A DNA stretch of 64,000 nt, from assembly GCA_965237955.1 (NCBI GenBank), contig OZ250169.1:4288001-4352000 (forward strand), written 5' to 3'. The first letter of the stretch is position 1; the number at the start of each line of letters is the position of its first letter. Under the pieces are notes generated by a model. That model was not told where the DNA came from and made no database searches. It was given only the letters and a program-made list of their open reading frames with translations. Positions 1 to 64,000 of the stretch are shown here, one piece after another. A program made the position numbers and the translations under genes. The DNA is from Candidatus Marinacidobacterales bacterium (GTDB lineage Bacteria; Acidobacteriota; Vicinamibacteria; Marinacidobacterales; SMYC01).

Positions 1-1306
1 GACGGGCGCCGACGCCTTGAATCCCTCCGATCGTCAAGTGGGTGAAGTCCACGGGATGACTTCGCATTTTGGCGAACACGATCCGGAACTCCGCGTCCCG
101 CCAGCTGCGGCTGAGGGTTTCTTGCGCCATGCCTCGCGGATAGCGGTGGGGCACCTGGTCGGCGGAGAGGTCGACGACCTGGTAGTGCGTTGAATCGTAG
201 CCGAAGTACTCGGCGACGCGCGGCACGTCGCGGTGCTCGCAATACTGATCGTAGATGTTCCTGCCTTCGCCGACGACGATGTCGGAAACGCCGCGGCCTT
301 TGAGAAACTGCGCGAGCTCATCGACAAGCTCCGGATCAGTGATGACGGCCGTGTGGTTTCGATCGTAGCCCAGCATGAATGTGGCCTTCACGAGAACACG
401 AAGCTCGTCGACGGGTTTTTCGAGCTCGGTCGCTTTCGCTTTCAGTTTGCGCTCGAGCTCCGAAGTTTCTAACACCTGACGAAGCGCCGTCCTCTTTTCG
501 AGATCGGGTGCGCCTGTCAGCACGTGGACCCGGCCGCCCGCGCCGAGCGGGTGGGTTGCAAGTGAGCCGGAGCGATGTTCTCTCGGCACGAAATACTCGT
601 CGATGTCTCGAAGCTTCGATACGGCGTTCTGCCGAACGTCGGATCTAGCCAACGAAGTAGCGATTGTCTCGAATACGCGGCGGTGCGATACCTCGTCGTG
701 CCACATGCGCTCGAGCTCGAGCTTCGTCGATGCGTCGACTCGGGAGAGCGACCCCGAGAGCTCCGAGAGACGTTTCCAGCACAAAGCCGCGGTGGCCTCG
801 GCGCCGACTTGAAACTCGCAGAACTCCTGGAAGGTTAGATACCGAAGCTCTTTGCGCACCGCTCGCGGAACTTTGCCGCCCATACGTCCGGCCCAGGTCA
901 CGGCGGCTGCGAGGAGTCTCGCGAGCGGTGCCCGAGACCAGGTGACGTGTTGCGTTACCGAGCTCGCCCAGCCACCGATCGAGCCTGCCAGCTGCTGCAC
1001 GAGTGCACCGAAGCGCACCCACGGCCGGCCCCACCGGAACAATAGCCCCCGCGTATAGATCGCGTGCATTTGCTCGTCTTTCCACGCCCATGCGAGGCTT
1101 TGCCCGAATACGCGGATGAGCTCCGGGTCGAGCGAAGTCTCCTCGAGGCGGGAAGTCATGAGATCGTTCCGGTAGGCGACCGTAACCAGCTGTTCACGCT
1201 CGAGCGCGAGCAGCAACAATTGCTCGAGCTCTCGATCCGGTCGCGCGCGAAATTTCTCCCGGAGGCCGCTCAGGGTCTCTTCGAATTCTTCGTCGATCGC
1301 GCCCAT
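1..1306 (-). CDS. Ferritin-like (diiron) domain fused to DUF362 domain; runs off the left window edge (3' partial)
   Basis: Not in the ORF track because no stop falls inside the window. Hand translation from ATG 1306 (GAGGTG upstream) is open for 435 codons: MGAIDEEFEETL...ALEREQ...WKDEQMH...GAEAT...WHDEVSH...RVLVKATFMLGY...ITDPELV...IVVGEG...AEFRIVFAKMRSH. Two DExxH motifs, then DUF362-like motifs. Confidence 0.7.
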   Translation of the reverse strand, partial: MGAIDEEFEETLSGLREKFRARPDRELEQLLLLALEREQLVTVAYRNDLMTSRLEETSLDPELIRVFGQSLAWAWKDEQMHAIYTRGLLFRWGRPWVRFGALVQQLAGSIGGWASSVTQHVTWSRAPLARLLAAAVTWAGRMGGKVPRAVRKELRYLTFQEFCEFQVGAEATAALCWKRLSELSGSLSRVDASTKLELERMWHDEVSHRRVFETIATSLARSDVRQNAVSKLRDIDEYFVPREHRSGSLATHPLGAGGRVHVLTGAPDLEKRTALRQVLETSELERKLKAKATELEKPVDELRVLVKATFMLGYDRNHTAVITDPELVDELAQFLKGRGVSDIVVGEGRNIYDQYCEHRDVPRVAEYFGYDSTHYQVVDLSADQVPHRYPRGMAQETLSRSWRDAEFRIVFAKMRSHPVDFTHLTIGGIQGVGAR

Positions 1307-1529
1307 CGAAAGCGTTTCACCTCGAGTGACGTCCCCGCGAACGATCGCTCTGGTTGGTTTCTTTCTATGGTAGCGTCCCGGCAATCGCAAGCGCCAGGGA
1401 AACCACGGCGAGGCTCAACAGCCGATTCTTGACGAGGGCCCGAAAAGCGAATCGTAGACTTTGCAACAGGTTATCCATCTCTTAGTGCTTTTTACGGCGG
1501 CGGCCGGGGAAGGTTCCTATAATAGAGGT

Positions 1530-2033
1530 ATGGGAAAGCTTCTTTTGCTGTTTATCATAGTCCCTGCTGTCGAGCTCGGCCTTCTCATCCAGGTGGGAAT
1601 CTATCTGGGCACGTGGCCGACGCTCGCTTTGATCGTCTTCACCGGCATGGTAGGCGCGTATCTCGCGCGTTTGCAAGGTCTCTCGGTTCTGACGCGCGCG
1701 CAGGAGCAGATGAACCGCGGCGAGCTCCCCGCGGGCTCACTTGCGGACGGCGTCATGATCGTTGTCGCCGGCGCGCTTTTGATGACCCCGGGGATTCTCA
1801 CCGACGCGTTCGGGTTTTCGCTATTGGTCCCCGCGTTCCGCAACCGCATCAAAGACGTCGTGCTCACGCGCTTCCAGAAGGCCATCGAAGAAAACCGAGT
1901 GCACGTGCATGTCTCGGGTATGGGATTCGACGTAGACCCGGGACCGATCGTGGACGTCCAACCCGAGAGCTTCGAGCCTGACCGTTTTCCGCCCGAGCCC
2001 GATCGTAATCCTCCGAAATACAAAGTGCATTGA
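1530..2033 (+). CDS. fxsA: FxsA family membrane protein
   Basis: MGKLLLLFIIVPAVELGLLIQVG...G.LLMTPGILTDAFG, the FxsA signature. Start moved to ATG 1530. Confidence 0.88.
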   Translation: MGKLLLLFIIVPAVELGLLIQVGIYLGTWPTLALIVFTGMVGAYLARLQGLSVLTRAQEQMNRGELPAGSLADGVMIVVAGALLMTPGILTDAFGFSLLVPAFRNRIKDVVLTRFQKAIEENRVHVHVSGMGFDVDPGPIVDVQPESFEPDRFPPEPDRNPPKYKVH

Positions 2034-2413
2034 CGGGTTTCTGGCGCTACTGGCTCTTCCAGATTCCGGGTTGGGTTGTTCTAACCGGGCTTCTTGCGGT
2101 GGCGCATTTCTGGCTGGGACTGTCACCGCTGGCCGCTGTCATCGTGCTCGCGTTCTGGTTACTGAAAGACGCCGTGCTCTATCCCATCCTCAAACCCCAC
2201 TACGTTTTTCGAGAGCGCGACGCGCACCAAGGCCTTCTCGGAGAACACGCGGTGGCGCAAGAGACGCTCAGCCCCCGAGGTTACGTCAAGCTCCGAGGGG
2301 AGCTGTGGGTCGCTGAGCTTGCGGCGAAGGACGCGCCCGTTCCGGCCGGTGAGAGCGTGATCGTGGAGTCGGTGGACGGGTTGACGCTTAGGGTCCTCAG
2401 AGGCAGGCGCTGA
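2030..2413 (+). CDS. Short NfeD family protein (TM helices + C-terminal OB fold)
   Basis: LLGEHAVAQETLSPRGYVKLRGELWVA...VIVESVDGLTLRV, NfeD C-domain. TTG start overlaps the fxsA stop. Confidence 0.75.
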   Translation: MTGFWRYWLFQIPGWVVLTGLLAVAHFWLGLSPLAAVIVLAFWLLKDAVLYPILKPHYVFRERDAHQGLLGEHAVAQETLSPRGYVKLRGELWVAELAAKDAPVPAGESVIVESVDGLTLRVLRGRR

Positions 2414-3308
2414 CCGGCGTTTCGTTGAGCTTCGTGATCAGCTCTTGGATGAGCTCGTCGGCGGCGTCGCGCCCAAGCGGTGTTGCGCCCGCGCCCTTGT
2501 GACCGCCGCCCCCATACTTCGCCAAGAGTCCACCGACGTGCACGGGGCAAGTGCGATTGAAGATGCTGTGGCCCACGGTGGCGACGACGAACTCCTTTTT
2601 CGGCCCCCAGGCGATCCGCAGGGACACGTTGGCTTCTGGAAATAGCGTATAGATGAGAAAGCGATTCCCGGCGGGCAGGTTCTCGACGTCCCGCAAGTCC
2701 GTCACGATGACGTTCGTCTCCAGACGGGACTGCTCTCGCATGGCTTCCAGGAAGCTCTCACGCTCTTCGGCGATCCTGCGCGCTCGTTCCTGGACTTCGG
2801 GAAGTGCCATGACCTCGTCGATGGTTCCTTCGCGGAAGACGTCGACGAGCTTGATGAAGTAGTCCTTGAAGCTTCCGAGCCCGGTTCGCGGATCCATCGT
2901 GAAACCGAGGAGAACAATGCGTTCGGGATTGGTCACATCCTCGATGGTGAGCTTCGCGGCGTCGTAGCGGTCGGTCTCGTTGACGAGCTCGTCGTAGAGT
3001 TTGAAGCCCGGGTTGTCGTGAAGGTAGTAGTCGTAGACGAGCCGCGCCGTGCTCGGTGAGAGCCCGTACTTGCCATCGAAAGCCGTGGGCGGCTTTTCGT
3101 AAGTGCGAGTCGCCGAGTGGTGATCGAACCACTTGAGGCAAGACGGGTGATAGGGAAGGTTCGCGAGAATATCGCCGGGTTTCACCTCGAATTTATCGTC
3201 GGTGATGTCCTGCGGATGGATGAGCTCGATGTCATCGAGCCTCTCGGCATGATCGATGAGCACTGTGCACGTGAGCCCGTCCAGATTTCCTCGCGTAACC
3301 AACCGCAT
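2397..3308 (-). CDS. DHH/DHHA1 family phosphoesterase (exopolyphosphatase-related / nanoRNase-like)
   Basis: MRLVTRGNLDGL, FDHH and GGGGHKGAG motifs. Start set at ATG 3308. Confidence 0.8.
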   Translation of the reverse strand: MRLVTRGNLDGLTCTVLIDHAERLDDIELIHPQDITDDKFEVKPGDILANLPYHPSCLKWFDHHSATRTYEKPPTAFDGKYGLSPSTARLVYDYYLHDNPGFKLYDELVNETDRYDAAKLTIEDVTNPERIVLLGFTMDPRTGLGSFKDYFIKLVDVFREGTIDEVMALPEVQERARRIAEERESFLEAMREQSRLETNVIVTDLRDVENLPAGNRFLIYTLFPEANVSLRIAWGPKKEFVVATVGHSIFNRTCPVHVGGLLAKYGGGGHKGAGATPLGRDAADELIQELITKLNETPVSACL

Positions 3309-3395
3309 GCGCGCATCTCCTGTTTGCTCTCGGGTGGGGTCCAACTTCCAGAGTAACAATTGGATCGAAAAGCGTAAAGCCGATACGCTCGCGAT

Positions 3396-4412
3396 ATGTC
3401 GCACCGCCGCTATAACCCGCTCCTCGACGAGTGGGTCTTATGCTCGCCGGGGAGGTTGAAGCGCCCGTGGTTGGGGCAGACTGACACGCCCACGCCCGCG
3501 CCGGCGACGCCGCCCGCCTACGATCCCGATTGCTATATGTGCCCCGGCAACAAACGGGCGTCGGGCGAGCAGAACCCGGACTACGCGAGTGTGTTTCTCT
3601 TCGATAACGACTACCCGGCGCTGACGGCTCCTGAGTCAACCGACGACTCGACCCCGGACACCTCGGCGCTCTTGGTGGCGGCGCCCGAGCGCGGGCACTG
3701 CCGGGTCGTATGTTTTTCACCGCGACACGATTGGCACTTGGGCGCGATGACGCCTTCGGCGGTTCGGCAAGTGGTCGATGCCTGGGCCGAAGAATCGGAT
3801 CGCTGGTTGAGAGACGAGGACGCGGGCTACGTTCAGATCTTCGAGAATCGCGGTCTGATGATGGGTGCGAGCAACCCGCATCCTCACGGACAGATTTGGG
3901 CTACCGAGCACGTGCCCACCATTCCGGCGCGGAAGACACAACGGCAAGAAGAATATTGGACCGAGCATGGTAGCGACCTCCTAGGAGACTACCTCGAAGA
4001 AGAGCTCGGTCGAGACGAGCGCATCGTCGAGTCGAATGATCACTGGGTCCACGTCGTGCCGTTTTGGGCCGTTTGGCCGTTCGAGACCATGCTCGTGCCG
4101 AGAAGGCGCGTGGGTCATGTGAGCGAGCTCGACGACGACGGGCGGGTCGCGTTGGCCCAGATCATAGGGAAGCTCACTCGTCGCTACGACGCGCTCTTCG
4201 AGACGCCGTTTCCGTACTCGATGGGCTGGTATCAACGCCCGCGCGACGGCGACACTCGAGCAGGCTCGCGACTCCACGCCGTCTATCTGCCACCGCTCGT
4301 GCGCTCCGCCACGGTGCGGAAATTCCTCGTCGGTTACGAGATGACGTCGGAACCGCAGCGCGACTTTACCGCCGAGGAAGCATGCGAGCGGCTCAAAGCG
4401 TGCCCGACGTGA
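3396..4412 (+). CDS. galT: Galactose-1-phosphate uridylyltransferase
   Basis: HRRYNPLLDEWVL, RPWLGQ, CYMCPGN, GASNPHPHGQ and RKFLVGYE motifs. Confidence 0.95.
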   Translation: MSHRRYNPLLDEWVLCSPGRLKRPWLGQTDTPTPAPATPPAYDPDCYMCPGNKRASGEQNPDYASVFLFDNDYPALTAPESTDDSTPDTSALLVAAPERGHCRVVCFSPRHDWHLGAMTPSAVRQVVDAWAEESDRWLRDEDAGYVQIFENRGLMMGASNPHPHGQIWATEHVPTIPARKTQRQEEYWTEHGSDLLGDYLEEELGRDERIVESNDHWVHVVPFWAVWPFETMLVPRRRVGHVSELDDDGRVALAQIIGKLTRRYDALFETPFPYSMGWYQRPRDGDTRAGSRLHAVYLPPLVRSATVRKFLVGYEMTSEPQRDFTAEEACERLKACPT

Positions 4413-5554
4413 TGAACGCCGAAATCGCAGTCTTTCACGAACGCTTCGGCCAGGACCACGCTCGGTGCCGCGTTGCGCGGGCACCCGGTCGCGTGAACCT
4501 CATCGGCGAGCACACCGACTATAACGACGGTTTCGTGCTACCGGTCGCCATCGACCGTTACGTGACGATCGTGTTTGCTCCACGGGTCGACTCGATTCTG
4601 AGAGGCTATTCGATCGACTTCGATGAAGAGCGGGCGGCGTCTCTCGAGGAGCTATCACCGTGTAACGGCTCTCCGAGCTGGTTCGACTACGCGGCCGGTG
4701 TCGCGTGGGTGCGACCCGCCGAGAGCGTGCCGGTGACAGGTATCGATTTCGTCGTGTCCGGAGACGTTCCTATTGGCGCCGGTCTTTCGTCGTCCGCGGC
4801 TCTCGAGCTCGCTTTTGCCCGCGCTCTCTCGGATGCCTCCGGAGAACCGTGGGACGGGAAGCGTGCTGCGCTCGCCGGACAGCGCGTTGAGAACGACTAC
4901 ATTGGGCTGAAGAGCGGCATCATGGATCAGATGGCGTCTGCGCTCTCGCGAGAGGGCAGCGCGATGCTTCTCGATTGCCGCGACCTGAGCGTCGAGGCGG
5001 TATTGATCCCCGAGCATCTGTCGGTCGTTGTCATGGACACGGGAACGCGACGATCGGTCGCGGGAAGCGCCTACAACGATCGGCGCGCGAGCTGCGAGCG
5101 CGCTGTGCGCGCTGTGCGCGAGCGCAATCCGGACGTGCGCGCCCTTCGCGACGTGAGGGAGAGCGCTCTCGATGCCTGCCGCTCCGAGATGGATCCGACG
5201 GACTACCGGCGTGCGCTCCACGTGGTCCGGGAGAACCAGCGTACGCTAGGCATGGCACGCGCACTTCGTGCTGATGATGAGACCGAGATCGCCGCGCTTA
5301 TGGACGGCTCGCACGAGAGTTTGCGCAAGCTCTATCAGGTCTCGAGCCCGGAGCTCGACGAGATCGTCTCGATCGCCAAGGCGCACCCCTCGTGTCGTGG
5401 CGCCCGCATGACCGGTGCCGGCTTCGGAGGCTGCGCGGTCGCGCTGGTGAACGCCGAGGGGACCGCGGCATTCGCGGCCGATGTGCGAAACGCCTACGGA
5501 GCAGGGGAGCTCTACGTATGCCGCGCCGTGTCAGGAGCGCACATCGTCGAATGA
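4412..5554 (+). CDS. galK: Galactokinase
   Basis: APGRVNLIGEHTDYN, PIGAGLSSSAA, GIMDQ and GARMTGAGFGG motifs. ATG 4412 overlaps the galT TGA (TGATG). Confidence 0.95.
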   Translation: MNAEIAVFHERFGQDHARCRVARAPGRVNLIGEHTDYNDGFVLPVAIDRYVTIVFAPRVDSILRGYSIDFDEERAASLEELSPCNGSPSWFDYAAGVAWVRPAESVPVTGIDFVVSGDVPIGAGLSSSAALELAFARALSDASGEPWDGKRAALAGQRVENDYIGLKSGIMDQMASALSREGSAMLLDCRDLSVEAVLIPEHLSVVVMDTGTRRSVAGSAYNDRRASCERAVRAVRERNPDVRALRDVRESALDACRSEMDPTDYRRALHVVRENQRTLGMARALRADDETEIAALMDGSHESLRKLYQVSSPELDEIVSIAKAHPSCRGARMTGAGFGGCAVALVNAEGTAAFAADVRNAYGAGELYVCRAVSGAHIVE

Positions 5555-5580
5555 GCGGATGTGTCCGGTGAAAGAATTTC

Positions 5581-5664
5581 AACGCAAAGTCGCAAAGTCG
5601 CGAAGGCGCAAAGTGAAGCGCCTTCGGCGCCAATTCTCTCTTTGCGTCTTGGTGCCTTTGCGTT
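5581..5664. repeat. 84-nt REP/MITE-like element, copy A
   Basis: Terminal inverted repeat AACGCAAAG...CTTTGCGTT and internal hairpin CGAAGGCGC-AAAGTGAA-GCGCCTTCG. Related copies at ~12218-12300, 22315-22404 and 32082-32165. Confidence 0.85.
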
Positions 5665-5680
5665 AAGAAAACAGCGAAGT

Positions 5681-6151
5681 TTAGCCGCTCTCGGGTTTAG
5701 CGAGTGCGTCCTCGAGGCGGCTGACGAGCTCGGCTTGTGCGGCGTTCAATTTCACGCGCGCGGCGTCGGGCGAAAAGAACTCGGCGCGATCCACTTCGGG
5801 AAACGTTTGCCTTTGACCGGAGCGTGGTGGCCACTCGATCTCGAACGTGTTGCTCTTGATCGCGGCGGAGTCGCAGTCGCCTTCGAATGCCCACGCCGTC
5901 ACCCGCTTGCCTCCTTTTTGTCGAACCTCACCGAGAGCAACGTAACCGTTCTCGGGTACGTCGATGCCGGTCTCCTCGGAGAACTCCCGCCGTGCGGTCG
6001 TAAGCGGATCTTCGGACGGCTCCACTTCACCTTTTGGGATACTCCATGCCCCTCGGTCCTTGTTGCGGAAAAACGGCCCACCCGGGTGCACGAGGAACAA
6101 CTCGAGGCCACCCCTCCGACGGAACATGAGAAGCCCGGCGCTTAGAACCAT
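5681..6151 (-). CDS. NUDIX hydrolase
   Basis: SAGLLMFR...LVHPGGPFF...WSIPKGE...ARREFSEETG Nudix box, FPEVDRA. Confidence 0.88.
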   Translation of the reverse strand: MVLSAGLLMFRRRGGLELFLVHPGGPFFRNKDRGAWSIPKGEVEPSEDPLTTARREFSEETGIDVPENGYVALGEVRQKGGKRVTAWAFEGDCDSAAIKSNTFEIEWPPRSGQRQTFPEVDRAEFFSPDAARVKLNAAQAELVSRLEDALAKPESG

Positions 6152-6528
6152 AGGAGAATGACGACGGCGATGCTCCAATCATAGACCCAGCAGAGCACGG
6201 GAAAGGTTTTGCCTGCGTTGGCACCGGCGATCCCTCGGTGATGCAGGAAATCCCAGGCCCCATGCGCGAAGTAACCCCACGCGAGAATCGCCACCGCGTA
6301 CCACAGACCGAGAAGGGCGACCGCGATGAACGCGACGCCGGCGGTGACCTCGAGTGCGAGCGTGGAGTTGTCGTCACCGGCGAGGGCCGCGCCGATATAG
6401 ACCGCGCCCGCGGCGACGAGAACGGCGGCAAGGAAATCGAGCGCCTGCTCGCCCGGAAGTATCTGAAGGAGGACGACGGTGAGCAGGACGAGAATAAGTG
6501 CTCCGGTGATGCCGGGGTTACGGGTCAC
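6142..6528 (-). CDS. Small multi-TM membrane protein (DUF6010-like)
   Basis: AVYIGAAL...GYFAHGAWDFLHH...FPVLCWVYDW. Probable GTG start at 6528, within the chimeric 6142..6954 ORF. Confidence 0.6.
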   Translation of the reverse strand: MTRNPGITGALILVLLTVVLLQILPGEQALDFLAAVLVAAGAVYIGAALAGDDNSTLALEVTAGVAFIAVALLGLWYAVAILAWGYFAHGAWDFLHHRGIAGANAGKTFPVLCWVYDWSIAVVILLWF

Positions 6529-6539
6529 TGAAACCGTGT

Positions 6540-6885
6540 TGCCTCTGGTGGTAGCCATCACGAAGTGTGCGCCCCATGCGCCGCTCGCTCTCGCCGTCGT
6601 GGTCCCACGCGTTATCCATAGAAGCTGACGCCGGCGTCGATAGCGGTTCGAATGAGACGAACGCCGTCGGCTTCCTCGGGAACACCGATGTGGTAACCGC
6701 TGATGCCGAGGATTGAGACGTTTGTCGCCGGTCTTGCCGAACGCCCGATACGGCATGCCGTTTCGGTGTTCGACCGTGGGTGGCGTATCGAAGATGTCGG
6801 TCTGAGTCGCGCCCGCCGCGCCGGTGCCGCTCGCGAGTCCTGCCGCCGCGGCGCCCGAAAGGAACCCTCTGCGTGAGACCTTCAT
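6540..6885 (-). pseudogene. 5' fragment of a Tat-exported aldo/keto reductase, frameshifted and truncated
   Basis: MKVSRRGFL Tat signal and MPYRAFGKTG, then in shifted frames VSILGISGYHIG...RLIRTAIDAGVSF / DNAWD..GESERRMG. No C-terminal part. Confidence 0.7.
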
Positions 6886-6959
6886 CTGGACCTCCAGCGC
6901 GTGAGCATATATCAGCGCGCAGCTGTCGTCAGCCCCCATCCGGTACGGCGGCACCGCAG

Positions 6960-7170
6960 CCGGGCTTGCGCTCTCCGCTAACCGCTATCCGCCGCCCGGT
7001 TCGCCGTAAGGGACGATGTTGACGAAGAACCGCTTCAAGTGATCGCTCGAGTGAGCTCCGATGACGGTGGTTCTCTCGACTCATCAGGATCCACATGTCG
7101 ACGCCGTGGCTCCGCATCGTGGGCAGCAGGTTCGTTTCCATCTTGTGCGCTTTGACGTCCCCCTCCCTAT
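6960..7170 (-). pseudogene. Fragment resembling the N-terminal region of an M24 (Xaa-Pro) peptidase family protein
   Basis: LLPTMRSHGVDMWILMSREN segment recalled as typical of this family. No start or catalytic domain. Confidence 0.4.
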
Positions 7171-7213
7171 GCGCGGCGTGAGCATAGTAGCAGAATGCGG
7201 AACGATGTAATCT

Positions 7214-8752
7214 ATGCTCATGTGGATCCTGGCCGGTCTCGGAGTGGCTTTTGCGCTGCTGGTGATCTATGACGTTTCTCAGCGCGAGCACGCTATTCTG
7301 CGCAACTTTCCCATCTTCGGCCATTTCCGATACCTGTTCGAAATGCTCGGGCCCGAGCTTCGCCAATACATCGTTACCAGCAACAATGAGGAAAAGCCGT
7401 TCAGCCGTGACGAGCGAAGCTGGGTGTACGCGTCGGCGAAGAAACAGAACAACTACTTCGGCTTCGGCACCGACAACGATCTCGAGACGACGCCGAACTA
7501 CCTCATCATCAGGCACGCGGCGTTTCCGTATCCGACGCCTCGCGAAGGAGAGCCCGGTTACTCTCTGACCTACCGCGTGCCCGCCGCCAAAGTGCTCGGC
7601 GGGTACCGTCAACGCGAAAAAGCGTTCCGGCCCGACTCGGTCGTCAACCTTTCAGGCATGAGCTTCGGCTCGTTGAGCGCAAATGCGGTCGAAGCGATGA
7701 ACCGTGGTGCGCGCCTTGCGAACTGTCTCCAAAATACGGGCGAGGGCGGCATCGCACCACATCACCGGCATGGCGGGGCGCTCGTGTGGCAGATCGGGAG
7801 CGGCTACTTCGGTTGCCGCGCCGAAGACGGTGGGTTCAGCATGGAGCGTTTCCTCGAGACCGTGGAGGGAAACGACGTCCGTGCCATCGAGGTCAAGCTC
7901 AGCCAGGGCGCGAAGCCGGGGATGGGCGGCGTTCTGCCTGCGGCCAAAGTCACGCCGGAGATTTCCGGGATTCGTGGGATTCCATTGGGAAAGGACTGTC
8001 TCAGTCCGTCCGCGCACCGAGCGTTCGGCGACGAGGACGCCCTCCTGGATTTCGTCGAGCGCCTCGCGGACGCGACCGGGCTACCCGTCGGGATCAAGTC
8101 GGCGGTGGGGGAGATGGCCTTTTGGAAACGGCTCGCTCACCTGGTAGCGACCACCGATCGAGCGGTCGATTTCGTCACAATCGACGGAGGCGAGGGAGGA
8201 ACCGGTGCTGGACCGCTGGTGTTCACCGACCACGTCGCGCTCCCATTCAAGATCGGAATGAGCGAGGTCTATCGCGTCTTCCGCGAAGAGGACGTCGACG
8301 AGAAGATCGTGTTCATCGGGTCTGGTCGACTGGGGTTTCCCGAGAAGGCGCTCTTCGCTTTCGCGCTCGGGTGCGACATGGTGAACGTCGCGCGAGAAGC
8401 CATGCTCGCGGTCGGTTGCATCCAAGCTCAGCGCTGTCACACGGGACATTGTCCGACCGGGGTCGCCACCCAGAAGCGCTGGCTGGTGCGAGGGCTGGAC
8501 GTACCCTCGAAGGCCGAGCGGCTCGCGAACTACATCGTCACGCTCCGCAAAGAGCTGCTTCAGCTCTCTCGAGCGTGCGGCGTGCCGCATCCCGCTCTCA
8601 TCACCGCGGATCAGCTCGATATCGTCGATGACCGTCTGCGGACGAAGAGCGTCCGTGAGCACTTCGGCTATCGAGAAGGTTGGGGGCTTCCGTCGAGCGC
8701 GGACCAGGAAACCATCCGCGAAATCATGAGCCGCCCAGAACAAACTTCCTAG
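7214..8752 (+). CDS. Stand-alone FMN-binding glutamate synthase family protein
   Basis: MSFGSLS, NTGEGG, EVKLSQGAKPG.GG, DGGEGGTGA, GCIQAQRCHTGHCPTGVATQ (3Fe-4S) and an N-terminal TM helix. Confidence 0.9.
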   Translation: MLMWILAGLGVAFALLVIYDVSQREHAILRNFPIFGHFRYLFEMLGPELRQYIVTSNNEEKPFSRDERSWVYASAKKQNNYFGFGTDNDLETTPNYLIIRHAAFPYPTPREGEPGYSLTYRVPAAKVLGGYRQREKAFRPDSVVNLSGMSFGSLSANAVEAMNRGARLANCLQNTGEGGIAPHHRHGGALVWQIGSGYFGCRAEDGGFSMERFLETVEGNDVRAIEVKLSQGAKPGMGGVLPAAKVTPEISGIRGIPLGKDCLSPSAHRAFGDEDALLDFVERLADATGLPVGIKSAVGEMAFWKRLAHLVATTDRAVDFVTIDGGEGGTGAGPLVFTDHVALPFKIGMSEVYRVFREEDVDEKIVFIGSGRLGFPEKALFAFALGCDMVNVAREAMLAVGCIQAQRCHTGHCPTGVATQKRWLVRGLDVPSKAERLANYIVTLRKELLQLSRACGVPHPALITADQLDIVDDRLRTKSVREHFGYREGWGLPSSADQETIREIMSRPEQTS

Positions 8753-9002
8753 ACCGAGCGAGAAAATCGCCCCTGGTGTCGTCTCTTGTAGAAGAAGGGG
8801 AGACTTGGGTATGAGGGCACTACAGCGGCGCTGAGCTGGCAGAGATGCTGACGCGAGCGGCATTGGTAGATCGGCTGGGGGACCACTTGAATGTCTGCGA
8901 ACAGTGCCATTTCCTTTTGGCACTCGTTCGCCGCGCTCGAGGGGATCCGAGCGACGAACAGCGCGAAGTCACCATGGACGCCCTGAGAAACTGGGTGGAG
9001 TC

Positions 9003-9608
9003 TTAATCGGTGACGGAAGACAGCGCGGGGTAGTGTTCTTCCCTACAATCCTCGCACAGCGAATGGCTGAACATCGCGCTCGAGTTGTTCTCGATGTAAG
9101 TCTCGAGCCGGTGCCACGCGTCTTTGTCGTCACGGATCTTCTTGCAGTACATGCAGATGGGTAGGAGGCCCTGCAGTTGCTTTACGTGGGTGAGCGCGTT
9201 TTCGAGCTCCTCGATCTTGCCCGCGAGCTCCGATTGTAGCTCGAGCATCCTCGCACCGTTGGCGACCCGGCACCGCAACTCGTGGGGATCGTACGGCTTG
9301 GTGAGATAGTCGTCGGCGCCTGCCTCGAGGCCGGCGACGATGTCTTCGGGCCGGGTCTTCGTCGTCACGAGCATGACGTAAATGTAGGCGTCGCGTTGTT
9401 GGCTGCGAAGCTCGCGGCAGACGTCGATCCCGTCTCGGCCCGGCATCATCCAGTCGAGGATCACGAGCCTTGGAGGATCGGGTTTTTGCAGGATCTCCCA
9501 AGCTTCGCGGCCGTCCTCGACCGATACGACGCCGTAACCCGAACGTACCAGAGACACTTCGAGGAGCCTCCGGGACGTGGTGTCGTCTTCGGCAATCAGA
9601 ATCTCCAT
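9003..9608 (-). CDS. Response regulator (REC + C-terminal CxxC...HxxCxxC domain)
   Basis: ILIAEDD, LDWMMP, GADDYLTKP, and LLPICMYCKKIR...FSHSLCEDC. Start set at ATG 9608. Confidence 0.88.
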   Translation of the reverse strand: MEILIAEDDTTSRRLLEVSLVRSGYGVVSVEDGREAWEILQKPDPPRLVILDWMMPGRDGIDVCRELRSQQRDAYIYVMLVTTKTRPEDIVAGLEAGADDYLTKPYDPHELRCRVANGARMLELQSELAGKIEELENALTHVKQLQGLLPICMYCKKIRDDKDAWHRLETYIENNSSAMFSHSLCEDCREEHYPALSSVTD

Positions 9609-9717
9609 GAGCGTGAAATCTTCTTTGATCCCAATCGGCAGGAACGTCGAGATCTTTAGCGACACTTCCGGTCGGCACTCGACCTCGTGCTATACTTTTC
9701 GATTCAAGGAGATACGG

Positions 9718-11100
9718 GTGTCGACCGCTTCGTTTCACTCGCTCGGATGCCGGCTCAATCAGACCGAGGCCGCCGTCCTGGCAGGAGCCTTCAAGGCGAA
9801 GGGCTATCAGATCGTAGACTGGGGTACGCCCGCCGACCTCGTCGTCATCAATACTTGCTCGGTCACCGAGCGGGGCGAGGCCGCCTGCCGCAGCGCGATC
9901 CGCCAAGCGCTCCGGCGCCAGCCCGAAGCCTTCGTCGTCGTCACCGGCTGCTACGCCCAGGTCGGCCTCGAGGCGCTGCGTTCGATTCGCGGCATCGACA
10001 TGATCGTGGGCACGGAGTACAAGGACAAGTTTCCGGCGTTCATCGGAGAGCCCCGAAAGCTCGACGATCCGGTCGTGCTCCATTCCGCCCTGATCGATGA
10101 TGCGGATTTCGAGGTTGCCGGCACGGGGCACTACCGCACGACGCGGGCGAACTTGAAGGTCCAGGATGGCTGCGATTTTTTCTGCTCGTTCTGCATCATC
10201 CCGTTCACCCGAGGGCGTGAGCGCAGCCGCAAGCTCTCGGACCTGCTGCGCGAGGCGAGGGAGCTGGCCGGGCAGGGCTACAAAGAGATCGTGTTGACCG
10301 GGGTCAACATTGGCCGCTATCGACAAGACGGCACGACGTTCGGCGGGATGATCCGACGGCTCGAGGAGATCGACGCGCTCGAGCGTATCCGGATAACGTC
10401 CATCGAGCCGACGACGATCGAGCCCTCGTTGGTCGAGCACATGGCGCGCTCGGAAAAGCTCTGCAACTACTTCCATATTCCGATCCAGAGCGCGAGCGAC
10501 ACCGTCCTCGACAAGATGAACCGCCGTTACACGCTGGCCGAGTATCGAGACTTCGTCGAACGCATCGTCGACACCGTTCCCGAAGTCGGTCTCGGGACCG
10601 ATGTCATCGTCGGTTTCCCGGGAGAGACCGACGCGACCTTCGAGGAGACGTATCGCTTCCTCGAGGCGCTACCGTTCGCGTACTTTCATGTGTTCAGCTA
10701 CTCCAAGCGTTACGGCACCAAGGCCGCTCGTCTCGACGGGCACGTGAGCCCTCACGTCATCAAGGAGCGAAGCCAGGCGTTGCGTGCGCTGTCGACCCAA
10801 AAACGTCGCGAGCTCGCGAGTCGCTACTTGGGAAGAAGTGTCGACGTGCTCTTCGAGCAACAAAACGAGAGTGGGTTGTGGACCGGTCTGACGAGCAACT
10901 ACCTCCGCGTGGGTGTGGTATCGCCCGAGCCGCTACGGAACGAGATCGAAAGCGTGACGATTCACGAGGTGCCTGACGAGATGACCGAGTTGGCGCTCGG
11001 TTCGCTCAACGCGATCGGGGGGCGAACAACCGCTCCGTCACCGACTCAGGCTTGGGAAACGGTAGAGAGTCGGCGTAGCGCACCGCCTCGTCTACAATGA
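9718..11100 (+). CDS. mtaB: tRNA (N6-L-threonylcarbamoyladenosine(37)-C2)-methylthiotransferase
   Basis: LGCRLNQTE, INTCSVT, VTGCYAQ and radical-SAM CDFFCSFC. GTG 9718 follows an AAGGAG SD and a TGCTATACT extended -10. Confidence 0.88.
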   Translation: MSTASFHSLGCRLNQTEAAVLAGAFKAKGYQIVDWGTPADLVVINTCSVTERGEAACRSAIRQALRRQPEAFVVVTGCYAQVGLEALRSIRGIDMIVGTEYKDKFPAFIGEPRKLDDPVVLHSALIDDADFEVAGTGHYRTTRANLKVQDGCDFFCSFCIIPFTRGRERSRKLSDLLREARELAGQGYKEIVLTGVNIGRYRQDGTTFGGMIRRLEEIDALERIRITSIEPTTIEPSLVEHMARSEKLCNYFHIPIQSASDTVLDKMNRRYTLAEYRDFVERIVDTVPEVGLGTDVIVGFPGETDATFEETYRFLEALPFAYFHVFSYSKRYGTKAARLDGHVSPHVIKERSQALRALSTQKRRELASRYLGRSVDVLFEQQNESGLWTGLTSNYLRVGVVSPEPLRNEIESVTIHEVPDEMTELALGSLNAIGGRTTAPSPTQAWETVESRRSAPPRLQ

Positions 11101-12052
11101 CGGTGCACTCGAGATCGATTTTCTCGAGCACGTCCTGACCGAAGCCGCCCTTTCCCACTAGATAGTCCATATACAATTTGATCGGGTCGCGGGCTTCCCA
11201 GTACGTGCGCGTCTCGCCGGAGACGTAGGATGCGTCGTCATGCTCCCCGTGGCCCCGGAGGCGAAACGTCATGAGCTCGAGTAACGCGGGTCCTTGGCCG
11301 CTACGCGCATGGTCGATGGCCTTTTTCGCGTGCCGCATCACGCCGAACACGTCGTTTCCGAACGCGACGTCGCTGTACATGTTGAACGCCGGAGCGCGGT
11401 CCGACACTTTGGCGACGGGCATTTGTTTGTGGATCGGTGTGGAGTACGCGAACTGGTTGTTCTCGACGATGACGACCAGGGGAAGCTTGTGAATGGACGC
11501 GAAGTTCAACCCTTCGTAGAAATCACCGGGGCTGGTAGCGCCGTCGCCGGTAAACGCGACGTAAACGTTCGGCTGGCGCTTCATCTTGAACGCGAGAGCG
11601 AACCCGGCGCCGGAAGGAATCCAAGACGCCATCGAGCCGTTGTGGTACGGCGCGATACCGTGGCCTGCGAGGTCGGCGAGGAACAAACCGAGCTCGCGCC
11701 CATGCGACGGTGGGATGTCCTTGCCGAACCAGCGCGCGACGACATGCTTCGGCTCGATGCCCCGGTAGAACCACGCGGCGAGGCTCCGGGACACGGTGCT
11801 GAAGATGTCGTCCTTGTGCATCAACGCGGCGACGCCGGTGGCAATGGCCTCTTGGCCCGTACCGAGGTAGACGGCTCCGATGATCTTGCCCTGGCGGTAG
11901 AGAGACGCGAGCCGCGTTTCGAACGTGCGCGCGAGCCGCATCGCGCGGTACATGCGCACCAGCTCGTCTTCGCTGAGTTTCTGTTCGCCGGGATCGATCT
12001 CTAGAGCATCGAGCTCTGGGGGGAGAGGCTCGAGCTCGTAGGCCTTCGTCAT
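11006..12052 (-). CDS. TPP-dependent 2-oxoacid dehydrogenase E1 alpha subunit
   Basis: GQEA, GDGATSPGDFYEGLNFA...ENNQFAYST and RLRGHGEHD motifs. Confidence 0.9.
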   Translation of the reverse strand: MTKAYELEPLPPELDALEIDPGEQKLSEDELVRMYRAMRLARTFETRLASLYRQGKIIGAVYLGTGQEAIATGVAALMHKDDIFSTVSRSLAAWFYRGIEPKHVVARWFGKDIPPSHGRELGLFLADLAGHGIAPYHNGSMASWIPSGAGFALAFKMKRQPNVYVAFTGDGATSPGDFYEGLNFASIHKLPLVVIVENNQFAYSTPIHKQMPVAKVSDRAPAFNMYSDVAFGNDVFGVMRHAKKAIDHARSGQGPALLELMTFRLRGHGEHDDASYVSGETRTYWEARDPIKLYMDYLVGKGGFGQDVLEKIDLECTVIVDEAVRYADSLPFPKPESVTERLFAPRSR

Positions 12053-12162
12053 TTCCAGTCTCCAGTCGCTGTTATTTGATCAGATCCAGCTTCCAGCTTC
12101 TAGTCCCCGGTCCCCAGCAGCTTTTTTCCACTCGCCACCGCACGTCGCTGGAAAAGCAAGAA

Positions 12163-12300
12163 CTCACCGCAGAGCACGCAGGGCACGCAGAGACTCGCAG
12201 AGAAAAACGAAGAGGAAAACGCAAAGACGCTGAGATGCAAGGTCGCATAAGAAAGGATCAGCGCCGAAGGCGCTTCACTTTGCGCCTTCGCGCCTTTTCG
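12163..12300. repeat. REP-like element copy C (inverted) preceded by CACGCAGAG-type 9-mer repeats
   Basis: The core GCCGAAGGCGCTTCACTTTGCGCCTTCGCG is the reverse complement of the copy A core. CACCGCAGAG/CACGCAGAG units also precede copy B. Confidence 0.75.
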
Positions 12301-12889
12301 CTAAGAAAGATGTCGACCTCGGTGATCGGCTGGATTATTGCCGTCTAACGAGGTCCAACGCGTTTCTCTGAAATTGTTTGTTTTTTCCGAAGAAATCATG
12401 CTGGTGCGGCGCGAACTTGTTCCAAGGCCAAGAGATTGGGTTGTAGGGATCGTGGCGCGGCGCAATCGCAACCGAATGTGCCGGCTGCGACCGCCGGGCG
12501 GAACCGAGAGTGTTGAGGCGTTGTCGGAGCATGGATGTATTCTCGACTCTGCGTCCGTGCGCTATGACCTTGTCAATGGGTAGATACTACCGTCAGGCGT
12601 GCGCGACAAGCGAAGACTGCGGCGGGGTGGTCCACGCGACTGCGTCCGGACGGACTCGCACCGCGGAAACAAACTGCAACGAAACACAACGCAACACCGC
12701 ACGATCGAACCTGGTGCCCTGAGCCCCCGCCGGAGGCCCCGAGCGTAGCGAGGGCAACCTTGACTCGGGCGAGCACCGTGGGCCACTGACCAGGCGATGG
12801 CACGAGGGAGTGCTCTACCATCCGCGTCGTGAGTTGGTTGCGGCTTCGCTGCGCTGTGCGCCGTGCGTGCTCTGCCCGCAGCCCATACG

Positions 12890-13165
12890 GTGCGTGTCTT
12901 GCCGGTGAAAGTCCGGCCACAGGAGTTGGTCATGAGCCTGTGTAGTCATATTCGACGCTTCATAGAGGCGACTCTAGGAGGTGAAAGCTCGAAAGTACAA
13001 GTCCTTCTCGGTGTAGGGCAAGTAATCCACCGGGCCGCGGCATGAAGCGAACTTTGCAGCCTCGTTACGCAGACCCGCGTGAGAACCGACGTGCGTGGGA
13101 AGTGGGACACAGAGGGGACTATGGGCGAACTAGGAACCCGCTTGCTAAACGAAAGTGGCAATGTC
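12890..13165 (+). mobile_element. Truncated group II intron (5' end / domain I only)
   Basis: Starts GTGCG, then GCCGG-TGAAAGT-CCGGC, CACAGG..CCTGTG, TAGAG-GCGA-CTCTA..GTGAAAGC, GCAGCCTCGTTA and GAACTAGGAACCC, which are typical domain I blocks. No RT ORF and no domain V found. Confidence 0.6.
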
Positions 13166-13359
13166 GGTCACTCTCTCCCTACGGTTACACGCGCCTGCGC
13201 TCTAATCGGCGGTGAGAAAAACTACCCGAGGCTCTGCCGCACCACTTCTTCCGAGAGCGTCAAGACGCACCGCTCATCCTCCAGCTTCTCGTCCACGTTG
13301 CGCTAAACGGAGCTTCGAGCAGAACGATTGGGACTGGGGACTCCTGACTGGCGACTGAT

Positions 13360-15094
13360 CTACTCCAGCCGGTAACGAAACCGGACCCGCCTCACCCCCG
13401 GCGCCACACGGAAGACGATCTCATGCGTTAGGCGCGACACCACTTGCCCGGTGTCCACGAGAAAGCTGCCGGCCAAGAACCCGGGGGCGCCGCGGAAGTC
13501 GAATCGCCAGACACCTTCCCCTCTCGGGTTTCTGGTCACGAAGCCTTCGACGATGTTCTCACCGCTACGCCCGGGCACCTCGTGTGTAGACCGGCCGCTG
13601 TTGTCGGTCACTGCGCTCGAGAACTCGTTGAAGGTGACTTGGGCCTGAGTGCTGCCGTCGCCAGGCGGAAGGTCGAGATGGCTCGTAAGGCGCGTGATGA
13701 TGCGGCGAGGTGAGCCAGGAGGCGCCATGAGCGGCACGGAAGTACGTTGACGATTCGAGGCGGATTCGCTCGGGCTGGTGACGGTCAGGTTAGCCGTATT
13801 CGTGTAGTTGCCCGACACCGGCGTCACCCGAATCGTGATGGAGCCGGTCGCGCCCGGGGCCAGCGAAGCGATCGTGCAGGTTACGACGGCGCCACCACCG
13901 CAGGCATCGACCGTGGCGGAGAACGTCACCGGTCCGAGGGTCAGCCCTGCTGGTATCGGGTCCGTTATCGTGATGCCGGTTGCCGGGGAGGCACCGGTGT
14001 TGGTGATGCTGATGTTGTAAGCGAACTCGACGCCTGCCGTCGCGGTCCCAGGACCCGACTTCACGATGCGAACGATCCGGCCGCTTCCTCCGCCGGGAGG
14101 CGGTGCGATAGCTTCGTCGACGATCACGTCCATCTCGAACGTGTCGGTGGCGCCGGCGCGCGTGGTCACCGTCAGCACGGCGCCAAAGACACCGGGTGCG
14201 TTATACACACGGTTCACGACGCGGCCTTCGCGTCCGCCTCGTCCGTCGTTGAAAACCCAGGCATAGGATTGGATTTCTTCGCGCGGCGGTTCGGTGCACG
14301 AGGCGTCAAAGCGAATCGAGCCCCCGACTCCGATCCGCGGCGGTGATGGAGACGTCTCGAAGCACGCCATTACCGCGGAGCTCGGTATCGACGTCGTTGG
14401 GGGGACACTGGTCGTGGCGGTCGTCGTCGTGACGCCACCCGGGATAGTGGTCGTGGAATTCCCCCCTCCTGCAGCGAGGACGCCACCGCCGACAGCGGCG
14501 CCGGCTGCGGCCACGCCGCCAATCAGCAGGCCACTGCCTCCCGTCGTACGACCGATCGCGGGGATCGTGGCCGCAATTCCTTCGGACAGAAACCCCGATG
14601 GCATGGCCGACCCTCCGCCGGTGGAGCCCACGGTGATGGCTCCGGTGCCATCGAGGTAGGCAGCGGGCGTCGGATTTTGCTCGCGACAGCTCGTTTCGTT
14701 CGATACGACCTCGGGAGTGTACTCCGCGGTGCGCACGGAGTTGAATGATGAATCCATGGCCTCGAGGTAGTAGTGCAAGCCGGTGATCTCGGGGCTTGGC
14801 TTGGGCAAGACGCCTTGGTAGACGTCACCCGCGGGGACCATCTCGACGTAAAAGAACTGCGGGTACAGATTCGCCCGGAAGTACGCCTTCACCGTCGTCA
14901 ACCCGTCAGTCGGCTCGACGAGGGCCTCGAGGATGAGGTGTTCGCCGGAGAGAACACATCGCAGGCCCGTCATGCAGAATCCGGGGGCCGGTCTGCGCCT
15001 CGATGGAAGGTGCACGAAGTGACAAGATGACGAATAGCGTTAGGACGGTATGAAAGTAACCTCGAGAGCGGGGCGGGCTGGGTCGGGGTCCCAT
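13360..15094 (-). CDS. Secreted/membrane PKD + DUF11 domain protein, with one frameshift near 14967
   Basis: AGGAGG SD precedes ATG 15094. Signal-like N-terminus ...LFVILSLRAPSIEAQTGPRILHDG joins LRCVLSGEHL... in the 13360..15015 frame after one extra base. PKD (FDASC..YAWVFNDG) and DUF11 (YNISITNTG..ATGITITDPIPAGL) motifs. Confidence 0.75.
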
Positions 15095-15272
15095 GATGAA
15101 TCCTCCTGAGCCGGCAACGTGTCCGTCGGTGCGGCGGGCGCGCTAACTATAGAAGCCACCTGAGGGGGCAGGCAAGCAAATCTTGCTTACCGAGCCATTT
15201 CGGCTCGTGAGCTAGATCACATTCGTAAAAAAATCGGGTTTGTCAGGTCTCGTCAAGTGCAGCCACGTCAGG

Positions 15273-18077
15273 TCACGAGCAACCGCTGGTGGTGCCGCAG
15301 TTCAAACACTTGTAGCAGCTACCGTTGCGCACCATGATCGAGCCGCACGTCGAGCACGGGGGTGCGTCGTCGAAAAGACGCGGGGGTTCCGACGTCTTTC
15401 CACCCGCCGTGGGTTCGGAGAAAACAGCGGCTTGGGCGGTTTCTTTAGGTGATTTCGTCGTTTCGCCGAACGGCATGCCGTCGTCGACGACGCCGGCACG
15501 CGCTTGTTGGTCCGGCGAGAGGAACTTCGACGCCAACCAGCGGAACAGGTAGTCGGTGATCGACTTCGCGTAGGGAATCTGATCGTTTCCAGTGAATCCG
15601 GATGGCTCGAAACGGGTGTGGGCAAACTTGTCGACCAGCACTTCGAGGGGAACTCCGTATTGGAGCGCGTATGAGATAGCTCGAGCGAACGCGTCCATCA
15701 AGCCGGAAACGGCCGAGCCTTCTTTGGACATGTTGATGAAGATCTCGCCCGGTGAGCCGTCATCGTACATACCCACGGTGATGTAGCCTTCGTGGCCCGC
15801 GATGCTGAACTTGTGGGTGATGGCTCGGCGCTCGACCGGAAGCTTGTGCTGAATCGGCCGGGCAATTTCACCAGGCTCACCAGGTTGACTGGACGTGCTC
15901 GACTTGGTGCCGCTGTTGGATGTGTTCAGAGGCTGCGTGCGTTTGCTGCCGTCACGATAGATAGCGATGGATTTGAGGCCGAGCTTCCACGCCTCGACGT
16001 ATGTATTCATGATCTCTTCGACGGTCGACTCCTTCGGCAAGTTGACCGTCTTCGAAATCGCCCCCGACAAGAACGGCTGGACGGCCGCCATCATCTTCAC
16101 GTGGCCCATATAGTGGATGGCGCGATTGCCGCCAGGGGCCTGCACGGCGCAATCGAACACCGGGAGGTGCTCGTCGCGCAGGAACGGTGCGCGCTCGATG
16201 AAGCCGTTCTCGTGTACGTAGTCGACCATGGCGTCGACTTCCTCGCTTCGATAACCGAGGCGAGCGAGTGCCGTTGGAACCGTCTGGTTGACGATCTTCA
16301 TGAGACCGCCGCCTACGAGCTTCTTGTATTTGACGAGGGCCAGGTCCGGCTCGACACCGGTCGTATCGCAGTCCATCATGAGACCGATCGTTCCGGTGGG
16401 CGCCAACACGGAAGATTGTCCGTTCCGATAGCCATGCCTTCGCCCGAGCTCGACCGTCTCATTCCAGACATCTCTGGCCGCGCGGTATAAATCCGGCTGG
16501 ACGCGTGCAGGGTCGATGCCATCGGCGGCGTCGCGGTGCATGTCCATCACCGCGGTCATCGGCTCTCGGTTCTCGCTGTACCCGGCGAACGGTCCCAGGG
16601 TCGAGGCGATGCGCGCGGACTGTCCGTAGGCTTGTCCGGTCATCACCGCGGTGATTGCTGCTGCGGTCTCCCGACCTCGATCGCTGTCATACGGGATGCC
16701 CTGGTACATCAACAGGGCGCCCAGATTTGCATATCCGATCCCGAGAGGACGAAACCTTTCCGAGTTCTCGCCGATCTTCGGTGTCGGGTAGCTGGCGTTG
16801 CTTATGATGATCTCCATCGCGGTGATGACGACGTCGACTGCTTTCTCGAACGCGGTGACGTCGAACTGGCCGTCCGGGGTTACGAACTTCATCAAGTTGA
16901 ACGACGCCAAGTTGCACGCGCTGTCGTCTAGATACATGTACTCGGAGCACGGATTCGACGCGTTGATGCGGCTCGTGTTCTTGGACGTGTGCCACCGGTT
17001 GATGGTGGTGTCGTATTGCATGCCGGGATCGCCGCACGCGTGGGTAGACTCGGCAATCTTCTTGAGCACGGCTCGCGCGGGATAGGTTCCGAGCGGCTCT
17101 CCGGTGTGGACCGCCGGAGTAACCCAATCTTTGTCCTCGCTGACGGCGTTCATGAACTCGTCAGTGACGCGCACGCTGTGGTTTGCGTTCTGGTAGAAGA
17201 TCGAAGCGTAGGCTTCACCGTTGAACGAGCCGTCGTAGCCGGCATCGATGAGCGTCCACGCCTTCCGCTCCTCACGGAGCTTGCACTCGATGAAGTCCAT
17301 GATGTCGGGATGGTCGACGTTCAAAATGACCATCTTAGCCGCGCGTCTCGTCTTGCCCCCACTTCGGATCACGCCCGCGAACGCGTCGTAGCCTTTCATG
17401 AAGGAGACCGGCCCGCTCGCGATACCGCCCCCCGAAAGCCGTTCTCTAGAGCTCCGGATCGTGGAGAGGTTGGAGCCGGTGCCCGAGCCCCACTTGAATA
17501 ACATGCCTTCCGTTTTCGCCAGGTTCAGGATCGAATCCATGGTGTCGTCGACGGAGTTGATGAAGCACGCCGAACACTGCGGCTTGGCCTCGATGCCGCA
17601 GTTGAACCACACCGGGGAGTTGAACGACGCGTGCTGGTTCAGAAGCAGGAACGTGAGATCGTCCCGAAACGTCTCGGCGTCTTCGTTCGTCTGGAAGTAA
17701 CTGCCTTCTTGTCCCCACCGCGTCATCGTGTCGACGACGCGCCCAATCAACTGGCGTACGCTGTTCTCGCGATCTCCGGTGCCGAGAGTTCCGTGGAAGT
17801 ACTTCGAAGCCACGATATTCGTCGCCATTTGCGACCAACTCTTGGGTACTTCGACGCTCTTCTGTTCGAAGATCGTGTCACCGTTTTCGTCGGTGATAAC
17901 CGCATCACGCGTGTCCCATTCGATGGCGTCGTAAGGTGAAATGCCTTTTTCGGTGAAGAAGCGATCGAAGTGGAGCGCTTTCGCTCGCTGTGTCTTCCGA
18001 GCACCGGCCGTGTCACCGTTGGAAGTGCCGTTTTCTGTGTCCACAATCAGCGAAATATCCTTCTTCGTCGTCGCCAT
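15273..18077 (-). CDS. nrdJ: Vitamin B12-dependent (class II) ribonucleotide reductase
   Basis: FNSPVWFN, QCSACFI, NASNPCSEY, LAPTGTI, TSCPD-like C-domain and CxxC...CxxC tail. ATG 18077 follows a GGAGGG SD. Confidence 0.95.
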   Translation of the reverse strand: MATTKKDISLIVDTENGTSNGDTAGARKTQRAKALHFDRFFTEKGISPYDAIEWDTRDAVITDENGDTIFEQKSVEVPKSWSQMATNIVASKYFHGTLGTGDRENSVRQLIGRVVDTMTRWGQEGSYFQTNEDAETFRDDLTFLLLNQHASFNSPVWFNCGIEAKPQCSACFINSVDDTMDSILNLAKTEGMLFKWGSGTGSNLSTIRSSRERLSGGGIASGPVSFMKGYDAFAGVIRSGGKTRRAAKMVILNVDHPDIMDFIECKLREERKAWTLIDAGYDGSFNGEAYASIFYQNANHSVRVTDEFMNAVSEDKDWVTPAVHTGEPLGTYPARAVLKKIAESTHACGDPGMQYDTTINRWHTSKNTSRINASNPCSEYMYLDDSACNLASFNLMKFVTPDGQFDVTAFEKAVDVVITAMEIIISNASYPTPKIGENSERFRPLGIGYANLGALLMYQGIPYDSDRGRETAAAITAVMTGQAYGQSARIASTLGPFAGYSENREPMTAVMDMHRDAADGIDPARVQPDLYRAARDVWNETVELGRRHGYRNGQSSVLAPTGTIGLMMDCDTTGVEPDLALVKYKKLVGGGLMKIVNQTVPTALARLGYRSEEVDAMVDYVHENGFIERAPFLRDEHLPVFDCAVQAPGGNRAIHYMGHVKMMAAVQPFLSGAISKTVNLPKESTVEEIMNTYVEAWKLGLKSIAIYRDGSKRTQPLNTSNSGTKSSTSSQPGEPGEIARPIQHKLPVERRAITHKFSIAGHEGYITVGMYDDGSPGEIFINMSKEGSAVSGLMDAFARAISYALQYGVPLEVLVDKFAHTRFEPSGFTGNDQIPYAKSITDYLFRWLASKFLSPDQQARAGVVDDGMPFGETTKSPKETAQAAVFSEPTAGGKTSEPPRLFDDAPPCSTCGSIMVRNGSCYKCLNCGTTSGCS

Positions 18078-18336
18078 TCCAATCCCCTCCGCTCGCGAAA
18101 GAGCCCCGCCGTCCAAGGCGCGAGCTCACGGCTCTACTGCTACGCTACTGTTCAACTCTACGCGGTCTACGTAGTAAACCGAAAATCGTTATCCAAGACC
18201 CTTCTGAGAAACTCCGACCGTCTCCGGAGTGCCTTCATTCGCGCGAAAAAAGGCAATGCGGGAGCGCGCTAGCCGCCAACCCTCGCTGACGGCCCGAACA
18301 AGACTGAGTTCTTGTTGAGCTAGCCTTGGATTTGTT

Positions 18337-18366
18337 TTTATAAACGGAGCCATGATTCGCTGTCAA
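18337..18366 (-). promoter_or_regulatory. Sigma70-type promoter of nrdJ
   Basis: TTGACA-N18-TATAAA on the minus strand. Confidence 0.7.
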
Positions 18367-18373
18367 GAAAAAA

Positions 18374-18421
18374 ATACTAGATTTTGCGCTATGTGTCCAT
18401 TGGACCCACTAAATGTTGGGG
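18374..18421. promoter_or_regulatory. Tandem NrdR boxes
   Basis: ATACTAGATTTTGCGC (18374-18389) and CCACTAAATGTTGGGG (18406-18421) fit acaCwAtATaTwGtgt, start 32 bp apart, and lie just upstream of the nrdJ -35. Confidence 0.8.
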
Positions 18422-18656
18422 GAAGCTTCTGAAAGGGTGGGGTTTACGTCAGACGAAGAATCACGCGAAAAGTTCATATTGGTCTTATCATTAGTCGTCG
18501 TATACGTAATTTTGGGTGTAGTTTTGGGCACTCGGAAAAACAGTTAGCGCGGAACTGTTCAAGTGCTGCTTTAAGTGGATGATAGGTGAACTGGCCGAAA
18601 CGCTCACCGAGAATTCAAGAGATCTTCGTCGAATCGTTGTGTCAGGGAGGGCGCGA

Positions 18657-20498
18657 TCAGCCAAAAATCTTCTTGAACATGTCCTTCAGAGGGTCTTTGC
18701 TGCCTCTTCCGCCCGTGCTCAGGTGCTTCTTGGCGCCTTCATGCTGCGGACGGATGCGGAGCGCGGTGCGGAATTCAGTCTGGGCGCGTGCGTGCATAGC
18801 GAACGATTTGTAATAGAGTCCGAGCGAAAAATGTAAATCGGCGTTTTGAGGCGCCAGCAGGAGTGCCTCGATGAAGTGACGCTCGGCATCTTTGCGCATC
18901 ACCGGGTGGCGCGCCATCGCACGCGCGAGCATGCCGTGGTGTACGGGGTCTCGAGGCTCGAGCTCGACGAGCTCGTACAAAAGCGATACCGCGTGCTCCC
19001 AGTCGCGCACTTGAAAGTGGAGCTTTACGTCGCGGTTGAGCTGGCGAACGCGCTCGACCCGCGCCGCGCCGGTGAGCTGCGCTCCCGAGCGAAGGGACGG
19101 ACCTTTGCGTTCGGATTCCTCTTCGATCCCCTCTGGCGCTTCGCTCGGGAGCGAGTCCGCATCCTCGCCGACTTCCGACAGGGCTTTTTGGTCGTCGCCT
19201 ATATCGCCCCTATCGGATGCAACGGAGTCCTCCGGAGGTTGCGTGTCGACGAGCTCGGAAGATGGGGTCATGACGTCGTCGGACGAGATATCGATACCGA
19301 CTTCTTCGAACAGCTCCTCGTTCAGTGGCGGAAGCGTTTGCTCGGTGGGAACTTCGAAGGCTTCCTGATCGACCTCCGCTCGAATCGGCTTGCTCGAGGA
19401 CTCGGACGCGCGCTGTTCTTTCTCCTCGAGCATCCGTTCGTACGCCTTCTCGAGTCGGCTTTGGATGACTTCGACTTTGGTGACCAGGGTGTGCTGCGCT
19501 TCGACCATCGCCCGCTTTTTCTGCCAGTCTGCTTGCCGCGTCTCGAACGCTTGTTGGATGTTCGCCTGGTCCGGCTGCCCGCCGAGCTCGTCGAGCCCGA
19601 GGAGCTCTTTCTCCGAAGCTCGGTCGAGACGATCGAACTCCATCAGGATCTCTTGCCTCGCGTTCGTCGCTTGAATTTTGGCGAACTTGCGCTGGATCTC
19701 CGACAGCACGAACACACCGGTCTCTTCTTGCACCTTCAGCGGTTTTCGGTGACCCTGGTCGGCCGGCTCCAACAGGCCGGCGGCGAACAGTCCGTAGCAC
19801 GCTCTCAGCACGACGCCGCGATCTGCGTCCATGCTTTGGATCATCGCGGCGAGGGGGGTTCCTTTGCCCGCGTTTCGAAGGACCGCCTGCTCGAGAGGTT
19901 TCAACTTGCGGGGCTCGACCGTAAATGGAGGTCGCGCGGAAGGTCGCACCAGCGTTCCGAGCGGAGGGAGCCCTGAGAGAATGAGCCTTCCATCCGTCAT
20001 GTGTCGGACCCCTTCGAGCAGGATGCGATAGATCGACAAGCTGACCATGAGCTCGACAGGAATCACGTTGCCGCGCTCGTCGAAGCTGTAGACGCCGTCT
20101 TTGATCTTGAACAGCGACATTACGATGCGGTTGACCTGCGCCGCCACTTGTTTGCCGAGCTCTTCCTCCGACATCACCCCCGCTTGCACGAGAGCTTGGC
20201 CGAACTTTCGTTTGCTACCTTTCATGAGCATGCTCGCGAGTGCGAACTCGTGACGCGAGATGCGTCCCGCCTCGATGAGACTCTCTCCGAGCCTGTCGCG
20301 CTTCAGGTTGCTCGCGGCGAACACGATGAACCCGTTATCGAAGTAAATACTCTTGATGCCGGTGCCGAGGTTGACTTGGAGGTCGCCGCTTCGTTCCTCG
20401 GTGGCGACTTTGCGCAATACCTCGGCGAGCGGAACGCCACGGAGCGAGCCGACCCAGTCGATGCTTACGTTAGAGCGCTCCCGGTTTGTCGTTGCCAT
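18657..20498 (-). CDS. DUF4388 domain protein with a degenerate J-like domain and C-terminal TPR
   Basis: GSLRGVPLAEVL..SGDL..IYFDNGFIVFAASN..RLGESL (DUF4388), an acidic linker, and TPRs AERHFIEALLLAPQNAD. Start is uncertain. Confidence 0.75.
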   Translation of the reverse strand: MATTNRERSNVSIDWVGSLRGVPLAEVLRKVATEERSGDLQVNLGTGIKSIYFDNGFIVFAASNLKRDRLGESLIEAGRISRHEFALASMLMKGSKRKFGQALVQAGVMSEEELGKQVAAQVNRIVMSLFKIKDGVYSFDERGNVIPVELMVSLSIYRILLEGVRHMTDGRLILSGLPPLGTLVRPSARPPFTVEPRKLKPLEQAVLRNAGKGTPLAAMIQSMDADRGVVLRACYGLFAAGLLEPADQGHRKPLKVQEETGVFVLSEIQRKFAKIQATNARQEILMEFDRLDRASEKELLGLDELGGQPDQANIQQAFETRQADWQKKRAMVEAQHTLVTKVEVIQSRLEKAYERMLEEKEQRASESSSKPIRAEVDQEAFEVPTEQTLPPLNEELFEEVGIDISSDDVMTPSSELVDTQPPEDSVASDRGDIGDDQKALSEVGEDADSLPSEAPEGIEEESERKGPSLRSGAQLTGAARVERVRQLNRDVKLHFQVRDWEHAVSLLYELVELEPRDPVHHGMLARAMARHPVMRKDAERHFIEALLLAPQNADLHFSLGLYYKSFAMHARAQTEFRTALRIRPQHEGAKKHLSTGGRGSKDPLKDMFKKIFG

Positions 20499-20641
20499 CG
20501 GTCGAGAATCGAGCATTTCCATCGACTTGCCGTCGTGATGTTTTGTTGGAATGGGGGTATTGTCTATGATTTCCAGGGCTACCACAAGGCTGAGTTCATT
20601 GGCGTAGGACTTTCCCCACATCTAGGCTTGGAAGCGGGATC

Positions 20642-22267
20642 ATGGCAAAAAGGCGACGCGTTCTCGAAATCCGAATCACCGGGGCGATAAGCGAGGTTCC
20701 GGCGCGATTCTCGTGGCCACGGGTTGAGCGCTCATCACTCTACGACATCGAAGCGGCTCTTCGTCGCGCGTCAGACGATCGCAAAATCGACGGGGTCTTG
20801 CTCGAGCTTGCCGACGTTAGCATCGGCTGGTCGAAAGCCGAGAGCTTGCACCGCGCGATACGTGACGTGCGCGCGAGCGGTAAGGCTACCGTCGCCTTTC
20901 TCGCCGGAGCGGACAACGTGACTTACATGTTGGCGTCTGCGTGCGAGAGCGTCGTGCTCGCGCCCGCCGCGTTGTTGTCGCTTCAATCTCTTTCGAGCGA
21001 CAGCTTGTTTTTCAAGGATCTCCTCGGCGAGATCGGCGTAAGTCCCGAGCTCGATGCCGTGGGGGAGTTCAAGTCGGCGGGCGAAGCGCTCGAGCGACGG
21101 GAATCATCGGATGCGCACCGCCGAGAGATGACGTCGATTCTCGAGGATTTGAACGCTCAGTTCGTGGCGCTCGTTGCCGGAGGTCGCACGATGCCGGCCG
21201 CCGCTGTCGCCGCCGCGATCACATCCGGGCCGTTCCTGCCTGAGGACGCAAAAAACGCCGGCCTGGTGGATCACATCGAACACGCGGATTTCTGCAAATC
21301 GTATCTCGAAGAGAAGTTGGGCCATGGGGGGCATGCCCCGCGCTACGTGCCCCACGCGAGCTACATAGCACCCCCGGGTCTCGTCCGGCGCGCTCTTCGC
21401 TGGCGACGCCCCCAGGTCGCCATCGTTCATGCGTGCGGCGTTCTGACTTCTGGTGACTCTCGGAGCTCGCCGTCGGGTAGCGTGACAGTCGGCGCACGCG
21501 CGCTCTCGGAGCTGTTGTCGAGCCTTCGCGAGCGGCCGAGGGTGCGCGCGGTGGTCCTCCGGATTGACAGTCCTGGCGGCGGAGCCCTCGCTTCCGACGC
21601 CATCCATCGGGAGCTGTCTCTCGTCGCGAAGGAAAAACCAGTCGTTGTCTCCATGGGCGACATCGCGGCTTCGGGCGGCTACTACATCGCCGCCGCGGCG
21701 GGCACGGTGCTCGCGGAGGGTACGTCACTGACCGGCTCGATTGGAGTTCTCGGCGGGAAGCTCGTCGTCAAGCGACTTCTCGACCGGCTCGGAATCGCTC
21801 GCGAGAGCTTGTCCTTTGGGACGAACGCGGGCATGTTCTCGCCGCTACGATCGTTCACCGAGGAGGAGCGCGCCCGGCATCGCGGGCATCTCGATCATTT
21901 CTACCGCGCCAGGTTTTTAACCGTCGTCGCCGAGGGTCGAAAGATAACGCTCGAGGAGGCGGACGAGGCCGGGCGCGGTCGTGTATGGACGGGACGCCAA
22001 GGCCAAAACGTTGGTCTCGTGGATGGCCTCGGTGGACTGCACGATGCGATCGAGCTCGCTCACGAAGAAGCGAACCTCGACCGCGCGAGATCCCGCGTCG
22101 TGGTCTACGGACGTCGCGCCCGACTACGAGAGCTTTTGACGTTTGGTCTGGTCGATCTCAACGGGGGCTCGCTCGTGTCCGATCTCGCAGGCCGGATATC
22201 GCTCATCGAAGAGCTGGCGCGCGAAGATTTGTTGCTGCTGATGCCGCGAATCTTCCGAATCCGCTAA
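20642..22267 (+). CDS. sppA: Signal peptide peptidase SppA (tandem S49 domains)
   Basis: [36 protein letters not shown] and GRVWTG motifs. Confidence 0.9.
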
Positions 22268-22275
22268 TCCTTTTT

Positions 22276-22404
22276 CACCGCAGAGCGCGCAGAGAAAAGC
22301 AAAGGCAAAAAAATCGCAAAGTCGCAAAGTCGCAAAGTCGCGAAGGCGCAAAGTGAAGCGCCTTCGGCACTGATTCTCTCTTTGCGTCCTTGCGCCTTTG
22401 CGTT
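22276..22404. repeat. REP/MITE-like element copy B with upstream CACCGCAGAG unit
   Basis: Nearly identical to copy A, with an extra CGCAAAGT unit. Lies between convergent genes. Confidence 0.85.
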
Positions 22405-22425
22405 AAAAAAAGTGGTCCGCAGTTT

Positions 22426-24474
22426 CTAGTTGCGGCGGCGGGCTCCGCCTCGACGTCCGCCGCTTCGTGCGCGGCCGGCGGATGAGCGGGAGCCGCTTCT
22501 CGAGCCACTCACGCGGCCTGAGCTTCGCTGCGATCGGGGAGCGGTTCGGGTGACGCTCGATCGGCTTCGACTCGGTGCTCTCGAGGGGCCGGTCACGTTG
22601 CGCTGAGAGCGCGGCGTGGCCCGGTTGACGTTGGACGAGCGTACGCGGTTGCGGCTCGGTGTAGACCCGCTTCGTGTCGTCGTGCGCTGGCGCGATCGCG
22701 ACGGCGAACGGGTCACGGCCTCGCGGCGTGACGAGCTCCTCGTTGATTGTTGGGCTTGTTGGGCTTGCTGATTGCCCGCGCCGAACGTGCGCGCGCGCGA
22801 ACGCACCGCTGTTCGATCTGTTCGGGTCGGTGTCGTTTGCGTCACTCGGCTGCGCGTGGGGGGTGTGCGACGCCTTGCGGTGCCCGTCCCCTCTAGAGAA
22901 CGCCCGCGTGCTCCGGTGGCGCGCGCCGTGCCCGGTGCCCTGAATACGCGCGAGCCCGATCGAGGAACGTTGACGCCGACACGACTCCGGCCACCGGTCG
23001 TCCGCGCTCTTGTCCGGGAAACGTCACCACGCGGCCTCGCCTGGCGTCGAGGTGTCGACGTCCTGCTCGGGGCGAGGGCGGTGAGCGTGGCCTGAACACC
23101 ACGATCCACTGTAGGCGGTCGAACGCCGGTTCGCGGCACTGCGCGACCACGCGTCCCGCTTACCCTTGCTCTCCTTGCGAACGGGTTGGCCTGCGGTCCT
23201 CGTGGCGCGAGCGCGTTGTCTCCGCCGCCGGCGTGGGCAGTCAGGTTTCGATCCAAGACCGCGCCTTGTTGATGCATCCGGGCGCGCGCAGACGTCGAGC
23301 GCACATCGGATGCTCTCAGCCGCGCCCTGCGACGCCCGAAGTGCTCTTTGCGGGAAAAATTCCACCCGGCGCCGTGGTCGTATACGTGCCGCGGAACAGC
23401 CCTGCCGCCACGGTAGTGGCGTCGCCCTTTGTGATGAGGGTAGCGCCCCGCGCCGTAGAAGCCGTGGCCGTAGGCGAAGACCGATCCACCGTGAAACCCG
23501 AGCGGGCTCCATCCGATCCAAGCCGGTCCAACCGCGAACGAGACCCACGCGGGGCCCCAGTGCCGTCCGGGAACCCAATACCAACCGTGGTGGTTGTAGC
23601 CCCAGCGTCCGTAGTGATAGGGCGCCCAGCCCCACGGCTCATGCGACACCCAGGTGTATCCGTAGCTCGTATAACCCCACCGGCCGTCCCGGTACGGCGC
23701 CCAGCCGGCTCCGACGCTCGTCGGATACCACACGGCGCCGTGCTCTTCGTTGTCGCGCCACGTTCCGTAGTCGGTGAGGTCGTCGACATAGCGGTGCACT
23801 TCGGTGGGAACTTCGGCCAGCGGGACGCTACGCCGTCGAGCCTGTTCACTGTCGCGCGCGTGGCTCCACGAATCGAGTCCATCGGATCGCGAACGGTCGA
23901 AGACGAACGGTTCCTGCGGTTGTCCTCCCGCTTCCAAGAAACTTCTCTGTCCGGTACCGACCAGCACCGAGCTCTGCTCCGACGCGAGCTCGGCAACGGC
24001 TTCGAGCCCAGATACTGTCGTCACTGTCGTCGTGACGCCGTCAACGACGTCGACGCGATACGTGCCCGCGGTTTGTGTATAGACGCTACCGCTCGGTGTG
24101 TCGATGCGGATGCGCGAGCTTTCGGAGTCCACTTTCACGACGACGCTTCCGTTCCAGAGCCGCAGGTTGGGCTTGGCGCCGAATGCCATGAAATCGACTT
24201 TAGTCTCTCCGCCGAGACGCACGAGCGCGCCGTCGACGAACTGGATTTCTGCGAACGAGTTTGCGGTCGTCCACATCCGGTCGCCAGGAAGCACCGGCAA
24301 GTTGATGCCGCCTTGCTCCGGTTCCGGGTTCTGCGCGCGCTGCAAGCTCACGCCCCCGTCGACGTAGCGGATGTATCCGCTCTCGTACGTGTATTCTTGG
24401 GCTTCGCCCGTCGCCGCTAACGCTAGGAATCCGACCGAGAGAACGCTCGTATAAAGAGATGCTTTCCCGTTCAT
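22426..24474 (-). CDS. Exported FecR + DUF6600 domain protein with a long Arg/Ser-rich disordered tail
   Basis: Signal peptide, FecR-like region (NLPVLPGDRMWT..AEIQFVDG), and DUF6600 WAPYRDGRW...EPWGWAPYHYGRW...WVPG. Confidence 0.85.
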   Translation of the reverse strand: MNGKASLYTSVLSVGFLALAATGEAQEYTYESGYIRYVDGGVSLQRAQNPEPEQGGINLPVLPGDRMWTTANSFAEIQFVDGALVRLGGETKVDFMAFGAKPNLRLWNGSVVVKVDSESSRIRIDTPSGSVYTQTAGTYRVDVVDGVTTTVTTVSGLEAVAELASEQSSVLVGTGQRSFLEAGGQPQEPFVFDRSRSDGLDSWSHARDSEQARRRSVPLAEVPTEVHRYVDDLTDYGTWRDNEEHGAVWYPTSVGAGWAPYRDGRWGYTSYGYTWVSHEPWGWAPYHYGRWGYNHHGWYWVPGRHWGPAWVSFAVGPAWIGWSPLGFHGGSVFAYGHGFYGAGRYPHHKGRRHYRGGRAVPRHVYDHGAGWNFSRKEHFGRRRARLRASDVRSTSARARMHQQGAVLDRNLTAHAGGGDNALAPRGPQANPFARRARVSGTRGRAVPRTGVRPPTVDRGVQATLTALAPSRTSTPRRQARPRGDVSRTRARTTGGRSRVGVNVPRSGSRVFRAPGTARATGARGRSLEGTGTARRRTPPTRSRVTQTTPTRTDRTAVRSRARTFGAGNQQAQQAQQSTRSSSRREAVTRSPSRSRQRTTTRSGSTPSRNRVRSSNVNRATPRSQRNVTGPSRAPSRSRSSVTRTAPRSQRSSGRVSGSRSGSRSSAGRARSGGRRGGARRRN

Positions 24475-24537
24475 CCCTGACCCTCCTGAGGCTTTTGGTA
24501 GGCGCCCGACGCGCCTCAGCGTCTGGTGTCCTTCACT

Positions 24538-24553
24538 TGCAACCTGTATACCA
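24538..24553 (-). promoter_or_regulatory. Sigma54 (-24/-12) promoter of the FecR/DUF6600 gene
   Basis: TGGTAT-ACAGG-TTGCA on the minus strand, with exact GG-N10-GC spacing, ~65 nt before the ATG. Confidence 0.65.
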
Positions 24554-24695
24554 CGATCGCGTGCTGTTCGTAAACAACTCTAAATAGTTGATGACTAAGC
24601 TGTTGTGGATCTCAACGTGGTTCGCTCGAGCGTGATCCAAGTCGCTGTTCGAGGACAAACTGTGACCCAGCGTAGACATGCCCAGACGTTGAAAG

Positions 24696-24724
24696 TTGAC
24701 AAATCAACACTCATATCGTATCTT
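24696..24724 (+). promoter_or_regulatory. dnaK promoter with overlapping HAIR-like operator
   Basis: TTGACA-N17-TATCTT. TTGACAAATCAACACTCA is shared (16/18) with the lon promoter. Confidence 0.7.
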
Positions 24725-24797
24725 GTTGTCTGACTAAACATCTGTTAAGAATATCTGGACAAAGTCTGGAGAAGTCAAAAGCGAAGAAGGAGCAGTA

Positions 24798-26708
24798 ATG
24801 AGCAAGATCATCGGTATCGACTTGGGTACCACCAACTCCGTGGTTGCGATTATGGAGGGTGGCAGCCCGTCGGTGATCACGAATCCGGAAGGCGGGCGCA
24901 CGACACCTTCGGTGGTCGCTTTTGCCAAAGGCAACGAACGGCTCGTGGGACAGGTCGCCAAGCGGCAAGCCATCACCAACCCGGAGAACACGATCTTTTC
25001 GATCAAGCGTTTCATGGGACGTCGTTTCGACGAGGTCTCCGAAGAGATGAAGATGGTCCCGTACACAGTGCTGAAGGCCGACAACGGCGACGCACGTGTG
25101 GACATCAAAGGTCACCAGTTCTCACCGCCGGAAATCTCCGCGATGGTGCTGCAGAAGCTCAAGCAGGCGGCCGAGGACTACCTCGGCACCAAAGTCGAAA
25201 AAGCGGTCATCACCGTCCCGGCTTATTTCAATGACAGCCAGCGCCAGGCGACCAAGGACGCGGGCGAGATCGCGGGCCTCGAAGTCATGAGACTCGTCAA
25301 CGAGCCCACCGCCGCGGCGCTCGCCTATGGCCTCGACAAAAAGAAAGACGAGAAGATCGCCGTCTTCGACTTCGGTGGTGGCACGTTCGACATCTCGATC
25401 CTCGAAGTCGGCGAAGGCGTCGTGGAAGTGAAGTCGACGAACGGAGACACGCATCTCGGTGGTGACAACGTCGACCAGAGGATCATCGATTGGCTCATCG
25501 ACCAATTCGCGAACACCGCGGGCATCGATCTCTCCGAAGATCGCATGGCTTTGCAGCGTCTCAAGGAAGCCGCTGAAAAGGCGAAGATTGAGCTGTCGTC
25601 GACGATGGAGACCGAGATCAACTTGCCGTTCATCACCGCGGACTCGACTGGGCCGAAGCACATGTCCGAGCGTCTGACCCGCTCGAAGCTCGAGCAGTTG
25701 ATCGACGACCTGCTCCAGAGAACGATCGCGCCGTGCAAGCAAGCGATCGAAGACGCGGGGCTCAAAGCCTCCGAGATCGAGGAGGTTGTCCTCGTGGGCG
25801 GCTCGACCCGCATGCCGAAAGTCCAGGAGATAGTGAAGGAGCTGTTCGGCAAGGAGCCCCACAAAGGCGTGAATCCCGACGAGGTCGTGGCCCTCGGCGC
25901 CGCCGTGCAAGCGGGCGTTTTGGGTGGTGAAGTCAAAGACCTGTTGCTCCTCGACGTCACCCCTCTGTCTCTCGGGATCGAGACCCTGGGCAACCTCACC
26001 ACCAAGCTCATCGAGCGCAACACGACCATTCCGCACAAAAAGAGCGAAGTGTTCTCGACCGCGTCCGACAACCAAACCCAGGTCGAGGTCCACGTCTTGC
26101 AGGGTGAGCGGACGATGGCAGGGGACAATCGGACCCTCGGGCGTTTCCACCTCGTCGGCGTCCCCCCGGCTCCGAGAGGCGTCCCTCAGATCGAAGTGAC
26201 TTTCGACATCGATGCGAACGGCATCTTGAACGTTTCTGCGAAGGACATGGCGACCGGCAAGCAGACTGCGATCACGATTACTGCTTCCAGCGGGCTGGGT
26301 GAGCAAGAAATCGAGCAGATGCGCAAAGCCGCCGAGCTCAACATCGAAGACGACAAAAAACGCCGCGAGCAAGTCGAGGAGAAGAACGAGACCGACAACC
26401 TCGTTTACCAGACCGAGAAACTTCTCGCAGAGCATCGCGACAAGATCCCGGAGGAAGACGCGAAGCAGATCGAAGCTGCTCTCGAAGACGCCAAAAACGC
26501 CGTCAAAGAAGCCGACATCCAGGCGGTGAGAAACGCCAAGGAAGTGTTGCAAAAAGCGAGCTATCGTCTCGCGGAGTTCATGTACAGCCAAGCCGGAGCC
26601 GAGGGCGCCGAGGGTGGTGCGCCTGGAGCGGGCGCAGGTGGCGGCGGGCCAGCAAGTGACGATGACGTGATCGATGCGGAAATCGTCGACTCCGAGGAGA
26701 AGAAGTAG
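24798..26708 (+). CDS. dnaK: Chaperone DnaK (Hsp70)
   Basis: [30 protein letters not shown] and DVIDAE C-terminus. GAAGGAG SD. Confidence 0.98.
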
Positions 26709-26714
26709 AGCAGG

Positions 26715-27866
26715 ATGTCACGTCACGATTACTACGTACTGCTTGGCGTGGAAAAGTCCGCCTCGAAGTCGGAGATCCGCCGCGCGTTCCGGAAGCTGGC
26801 GCGCAAGTACCATCCCGACATCAACCCCGGGGACAACGTCGCCGCGGTGCGCTACCAGCGAATCTACGAAGCGTTCGAGGTGCTCACCGATTCGGGTCGG
26901 CGCGAGCACTACGACCGTGTCGGAGTGCAGGCGGAACCGGCCGGACGATCGGAGCCGACGCGCTACGGTTTCGAAGGTTTCGATTTCTCGCTTCCGGGAG
27001 AACGTGAAGTCGACATCTTCCCCGACTTGTTTCGGCGCCCCGCTGCCGCTCCCGATCGTAGCCGCCTCGATGGCGAAGACATTCACCATCGATTGAGTAT
27101 TTCGTTCGAGGAGTCGTTGACCGGGCAAGTGAGCACGTTTCGGCTCGCACGGCACGTGTCCTGTGAGACGTGTGAGGGCTGGGGCGAAATCCCAGCGCGC
27201 GAGCCGCGCGCGTGCGCGCGGTGCAACGGGCGCGGTCGGGCCACGCAAGTCCGCGGTTTCATGCTGTTCGCGAAACCTTGCGCCCACTGCCAGGGCTCGG
27301 GCATGGTGTCCCGCGAGCGTTGCCCGGATTGTGCCGGTGCCGGCCGCATGCCCGAATCGCACTCGGTCTCGGTCGATATTCCCGCGGGCGTCGCCGACGG
27401 GGACAAGCTCTCTTTGCCGGGGTTGGGGGGGCAAGGTCGCGGTTCGGGACGTCCGGGCGATTTGTACGTTCACATCCACGTCCAGGAGCATCCGTTTTTC
27501 ACGCGCAAGGGCGACAACCTGTTTTGCACGGTTCCGGTTACGTTCGCTGAAGCGGCGCTCGGTGCCAAGATCGATGTTCCAACCCCCGATGGCGGCGCGG
27601 TGACGCTGAGGGTGCCCGCGGGGGTGCAGTCGGGACAGAAGCTTCGGTTGTCGGAGCGTGGCGCAACCTCCCGCCGAAGGGCCGGGAGCCGGGGCGATCT
27701 GTTCGTCGTGATCCAGGTGGTCACGCCGACGGTCTACGATGACCGTTCGCGCGACCTTCTGCGCGAGCTCGATCGTATCAATCCGTCCGAGCCGAGAGCC
27801 GGGCTCGGCAGGCCGAGCGAACCTAGAGCGGGGCTCGGAAAGCGCGGTGAGGAGGTCTCGCGGTGA
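26715..27866 (+). CDS. dnaJ: Chaperone DnaJ (class I)
   Basis: J domain with HPD, four CxxCxGxG repeats and a C-terminal domain. Confidence 0.92.
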   Translation: MSRHDYYVLLGVEKSASKSEIRRAFRKLARKYHPDINPGDNVAAVRYQRIYEAFEVLTDSGRREHYDRVGVQAEPAGRSEPTRYGFEGFDFSLPGEREVDIFPDLFRRPAAAPDRSRLDGEDIHHRLSISFEESLTGQVSTFRLARHVSCETCEGWGEIPAREPRACARCNGRGRATQVRGFMLFAKPCAHCQGSGMVSRERCPDCAGAGRMPESHSVSVDIPAGVADGDKLSLPGLGGQGRGSGRPGDLYVHIHVQEHPFFTRKGDNLFCTVPVTFAEAALGAKIDVPTPDGGAVTLRVPAGVQSGQKLRLSERGATSRRRAGSRGDLFVVIQVVTPTVYDDRSRDLLRELDRINPSEPRAGLGRPSEPRAGLGKRGEEVSR

Positions 27867-28285
27867 AAAGGAGCGCCACGCCGGAGCAAGACGGGCCGCG
27901 CAATCGAGGCAAAGGCAAGGGGTACTACATGATCAGCGCGGTGGCCGAGACCTATGGGATTCATCCGCAGACCCTCCGCCTGTACGAGCGCGAAGGACTC
28001 CTCTGCCCCTCCCGCACCGAGGGCAACACGCGCCTGTATTCCGAAGAAGATCTCCGTCAGCTCGAGACGATTCTAAACATGACCCGGGATCTCGGCGTCA
28101 ATCTCGCCGGCGTCGAGATCATTCTCAACATGCGTCTCAAAATGGAAAAAATGCAGTGTGAGATCAGCGAGTTTATAGAGTATGTTCAACGTGAGATTGG
28201 GAAACAGGAAGAGGGCTGGAAGGATCGCGTCCAAAACGCGCTCGTACGGCTTCCCCCCCGTGATCTCGTGAAGAAAGAACCGTGA
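27863..28285 (+). CDS. hspR: MerR-family heat-shock repressor HspR
   Basis: YMISAVAETYGIHPQTLRLYEREGLL.PSRTEGNTRLYS...LGVNLAGVEIIL, located directly after dnaK-dnaJ. Confidence 0.88.
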   Translation: MKRSATPEQDGPRNRGKGKGYYMISAVAETYGIHPQTLRLYEREGLLCPSRTEGNTRLYSEEDLRQLETILNMTRDLGVNLAGVEIILNMRLKMEKMQCEISEFIEYVQREIGKQEEGWKDRVQNALVRLPPRDLVKKEP

Positions 28286-29100
28286 GTAGCTCCCACGAAC
28301 AAGCCGAGAGACCTCAGGGAACCTCCCAAGTGTGTCCCGAGTGCGATGGAACGTCCTGGAGACGGACCGTCGTCGACGGAATCTCGCGCGTCGCCCGGTG
28401 TAGCTGTTGGGTCGGGGATCGGGAAGAGTCGGTCATGGCCAAGGCCGGCGTTCCCAGCCGCTACCTGGAGTGTGCGCTCGATGCGCGCACCGGGGGCAAC
28501 GAGTTCTTCCGTCTCAAGTCGAGTCTGGAGCGCGCTCACAAGATCTCGGAGCGCTGGGCGGATAGTTTCCCCGACTCCGAGGCCGGTCTTCTTTTCAGCG
28601 GCCCGCCGGGAGTGGGAAAGACGCATCTGTCGGTCGGGATTCTCCGGCGCATCCTCCTCGAGCGGAAGATCGCCGCGCCCGCGCTCTTTTGCGATTACCG
28701 ATCGCTACTGCGGGAGATCAAAGGCTCGTACCACCCCGATACACCCGAATCGGAGATGCAGATCTTGAGGCCGGTGCTCGAGGCCGAGCCTCTCGTGCTC
28801 GACGACCTCGGTGGGGAGAGCCCGACCCTTTGGGTCCTCGACACCTTCTTTCACATTCTCAACCGTCGCTACAACGAAAAGAAGCTCACCATCATCACCA
28901 CGAATTACTCGGACCGTCCGATGAAGGCGGGCCCGGTCCGCGTGTCCCGGAGCTCCCAGCGGATGGGTGGTCGAGAAGACACTCTCTCCGATCGCGTCAC
29001 CGCCCGTCTGCGGTCGCGTCTTTACGAGATGTGTCGGGATGTGCGTATCGATGGGGACGATTATCGCCAGAGTGCGGTGCAGGCTAACTTCACAAGTTGA
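28282..29100 (+). CDS. DnaC/DnaI/IstB-like AAA+ ATPase with N-terminal Zn-binding motif
   Basis: [35 protein letters not shown] and RLRSRLYEM motifs. GTG start overlaps the hspR TGA. Confidence 0.85.
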   Translation: MSSSHEQAERPQGTSQVCPECDGTSWRRTVVDGISRVARCSCWVGDREESVMAKAGVPSRYLECALDARTGGNEFFRLKSSLERAHKISERWADSFPDSEAGLLFSGPPGVGKTHLSVGILRRILLERKIAAPALFCDYRSLLREIKGSYHPDTPESEMQILRPVLEAEPLVLDDLGGESPTLWVLDTFFHILNRRYNEKKLTIITTNYSDRPMKAGPVRVSRSSQRMGGREDTLSDRVTARLRSRLYEMCRDVRIDGDDYRQSAVQANFTS

Positions 29101-29101
29101 T

Positions 29102-29134
29102 CAGCATCCAGCATTCAGCATCCAGCATCCAGTT
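29102..29134. repeat. Heptamer tandem repeat (CAGCATY)x4 + CAGTT
   Basis: 33 nt, identical to 60233-60265. Confidence 0.85.
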
Positions 29135-29392
29135 CAAACCAAGCCGTGCCTTTTAGGGGCGCTGGCGTGTGGGCCCTTAGGCTGAGTTCTTGCCATTGTT
29201 GCTGCTGCAATAGAACCTCCCTTGCCCCTCTGCAGCGGGGACGGGCAAGGGCAGGGGCAGGGGGTGAATCAGGTGCGGTTGTTGACACAGAGCTCGGCTC
29301 TGAGGTATGAAACAACTGCAAGCTTATTTCATTTATAATATAGCGGTTGGGGAGCGCTGGCCCGGCGCCTGTTGGGCTGGTTTGAGTGCGTC

Positions 29393-32065
29393 ATGGAGTC
29401 GATCGAGTACAGGGATTTACTCGTTGCGGTGTGGGCCCACGAGACCCCGGGGTTTTTCTGCGCCAAAGCCGAGGACGAGTTCGGCCGCACGACACCGACC
29501 GTCCGCATCTACCTTCCTTTCGACGACCGCTGGTTTGTTCAGTTCGCTGACAGCCTGGAAGAGCTTAGCTCGAAAGAGCTTCACTACGTCGGTGCCCGGC
29601 TGTTCGACTCCCTGTTCCAAGGCGAGATTCTCCGCCTCTACGTCCACTTGCTGGAACAGGTCCGCAATACGGGCGCGAGGCTGCGCGTTCGACTGAAGAT
29701 CGAGCCGCCCATCGTCGCCCGGCTTCCGTGGGAGTGTCTCTACGACACTCGAAGCCGGACGTTTTTCAGCGTCTCGAACGATGTGACCCTGGTCCGCTAT
29801 CGGCAGCCGCGCGCGATGGAACCGCCGTCGGTCCCTGGCCGACTGCCCCTTCGGGTGTTGTTGGCCGCCGAATCGCCCCAGCCCGGCACGCCGTCGCGCG
29901 AAGCACGCGAGGCTCGGGTGGCGCGGCGCGCTCTAGCCGAGCTCGCCTCCGATGGTATCGTCACCGTCGGTGAAGCCGGCACCGAGCTCGGCGAAGATCC
30001 GTTGACCGCCGACTCACTCGCTTCGATCCTCTCTAGAAACTACGACGTCGTTCACCTCATCTGTAGCGCCGAGTGGGATGGTGAGACAGCACGCCTGTTG
30101 CTCGGCGGTGACGGGATGTCGCTGGACGCATTTGCACGCGCCTTCGAGCCCGTTAACGCATGCTTGCTCGTGTGGAGCGGCGGACCCAAGACCGGCGTGG
30201 TCTCGCCGAGCTTGGCCGATAGGCTGTTGGATTTTGTGCCCGCACTGCTCAGCCAGCGGCTGAGCATGCCGGAAGAGCTCCTGGTCAGCTACACGAGTGC
30301 CCTCTACCGTTCGCTCGGTGCGTTGAATCCGGTCGACGCTGCTCTCGCGGATGCCGGAAACGCTGTTCTCACCCATTTTCCAACCGAGAGCGAGTGGGTG
30401 GCGCCATCGTTGTACCTGTCGCGGAAAGACGCCAACATCCTCCACAGCCCGACGCGCGGCACCATCACCGACGTGTATCAAATCTCGGAGGGTCGCTACC
30501 GCCGCAGTCTCCGGGAAAGCCTCAACCGGTTCTGGCCGAAGCCGGAACGGTATTTTCCCCAGCTTGCGAGATGGCTGCCTCACGGCGAGCCACTCGTCGG
30601 GCTAGCGCACGCGGCCGAATTCCTCGGACATCCTCAGAGTGCCGCCGATCTCACCCGCCGTTTCCAGCGGTTGTTGCTCTTCGGCGAGGCAGGCTCGGGC
30701 AAGAGCATGGCGCTCTACCGGTTGTTCTACGAGGCGGCGCAGGCGATCCTCTCGTACGAAACAAAATCGCCGCTTCCGATTTACCTGTCGCTTCCGGATC
30801 TCGCTGACTCTGCCGATCTCGAAGAGCTCCTCGCGTCCGGCTTCGACCGGGATCTGTTCACCAGCGATCTGGAGGAAGGCCGTTTTCTGTTCCTGCTGGA
30901 TTCGCTCGACGGTTTGAGTGCGCACGCGACCTCGCGTCGCGCCGAAGCGCTCAATGCGTTCATGCGTCGTTACCCTTTGAACAGCTTCGTCGTGACCGCG
31001 AGACGCCCGAGCCCGAAGCCGGTCGAGATCCCGAACTGGGCCGAGATGTTGCCCTTCGCCGAGTGGGAGGCGCTGGACTTTCTCGTCGCCGACGGAGGCA
31101 TCCGAGCGGAATCGGCGAAAGTGTTGTACGAGCAGTTGGTGCAAACGCACGGTGCGCGCGTCGGGAACCCACAGCTTCTCGCTCTGGCGCGACGCCTCTA
31201 CCGCGAAGGCGCCCGCGTCCCGTTAAGTTTGACGGGTACATTCGAAGCCTTCTTTCGCGTCGCCGGTCAATCGATCGCTCCCGAGACTCGTGAGAATCTG
31301 TTACCGCAGCTCGCTTTTTTCATGAGCCAGCGCGATCGCCTCTCGCTCCGAAGAGAGCACCTCGAACAACGCCGGCGCCGGAGCGGCGTGGCCGGTTTGG
31401 CTCTCGAAGTTGCGTTCCGCAGCACCGGCGCCATGGGTGCGGACGATCTTCTTGCCGAAGTCGAAAAGACGCGGCTGCTCCGTGGGCCGGAGGCGTTTAC
31501 GTTCCCGAACCTCGCGTTTCAGGAGTTCTTGACGGCGTATGCGCTCCGTCACACCGCGCCGAACACGATTCTGAATCTGGTACAGCCTGCTGATTGGCGT
31601 TATCTCGATGGCGGCTCGACACGTCCTTTGAACTTAAGCCGTGGACCCTTTCATGGTGCTCTGCCGTTTCTCTGTGGCTTACGAGAAGATGGCCCTCGAC
31701 TCGTCAAAGCTCTCGTGGGACGTGATCTCGTCCTCGCGTCGCAGTGTTTCCCGGAGTCGCGCACGTCGACGACTCTCGACCTCATGCTGCGGGCGGCGGT
31801 CGAGCGCGAGCTCGATGACGGCGACGAGCTGCAGGCGGCTGTGGCCGTTTTGAGCCTCGAGGCACGAGCCGATGGTTGGGCGAGCGACTGGCTCGAGCAG
31901 CTCGCGACCGAACCCGGGAGCCCGGTGCGGGTACTCTCGCTCGAAGCGCTCGGCAACTTGCGCTCTCTCGGGAGCGTTTCGGTGCTCGAGACCGCTGTCG
32001 AGGCGAGCGACCTCCAGGTGGTGAGGGCGGCGATGGATGCGCTGGCCCGCATCAAAGTCAGCTAG
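29393..32065 (+). CDS. CHAT-like (probably inactive) + NACHT NTPase + HEAT-repeat protein
   Basis: VGARLFDSLF..RLPWECLYD..LVRY..PLRVLLA..W..PSLY (CHAT); LLLFGEAGSGKS and FLFLLDSLD (NACHT); GNPQLL; FPNLAFQEFLTA; C-terminal HEAT-like VRVLSLEALG/VVRAAMDAL. Confidence 0.75.
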   Translation: MESIEYRDLLVAVWAHETPGFFCAKAEDEFGRTTPTVRIYLPFDDRWFVQFADSLEELSSKELHYVGARLFDSLFQGEILRLYVHLLEQVRNTGARLRVRLKIEPPIVARLPWECLYDTRSRTFFSVSNDVTLVRYRQPRAMEPPSVPGRLPLRVLLAAESPQPGTPSREAREARVARRALAELASDGIVTVGEAGTELGEDPLTADSLASILSRNYDVVHLICSAEWDGETARLLLGGDGMSLDAFARAFEPVNACLLVWSGGPKTGVVSPSLADRLLDFVPALLSQRLSMPEELLVSYTSALYRSLGALNPVDAALADAGNAVLTHFPTESEWVAPSLYLSRKDANILHSPTRGTITDVYQISEGRYRRSLRESLNRFWPKPERYFPQLARWLPHGEPLVGLAHAAEFLGHPQSAADLTRRFQRLLLFGEAGSGKSMALYRLFYEAAQAILSYETKSPLPIYLSLPDLADSADLEELLASGFDRDLFTSDLEEGRFLFLLDSLDGLSAHATSRRAEALNAFMRRYPLNSFVVTARRPSPKPVEIPNWAEMLPFAEWEALDFLVADGGIRAESAKVLYEQLVQTHGARVGNPQLLALARRLYREGARVPLSLTGTFEAFFRVAGQSIAPETRENLLPQLAFFMSQRDRLSLRREHLEQRRRRSGVAGLALEVAFRSTGAMGADDLLAEVEKTRLLRGPEAFTFPNLAFQEFLTAYALRHTAPNTILNLVQPADWRYLDGGSTRPLNLSRGPFHGALPFLCGLREDGPRLVKALVGRDLVLASQCFPESRTSTTLDLMLRAAVERELDDGDELQAAVAVLSLEARADGWASDWLEQLATEPGSPVRVLSLEALGNLRSLGSVSVLETAVEASDLQVVRAAMDALARIKVS

Positions 32066-32081
32066 TCCGGCCTGTTTTTGT

Positions 32082-32165
32082 AACGCAAAGACGCCAAGCC
32101 GCAAAGAAGGGGATCGCGCCGAAGGCGCTTCACGTTGCGCCCTCGCGACCGTGCGCCTTTGCGTT
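32082..32165. repeat. 84-nt REP/MITE-like element copy D (inverted)
   Basis: Same terminal IR AACGCAAAG/CTTTGCGTT and same length as copy A. Lies between convergent genes. Confidence 0.8.
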
Positions 32166-32243
32166 TGTTTTTCGCGAGTGGGGCGGAGGATTCACCATCC
32201 GGTTTTAGAAGGCTGAAGACGACTGCAACGGACCGCGACCGCT

Positions 32244-32966
32244 TCATGCGAGCATTGCCTTGCGTCGCTCGACGACGTCCGCCGAGAACCACGAATCGAG
32301 GAACCCGCGCCGGGCTTCATCGCGCGTCGCCCGGATGCGCTCGAGCATGGGCGCCCGGAGCGCTAGCTTGGTGTGATGGAACGCGTGGCTAGGCTGGTCC
32401 CCGAGCTCTCGAGCGGCTGCCATTGCTTCGTCGAGCAGTGTCTCCCCGGAAACGACACGATGGAGGATACCGGCGGTTTGCGCCTCACGGGGCGACAGAA
32501 GCTTCGCACCGAGCAGAACCTCGGGAGTCGATGCTTTTGTCAATGCGTGGCGCATGATCTCGAACGCAGTCGCGGGGAAAACGATCCCGAGGCTGACATC
32601 GGAAACGCCGAGCTTGTGACTGCCCTCGGCACCGATTCTGAGATCCGCGGCGCACGCGAGCACGCACCCACCCGCGATCGCGTGGCCGTTCACCGCGGCG
32701 ACAACGGGCAGGGGAAACTGCAGGAGTGCGAGGTGCGCCTCTTCGAAGCTATCGACGAACGAGGCCATGCCGTCCCGGTCTTCCGGCAAGCTCTTGAGGT
32801 TCAACCCCGCGGAGAAGAACTTGTCGTACCCGGTGAGAACGACGGCCTTCTTGTCGGCATCGACCGCCGCACGCAGACCTCTGGTGAGCGTCTCGAGAAG
32901 TTTCTCGTCGATCGCGTTCGCGTTATCGCACTCGAGCCGAATTAAATGGACGTCGCTTGCGCTCAT
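32244..32966 (-). CDS. Enoyl-CoA hydratase/isomerase family protein
   Basis: FSAGLNL, PVVAAVNGHAIAGGCVLA.AADLRI motifs. Start set at ATG 32966. Confidence 0.88.
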   Translation of the reverse strand: MSASDVHLIRLECDNANAIDEKLLETLTRGLRAAVDADKKAVVLTGYDKFFSAGLNLKSLPEDRDGMASFVDSFEEAHLALLQFPLPVVAAVNGHAIAGGCVLACAADLRIGAEGSHKLGVSDVSLGIVFPATAFEIMRHALTKASTPEVLLGAKLLSPREAQTAGILHRVVSGETLLDEAMAAARELGDQPSHAFHHTKLALRAPMLERIRATRDEARRGFLDSWFSADVVERRKAMLA

Positions 32967-32973
32967 GGAGTTT

Positions 32974-33576
32974 TCATTCGAGACGGTTGAGGGCATCGAG
33001 CAACGGCTCGTAGTCCTCACGTACCTTGTAGTTGTAGTTGACGTAGCGGAGGATGCCTTTTTTGTCGATGACGAACGTCGCCCGGCTCGCGTACTTCGAT
33101 CCGTTGATCTCGAGCGGTTTGACGCCGTAAGCGTCGATGACCTCGGCGTTTCTGTCGGACAAGAGCACCAGTCCTTTCATCTCTCCCGGCTTCGCGACCA
33201 CGCGCATGCCTTCCGATTGCTCGCCCACGCTTTTCAGCCAGTTCCACTGCGAGTAAGGAGTGTCGACACTGATGCCGAAGACTTGCGTATCTTCATCCAG
33301 AAACTTCTGGATGTCGTCCTTGTAGGACGAGAATTGGAGCGTTCACCCGCCGGTCCAATCGGCGACGTAGAAGGCGAGAACGATGTTCTTCTTGCCCAAC
33401 ACGTCGCTGAGAGATAGCTTCACCTCTCCGGGGTTTTCACCAGCCGAGGAGGGTAAGGGGTTCGGGAACTCGGGTGCCTTGTCACCGACTTCGAGTGACC
33501 CCTCGGCCGCGACCGCGGTCGCGACCAACAACACCCAAGCCATCAGCCAAGCGGCGATCCGGTTGCGCTGTCGCAT
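32974..33576 (-). CDS. Exported peroxiredoxin-like (AhpC/TSA, redoxin) protein with in-frame UGA at the peroxidatic position (probable selenoprotein)
   Basis: Track ORFs 33343..33576 and 32974..33228 are in the same frame. Read-through gives ...VGDKAPEF...VLAFYVADWTGG-U-TLQFSSYKDDIQKFLDEDTQVFGISVD...LLSD..YGV..RATFVIDKKGILR (200 aa). Confidence 0.85.
33314..33330 (-). promoter_or_regulatory. Candidate SECIS-like hairpin
   Basis: UCGUCCU-ACA-AGGACGA begins 12 nt after the UGA. The apical loop lacks the usual G. Confidence 0.45.
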
Positions 33577-33608
33577 TTCTGATACCTCCGTTCGGAGGGG
33601 ACGATACG

Positions 33609-34955
33609 CTACCGGTCTTTGTTTCTCAAGCTCTTCTTTGTCCGGTCGATGTGTGCGAGCCTCTCCCGCATCCGCTTCTCGAAGCCCTCGTCGGTGGGCG
33701 TGTAGTAGCGCCTTGTGCGCAGACGCTCGGGAAGGCAGTCCATCCCGGCAACCTTCTCGTCGTTGTCATGCGCGTACTCGTAGTCCTTGCCGTAGCCCCA
33801 CGCTTTCATGTGATCGGTGACCGCGTTTCGCAAATGAAGCGGCACCGGCTCGGTGGCGTCCTCGAGCGCATCCTTCGCGGCGGCGGCGTACGCGCGATAG
33901 ACGGCGTTCGATTTCGGCGCCGCCGAGAGATACACGACGGCTTGAGCGAGGGCGAGCTTGCCTTCCGGAAGACCGATGAAATGGTAGGCCTCTTTCGCAG
34001 CGACGGTGTGCGCGAGCGCACCCGGCTCGGCGAGACCGACATCTTCCGAGGCAAAACGGACGAGCCGTCGCGCGATGTAGAGCGGATCTTCGCCGGCCTC
34101 GAGCATGCGAGCGAGCCAGTAGAGGCTCGCGTCGACGTCCGAGTTTCGGATCGACTTGTGAAGCGCGGAGATGATGTTGAAGTGCTCCTCGCCGCTCTTG
34201 TCGTATAGGAGAGCTTTTTTTTGGAGTGCGGTCTCGAGCTCGGCGATGCCGATGACACCACCGGGCGCGGACAAGGACGTGACCGCCTCGAGCACGTTGA
34301 GAACGAACCGCGCGTCGCCGTTCGCTTGCCGCGCCAGCCACTCGAGCGCCTCGTCGTCGACGCGCAGGCGTCCGCCGAGTCCGCGCTCGTCGTCCCCGAG
34401 CGTCCGCTGCATCAGGGTGACGAGCTCGACCGGTGTCAGTTGGCGAAGGATGACGACGCGGCAGCGCGATAGCAGCGCGGCGTTGACTTCGAACGACGGG
34501 TTCTCGGTGGTCGCGCCGATGAGGATCACGTTCCCGGACTCGACGTGAGGAAGGAACGCATCTTGTTGAGCTTTGTTGAAACGGTGGATTTCATCGACGA
34601 ACAAGAGCGTGCGGCGTCCGTAGACGTTTCGCTGATGCTCGGCCTCTTGCATGACCGTTTTGATCTCTTTGATGCCGGAAACGACGGCGCTGAAGGGGAC
34701 GAAGTGCGATCCACTACGATGCGCGATGATGCGAGCGAGGGTGGTCTTGCCGGAGCCCGGGGGACCCCACAGAATCAGCGAGCCGACGGCGTCTTTTTCG
34801 ATCGCGGCCGCGAGCGTTGTGTTCGGACCGGCGATCTCCTCCTGGCCGATGAGCTCGTCGAGATCGCGCGGCCGCACGCGCTCCGCGAGCGGGCACGTCT
34901 CGTCGATGGCCGCTTCCGGTCTCGGGGGTCTAGAGAAGAGATTTCTCTGGTCCAT
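33609..34955 (-). CDS. rarA: Replication-associated recombination protein A (MgsA)
   Basis: PLAERVRP, WGPPGSGKTT, DEIHRFNKAQQD, GATTENPSF, ISALHKSIR and ASEDVG motifs. Confidence 0.95.
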   Translation of the reverse strand: MDQRNLFSRPPRPEAAIDETCPLAERVRPRDLDELIGQEEIAGPNTTLAAAIEKDAVGSLILWGPPGSGKTTLARIIAHRSGSHFVPFSAVVSGIKEIKTVMQEAEHQRNVYGRRTLLFVDEIHRFNKAQQDAFLPHVESGNVILIGATTENPSFEVNAALLSRCRVVILRQLTPVELVTLMQRTLGDDERGLGGRLRVDDEALEWLARQANGDARFVLNVLEAVTSLSAPGGVIGIAELETALQKKALLYDKSGEEHFNIISALHKSIRNSDVDASLYWLARMLEAGEDPLYIARRLVRFASEDVGLAEPGALAHTVAAKEAYHFIGLPEGKLALAQAVVYLSAAPKSNAVYRAYAAAAKDALEDATEPVPLHLRNAVTDHMKAWGYGKDYEYAHDNDEKVAGMDCLPERLRTRRYYTPTDEGFEKRMRERLAHIDRTKKSLRNKDR

Positions 34956-34973
34956 GCGCAGAGTATATGCGCA

Positions 34974-35711
34974 CTAGCTCTCGCGTCGAGTCGCCTCGTA
35001 GAGTACGAGCGCTGCGGCGGTGGCGACGTTGAGAGACTCCACCTTGCCTTGCATGGGGATGCTCACGTTCGCATCGCAACGCGCCAACATCTCGTCGTCG
35101 ATCCCCGCGCTTTCACCGCCGAGAACGACGGCGCACGGTGAAGCCCAGTCCATCTCGCGATAATCGCTGCCGCCACGCGGCACGAGCGCGATGTTCCGAA
35201 ACGCGTCGAGCTCGCTCATGTCAGAGATCTCGCACACCGGTACACGGAGGACGCTCCCCATGGAGCCGCGCACGGCTTTCGGGCCAAAAGGATCCGTCGA
35301 GCCTTTCAGGACTACGAGCCCGGCGGCGCCGGTCGCCTCGACCACGCGCGCGAGAGCGCCGAGGTTGCCGGGATCCTGGATCCCGGCGGCAACGGCGATG
35401 AGCCCCGACCGCGGAGCCTCGGGTGACGGTCTACGGGCGATCGCTAGGATCCCATCGGGGGATTCGAGCGTCGACACGTTGCGAAACAACGCTTCGTTGA
35501 GCTCGACGAGCTCGAGCGTAGGAGCGTTTGGGGGTGGCGTGCCACGGTACGCGCTTGACACGACGATCGTTTCGACCTCGGTACCACTTGCGAGCGCGGC
35601 GTCGACGAGTTTTTTCCCCTCGAGCAGAAACTGCACCTCACGCTTGCGCGGGTGAGCGAGCCGGCGCAGAGTTTTGACGAGCGGGTTGGTCGGTGACTCG
35701 ATACGTCTCAT
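34974..35711 (-). CDS. TrmH/SpoU family RNA methyltransferase
   Basis: IQDPGNLGAL.R, VLGGESAG and IPMQGKVESLNVATAA motifs. Confidence 0.9.
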   Translation of the reverse strand: MRRIESPTNPLVKTLRRLAHPRKREVQFLLEGKKLVDAALASGTEVETIVVSSAYRGTPPPNAPTLELVELNEALFRNVSTLESPDGILAIARRPSPEAPRSGLIAVAAGIQDPGNLGALARVVEATGAAGLVVLKGSTDPFGPKAVRGSMGSVLRVPVCEISDMSELDAFRNIALVPRGGSDYREMDWASPCAVVLGGESAGIDDEMLARCDANVSIPMQGKVESLNVATAAALVLYEATRRES

Positions 35712-35759
35712 TAATCTCTTGCGCAAGCAGAAGTGCGTTCGCTATCATGCCAAAAAGTC

Positions 35760-36233
35760 ATGACCCAGGAAATCACCAAAAAGCTGAAGGACGAGATCAA
35801 AGCACTCGAGGAAGAGCTTCGCGTCGAGCTTCCCAGAGCGCTCAAAGTGGCGCGCGAGCACGGGGACTTGTCGGAGAACGCCGACTACGATGCCGCCAAA
35901 GAGCGGCAAGGGTTCGTGAACGCCCGTCTCGGGCAGCTGAAAAAGCGTCTCGCCGAGCTGTCGATGGTCAACTTCGACAACATCCCGCACGGCAAAGTGT
36001 CGTTCGGCTCAACGATCACGCTCTACGATCTCGAAAAAGAAGACGAGGTCGTTTACAAGCTAGTGATGAGCGAAGATGCGGATGTCGCCAAAGGTTTGAT
36101 TTCCACGACGTCACCCATCGGACGCGCGCTCATGGGAAAAGAAGAAGGCGACGAGGTCGACGTCCAGACGCCGGGCGGCGTCAAGAATTTCGAGATCACC
36201 AAGCTCGTCACGATCCACGACGCGACTGATTAA
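35760..36233 (+). CDS. greA: Transcription elongation factor GreA
   Basis: AREHGDLSENADYDAAKERQ and ISTTSPIGRALMGK. Upstream TTGCGC-N18-TATCAT. Confidence 0.93.
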   Translation: MTQEITKKLKDEIKALEEELRVELPRALKVAREHGDLSENADYDAAKERQGFVNARLGQLKKRLAELSMVNFDNIPHGKVSFGSTITLYDLEKEDEVVYKLVMSEDADVAKGLISTTSPIGRALMGKEEGDEVDVQTPGGVKNFEITKLVTIHDATD

Positions 36234-38122
36234 CGCCTAACGGCCCTAGGGAGCTCGTAGACCCGTCCTTCGTCGAACGAGGCGACGAGTAGAAAGCCCA
36301 AGCTCTCCGTGAGCGCTTCGGCTCTTTGAATCAGCGCCTCCCATTCGCGATCGGTGTAGCCGTTTCGGTGGAACACCGCGAAACGCACGCCGAGCTTCTC
36401 GAGCTCAGCGAGCCCGTCGTCATCGGGAAAGCGCGCCAAGCGCTGGAACAATCGCTCGTGGGATTGCGGTGTGAAACCGCTGTAGCCGTTTACCAGCGGC
36501 GCGAAGTGCGCGAGCGAGTACAACATATAGGTCGAGTGTGTCCTCGCCGACGCGACGTCGTCACGCGGATCCGGAATCGGAAGGACGACGATCGGATCCG
36601 ATGTGGAGCTATCCGCGAGCCACTGGTCCATGGGCGACGTCGTTACTTCGTAGTGGGTCGTCTCGAGCGGAAACGCGGCGAACTCAACTAGAAGGAGGAC
36701 AACGAGTAAAACGATCGTAGGCGCGATTCGCTTCCGTTTCGAGACAACGAGCTCGGCGCCGAAACCTGCGAGCACCGAGAGCGCGAGCACCGTGAGGAGC
36801 GTCAACCGCGATGGCACGCGGATGAAGTCGAATCCGGGGACCACCCGGTATAGGGCCGTATAGAGACTCGCGGGTGGACCGAGCGACGCCCACAACGAGA
36901 ACGCGCCCAGCCAAAAATAGAAACCGGCGGCAACGCCGATACGACGCTCCGTCCATGTCTTCCACCGCGCCCGATAACCTTTGGCAAAAGGCGCGCGACG
37001 ATAGATTAGAAACCGCACGGCGAGAAGCACGATCGTGAGAACGAGAGCTCGCTCGCCGCCGCTAGCTGAAAACCCACCGATTCGGACGCCCCCGGCCAAC
37101 TCGATTCCGATCGCCATGAGCGCGAGCGCGAGGATGATCAGATCCAGGAGCGGTCCCGCCGGCGGCGCTCTCGTCCCGTTTCTCGCGGGGACGAACGCGA
37201 ACATCGCGAGCACGAGCGGAAGGAGCCCGGGAAAGAGGTACGCTTTTGCTTCGCGGCGGACGCGGTCTTCCCAGCCGAGAACGCGGAGCACCCAGCGATC
37301 GACATGGGTCGGGGACGCGATGAAGCTCTCGGCGTTCGGAGACCACACGATCGCCTCTTGCAAGCTGCGTTCGAGCCCGAGCTCTCGCTGGACTGTCAGG
37401 TACGGCAGCACGAACGGGATGTTGAGAGCGAGCACGAGAAGCGTCGTCCCGGCGAAGTCGACCGAGAGCCGGCTTCCGGGTTTCACCTCACCGAGGACGA
37501 GTTGGTAGAGCCCGAGTGCTAAGGCGGCGAGCGCGAGAAAGAGACCGCTCTGACCGCCGGACCATGCCTGCACTGTGAAAAACAGGCCAGCGCCGACGAG
37601 GTGGCGTGTCGTTCCTCCACGCGCGTAGCGATGGAGGAGCGCGAGACAAAACGGGATCCATTGCACCGTCGCCAAGTGAAGCTGCCCGAGTCGAAAAAAC
37701 CGCGGCGGTGTGAGCGTGAAGACGATCCCGCAAACGAGCGCGCCGAACCAGCCGAGCCCGAGCTCGCGCCCGAGAAAAAACGCGCCGATCCCGGAAAGCG
37801 CGCACGAAAGCAAAACCACGAGGTTCATCGCCAGCAGTGGATTGCCACCCGCGGCGATCACCGGTGCTGCGAAAAGCGCGCTACCGATCTGATGCTCCGA
37901 GTAGGCGAGCGTTCTCGACTCAGGATAGAAGATATTGGCGTCGAATATCGCGAGCGGTTGCCGTACCAACGCGTGCACGTCCCATACGAGAGTCCACAAG
38001 AACAGCCGCGTGTCCGGACCGAGGTCGAGCGCTTCCGTGGCCGGGTGGAGGCTGAGCGGCAGCGCGAAGACCGACGTCAGGACAAAGAAGACGAGAGCGA
38101 TGGCGAGAAGGCGAGCGAGCAT
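36230..38122 (-). CDS. Polytopic membrane protein (GT-C / YfhO-like glycosyltransferase-related)
   Basis: Many TM helices; IFDANIFYP..TLAYSEH, LYRVVPGFDFIRVPSR and LVNGYSGF motifs. Confidence 0.65.
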   Translation of the reverse strand: MLARLLAIALVFFVLTSVFALPLSLHPATEALDLGPDTRLFLWTLVWDVHALVRQPLAIFDANIFYPESRTLAYSEHQIGSALFAAPVIAAGGNPLLAMNLVVLLSCALSGIGAFFLGRELGLGWFGALVCGIVFTLTPPRFFRLGQLHLATVQWIPFCLALLHRYARGGTTRHLVGAGLFFTVQAWSGGQSGLFLALAALALGLYQLVLGEVKPGSRLSVDFAGTTLLVLALNIPFVLPYLTVQRELGLERSLQEAIVWSPNAESFIASPTHVDRWVLRVLGWEDRVRREAKAYLFPGLLPLVLAMFAFVPARNGTRAPPAGPLLDLIILALALMAIGIELAGGVRIGGFSASGGERALVLTIVLLAVRFLIYRRAPFAKGYRARWKTWTERRIGVAAGFYFWLGAFSLWASLGPPASLYTALYRVVPGFDFIRVPSRLTLLTVLALSVLAGFGAELVVSKRKRIAPTIVLLVVLLLVEFAAFPLETTHYEVTTSPMDQWLADSSTSDPIVVLPIPDPRDDVASARTHSTYMLYSLAHFAPLVNGYSGFTPQSHERLFQRLARFPDDDGLAELEKLGVRFAVFHRNGYTDREWEALIQRAEALTESLGFLLVASFDEGRVYELPRAVRR

Positions 38123-38211
38123 GGAATCCGAGCGACACTAGCACGAGTGTCACGGACCGCGCCAGGTTGCTCTAACAGTATGTTCTGGATGGACTTAAGC
38201 GTTTCGCTGCC

Positions 38212-38241
38212 TTGACAGCCGTTCACCCCGAAGGCTATAAT
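38212..38241 (+). promoter_or_regulatory. Consensus sigma70 promoter for the nfeD-SPFH operon
   Basis: TTGACA-N18-TATAAT, 13 nt before the ATG. Confidence 0.75.
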
Positions 38242-38254
38242 TCCGAGATAAAGC

Positions 38255-39559
38255 ATGCGACTATCTCGCCTACTATCAACCGCTTCTGTCGGTCTTGCCG
38301 TGATGGTGGGTTTCCCGCTTTCCGCGCTCGCGGCACCGATTTACAAAGTCGTTTTGAACGACGTCATCCACGGGGTGACCGCGGGACACGTCATCGACAC
38401 CATCGACGCGGCCGCCGAAGATGACGCCGAGCTGGTTCTCATCGAGCTCGAGACTCCGGGCGGCCTCCTGGTGTCGACGCGCGACATGATCGAGGCGATT
38501 CTCGGAAGCGAGCGACCCGTGGTCGTGTACGTTGCTCCGGCTGGAGCGCGGGCGGCTTCGGCCGGTTTCTTGATCATGATCTCGGCCGACGTTGCCGTCA
38601 TGGCGCCGGGCACGAACACCGGGGCGGCCACACCCGTGTCCGGAATCGGCCCGGAGCTCGAGGGCACGATGCAGAAGAAAGTGATCTCGGACGCGGCCGC
38701 CTACACCCGATCGATTGCCGAGAGACGGGGTCGCAATCCGGAGACGGCAGAAAAGGCGGTGACGGAAACGCTTTCGTGGACCGCGACCGAGGCAAAAGAA
38801 GCCGGGCTCATCGACTACATCGTGGAGAGCGAGGAAGAGCTTCTCGACATCCTCGACGGGATGACCATCGAGCGCGCCGGCGGTGACATCGTCCTCGCGA
38901 CCGCCGGTCAGGAAGTCGTCGTTCGCGAGATGACGCGCAAGCAAAAGATTCTGTCGTTCATCGCCAACCCGAACATCGCCGTCTTGCTCGGTATGATCGG
39001 CCTCGCCGGTCTCTACCTCGAGTTCTCGAATCCCGGAAGCTTCGTTCCCGGAATTCTCGGCGGCATCGCGATTCTCCTCGCCGCGTTCGCGTTCGAGATC
39101 CTTCCGGTGAACATCGTCGGCGTCATTTTGCTCGTCGCCGGCTTCGGGCTTCTGATAATAGAAGCGTTCACGCCGTCGTTCGGCGTGATGGGTGCCGGTG
39201 GGGTCATCGCGATCGTTCTCGGTGCGCTGTTTCTATTCGAAGAGCAACCGCTACCGACACCTGCTCTGCAGGTCAGCCTGGGGATGATTCTACCGGTGGC
39301 GATTCTTCTCGGGCTCATCGTCGTTTTCGTGGGCCGCAAGATCGTCGAGGCCCAGCGGCGGCCTCCGCTCACCGGCAACGAAAGCCTCGTCGGCCGTTTC
39401 GCGACGACGAGGACCGTAATCGACGGTGAGGGCAAAGTTTTCATTCATGGCGAATACTGGGATGCTCGCTCGGCCGAATCGATCGACGAAGGCGAGCGCG
39501 TCAAAGTCGTCGCTGTCGACGGCCTGATGCTTCAAGTCGAGCGCGTACCCGAATCCTAA
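38255..39559 (+). CDS. nfeD: Long NfeD (ClpP-like protease domain + TM + OB fold)
   Basis: LETPGGL, GARAASAG, MAPGTNTGAATP, and C-terminal GKVFIHGEYWDA. Confidence 0.88.
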   Translation: MRLSRLLSTASVGLAVMVGFPLSALAAPIYKVVLNDVIHGVTAGHVIDTIDAAAEDDAELVLIELETPGGLLVSTRDMIEAILGSERPVVVYVAPAGARAASAGFLIMISADVAVMAPGTNTGAATPVSGIGPELEGTMQKKVISDAAAYTRSIAERRGRNPETAEKAVTETLSWTATEAKEAGLIDYIVESEEELLDILDGMTIERAGGDIVLATAGQEVVVREMTRKQKILSFIANPNIAVLLGMIGLAGLYLEFSNPGSFVPGILGGIAILLAAFAFEILPVNIVGVILLVAGFGLLIIEAFTPSFGVMGAGGVIAIVLGALFLFEEQPLPTPALQVSLGMILPVAILLGLIVVFVGRKIVEAQRRPPLTGNESLVGRFATTRTVIDGEGKVFIHGEYWDARSAESIDEGERVKVVAVDGLMLQVERVPES

Positions 39560-39586
39560 TCCTAATCCTAATCAAAGGGAGTCATT

Positions 39587-40369
39587 ATGCTTGGACTACC
39601 AATCGGAATCCTTGCTGGCCTGATTTTTGGCGCAGTTTTTCTGCTCAACTGGCTCAAAGTTCTCAATGAGTACGAACGGGGCGTCGTGTTCCGTTTGGGT
39701 AATTTGCTCCCGATGCCGAAGGGACCGGGACTGGTGATAGTGTTCGCGCCCATCGACCGCATGGTGAAGGTGAGTCTCCGCCTCGTTGCGCTCGACGTGC
39801 CGCCGCAGGACGTCATCACCAAGGACAACGTGACGGTGAAAGTCAACGCTGTCGTCTTCTTTCGCGTGGTCGATCCCATCAAGGCGATCGTCGAAGTCGA
39901 AAGCTTCCTCCATGCGACGTCGCAGCTCGCACAGACGACGCTCAGGAGCGTCCTCGGTCAAGCGGAGCTCGACGATCTTCTCGCCGAGCGCGACCGCCTG
40001 AACTTGCAGCTCCAGGACATACTCGACAAACACACCGATCCTTGGGGTATCAAAGTCACTTCGGTCGAGGTCAAACACGTCGACCTTCCGAGCGAGATGC
40101 AGCGCGCCATCGCCAAACAGGCGGAAGCCGAGCGCGAGAAGCGCGCCAAAGTGATCCACGCCGAAGGTGAGCTGCTCGCATCAGAACAGCTCTCCGAGGC
40201 CGCGGCAATCGTCGGCAGGCATCCTCTGGGCGTGCAGCTTCGCTACCTCCAGACGCTCACCGAGATCGCGACCGAGAAAAACTCTACTATCATCTTTCCA
40301 CTGCCGATTGAGCTCGTCGAGCCCTTCCTCGGCGGATTCAGGGAGTGGAAGAAGAAGCAGGGCTCGTAA
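39587..40369 (+). CDS. SPFH/stomatin-like (slipin) protein
   Basis: [31 protein letters not shown] and [11 protein letters not shown] motifs. Confidence 0.93.
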
Positions 40370-40403
40370 CCGCAGAAACAGCGGCACTGTCAAAGGAGCG
40401 TTC

Positions 40404-41522
40404 ATGACCATGGAAAGTGAAGACCTGACTATCCGTGGCTCTTTGTCCAAGTCGAGCCTGCCCGAGCTGCTCGCTTCCATCAGCCGGAGCAAAGAGACGG
40501 GGATCTTCAACTTCCATGATGCGGGGCGGTGGAAGGCGATCTATTTCAAAGAGGGCCGCATCATATATGCGATGTCGAACGCGCAGGACGATCGCCTTGG
40601 CGAGTTCCTGCTCAAGACCGCCAAGATCACGGTGCGTCAATTTCTCGAAGCGAGCAAGATGATCCAGCCGGACAAAAAGCTCGGCGCGGTTCTGGTGGAG
40701 CAGCGCATCATCACCCCGGACGATCTGTTCGTCGCCATCCACCGGCACGCCGAGGCCATTGTCTACAGCCTGTTCGATTGGACCCGCGGAGAGTACGAGT
40801 TCGTCATCAAGGACCTCACCGCGGAAGGTCCGATGGTGCTCGATTTGGACTCCGAGAACGTCATCCTCGAAGGGATTCGACGGCTCATGGACTTCACCCG
40901 TATCTACGCGGGAGTGGGGCCGCTCGAGACGGTGCTGCGGCCGTCGGACAACGCCGACAGCCTCACCCATAAGCTGAATCTCGACGAGGACGAATCGCAG
41001 GTCCTGTCGCTCGTCAACGGACGGCTCAACGTCGAGCAGATCCTGGCGATGAGCTATTTGCCGAACTTCGAGACACTGCGCATCCTCTTCGGCCTCCTCT
41101 CGGGCGGAGTTCTCGAGCGCGGCGGCTCGGAGGAAGCCGAAAAGCGCGGCATCGAGCTCGAATACGAGCTCCAGGAAGTCGTGGAGCACTATAACGGAAA
41201 CTTCGAAAGAGTGTGCGGTTTCCTGCGCGAGAAGCTCGATGATGACGAGGCGATCCAGTTCACCGACCGCGTCATGGGGGAAGTGGCGAAGCAGTTTCTG
41301 CTCCTCTTCGAAAGCGTCGAGCTCGGTAGTGCGGGGCGCGTGGATTTCGACCAGCTGCTCCAGAACCTCGGCGACAAGCCTCACGAGGCCAAGAAAGCCG
41401 TCCTCGTCGACGGTCTGAACGAGCTTACTTATGCGTTGTTGCTCCAGATCGGGCGCGAGCTCGGCAAGAGCGAGCAGGAGACGGTGGCAACGAGCATTCT
41501 CAGCCAGACACAACCTGGATGA
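40404..41522 (+). CDS. DUF4388 domain protein
   Basis: GSLSKSSLPELL..TG..IYFKEGRIIYA.SN..RLGEFL..LFDWTRGEYEF. AAAGGAG SD precedes ATG 40404. Confidence 0.8.
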   Translation: MTMESEDLTIRGSLSKSSLPELLASISRSKETGIFNFHDAGRWKAIYFKEGRIIYAMSNAQDDRLGEFLLKTAKITVRQFLEASKMIQPDKKLGAVLVEQRIITPDDLFVAIHRHAEAIVYSLFDWTRGEYEFVIKDLTAEGPMVLDLDSENVILEGIRRLMDFTRIYAGVGPLETVLRPSDNADSLTHKLNLDEDESQVLSLVNGRLNVEQILAMSYLPNFETLRILFGLLSGGVLERGGSEEAEKRGIELEYELQEVVEHYNGNFERVCGFLREKLDDDEAIQFTDRVMGEVAKQFLLLFESVELGSAGRVDFDQLLQNLGDKPHEAKKAVLVDGLNELTYALLLQIGRELGKSEQETVATSILSQTQPG

Positions 41523-41643
41523 GAAGACAGCTTCCAGTCGCTGGGAGCTGCATGAAACTTGAAATCCCACGCTCACTGTGGGTTACAATACGTTATTCTG
41601 AGACAACCTAAACTTCTCTGGGGTTACAAAGGAGTGATGGGAG

Positions 41644-42264
41644 ATGGCCGAGTACGATGACGGGGCCTACTATGAGGTCCAGCTGAACAATAAGCAGCTG
41701 GTCTTCTTCTTCATGGCGACCCTAGCCATTGCTGTAGTTGTTTTCCTCTGCGGTGTCATGGTCGGTCGCGGCGTTCACGACGCGACGCTCGCAGCGGATC
41801 AGAACGACATCGCGGCGATGAGCCTCAGAACCAACACGACGGAAGCGCAACCGATGCCGGTCGCGAACAAGCCCAATTTGGACTACACCAAGCGGCTCGA
41901 GAGCGACAAGGAGCAGCACAGGCTCGAACCGGTGCAGTCGGTGAAATCCGAAAGCCCAGAGACCGTGGCCCGTGTCACCAGCCGGTCCAAAGCACCACCG
42001 CCGCCGCCAAAACCGCGGGCGACGACTCTCGGCAAGAGCGAAGGTGCGTTCACGATTCAGGTGGTTGCGCTCAAAACGGAAGACGCGGCTCAGTCGCTCC
42101 TGAACCGACTCAAGCAGAAGAACTATCGGGCTTATCTTGAGGATGGCGGTGAAGCTGGGCTTCACCGCGTTCGGGTGGGCCGGTTCTCGACCCGAGCCGA
42201 AGCCAAAAAAGTCGCGCAAAAACTACAGGACGAGGAGAGGTTCAAGCCCTACATCACCCAATAG
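41644..42264 (+). CDS. SPOR domain membrane protein
   Basis: N-terminal TM (VFLCGVMVGRG) and C-terminal FTIQVVA...HRVRVGRFSTRAEA. Confidence 0.88.
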   Translation: MAEYDDGAYYEVQLNNKQLVFFFMATLAIAVVVFLCGVMVGRGVHDATLAADQNDIAAMSLRTNTTEAQPMPVANKPNLDYTKRLESDKEQHRLEPVQSVKSESPETVARVTSRSKAPPPPPKPRATTLGKSEGAFTIQVVALKTEDAAQSLLNRLKQKNYRAYLEDGGEAGLHRVRVGRFSTRAEAKKVAQKLQDEERFKPYITQ

Positions 42265-42288
42265 CCAAACTTGGAGCGAGCAATAACG

Positions 42289-43384
42289 ATGATCTCGACT
42301 ATCGAAGGACTGCTGGATCGTTACCAGGACCTCAAACGTCGCGCACATGACGTGCGAGGTTATCTTTGACGAGGCCGCGCTTCGAAAATCGCTTCAAGAG
42401 TTAGAAGGCAAGCTCGCAAACCCGGAGGTTTGGGCCGATCCAGCCAAAGGCGAAAAGCTCTCGCGCGAGCGCGGCCGTCTGCAAACGGACCTCGATCTCA
42501 TCCGCAAGCTGAACGACTGCGAGGAAGAAGTCTCGACGCTCGTCGACTGGGCCAAGGAGGGCGAGAGCGTCGGAGACGATCTCGTTTCCCACCTCGACAA
42601 GTGGCACGAGGAAGTCGAAGCGGCGGAGCTACAAAAGCTCCTCGGCGGAGAGCATGACAGAACCAATGCCATCGTTAGCATCCACCCGGGCGCCGGCGGC
42701 ACCGAGTCGCAGGATTGGGCAGAGATGCTCTTGCGCATGTACCTCCGGTGGGCCGAGAAGCACGAATTCGAGACCGAGATGATCGACTACCAGGAGGGTG
42801 AAGAGGCGGGGCTCAAGAGTGCCACGTTCACCGTGACCGGGCCGTACGCCTATGGCTATCTGAGCTCCGAAGTGGGCGTGCATCGTCTCGTCCGGATCTC
42901 TCCTTTCGATGCCGCGAAGAGGCGGCACACGTCGTTTGCTTCGGTGTTCGTCTTTCCCGAGATCGATCAAGACGTCGACGTCGAGATTGACGAGAAGGAC
43001 CTCCGCATCGACACCTACCGCTCGAGTGGCAAGGGTGGCCAGCACGTGAACGTTACCGATTCCGCGGTGCGGATCACGCACATCCCGACCGGCATCGTGA
43101 CCCAGTGCCAGAACGAGCGATCACAGCACCGCAACAAGGAGATGGCGATGCGCGTGCTGAGGGCGCGAATCTACGACCTGAGGCTCAAAGAACAGCAGGA
43201 AAAAGTTGATGCGATGCATGAAGTCAAGAAAGACATCGCCTGGGGGAATCAGATTCGCTCGTACGTGTTCCAGCCCTACCGCATGGTCAAAGACCACCGC
43301 ACCAAAGTCGAAACGGGCGACGTCGACCGCGTCATGGACGGCGACCTGGACGCTTTGATTAAAGCCTTCCTGTTGGATCGCTGA
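42289..43384 (+). CDS. prfB: Peptide chain release factor 2, programmed +1 frameshift
   Basis: ATG 42289 MISTIEGLL...RGYL, then GAGGT-TAT-CTT-TGA-C (CTT 42364-66). Continues DEAALR... with SPF and GGQ motifs. Confidence 0.95.
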
Positions 43385-43502
43385 AGAAACTTATCTTCCT
43401 TAATACGGAAACCGGTTCCGCGGCTGCAAACACCTCTGCGAGCACTGGCTGCTGCTACACTAGTTCTCATTCCGCGGGGACAATTCAGCTCGATAACAAG
43501 CC

Positions 43503-46118
43503 ATGAATTTGGCCTTTGGGGTCTGTGTCGCTACCGTCGTCTGCTGGGCGGGGCTCGCGCTCCTCGTCGCACGCTTCCGGCCGCCCAGACCGGTGTGGCC
43601 CGCTCTGTTCTGGTTCAGCGTCACTGGTCTGCTCTGGTCCCTGGGTGAGTTAGGCACCGCGTTCGTCCGGTCCAGCGAGTCATTGGAACTGGCTTTTGGT
43701 GCTGTACACGGGCGTCCTGACCGGTCCGCCGACATGGTGGTCGGTCACGCTCCGGTTCGCACAACTGCGAGCACGAAGGCCCGAGTGGGCAACACCCTTC
43801 ATTGAGTTTGCTCCGCTCGCGATCGGCATCTTCTGCTGGCTCGTCCTCGTGACCAATCCACTTCACGGGGGGTTCATCGAACCGGTTTGGAACGGGCGCA
43901 ACGAATACCGCCTGCTTTGGTATGTTCAAGCGGTCTCGGGTTATCTGAGCCTTTTGGGCTCGTTCGCGCTCATCGCATGGTTGCGGATGGGGAAGGAGCA
44001 GCGCGCTTCGACGCGCACGCAGCTCGACATTCTCCTGCTCGCGCCGGTCTTGCCGATCGTCGCCAACTTTCTGTACGTGACTCGGATCTGGAACCCGAAT
44101 TTCGATCCGACCGTCGCCGCTTTCGGCGTCGGTCTCGCTCTTGTCTTCTTCGGCATGTTCAGGAACCGGTTGTATCAGCGGGCTCACTCTGGATCACCTC
44201 ACCCGCCATAAGAGCGACGGCGTGGCGGTGTTGGACAGCGATGGAAGACTCGTTCTCGCCAATCCCGCGGCAGCGCGTCTCGTCGGTGCCGACGCACTCA
44301 CGCCGGATTCGTTCTTCGTCGAGTTTCTCGCGGCGCGGCTCGGCGTCAACGGGAAAGACGCGCTCTCGATCTTGATGGCCGAAGACCAGCCCGAGCAAGG
44401 TCATCTGTTCCAAGTGTGCCGGACCGACGACCCGTGTCGGTGGATGCGCCTCCAATCCACTCCTATTCCCGGACGGTGGCCGTCACGCGGCGGCCTCGGG
44501 ATTCGGCTTCGAGACGAGACCAAGCTGCACGAAGCAACCGAGAGAGCGGCGCAGCAAGCCGCGAGCATCGAAGCCATTCTCGGCTCCATCCACGACGGTC
44601 TTTTCGTCGTCGATGCCTTGGGCCGACTCGTGTACGCGAACGACAGGTTCTGGCAGATGTGGGATCTCTCCCGCGTCGTTCCCGCCGGGATTGACGAGCG
44701 AGGTCTCGTGGATGAGCTCGTAACGCGCGTCGATGCAAAAGACGCCGAGCGCGTGCGCGCGTTGGCGCGCGACACCAAAACCATGGCCGAAGGCGTCGAC
44801 CTCGAGCTCAAATCGGGCGGTGTGTTGACGTTGGCAACCGCTCCGCTCATCCGAAGCCAGCAGGTCGTTGGGCGGGTTTGGACTTTCCGAGACGTCACCG
44901 AGCGCGCGAAGACAGAGCACGAGCGCCGCCAAATGGAAGAGCGCATGCGCGAGAGCCAGAAGCTCGAGAGCCTGGGGGTTCTCGCGGGCGGCATCGCCCA
45001 CGATTTCAACAACATTCTCGTCGGTATTCTCGGAAACGTCGACCTCGCGATGACGGGCCTCGACCGAGGCGCATCCGCGAACCGTCACCTCACCCGCGTC
45101 CGGAAATCGGCTGACCGCGCCGCCGAGCTCGTCCAGCAACTGTTGGCCTACGCCGGTCGCGGACAAGTCCCGTCGGTTACGGTGGACCTTTCGCGACTCG
45201 TTCGAGAAACCAGGGAGCTCCTGAGAAGCGCACTCTCGAAAAAGGCAGAGCTCAAAGTCGACTTGGTGTCCGATCTTTTCGTCGAAGGCGATCCGGTGCA
45301 GCTCGGCCAGATCGTGATGAACATTCTCACCAACGCTTCGGACGCCCTCGGAGACGAAGCCGGTGTCATCCGTATCGAGACTGGCGTTCGCCGCGTAACC
45401 GATGCTCTGGTGACGGACGCGCTTCCACAGCAACAGGTGGAAGAGGATGACTACGCCTTCCTCGAAATCTCGGACACCGGTTGCGGCATGGATGCCGATA
45501 CGATCGGGCGTATCTTCGAGCCATTTTTCAGCACCAAGTTCACTGGACGAGGACTCGGTCTGTCGGCGGCGCTCGGGATCGTTCGACGGCATCACGGGTT
45601 CATCAAAGTCCGCAGCGCGCCGGCAGAGGGCACGACGTTCTTGCTACTGTTGCCCCTCGTCACTGTCAGAGTGAGCGTCGGGGCCCAGCCTTCGAAGACG
45701 AGGTCTCCACGGGCGCCGCTGCCGCTGCCGCAGCCGTGCGGGACGATCCTCGTGGTCGATGACGAAGAGCCGGTCCGCGCGCTCGGTGCTCGAGCTCGAA
45801 GGGTTTCGCGTGCTCGTGGCGGAAGACGGCCATGATGGCCTGCGCCGCTTCCGTGCGCACGTTTCCGAGGTTGGAGCGATCCTGCTCGATATTACCATGC
45901 CGCGGATGGACGGCGTGGAAGCGCTCTTCGCCATCCGCCAGATCTCGCGCGAGGTACCGGTGATCCTGTCGAGCGGCTACAGCGAGAAGGACACGATGGT
46001 CCGGTGCGCGGGACTGTCGGGAACGAGCTTTATCCAAAAGCCGTACACCGCCCAGGCGCTGGTCGCGAAGGTGCGTGACGCATTGGTGGCCGTCGTCGCC
46101 GAGCCTGCCCGCGACTAG
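43503..46118 (+). pseudogene. Hybrid sensor kinase (7TM N-domain, PAS, HisKA, HATPase, REC) split by three frameshifts
   Basis: Consecutive track ORFs 43503, 43696, 44141 and 45759 join into one protein: LAGGIAHDFNN, N/G boxes, ILVVDDE...LLDITMP...FIQKP. Could also be assembly indels. Confidence 0.75.
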
Positions 46119-46291
46119 CGCGGGCCGCCCTTCGGTTCGATTCCTCGGACCAACTTGTTACCACTCGCTCGGTCCCGACGGTGGCTCGGGCGCACACGTG
46201 TGCGCGGAGGATGTGAGCGCGGGAGCGTCAGATCGAGAGCCATCTCTGGGGGGGACCGCCCGGTGGGGGATCTGCTATAACTAACTGTTCA

Positions 46292-49004
46292 ATGACTCTC
46301 GAATCCGGCAGTCGGTTAGCGAATTACGCGATCGTCGAGCTCATCGGTAGGGGTGGTATGGGCGAGGTATACCGCGCCCGCGACGAGAGGCTCGGGCGCG
46401 ACGTCGCTATCAAGGTCCTGCCCGAAGAGTTTGCGAGCGACAAAGAACGACTCGCCCGGTTCGAGCGCGAGGCGAAGCTGCTGGCTTCGGTCAACCATCC
46501 CGGCATCGCGACGCTGCATGGTCTCGAAGAATCCGACGGCACGCAGTTTCTCGTTATGGAGATGGTGGAAGGGGAGACGCTCGCCGAGCGGATCGCCCGA
46601 GGACCGGTAGCTATCCAAGAAGCCATCCCGCTGTTCATCCAGATTGCCGAAGCCCTCGAAGCGGCGCACGAGAGGGCAGTCATCCACCGCGATCTGAAGC
46701 CGGCGAACATCAAGATCACGCCGGACGACCGCATCAAAATCCTCGACTTCGGTCTCGCGAAAGCGTGGCGAAGCGAAGCCTCCGCCGCCACTAGTTCGCA
46801 GTCGCCGACGCTGACCCGAGGAACTGCTGCCGGCGAAATCATGGGCACCGCCGCCTATATGAGCCCGGAGCAGGCGCGCGGTAAACCCATCGACAAGCGA
46901 ACCGATCTGTGGGCGTTCGGTGTCGTCGTCTACGAGACGCTAACCGGCAAGCGCGCGTTCAAGGGTGAGAACGTCACGGTGACGCTGGCCTCTCACGGTT
47001 CTCGTCGACGAACGACATCACCTCGGTCGGCGGGACGCCTTGCCGGCGGACACGCCGCCGTCACTGCGCCGACTGTTGCGTCGCACGCTGCAACGAGATC
47101 GCCGTGAACGCCTTGCCGATGCGGCAGACGCCCGCATTGAGCTAAAAGACGCGGCCGTGTCCGAGGACGCGAGCCATGCCACCCCGGAAACTGCGGCGAC
47201 GGGTTGGCCGAAGCTTTTAGCCGCTGCTGCCCTCGCTGCCATTGTTTCCGGCCTCGCGGTTTGGAGTAGCACTCGCACGAAGTCGCCTCCGGTTGCTCGG
47301 CTCATGATCTCTCCTCCACCTTCCGAGCCGATCCTGCTCGATCCGAGACGCTCGAGCCTTGCGATCACGCCCGACGGTACGATGTTCGTCTACCGCACCA
47401 ACGTTGACGGAGACCAGCAGCTCCGGCTCCGCCCTCTCGACGGCACCACGACAACCGTCCTCACGAGCTCGGAGAGTCTTTCCCTGAATTCGCCGTTCGT
47501 TTCTCCTGATGGCGACTGGGTTGGATTCGTCCATGGCCACGAGCTGAAGAAAGTCTCCATCCGCGGGGGCGCCCCGACGCCGATCTGCGCGATTCCGGGG
47601 GGAGTTGGGTTGGGTTTCAGCGGAGGCCTCCACGGCGCCAGTTGGGGAGACGACGGCTCGATCGTATTTGCCCTCGGTGGAGCTAGCCTAGGAAGCGGAC
47701 TGTTCCGCGTCTCTGCGCGTGGGGGTGAACCGGAAGCGTTGACCGAGCCTGAAGGGCTCGCTCACCACTGGCCGGAGATCCTGCCGGGCAGCCGCGCCGT
47801 GTTGTTCACGATTCGGCAAGGAGTTGATGCGCGCAATTGGAAGATAGCGGTGCGCTCGCTCGAAACCGAGCGAGAGGAAGTTCTCGTCCTCATCAATGGT
47901 GGGACCTTTCCCCGGGATTCCCCTACGGGCCATATCGTCTACAGCTTGTCGGGCCAGTTGCAGGCGGTCCCTTTCGATGCGAACCGTCTGGAGGTGACGG
48001 GTGATCCGGTAGCTCTGTCCCAAAGTGTATTGGAAACCGGTAGCGGCGCTGCCAACTTTGCACTGTCGAACAACGGAGTTCTCGCATCCTTGCCTGCAAC
48101 GCGGGGCGGTACATTCGAGAACCGGCTGGCTTGGGTGGATCGGCAGGGCGAAGCGACACACTTGCCCTATCGCTCGGAGTTTTACGTTGATGTCGCTCTC
48201 TCACCTGACGGTGAGCAGATGGCTGTCGATCTAGCCTCGACGACCGCTGACGCCGTCCGTGATACTTGGATCTACGATGTGGAGAGAGGCGCTCGTACGC
48301 GACTGACTCTGGAGGGAGGCGCGCATCCCGTGTGGACGCCGGATGGGAAACGGGTCGCGTTCTCGATAGTTAGCGTTGGCCTCTTTTGGCGACCCGCGGA
48401 CGGTAGTCGCGAAGCCGAGTCGTTGCTGATGGACGAACGGGTGTGGATGGGCAACTCGTGGTCACCGGATGGATCTCTCCTCGCGTTCACGAGCAGGGCG
48501 TCGGAAACTGGAGCCGACATCTGGGTGCTGTCTCTCGACGAGGGGCCCTCGCCGTTCTTGGCGACGCCGGCTCACGAAGATGGGCCGATGTTCTCTCCCG
48601 ACGGTCGTTTCCTAGCCTATGTTTCGGACGAATCGGGTATCGAAGAAGTCTATGTTCAGCCCTATCCAGGTCCCGGTGGTAAGGTCGCGATCTCCATCGG
48701 TGGAGGACGCGCGCCGGTGTGGTCACCGGATGGAGCCGAGATCTTCTATCGCGGCTTGAACCAGGCTCAGATGATGGCCGTGGCTGTGGCAACCGATCCA
48801 ACGCTCGAAGCTGGGCGACCACAAGCTCTTTTCGATGAGCTGTACCGTGCCATGGGACCAGGCGACCCGCACTACGACATTTCTCGGAACGGGAAACGAT
48901 TCTTGATGATCGACGAAAGGGTGGCGGAGAGTGGCATGCCAACCCAAATCATGGTCACCCTCAACTGGCACGAAGAGCTGCTTAGGCTGGTTCCGGTGAA
49001 TTGA
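46292..49004 (+). pseudogene. Hanks-type Ser/Thr kinase + TolB/PD40 beta-propeller, frameshifted at ~46990-47040
   Basis: GRGGMGEVY, VAIK, HRDLKPAN, DFG and YMSPEQ; the second frame continues LPADTPP...PD40 repeats (SPDG)...NWHEELLRLVP. Confidence 0.8.
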
Positions 49005-49040
49005 GTGGGGATGTGATGGACGCAGCTCGCGAAAGAACAT

Positions 49041-50556
49041 GAAAAACATTTCCGGTTAAGGCAGACTGGTGCGGTCCGGAGCGGTGAGATCGACGAACCA
49101 GTGGGGCCGTTGAGACCGTTCAACTGGCTGATCCGGCGTGTGCGTTGGTAGAGCGAATAAGTAGGCGTCGCCGTGAGCGCTTTGTCCACGGTGCGAGCCT
49201 GAGATCCTGATTAATGAAGTTGATTAGCACGCGCTCCGCTGCGGCGATGAGGAGGAGCGATGCCAAACCGGATTGCTGGGATAGACGTTCACAAGAAGAT
49301 GCTGGCGGTGGTGGTCGCCGACATCGCAGTAGAGGGCGAGTATAAGTTTTCGCGCCGGCGTGTGGGCACGAGACCGAGTGAGCTTCGGGCTCTGGCGGAG
49401 TGGCTGGTGGCCGAGGGGGTCGATGAAGTAGTGATGGAATCGACCGCGCAATATTGGCGCCCGGTGTGGGAGGCGTTGGAGCGGTCCTGGGCTCCGCAGT
49501 GCCGAGCTCGGCCGGGCGCGGGTGCGCAGTCGGGCAACTTGCATCTGGCGCAAGCAAAGTCGAATCGCGGCGCGCGGGGTCGGAAGCGGGATTTTCCGGA
49601 TGCCGAACGATTGGTGAAGCGTTTGGTGGCGCAGGAGCTGACTCTAAGCTTCGTTCCCGAGCCGGAGCAGCGCCTGTGGCGAACGGTGATGCGCCGCAAG
49701 TACCAGTTCACGCGTAACCGGGTTCAGCTCCAAAACCGCCTAGAGTCGTTGCTGGAGGAAGCGCATCTGAAGTTGTCGAGCCTGGTGTCGGATCTTCTGG
49801 GGCTGAGTGCGCGGCGGATGTTGCAAGCCTTGGCGGACGGGGAAACGGAGCCGGCCCGCTTGGCGGAGTTGGCCGACCGTCGATTGCGTGCCACGCCCGA
49901 GCAGTTGTGCGATGCGCTCGGCGCGTGTGCCGATCTCAACCCCGTCTATCGGAAGCTCGTGCAAATGACGCTCAAGGAATTACGATTGCTCGAAGAGCAG
50001 AGCGCGCAACTCGATGAAGAGATGGCGCATCTGCTCGGCGAGCATCAAGCAGCTGTGCAACGACTCGCTGAAGTGCCTGGGCTCGGCGTGGATTCGGCGC
50101 AGCAGATCATCGCGGAAGTCGGGGCGAGCGCCGAGACGTTTCCGTCGGCCAAGCACCTCGCGTCCTGGGTGGGCGTGTGCCCCGGAGAGCACGAAAGCGC
50201 CGGCAAAAGCTACAGCCATCGCTCGCCCAAAGGCAGTCGGCCGATGCGCCGCCTCCTCAATCAAGCCGCCAACGCGGCCGTCAAGACCAAAGGGAGTTTC
50301 TTCCAGCTCGTGTACCGGCGCTTGGTTCCACGCCTGGGGCACGCGCAAGCCATCTGGGCCGTTGCCCATCGGTTGTGTCGTTTAATCTGGAAGATTCTCC
50401 ACCAGGGCGTTGACTATGAGGAACGTGGCCCCAACGTTAGCCGCGCGCGCTCCAAACGACGCATTGCCAATATGATCCGCGACCTGCGCAAACTCGGATA
50501 TCACATCGAGCCTTCTCTACGGGGAGATCCAGCATGACGATAGATGTTTTTCGATC
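49041..50556 (+). mobile_element. IS110-family insertion sequence (ends approximate)
   Basis: Transposase ORF, ~220-nt structured left non-coding region and a 9-bp inverted repeat GAAAAACAT (49041) / ATGTTTTTC (50544). No obvious target duplication. Confidence 0.75.
49260..50537 (+). CDS. IS110 family transposase/recombinase
   Basis: DEDD residues GIDVHK, MEST and RDFPDA; C-terminal VPGLG..IIAEVG..FPSAKHLASWVGVCP..ESAGK. GAGGAGG SD. Confidence 0.95.
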   Translation: MPNRIAGIDVHKKMLAVVVADIAVEGEYKFSRRRVGTRPSELRALAEWLVAEGVDEVVMESTAQYWRPVWEALERSWAPQCRARPGAGAQSGNLHLAQAKSNRGARGRKRDFPDAERLVKRLVAQELTLSFVPEPEQRLWRTVMRRKYQFTRNRVQLQNRLESLLEEAHLKLSSLVSDLLGLSARRMLQALADGETEPARLAELADRRLRATPEQLCDALGACADLNPVYRKLVQMTLKELRLLEEQSAQLDEEMAHLLGEHQAAVQRLAEVPGLGVDSAQQIIAEVGASAETFPSAKHLASWVGVCPGEHESAGKSYSHRSPKGSRPMRRLLNQAANAAVKTKGSFFQLVYRRLVPRLGHAQAIWAVAHRLCRLIWKILHQGVDYEERGPNVSRARSKRRIANMIRDLRKLGYHIEPSLRGDPA

Positions 50557-50588
50557 CTGGTTCCAAGAGCTCGAGCGGCTCGTGCCGA

Positions 50589-52361
50589 CTAAATGATGAG
50601 GCGCACCCCACCGAGCTCGGCAAGTCCGTACAGGAAGTGATCCCCCGGTGAGGCGATGAACATGAAGTTCGTCGGAATTTTCCACTCTTTCGAGAGCTTC
50701 TTGACGAGCTTGGGGCCGAACTCGCCTTTGTAGATGACGAACTCGATGTCGATCTCGGGATAGGCCTCGTCCAGAAACTGGAGATCTTTCTTCAAGCGCG
50801 GTGGCACCTCTTTCTCGTCTTGCACCACCGTCACCACTTTGATGCGGTTGGTGTGCTCGTTGTTGCGGACGTAGAGCATCGCCTCGTTCAAGTTGCCGAT
50901 ACTGTCGCCGCGGGTGAAGAAGACCACCTGTTGCGAGTTGATCTCGTCGATCTTGTCGTGGATCGCCTTGTACACCGCCCCGGTCACTTTCGAGATGCTC
51001 TGAGTTGTCTGACGGATGAAGTAGAGGCTGACTTTTAGAATCCAAATGCGTCCAAGCATGATGAACGCGACGAGTACCGTCGGGACGAAATACACCATGA
51101 ACACCCAGAAGTACTCAGGATGGAGGACGTAGTTACCTATTAGGCCCAGGAACACGGCGGCGATGCCGAGGAGCACCGCCGGCCACGGCGCGGTCGACGG
51201 ACGCGGAAGCCGCGCGCGCTTCACCTTCAACAAGACGTTGCCGATCCCGTAGAGCGCCATCACCGCGAGGAACGAGATCGTGTAGACGCCCGCGAGGGCT
51301 GCGATGTCGCCCGAGGTGATGACGTGGACGGACACGGCCAACAGAAAAAAGCCGATGATGATCCGGTGCGTCGTTCCCCGGCGGTTGGTTTTGAGCAGAA
51401 ACTGCGGCAACACGCGGTCGAGCGTCATCCGTCTCATCAGTCCGTTGACGCCCACGAACGAAGTCAACACTGCACCGCTCAACACTAGAGTGGCGTCGAT
51501 GGAGATGAAATAGGCGAGCCAGTCCCCGCCGGCAATGCCGCCCATGTGCGCGAGTAAATCCTCGCGGTGGTTGTCGACTTCGGGGATGGGGACGATGGCG
51601 AGTGCCAGAAGCGCAATCGCGGGGTTGAAGACGCTCACCGCGGCCCACATGTTCCGGAGCGTTTTCGGGAACACCCCCTGTGCTTGCTCCTCGACGAAAT
51701 TTGACGAGCTCTCGAACCCGGAGATGCCGAGCATGCCCGCGGCGAACCCGAGGAACAGCGCTTCGGGAATACTCAGATCCGATGGTGCGTTCCAGTTGAG
51801 ATTGAACGTCTCGAGCCCGTTCCGGAATAGGTAAATCAAGATCACGATGAGAAGGAGCGTAAGGCTCGCCAGGTGAAGCAGGAAGATCCCGACAGCGACA
51901 CGAGACGATTCCTGGATACCGATGATCGTCAATGTCATGAAGATGCCGAGTAGAACAATGGTCGCGATGAAGACGTCGAGGCCGGCCCAGAGCGTATGCG
52001 CGTAGTGCATCGACACGCCTGCCGAAATGACGGCGGTCGCCATGTACGAGAGGATGGTGAGACACGCGGCGATCGAAGCCCAGCGTTTGCTCGTCGTATT
52101 GAGAAGCGCATTGTAAGCGCCGCCGTTGAACGGGAGCGCGCCCACGACTTCGGCATAGATGCCACGGAACAAGAAGAGCACCGCCGCGACGAGCGCGAGC
52201 GACACCGCCGCCCATTTGCCGCCCGCGATGATCGCGAGCGCGGAGACGTAGAGAACCGACGATGTGATGTCGTTGCCGCAGATCGCGGTGGCGGGCAGCT
52301 CTTTCAAGCCGCCGTATTTGTGTGCCGTGCTGCTCTTTCTCTGGGAGTTGCCGCTAGCCAT
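50589..52361 (-). CDS. APC family amino acid permease with C-terminal cytoplasmic domain
   Basis: CGNDITSSVLY, NGGAYN and ISGFESSSN motifs; about 12 TM helices. Confidence 0.88.
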   Translation of the reverse strand: MASGNSQRKSSTAHKYGGLKELPATAICGNDITSSVLYVSALAIIAGGKWAAVSLALVAAVLFLFRGIYAEVVGALPFNGGAYNALLNTTSKRWASIAACLTILSYMATAVISAGVSMHYAHTLWAGLDVFIATIVLLGIFMTLTIIGIQESSRVAVGIFLLHLASLTLLLIVILIYLFRNGLETFNLNWNAPSDLSIPEALFLGFAAGMLGISGFESSSNFVEEQAQGVFPKTLRNMWAAVSVFNPAIALLALAIVPIPEVDNHREDLLAHMGGIAGGDWLAYFISIDATLVLSGAVLTSFVGVNGLMRRMTLDRVLPQFLLKTNRRGTTHRIIIGFFLLAVSVHVITSGDIAALAGVYTISFLAVMALYGIGNVLLKVKRARLPRPSTAPWPAVLLGIAAVFLGLIGNYVLHPEYFWVFMVYFVPTVLVAFIMLGRIWILKVSLYFIRQTTQSISKVTGAVYKAIHDKIDEINSQQVVFFTRGDSIGNLNEAMLYVRNNEHTNRIKVVTVVQDEKEVPPRLKKDLQFLDEAYPEIDIEFVIYKGEFGPKLVKKLSKEWKIPTNFMFIASPGDHFLYGLAELGGVRLII

Positions 52362-52487
52362 GGAGGTCGGTTCGCATGTGCCTGGAGGTCATTCGGGTGA
52401 GAAGGTGTTTTCGAGTGGAATCAGACGAACAGATCATGGTAATCCTCTCATTACCGCAACGCAACCAATCCGAGAGGAGAGCCTTCT

Positions 52488-52880
52488 ATGCTCAATGCGA
52501 CCGCGCCGATACATCAGTTCATGACACGATCGCTGCCGACGGTGACGCCGGAAACCGCGCTCTCGGAGGCGCGGGAGTTGATGGAGGAGAATCGCCTCCG
52601 TTATTTGCCGGTCGTTAGCCGCGGGCGTGTCGTGGGTATTCTCCGCGCGCGTTCCCAGGCGGTTGTTGACGATTTTGGGGTTTTCACCGTCGATGAGGTC
52701 CAAGGCGCGATGATGGCAGGCCCGGCGTGCGTGCCGTCGAGCTGCCGTCTTCGCGACGTCGTTCACACGATGGCCCATGAGGCTATTGCCGTGGTGCTGA
52801 TCGTCGACGGGGCCGAGCTGAAGGGGATGTTCACCGATGTCGACGCGGTGAAGCTCCTGGCGATGGTGCTTTCAGAGTAA
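52488..52880 (+). CDS. CBS-pair domain protein
   Basis: FMTRSLPTV..ARELM..RYLPVV..VVGI...GMFTDVD. GAGGAG SD. Confidence 0.8.
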   Translation: MLNATAPIHQFMTRSLPTVTPETALSEARELMEENRLRYLPVVSRGRVVGILRARSQAVVDDFGVFTVDEVQGAMMAGPACVPSSCRLRDVVHTMAHEAIAVVLIVDGAELKGMFTDVDAVKLLAMVLSE

Positions 52881-52980
52881 CCTCTTCGTTTTGGGTTGTG
52901 CCTCGCGGGGAGGTCGCCTTCTTCGGCCTCGAAGTCGGAAGCGCCTTCGGGGAACGCCACCCCAACCCTAGGAGAGAGTT

Positions 52981-54084
52981 TCACGGAGGCTCGCTCGGGC
53001 ACTTCGAGCCGGGTGAGGGGGGCTTCCGCGCGAGCTCGATTTGGCCCGCGAGAAAATCCTTCATCGTCGTTCCTGCGGCTTCGAGCTGTTGCGGGATGAA
53101 CGATGCGGCCGTGAGACCAGGAAGCGTGTTGATCTCGAGAAACACGGGACCGTTCTCGTTCTCGGTTTCCTCAATGATGATGTCGGTCCGTGAATAACCG
53201 GCGCAACCCACGGCCTGGTGCGCGGTCATGGCGACGTGTTGCGCGGCCGCGGCAACCTCGTCGGATACGGGCGCCGGCGTGAGCTCGACCGTACCTTTCC
53301 CGAGATATTTGCCTTCATAGTCGAACGAGCAGCCCTGGTCGAGCTTCACCTCGGAGCAGGGAAGAGGTGTTCGCTCATCCTCGTCCCCATGCTCGACAAC
53401 ACCGACGGTAAGCTCGCGACCCATGATGAACGCTTCCGCCAGATGGGCAACGCCGCCGCCTTGTCGGATGGCGATGATCGCCGCATCGAGCTCGCGCTCG
53501 TTCTCGACGATACGAACCCCGTGACTTGAGCCATCCGCGACGGGCTTGACGACGACTTTGCCGTGCGTTTCGAAGAGCGCCGCAAGCTTTTCATGTGTTG
53601 CGGCATCGGCATCTACGATGCACGCGTCGGCCACTCGGATGTCTCGCGCGGCAACAACATCACGCGCGCGGACTTTGTCGAACGCGAGTCGACTAGCTTG
53701 CGAGCCCGATCCGGTGAAGGCGTGGCCAAGGGATTCGAGCTCGCCCTGTATCGTACCGTTCTCACCGGAGCCGCCATGGAGCGCAAGAAAAAAAACGGAG
53801 CCACCAGCCGAGTCGTCCCGAAGTGCCTGCGAAATACCCGACCACTCGATCTTGGACGCCGGGCTGAAGTCGTTCTCGAAAGGTCGTTCGAAGGAGAGAA
53901 GTTCCTCGGAGCTCACTTCGAGCACCGGTCCGCCGATCGTCCAATACCAAAGGCGCGCGTCGCGTAGGTGTGTTGCGACGTTCTGCGCCGACGCAACCGA
54001 TACGCGATGTTCGTTCCCATCGCCCCCGAAGAGAACGATGACGCGGTCGATGGCCGCGGCCGTCGGCCATCGGCCATCAGCCAT
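52981..54084 (-). CDS. ddl: D-alanine--D-alanine ligase (start uncertain)
   Basis: VLFGG..EHRVS, LHGGSGENG, VKP..GSS.GV, DYEGKY and EINTLPG motifs. Confidence 0.85.
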   Translation of the reverse strand: MADGRWPTAAAIDRVIVLFGGDGNEHRVSVASAQNVATHLRDARLWYWTIGGPVLEVSSEELLSFERPFENDFSPASKIEWSGISQALRDDSAGGSVFFLALHGGSGENGTIQGELESLGHAFTGSGSQASRLAFDKVRARDVVAARDIRVADACIVDADAATHEKLAALFETHGKVVVKPVADGSSHGVRIVENERELDAAIIAIRQGGGVAHLAEAFIMGRELTVGVVEHGDEDERTPLPCSEVKLDQGCSFDYEGKYLGKGTVELTPAPVSDEVAAAAQHVAMTAHQAVGCAGYSRTDIIIEETENENGPVFLEINTLPGLTAASFIPQQLEAAGTTMKDFLAGQIELARKPPSPGSKCPSEPP

Positions 54085-54102
54085 CCGCCGGCCTGTCGCG
54101 CA

Positions 54103-55122
54103 CTACGAGCATCCTAAGTGGGCTCGGGGGTTCTCTTCGTCGAGCGACGCGAGCTCTTTCACCAGCTCCTGTTCGCGCTCATTGAGCTTCTTCGGCACCA
54201 CGACCGTCAGCTTGGCGAAGAGATCCCCTTCGTCTGTGTCCTTCAGCTTGGGCATGCCTTTGCCCTTGAGGCGCAGCAGCCGCCCGTTCTGAGACCCCGC
54301 AGGTACTTTGATCCCGACTTTTCCGGACATCGTGGGCACTTCGATCTTGGCGCCGAGCGCCGCCTCGGCGAAGGTCACCGGCACGTCGACATAGAGGTCG
54401 TCACCTTCGCGCCGATAGATGTGATGGGGTCGCATCTTCACGTCGAGATAAAGATCGCCGGGACCGGCTGCGCCAGGTTCTCCTTTGCCGGCGACGCGCA
54501 CCTTCGAGCCGTCTTTCACGCCCTTCTTAAGGCGGACGTCTATAGACTGACCGTCGAGCGTGAGTCTCTTGGCCGTGCCGTGGAACGCTTCTTCGAGCGT
54601 GACTTCGATTTGAGCGGTGACGTCACGGCCTGGTTGCAGCGGTGGTTGGCCGAACCCCTGCGCTCCGCGACCACGTCGGACGCCGCGTCTCGTGCCCCGG
54701 TGACTGCCTCCCGCCTGGCCGAAGAGGTCATCGATATCGACACCGCCCCCAAAAAACGTTCTGAAGAAATCGGAAAACCCGCCGCCTTCGCCGCTCTCGA
54801 ACTCGACGTTGAAGCCCCCACCGCCGAAATCGGGAAAACCGCCAGGTGCGCCGGGACCTCCTGGACCTCCTGTACGGGGACGGGCGTATTGCTCGTATTG
54901 CTTCCAGTTCGCGCCGAGCTGGTCGTACTTACGGCGCTTGTCGGGATCCGAGAGGACTTCGTGAGCCTCGTTGATCTCCTTGAACTTCTGTTCGGCACCG
55001 AGGTCACCGGGGTTGACGTCGGGGTGGTGCTTGCGGGCGAGCTTGCGGAACGCTTGCTTGATGTCCTTCTCGCTCGCGTTCTTCGCGACGCCAAGAAGTT
55101 GATAGTAGTCCTTGTAGTCCAT
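54103..55122 (-). CDS. cbpA: Class II DnaJ protein (CbpA-like)
   Basis: MDYKDYY, HPD, G/F region and C-terminal domain; no Zn fingers. Confidence 0.8.
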   Translation of the reverse strand: MDYKDYYQLLGVAKNASEKDIKQAFRKLARKHHPDVNPGDLGAEQKFKEINEAHEVLSDPDKRRKYDQLGANWKQYEQYARPRTGGPGGPGAPGGFPDFGGGGFNVEFESGEGGGFSDFFRTFFGGGVDIDDLFGQAGGSHRGTRRGVRRGRGAQGFGQPPLQPGRDVTAQIEVTLEEAFHGTAKRLTLDGQSIDVRLKKGVKDGSKVRVAGKGEPGAAGPGDLYLDVKMRPHHIYRREGDDLYVDVPVTFAEAALGAKIEVPTMSGKVGIKVPAGSQNGRLLRLKGKGMPKLKDTDEGDLFAKLTVVVPKKLNEREQELVKELASLDEENPRAHLGCS

Positions 55123-55137
55123 CTTCTAGGCCGCGGC

Positions 55138-55205
55138 GCCATCCGCCATCGGCCATCGTCGCCCACTCGGATCTCGCTGATGGCTGATGGCTGATGGCTG
55201 ATGGC
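55138..55205. repeat. Inverted pair of heptamer tracts (GCCATCS)n / (GCTGATG)4
   Basis: Lies in the lon-cbpA intergenic region. A similar tract is at 54066-54085. Confidence 0.7.
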
Positions 55206-55237
55206 GGCAGCTAGACCACGTATGCATCCGAACGAGT

Positions 55238-57664
55238 TTATTGGACTCTAATCTCTGCCTTGTCGCCCGGCGGTCGCGCGGGCGCCATCTTCATCGGCAG
55301 ATCCGGAAACACGACGGGAAGGAGCTCATCAAGACTCGACACTAGATGAATCTTGAGCTCGTTGCGAATCTCTTCGGGCAAGTCCTCGAGTATCGCTTTT
55401 TCGTTGAGCTTCGGGATGAGCACTTCCTTGATCCCATAGCGATGCGCCGCGAGGAGCTTCTCTTTGAGCCCACCCACGGGCAGCACGTGTCCGGTCAGGG
55501 TGATCTCTCCCGTCATCGCGACTTCCGGACGCGCCGGGGTATCGGAGAGGATCGAGATCAACGATGCCACCATGGTCACGCCCGCGGAAGGCCCATCTTT
55601 AGGAGTCGAGCCCTCGGGCACGTGCAAGTGGAGATCCATTTTTTGGTAGAAGTCGCTCTCGAGACCGAGCGCCAAGCTGTTGGCGCGCACCCACGTCAAA
55701 GCGGCGGTTGCCGACTCCTTCATCACGTCGCCGAGCTGTCCCGTCAACGTGAGGTTCTTCGCACCCCGCACTTTGGACGCTTCGACGAACAAGATATCGC
55801 CGCCGACCGGCGTCCATGCGAGCCCAATCACGACGCCCGGCACTTTCACGCGATCATGGATCTCGCGCGACAGCGATGTGGGCGCTCCCAGAAGCTCTTG
55901 GAGGCCGTCGGCGGTTGCGTGTAGCGGTTCGGTCTCGCCCTCAGCGAGCTTGCGCGCTGCCTTCCGGCAAATCGTTGCGATCGAGCGCTCCAGATTGCGG
56001 AGCCCGGCTTCGCGGGTGTAGTAGCGGATGATGTGGGAGATCGCTTCGCGCTCGAACGTCGGTGCGATCTTCTCGTCGGTCAGCCCGTGATTGTCGAGCT
56101 GGCGCGGGATCAGATGCCGATGTGCGATCTGGACCTTCTCTTCTTCGGTGTAGCCCGCGAGGTTGATGACCTCCATGCGGTCTTTGAGCGCCGCCGGAAT
56201 CGGGTCCATGATGTTCGCGGTCGCGATGAACAAGACCTCGGATAGATCGAACGCCAAGTCGACGTAGTGATCGCGGAACGTGTCGTTCTGCTCGGGGTCC
56301 AAGACCTCGAGAAGTGCCGAGCTCGGGTCGCCGCGGAAATCCATTCCCAGCTTGTCGACCTCGTCGAGCATGAACACGGGATTCTTCGTGCCCGCGCGGC
56401 ACAGGTTCTGGATGACCTGTCCCGGCAGCGCACCGATGTAGGTGCGCCGGTGACCGCGGATCTCGGCTTCGTCGCGGATCCCGCCCAAGCTCATACGGAC
56501 GAACTTGCGTCCGAGCGCTTTGGCGATCGATTTTCCCAGGCTCGTCTTGCCGACGCCCGGAGGGCCGACGAAACAAAGGATCGGGCCCTTGATGTCGGGC
56601 TTTATCTTGCGGACCGCGAGAAACTCGAGGATGCGGTCTTTGACCTTTTCGAGATCGTAGTGGTCCGCTTCGAGAATGTCTTTGGCGCGGGGAATGTCGT
56701 AGACGTCTTCGGTTTTCTTCGACCACGGCACCCTTACGAGCCAGTCGAGATAGGTGCGCCCCACGGTGTACTCCGCGGAGGCCGGCGGAATCTTGGCAAG
56801 CCGGTTGAGCTCGCGTACCGCCTCTTTCTCCGCCTCTTCGGGCATCTTCGCTTCTTGGATTTTGAGGCGCATCTCGTCGATATCTTTCGCGTTCTCGTCG
56901 GATTCGCCGAGCTCTTTTTGGATGGCTTTCATTTGCTCGCGCAGGTAGTACTCGCGCTGCGTGCGTCCGACCTCGTTCTTGACTTGTGATTCGATCTTGT
57001 TGCCGACCTCGAGCACCTCCTGCTCGCGCTGAAGCGCTTCGTGGACGGTCGTGAGGCGGTCCTTCACCCGCGAGACCTCGAGCACTCGCTGGCGAGACTC
57101 GGTGTCGAGGCTCGGTAAACTTTGGGCAACGAAGTCGGCGAGCCGCCCCGGGTCGTTGAGCGTGGCGGCGAGAGAGCCGACTTCGTCCGCGAGCGACGGC
57201 GACATCTCCACGATCTTGGAGAACACCGAATGGACGTTTCTCGTCAGGGCATCGATCTCGATCGCGTCTTCGGGCAGTGCGAGGCTTTCCACGATCTCGA
57301 TGTCCGCGCGAATGTAGGGAGTGACCTGAGTGATTTTCAGAACGTTGAATCGGAATCCGCCTTGCACGACGAGGCGAATCGACCCGTCCGGCATGCGGAC
57401 GGATTTGTGAATGCGAACGCTGGTGCCCACGGCGTGTAGATCTGACGCGGTGGGCGACTCGATGGTCGCGTCCTTCTGGGTGACCACCCCGATGAAATCC
57501 GCAGAATCGCCGTTCTCGTTCAGGAGGCGCACCGTGGAGTCGCGCCCGACCGCGAGCGGCAGAATCGACTGCGGGAAAATCACCGTGTCGCGAAGGGGGA
57601 GGATCGGCACGGCCCGATGGATCTCGCCGTTCACGGGCCGTTTGATTTGTTCGGATTCTTCCAT
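55238..57664 (-). CDS. lon: Lon ATP-dependent protease
   Basis: [37 protein letters not shown] and GGLKEK motifs. Confidence 0.97.
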
Positions 57665-57756
57665 TTGCTACCTCGATGGTGTGCCGCTGGGTCCCCCATC
57701 TAGGGTATCAGTCCAGGCGAACTCTCTCAAGCCTTGCGCCATGAGCCCACAGCGCC

Positions 57757-57785
57757 ATTATCGAGCTTTAGTGTTGAATTGTCAA
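57757..57785 (-). promoter_or_regulatory. lon promoter with overlapping HAIR-like operator
   Basis: TTGACA-N17-GATAAT. TTGACAATTCAACACTAA is shared with the dnaK promoter. Confidence 0.7.
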
Positions 57786-57897
57786 ATGATGTGTAAGTTA
57801 TTTATAACTAGTAATTTAAGAGTAACCTCCATCTGTTATATTTGAGTGTATCAACTGCATATTATTAAGTTTAAGCCCCTCACCACATCTTCACTCT

Positions 57898-60186
57898 TCA
57901 CTGGCCCGGGTAACCGGTTGGCTCAGAGCCGGAAATGAACGACTCGAGGATAACGTCCGAGCCTTGTCCGGAGTAGGTGGGGTATCCCGTCTTCTTGTCC
58001 ACCGGTACGAACACGATGTTCGAGGGGACGGGGAAGTCCTCAATGGGCTTGTCCTTGAGCGCGAATTCCATGAAATCGATCCACGCCGGTAGAGCCGCTC
58101 GCGCCCCGGTCTCACGATCACCCAGCGTGACTTTCTGATCGAATCCGACCCAGGTCCCGGCGACGAGGGTCGGGTCGAACCCAAGGAACCAGGCGTCGGT
58201 GTAGTCGTTCGTCGTGCCGGTTTTGCCTGCGATCGGTCGTCCGAGCCTCGAGGCGCGGATGCCGGTCCCTCTCTGTACCACGCCCCGTAACAGGTTGGTG
58301 ACGATGTACGCGGAGTCGGCGCGGATGGCCGAGGCGGCCTTCGGGTACGTCTCCTCGAGAACGTTGCCGTCGCGATCGGTGACCTTGGTAATGAACAAAG
58401 GCTGCATACGAATACCCTGGTTCGCGAACGCGGAATAAGCGGAGACCATTTCCAGAAGCGTCGCTTCGGCTGCTCCGAGGGTGATGCTGAGATATGGAGG
58501 AATCGGGCCGGACAGGCCGAGCCGCTTCGCGTAGTCTGCGACTTTCTGCGGACCGATCTGCTGCGTCAGCCGAACCGCAGGAACGTTACGAGAGGCCTCG
58601 ATCAGTCGTCTCAGCGTGATCCAGCCTTCGAATTTCCGATCGTAGTTCCGTGGCTCGTAGGCTTCCTCGATGTGCGGGTCGACGTAGCGCACCGGTTCAT
58701 CGAGGATGAGCGAAGTGGGGGTGTAGCCCTCGTCTACGGCGGCACCGAGAGCGAACGCTTTGAACGCTGAGCCAGGCTGTCGCCTCGCCTGGGTCGCCCG
58801 GTTGAACTTGCTCTTTTCGAAATCTAAACCGCCCACCATCGCCTTGATCTGCCCGGTTCGCGCTTCGATCGCAAGGAGCGCCCCGTTGGCGGCGGGTTCT
58901 TGCTCGACCTTTACCACCATCGTCGCAAGCTCGGAGTCGATGCTCGCGATCTCGAACTCCGACACGTCGCCGACGGCGAACAACTGGCCCAGCGGCTTTT
59001 CAGTCCACACGGCGGATTCGGGGTCGATCGTCGCGGTGAACCGGCCTATCCGCACTGTCGTGTCGCTCCCCGCCTCGGTGACCACGCCGGCAACGATCTG
59101 TCCCTGGTTAAACGGCTCCATCCAATCGTCGGAGTGGAACTCCTGAATGGAAATCTCCATGTCGCGCAGCACGTTGGTCGCCACCGGCCTGAGGCCTTGG
59201 CGTTTGTCCAGTTGTCGCACCGCCCGATCCATAGTGCCGTTGGCGCGCTCCTGCACCGCCCGGTTGAGCGTCGTGTATACCCGGAGGCCGCCGCGATAAA
59301 TACGCGTGGCCCCATATTTTTCCTCCAGGTATTGACGGACCTCTTCGACGAAGTAAGGCGCGATGTTCCCGCTCGCACCCCTGCGTCGGAGCTGGAGCGG
59401 CACGTTCTTGGCGCGCTCAGCCTCTTCCTTTGTTATGAAATCTTCCACTTCCATACGCTGCAGCACGACGTCGCGCTGCTCGAGCGAAGCCTCCGGGTTC
59501 ACGAACGGGCTGTAGTTTCCCGGCGATGGCGCGAGTCCGACGATCAGGGCCGCCTCCTCCAGCGTGAGGTCGCGCGTGTCCTTTCCGAAGTAGTACTCCG
59601 ACGCCGCCTGGACACCGTAGAGGCCGTGACCGAAATGCAGAAGGTTGCAGTAGTAAGTGAAGATCTCCTCTTTCGTATAGGCGCGCTCGATTTGGAACGC
59701 GAGAATGGCTTCTTTGATCTTGCGGGCGATGGTTTCCTCACGCGTGAGAAAGAGAAGTCTCGAGACTTGCTGTGTAATCGTGCTCGCGCCGGAAACGATC
59801 TCGCCCGCCCACACGTTGTCCCACGCGGCGCGCAAGATGCCGACGGGATCGAAGCCGTGGTGGCTCCAGAATCGCTGATCTTCTTTGGCGACGAAGGCGT
59901 TCCGCAAGACTTCGGGTACGTCCGCGTACGGAATGACGACGCGCTTTTCGACGGCGAACTCGGCGATCACCTCGCCGTCGTCGGCAAAAATCTGAGTGAT
60001 GATGCTCGGCTGGTAGTTCTCGATCTGCTCGATGATCGGGAGATCGCGCTGGTAGGCGAGGACGAGGCCCGTCAGTGTGCCGCCGACGGCGGCCAGGGCG
60101 AACAAGACGCCGACGACGATGAATCTCAGTAATTTGCGACCACGAACCGCTTTCTCAGGTGATTCCGGGGAGTTCTCGGTTTCCAT
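57898..60186 (-). CDS. mrcA: Class A penicillin-binding protein 1A
   Basis: TM anchor, EDQRFWSHHG, GASTITQQ, RKIKE, OB insert, SAFK, SRN and KTGT motifs. Confidence 0.9.
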   Translation of the reverse strand: METENSPESPEKAVRGRKLLRFIVVGVLFALAAVGGTLTGLVLAYQRDLPIIEQIENYQPSIITQIFADDGEVIAEFAVEKRVVIPYADVPEVLRNAFVAKEDQRFWSHHGFDPVGILRAAWDNVWAGEIVSGASTITQQVSRLLFLTREETIARKIKEAILAFQIERAYTKEEIFTYYCNLLHFGHGLYGVQAASEYYFGKDTRDLTLEEAALIVGLAPSPGNYSPFVNPEASLEQRDVVLQRMEVEDFITKEEAERAKNVPLQLRRRGASGNIAPYFVEEVRQYLEEKYGATRIYRGGLRVYTTLNRAVQERANGTMDRAVRQLDKRQGLRPVATNVLRDMEISIQEFHSDDWMEPFNQGQIVAGVVTEAGSDTTVRIGRFTATIDPESAVWTEKPLGQLFAVGDVSEFEIASIDSELATMVVKVEQEPAANGALLAIEARTGQIKAMVGGLDFEKSKFNRATQARRQPGSAFKAFALGAAVDEGYTPTSLILDEPVRYVDPHIEEAYEPRNYDRKFEGWITLRRLIEASRNVPAVRLTQQIGPQKVADYAKRLGLSGPIPPYLSITLGAAEATLLEMVSAYSAFANQGIRMQPLFITKVTDRDGNVLEETYPKAASAIRADSAYIVTNLLRGVVQRGTGIRASRLGRPIAGKTGTTNDYTDAWFLGFDPTLVAGTWVGFDQKVTLGDRETGARAALPAWIDFMEFALKDKPIEDFPVPSNIVFVPVDKKTGYPTYSGQGSDVILESFISGSEPTGYPGQ

Positions 60187-60232
60187 AGATTTTGTCTCGC
60201 GGGGCGCAACCTTATTATAGACGGTCAGGGAC

Positions 60233-60265
60233 CAGCATCCAGCATTCAGCATCCAGCATCCAGTT
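60233..60265. repeat. Heptamer tandem repeat identical to 29102-29134
   Basis: CAGCATC CAGCATT CAGCATC CAGCATC CAGTT. Confidence 0.85.
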
Positions 60266-60501
60266 GGACCCGCGAGCCTTGCCGTCGTTGACGTTTTCCG
60301 GACACGACAGGGCGTCGCCTTCGGCAGGTTGGGCTACTCGACGGCGAGCGCTCGACACGCGGCGGCGACGCTGCCGAAGTCTCAGTTCGGCTAGGTAGGT
60401 ATCGTCAAGTGCGTGTTTTCCGTTTAGTGTTATCTTTCAACATCTTAGACGGCTCCTCATGTCGCCGAGTATCGCGGTTTCCGTGCCGTCCTGAGAATTC
60501 C

Positions 60502-60522
60502 GTGACCATTTTGTGACCATTT
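60502..60522. repeat. Direct repeat GTGACCATTT x2, candidate integrase arm-type sites
   Basis: GTGACCATTT-T-GTGACCATTT abuts the integrase stop codon. Confidence 0.55.
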
Positions 60523-61685
60523 CATCCGTGGAGAACTGATCGGGTCTTTTCGACTGCGGCTTTCTGAAGCTCGGGCACTACGTGCGAATAAAGGTCGAGC
60601 GTGATTTGCGTTTTCGTATGGCCGAGCCGGAAGGAAACCGTCTTAACATCGACGCCAGCTATCAGCGCGAGCGTCGCAGCGGTGTGACGGAGGCCATGAA
60701 ACTTGATGGGTGGCAACCCGGCCTCCTTGACGAGCTTCGCGAATTCCCGCACGCCGATGCTTCTCACTGGGAGTGAGTCGCCAAGCATGGTGCGTTGATT
60801 CGTTTTCCTTAGGTCTTTCCATTCCTTCGCGAAGACGAGTTGATGGTCGCGATAGACGCCACGGTTCCTCATCTTCAACGTTGCCGGATGGGCTTTGTGA
60901 GTGCTGAGGAGGTCGGCTAGCTCGGGCGTGATTTCTAGCGTTCGCTCTTCTCCAGACTTCAACGGTCCGAATTCCGGCGATGATCCTTCCTTGGTGAGCT
61001 GATGCTTGAGCGTGATGGTGCACGCATCAACGTCAACGTCTTCCCACTTGAGCCCGCAAAGCTCGGCCTTGCGAAACCCGATTTCGAGCGCAGTCGTGTA
61101 AAACGCAATTTGCTGCGGTCCGGCTTCTTGGGCCGTCTTCAAGAACGTCTTCGCTTCATCGGATGTCCAGCAGTTCGCGCGGACGTCGGCGTTGTTTTCT
61201 TTGCTGCTCTTGGGGCGCGCGTCGATGAGCCGGGCCGCGTTATCCGTGACGAGCTTCTTCTTCTTCGCCGAGTCGAGAGCGGACTGTGTGACGACGTGGT
61301 GAAGCTCCAGCCCGGACGCGCACAGCTTCGACTCCCGGTAATACCGCTCGATGTGCGTCGCCTGGAGTCGTTGAAGCTTGATGCGACCGAGCTTCGGCTT
61401 CAGGTGCTTGTCGATGATTCCCTGGTAGCGCTCTTGCGTTGCTGGGCGTTTCTGGTGCTTGGTGTTCTCGTACCAAACATCGAGCCATTGGCCGAAGTTG
61501 GTTTTCTTCGGGTCGATGTAACTGCCCGCATCAATTCCGGCGCTGATCCTGGCAAGCTCCTTTTCCACCTCGTTCTTCGTGCGCTTCGTGACCGAGCGAA
61601 AGCGGCGCTTTCCGGTCGCGGAGTCGACGCCTACGTCGATTCTACCGCGCCACGAATTGCCGCGTCGCTTGATAGAGCCTTTCAT
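60522..61685 (-). CDS. Phage/ICE-type tyrosine integrase
   Basis: N-terminal arm domain MKGSIKRRGNSW; catalytic GFRKAEL, K, HGLRH, LGH and LYSH. Start set at ATG 61685. Confidence 0.92.
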   Translation of the reverse strand: MKGSIKRRGNSWRGRIDVGVDSATGKRRFRSVTKRTKNEVEKELARISAGIDAGSYIDPKKTNFGQWLDVWYENTKHQKRPATQERYQGIIDKHLKPKLGRIKLQRLQATHIERYYRESKLCASGLELHHVVTQSALDSAKKKKLVTDNAARLIDARPKSSKENNADVRANCWTSDEAKTFLKTAQEAGPQQIAFYTTALEIGFRKAELCGLKWEDVDVDACTITLKHQLTKEGSSPEFGPLKSGEERTLEITPELADLLSTHKAHPATLKMRNRGVYRDHQLVFAKEWKDLRKTNQRTMLGDSLPVRSIGVREFAKLVKEAGLPPIKFHGLRHTAATLALIAGVDVKTVSFRLGHTKTQITLDLYSHVVPELQKAAVEKTRSVLHG

Positions 61686-62152
61686 ATTTCTTCCGTCCTC
61701 GAGCCTTGCCGGGAGAGGGGCGCTAGTGCGCCCCTCGGGCCCGGCTTTCAACGTGAAGATGGCGACGGCGGGCTACGGCCGCCGCGACGAGCGCGCAGTG
61801 TCGCTGCTCTCGTGAGGGGGCTTGCGGCGGCAACTGGGGATGATGTTTACTTTTAGCCCCGATGGATTGGGCCTAAAGAAGTTTGGGCAAGAAAACCTCC
61901 CATTCCCTGGTTGAGGAGGGCGTGTGGCCGACGAACCGAAAACCGCAGAAACCCAATCACCATCAACCGCCGAGCCCGAGCCGGCAGTGGTCGCTGCAGG
62001 CGAAGAAGCTGCCGAGCCTGCGCGAGCCAAACAAGACGCCGCGTCGAAGGCAGACCCGTCACCGGGTACTGCCTCTCTGGACCGCGACATGATGAGGCTC
62101 ATGGTATGCGGATGTCCTTCGGAAACAGAAGAAATCCGGAATCGAGCGCGCA

Positions 62153-62644
62153 ATGCCTTGGTTCACTTTAGCGATCGCGCTAGTTGGTGCCGTGTTGGGC
62201 ATCTATAGTTCCCTGGCGACTCGAGACGCAGCTAAAAGGGAGACTGCTCAAAAGATACAGGAATTGCTCGATGAAGCGTTTGACCTGCTCGGCGGCGAAG
62301 AGGGGACACCGTTCATTTCTGGGAGTCTCAGAATCCGCGACCCGATTGTGCTGACAAAGGTCGATCGTTTGATTAGCGAAGCACTCCTCCTTGATCCTGG
62401 CAGCTCTGGCGCCCATATGCGTCGGGGGGATCTGCTCGACGTGAAAGGCCTACCAGAACAAGCCATCACCGCGTACCGCAAAGCCATCGAGCTCGACCCG
62501 AACAACGCGGCCGCCCACAGCCGCCTCGCGCTCAAGGACAAGGGGCAGCTCGACGACGCCATCGCCGAGTACCGCAAAGCCATCCAGCTCGACCCCAACT
62601 ACGCGCAGGCTAAACGCAACTTGGAAATAGCGCTCGGACAATAG
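62153..62644 (+). CDS. Membrane-anchored TPR protein
   Basis: N-terminal hydrophobic helix; TPRs AITAYRKAIELDPNNA and AIAEYRKAIQLDPNYA. Confidence 0.7.
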   Translation: MPWFTLAIALVGAVLGIYSSLATRDAAKRETAQKIQELLDEAFDLLGGEEGTPFISGSLRIRDPIVLTKVDRLISEALLLDPGSSGAHMRRGDLLDVKGLPEQAITAYRKAIELDPNNAAAHSRLALKDKGQLDDAIAEYRKAIQLDPNYAQAKRNLEIALGQ

Positions 62645-62849
62645 CGAACGGAGACGCTACGCGACCGCTCCCTCGCCGGCGACAAAGCTACCGGGAAGCT
62701 TACGTTCCCGCGACCCCTGGCCCTACCGCGCCTCTTTTCCTTGTAAGACGAAATTTAGAGCGGGAAGGCTCCTTCATGAAGGGAGTCCTTCGCACTTGTG
62801 GACTGCACGGTGCATACGGGTTAGCCTGGAAAAAGGCGGAGCCATCACG

Positions 62850-63518
62850 TCAATTGGTCTTGGTCACCTCGGTGAGACGCACGCGGTCGGGCGATAAGTT
62901 CTCCACACGAAGCTTGGCGTTCTTCTTGTCGACCTTCATCTGGACGGCCAGGCACAATGTGCCTTCCCCTTCGTTGTTTTCGTCTAGGCGGAGCTGGATC
63001 AGGCTGAACGGGTAGTGCACCGCAAAATCACCCGTGTCCCGCGCACCAACATCAGGGTCCGAAAGGTCCGAAGTAAATGGCGTATAATCAGCGATGGGCT
63101 CACCGGTGGCCAGTCGAATGATGCGTTTGCCCTCCACTCGGATCTCGCGGGCATAGCGCAAGCGGACGCTTGAAGCGCTGCGCCGGTGGACGAAGCCCGC
63201 GACTTCCTGTTTCTGAAGCGCCTTGAGAAAATCCTTAGGCCCGTTCTCCACGAGCGTTGTGATGAGCTGCTTGTGCTCCTCGTCGGTCGTCCAGCGGTCG
63301 ATGCTGATCGTCAACGGCTGCTTTCTGCCGAACCCGGTCGAATAAATGGCGCGCGCCCGATAGGTTTCCCGGATCCTCTCTTCCTGCTCTTCCTGCGCCC
63401 CGGCCAGGCCGGTTTGAACCACTAGCGCCGCAGCGAGGGCGAGGCCTACAACCACCCTGAACACAGCTGGACTAGATTGCATTGTTTCGATACTCGTTTT
63501 TGCTCTCATTGCTCTCAT
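62850..63518 (-). CDS. Secreted hypothetical protein (start 63518 or 63482)
   Basis: AGGGGGAG SD precedes ATG 63518. Signal peptide VVVGLALAAALVVQTGLAGA-Q, then IDRWTTDEE...LRYARE...YPFSLIQLRLDENNEGEG. Confidence 0.65.
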   Translation of the reverse strand: MRAMRAKTSIETMQSSPAVFRVVVGLALAAALVVQTGLAGAQEEQEERIRETYRARAIYSTGFGRKQPLTISIDRWTTDEEHKQLITTLVENGPKDFLKALQKQEVAGFVHRRSASSVRLRYAREIRVEGKRIIRLATGEPIADYTPFTSDLSDPDVGARDTGDFAVHYPFSLIQLRLDENNEGEGTLCLAVQMKVDKKNAKLRVENLSPDRVRLTEVTKTN

Positions 63519-63686
63519 CGTTCTCCCCCCTTTTACTACATCCCGGCGCGGTGCTTCGATCAAAGGGTCGGGCCCGACCCCTTGATGGTGCTGGGAATCC
63601 TTATTCCCGTAACCCCTTTTCCATGGTTGTAGTAGGGTTTGATTCATGGCGGCATGGGTTGTTATCGCGAACGCGGCAGCGGAGAG

Positions 63687-63968
63687 TCATAAGGCGGGAG
63701 TCGTGAGCACGACGTAAGCAGCCAACTGATCGTTGCAAGGGCTCCTTGGTAAGTCAAACCCCCGCCGCATTTCCGCCAGCGACTCCGCTACCTCCAGAAG
63801 AGAAATATCTTCGCGGTGCTTCGTAATGAGTTGATGTGACTTCACAATCATGTCCCCAAGTTGCTGCCCCGACTCAGGACACAAGTCCTCGACCTCTTTC
63901 ATTACGCGTTCGAAGCTTCCTAACAATGCAATGGGGGGGTTCCATGTCCCTGCTTGAACGACTGCCAT
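63687..63968 (-). CDS. Small hypothetical protein
   Basis: 93-aa ORF with GGGAGAAG before the ATG and lower GC. No recognisable motif. Confidence 0.35.
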   Translation of the reverse strand: MAVVQAGTWNPPIALLGSFERVMKEVEDLCPESGQQLGDMIVKSHQLITKHREDISLLEVAESLAEMRRGFDLPRSPCNDQLAAYVVLTTPAL

Positions 63969-64000
63969 CTTCTCCCAATAGGGTGATGTGCTCTGTACTC

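Follow-up and report, generated by a model that had tools for sequence, protein, structure and literature searches.

The 64,000-nucleotide window analyzed here, from contig OZ250169.1 of a Candidatus Marinacidobacterales bacterium, contains a gene that is almost certainly a selenocysteine (Sec) peroxiredoxin of the already known TxxU kind, and its in-frame UGA is followed by two abutting RNA hairpins, H1 and H2, both of which show a strong pattern of conservation. The protein is one more hidden Sec-peroxiredoxin, and it is the RNA signal that is the interesting part: this recoding signal looks like a novel variant, with position and recognition divided between two abutting hairpins. The UGA is very likely decoded as Sec by the genome's ordinary SelA/SelB/SelC/SelD system, and the sequence patterns described below suggest that SelB probably binds the AGUU loop of H2, with H1 positioning it. 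No description of a two-hairpin bacterial SECIS, or of this peroxiredoxin family, was found in the literature searched, a body of work outside which lie most primary SECIS papers and selenoproteome supplements.

A peroxiredoxin gene with an in-frame UGA

The gene lies on the minus strand (32974..33576) and was assigned, from profile and structure-database matches and from its orthologs, to the AhpC/TSA fold as a BCP/AhpE-like protein of 200 amino acids with one in-frame UGA. A Shine-Dalgarno sequence, GGAGGT, stands 7 nt 5' of the ATG (33584..33589, minus strand), similar sites preceding the ATG in several orthologs, and the terminal stop of the gene is also TGA (32976-32974). The in-frame TGA (33343..33345, minus strand; codon 78 of the frame running from 33576 to 32974) is found in the context FYVADWTGG-TGA-TLQF and is TGA in 45/45 distinct coding sequences; it predicts Sec78 in a V-x-x-x-T-x-x-U motif, with Val for the usual Pro. 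Public databases store the gene as an unnamed 77-amino-acid protein that ends at the UGA. Read through, the protein matches Pfam AhpC-TSA with 90.6 bits over residues 30-179, spanning the UGA. Its predicted structure (pLDDT 79.6) matched Bcp4 in Foldseek with an E value of 3e-12, the TM score being about 0.7 for the best fold matches, and its best solved sequence relatives are BCP-type peroxiredoxins (E about 2e-14). None of the 12 NCBIfam families matched, which included PrxU (NF040737) and other named peroxiredoxin equivalogs, scored over its curated cut-off; the PrxU score was 39.9 bits against a cut-off of 270.

The original prediction, made from the letters of the window, had placed the TGA at 33345-33343 at the peroxidatic position of a peroxiredoxin, with an intact frame behind it, no other Cys in the protein and a signal peptide, and all of these points held. 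The AhpC/TSA match runs across the UGA, TGT or TGC occupies the same column in five distant loci, the motifs GISVD, LLSD and RATFVID follow in frame, and the read-through translation contains no other Cys. Residues 1-23 (33508..33576, minus strand) form a predicted cleavable signal peptide, by a heuristic based on hydropathy: the N-terminus is basic, then hydrophobic, then AVA-A, the 11-residue Kyte-Doolittle mean is 2.1-2.35 at residues 7-25 and at most 1.5 elsewhere in the protein, and ortholog N-termini are similar. Export of the protein is predicted on these grounds. Thr75, U78 and Arg165 are invariant in the 45 distinct coding sequences, and Arg165, in ASRATF (33082..33084, minus strand), aligns with the conserved catalytic Arg of peroxiredoxins as represented by 3hjp and 3drn. 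The Pro of the PxxxTxxC motif is replaced by Val71 in 45/45, and Val is likewise present in distant Sec and Cys homologs.

Peroxidase activity is predicted from these features, in which Sec78, Thr75 and Arg165 would reduce peroxides in the cell envelope as a 1-Sec peroxiredoxin. The 1-Sec assignment is made because the closest Cys homologs found have CxxxxC and the second of these positions here is Ser83. Re-reduction of the Sec might be carried out by an envelope thiol, possibly supplied by the genome's DsbD-family protein. The cell-envelope peroxiredoxin PprX, which takes electrons from the DsbD-class transporter ScsB (PMC3322552), offers a precedent for an exported peroxiredoxin fed in this way, and the comparison is by analogy; a DsbD_TM gene is present in the genome studied here.

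Sec-peroxiredoxins with a TxxU motif (PF00578) have their prototype in Eubacterium acidaminophilum (PMC13188914), and a Sargasso Sea set held 43 TXXU genes (PMC1088965). As far as these sources describe the known proteins, the one reported here resembles them in its AhpC/TSA domain, peroxidatic TxxU, conserved Arg, UGA with a downstream hairpin and selABCD in the genome, but differs in having Val for the Pro of PxxxTxxU, no other Cys and a predicted signal peptide. BCP/PrxQ and AhpE proteins (PDB 3hjp Bcp4, 3drn Bcp1 and 1xxu AhpE) gave the best sequence and fold matches; however, identity to them is only 30-35%, and the protein differs from them in its Sec for Cys, its Ser at the BCP resolving position and its predicted export. 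Compared with solved BCPs it also carries about 15 inserted residues.

A genome search for the Sec genes, which the original prediction had proposed, found all of them: selA (E 1e-134), selB (366 bits against a cut-off of 242), selD (275 bits, over its curated cut-off) and tRNA-Sec, for which a single locus scored over the Rfam cut-off (72.6 bits versus 47). Under ARAGORN default settings this tRNA is the only one in the genome with a UCA anticodon; relaxed settings returned four extra low-score "SeC" calls among several hundred weak ones, and one locus only passes the Rfam cut-off. Among the 34 ortholog-bearing genomes selB was detected in 33, and it was not found in G023, a 91% complete genome that carries the Sec-peroxiredoxin gene.

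A reading of the UGA as Cys or Trp through some other route, a sequencing error or a pseudogene can hardly be right. In favor of such readings, the database entry ends at the UGA, and a distant homolog (P0004) was deposited with Trp at the UGA position, probably reflecting the gene caller's choice of genetic code. Against this, the Sec machinery is complete with one UCA tRNA, exactly one TGA is kept in 34/34 orthologs, and purifying selection downstream of the UGA is strong across the 45 distinct coding sequences. Contigs from four RNA-library runs, which report presence and not expression level, list no alternative letter in the covered parts of the UGA and of 33294-33330, with strain differences on both flanks, and TGA is otherwise used as a gene end in this genome, at many gene junctions. 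On these grounds we set aside a second UCA tRNA, as well as the Cys insertion, sequencing error and pseudogene that the original prediction had named. Eight of the 26 AhpC/TSA matches in this genome contain one TGA.

Several further observations concern the decoding machinery. The selD gene (G000:C1:4040942-4041856; L016:1384-3636, minus strand) is part of an open frame of 750 codons, in which it is fused to a long N-terminal domain that we take to be pyridine-nucleotide-oxidoreductase-like, and the SelD catalytic motif has Cys (CGGCAAK), not Sec. ARAGORN also called a tRNA-Cys with the unusual anticodon ACA at G000:C1:1295353-1295426, beside the normal GCA one; this call is possibly spurious. 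The frameshift-regulated RF2 noticed earlier in the window was found as well, with the CTT-TGA-C site of prfB at +42364; such programmed frameshift sites are a standard bacterial feature, and this one is unrelated to the Sec-peroxiredoxin.

Two abutting hairpins downstream of the UGA

Folding and an alignment of 45 sequences define H1 (33314..33330, minus strand) as a 7-bp stem that starts 12 nt after the UGA, with the loop ACA (33323-33321) at 19 nt. This agrees with the hairpin described in the original prediction, which had called it SECIS-like; the absence of a loop G from this first hairpin was correctly noted there, but a second, stronger hairpin abutting it had been overlooked. That hairpin, H2 (33294..33313, minus strand), is by its fold and conservation the likely SelB-binding element. 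It has 8 bp, a fold energy of -10.4 kcal/mol and the loop AGUU (33305-33302) 37 nt after the UGA, the loop G (33304) being the third base of Lys91. H2 adjoins H1 without a linker, and this zero-nt junction is found in 45/45 sequences. The 56-nt segment that holds both hairpins has z = -4.0, with 0/200 shuffles folding as well, most of its stability coming from H2, and the predicted pair probabilities of the element are 0.8-1.0.

Synonymous changes were counted on a tree of the 45 distinct coding sequences, which are kin and derive from 78 close-clade loci, many of them duplicates. H1 is paired in 314/315 cells, the exception being a C-A mismatch in L098, and its stem codons +5, +6 and +9 have zero synonymous changes. 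Its loop is ACA in 36 sequences, AUC in 3, and AUA, ACC and AUG in 2 each, with only the Tyr-imposed A constant; G occurs in the first two loop positions in 0/45, and H1 thus departs from the loop-G rule for bacterial SECIS elements (bSECIS). H2 is paired in 360/360 cells, its loop is AGUU in 45/45, and zero synonymous changes were counted at 7/7 of its codons (+10 to +16), compared with an average of 7.0 at 86 other conserved degenerate codons, four of which are at zero. Within the two-hairpin element, five such changes affect the Tyr of the H1 loop and one affects the Lys that follows it. Minority codons are fixed in the element: Phe92 is UUU and Asp94 is GAU in 45/45, versus 20/222 and 107/482 elsewhere in these genes. 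Amino-acid changes at stem positions preserve pairing via G-U. When the peptide was recoded synonymously with genome-weighted codons, both stems were retained in 0.2% of 20,000 trials and 0/3,000 folded as well.

Homologs were checked for hairpin covariation, as put forward with the original prediction: the UGA and the pairing are kept, and two-sided changes were not seen. In the covariation set 240/240 cells are paired in 16 sequences, wobble changes are one-sided only, compensatory changes were seen at no pair, and the covariation score equals that of shuffles. The case for the element rests on the frozen synonymous sites and the wobble-only changes. The encoded protein leaves no base of the AGUU loop unconstrained except the G, and another Lys codon, at position -15, is equally frozen as AAG. 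L105, a partial contig without the UGA that lies outside the counts, has an A-C mismatch in one outer H2 pair. Distant Sec homologs (about 40% identity) have a single bulged GGC-loop hairpin, and the same Lys is AAA in seven loci; Cys homologs have no stable hairpin. The order has a second selenoprotein family with an AGUU-type loop, placed at the canonical 22 nt, and the third-position G there is kept in 30/30 loci.

SelB, the loop-G rule and models of the signal

Rules for bSECIS elements specify a loop of 3-9 nt, a stem of 4-16 bp, a G among the first two loop nucleotides, an MFE <= -7.5 and a spacing of 16-37 nt (PMC13188914 section 5). H2 agrees with all of them (4-nt loop, 8 bp, AGUU with G then U, -10.4 kcal/mol, 37 nt), the spacing being at the very limit and dependent on how it is counted. 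The element as a whole differs from this consensus, as that source gives it, in that the position and the recognition loop belong to different, abutting hairpins and the one that occupies the usual slot lacks the G, an arrangement seen in none of the 54 controls described next.

Among the distinct other AhpC/TSA genes with a TGA that were sampled in the order, 54/54 carry a G at one of the first two places of a loop that lies 16-23 nt from the UGA, although these fall into about seven subfamilies and hence are not 54 independent cases. They come from 60 one-TGA AhpC/TSA matches (6 duplicates) chosen among the matches listed, 150 rows from 26 genomes with 234 more unlisted, and each was judged on the best of those hairpins whose loop lies 14-28 nt downstream of the UGA. 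Within this genome, 9/9 Pfam-picked and 12/13 motif-picked UGA candidates follow the G rule at 16-26 nt; only the nine are a clean control, because some of the 13 came from a list already filtered for G-loops. The remaining motif-picked site (G000 5188210) lacks such a hairpin with a loop G, and it may not belong to a selenoprotein at all. Among the other sampled genes of the lineage none had a G-loop beyond 26 nt. Since the rule holds in the lineage, a Sec-peroxiredoxin gene with a G-less H1 is an exception that needs explanation.

A divergent SelB paired with a divergent SECIS had been suggested as that explanation, and we rejected it. The C-terminal winged-helix motif of SelB, RKHAIPLLEWLD...T.R.G, is canonical: it aligns with the solved SelB structures 1lva, 1wsu and 5lzb and is kept in 30/30 SelBs examined. 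The same SelBs serve the G-loop elements of other selenoprotein genes of the lineage, including all 54 of the UGA-containing redoxins, whose collection the original prediction had recommended.

The model towards which we lean is a bipartite bacterial SECIS, in which a hairpin without a loop G, located where the mRNA enters the ribosome, does the positioning and abuts a GU-loop recognition hairpin read by SelB. Once the UGA occupies the A site, a folded H1 would sit at this entry, 12 nt further along the mRNA, which is the place at which the single SECIS hairpins of this lineage start. H2, having no linker to H1, could stack on it, which would bring the base of H2 to the same junction and so place its loop G about 12 + 8 = 20 nt-equivalents from the UGA, not 37. 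The folded H1 would in this way shorten the spacer to a value in the middle of the lineage range, SelB would read H2, and H1 would act as the positioning element. In the E. coli fdhF SECIS the SelB-binding upper stem-loop lies 11 nt from the UGA, and G23 and U24 of the loop are needed (PMC8659212). H1 starts at 12 nt much as the fdhF upper stem does, whereas the GU loop sits on H2 instead.

An unlikely alternative is that Sec is inserted with SelB reading H2 directly at 37 nt, H1 being kept for another reason, such as slowing the ribosome at the UGA or preventing mispairing with H2. H2 by itself agrees with the four consensus rules, and H1 tolerates one mismatch (L098) and has a free loop. The arms of the two hairpins are also cross-complementary in the sequence (CGUCC/GGAUG), so that H1 could serve as a folding guard. 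Yet no other sampled gene of the lineage has its G-loop more than 26 nt from the UGA, the start of H1 falls exactly where SECIS stems start and its length is the same, and the junction of zero nt is preserved in 45/45.

In the version closest to the original prediction, SelB would bind H1 despite the missing loop G, and H2 would assist by lengthening the helix or making the ribosome pause; this is distinctly unlikely. The position and size of H1 are canonical (stem start at 12, loop at 19), its stem is frozen, and some putative bacterial SECIS elements do fail the consensus (PMC13188914 section 5). A loop that takes five sequences, with nothing constant except the A imposed by Tyr, is hard to reconcile with direct reading, however, as is a canonical SelB motif in proteins that serve G-loop elements in 54/54 controls.

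A separate question, compatible with the bipartite model, is where H2 came from. It could be the former signal of a second UGA, now a Ser codon, in an ancestor with two Sec codons (UxxxxU at the CxxxxC positions of BCP), a history that we consider highly unlikely. The closest Cys homologs found (P0002 and P0003) do have CxxxxC, the stem and loop of H2 lie 14 and 22 nt after codon +5, which is canonical geometry, and Ser UCN is one step from UGA. Against such an origin, homologs with two UGAs turned up neither among 301 class genomes nor in genome and metagenome scans, the sole AhpC/TSA match with two TGAs proved to be a frameshifted AhpC, and a UGA at +5 would break two pairs of H1.

According to the source of the consensus rules, some bacterial SECIS elements fail them and there must be distinct classes of such elements (PMC13188914 section 5). 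The two-hairpin element is a concrete, strongly conserved candidate for a non-consensus SECIS that comes with a built-in control set. If the bipartite model is true, SelB would measure three-dimensional and not linear distance from the UGA, recognition could move five codons downstream, away from the residues that neighbor the active site, and a second hairpin may lie concealed behind those "failed" SECIS calls of other genes in which the loop G is lacking. A folded H1 that collapses the spacer would also bear on the positioning of SelB at the ribosome, on selenoprotein prediction and on the design of recombinant selenoproteins, in which the in-frame SECIS limits the choice of the codons that directly follow the UGA.

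Distribution and other selenoprotein genes

Of the 55 genomes of the order, 34 yielded an ortholog of the Sec-peroxiredoxin, and among 301 class genomes none came from outside the order; a phylum sample of 401 genomes contained no ortholog beyond this genome. The proteins form a separate clade on a long branch (support 100/99), confined to one order among the 301 class genomes searched. At E <= 1e-20 the protein database yielded 3 relatives only, with 33-41% identity, presumably a result of the truncated form in which the family is stored. Clade members with 45-60% identity, a Cys form or a double UGA were not found. The alternation of UGA and Cys, which the original prediction had proposed to look for, is seen at the five distant loci with TGT or TGC in the UGA column.

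The gene is flanked on the minus strand by window positions 33609-34955 upstream and 32244-32966 downstream, presumably a RarA-like ATPase and an enoyl-CoA-hydratase-like protein, respectively. The downstream neighbor recurs in many orthologous loci, and the upstream one in 7/34. No redox partner gene adjoining the Sec-peroxiredoxin stood out in the 34 loci, where neighbor clustering was swamped by shadow ORFs.

We also observed a wider, separate Sec-peroxiredoxin clade (L086, L087, L089, L090, L106, L107 and L108) with the pattern AFTGG-U-TKEL.AYQ.DIAK. It occurs in Acidobacteriota and other phyla and has a strongly conserved bulged GGC-loop SECIS; the homolog deposited with Trp at the UGA, P0004, is a member.

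The genome is rich in selenoproteins, with about 22 further UGA candidates. Among them are FDH, several Prx/Trx-fold proteins, and AhpD-, DsbA-, DsrE-, OsmC-, deiodinase-, rhodanese- and methyltransferase-like proteins, the family labels of the motif-picked ones being presumptive. When the whole genome was scanned by coding potential for read-through UGAs, the result was too noisy for the selenoproteome to be defined. One AhpC/TSA-like gene, a paralog with GRGYY-U-P (G000:C1:1530071-1530643; L232, G000 1530215), combines a weak hairpin with loop AGUU at 16 nt and a stronger one of 8 bp with loop AGCC at 43 nt, and is possibly another two-hairpin case; it had no ortholog in 54 other genomes of the order. 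Redoxin copies with equal scores lie far apart (G000:C1:2917207 and 7826398; 2988686, 8045527 and 2853555; 2081076 and 2979275), and a small UxxC selenoprotein is present four times in the genome, copies that reflect either recent duplication or assembly contamination (6.2%). L230 (G029:C22:329400-330100) is a Sec-AhpC gene with an upstream frameshift, which accounts for its extra stops.
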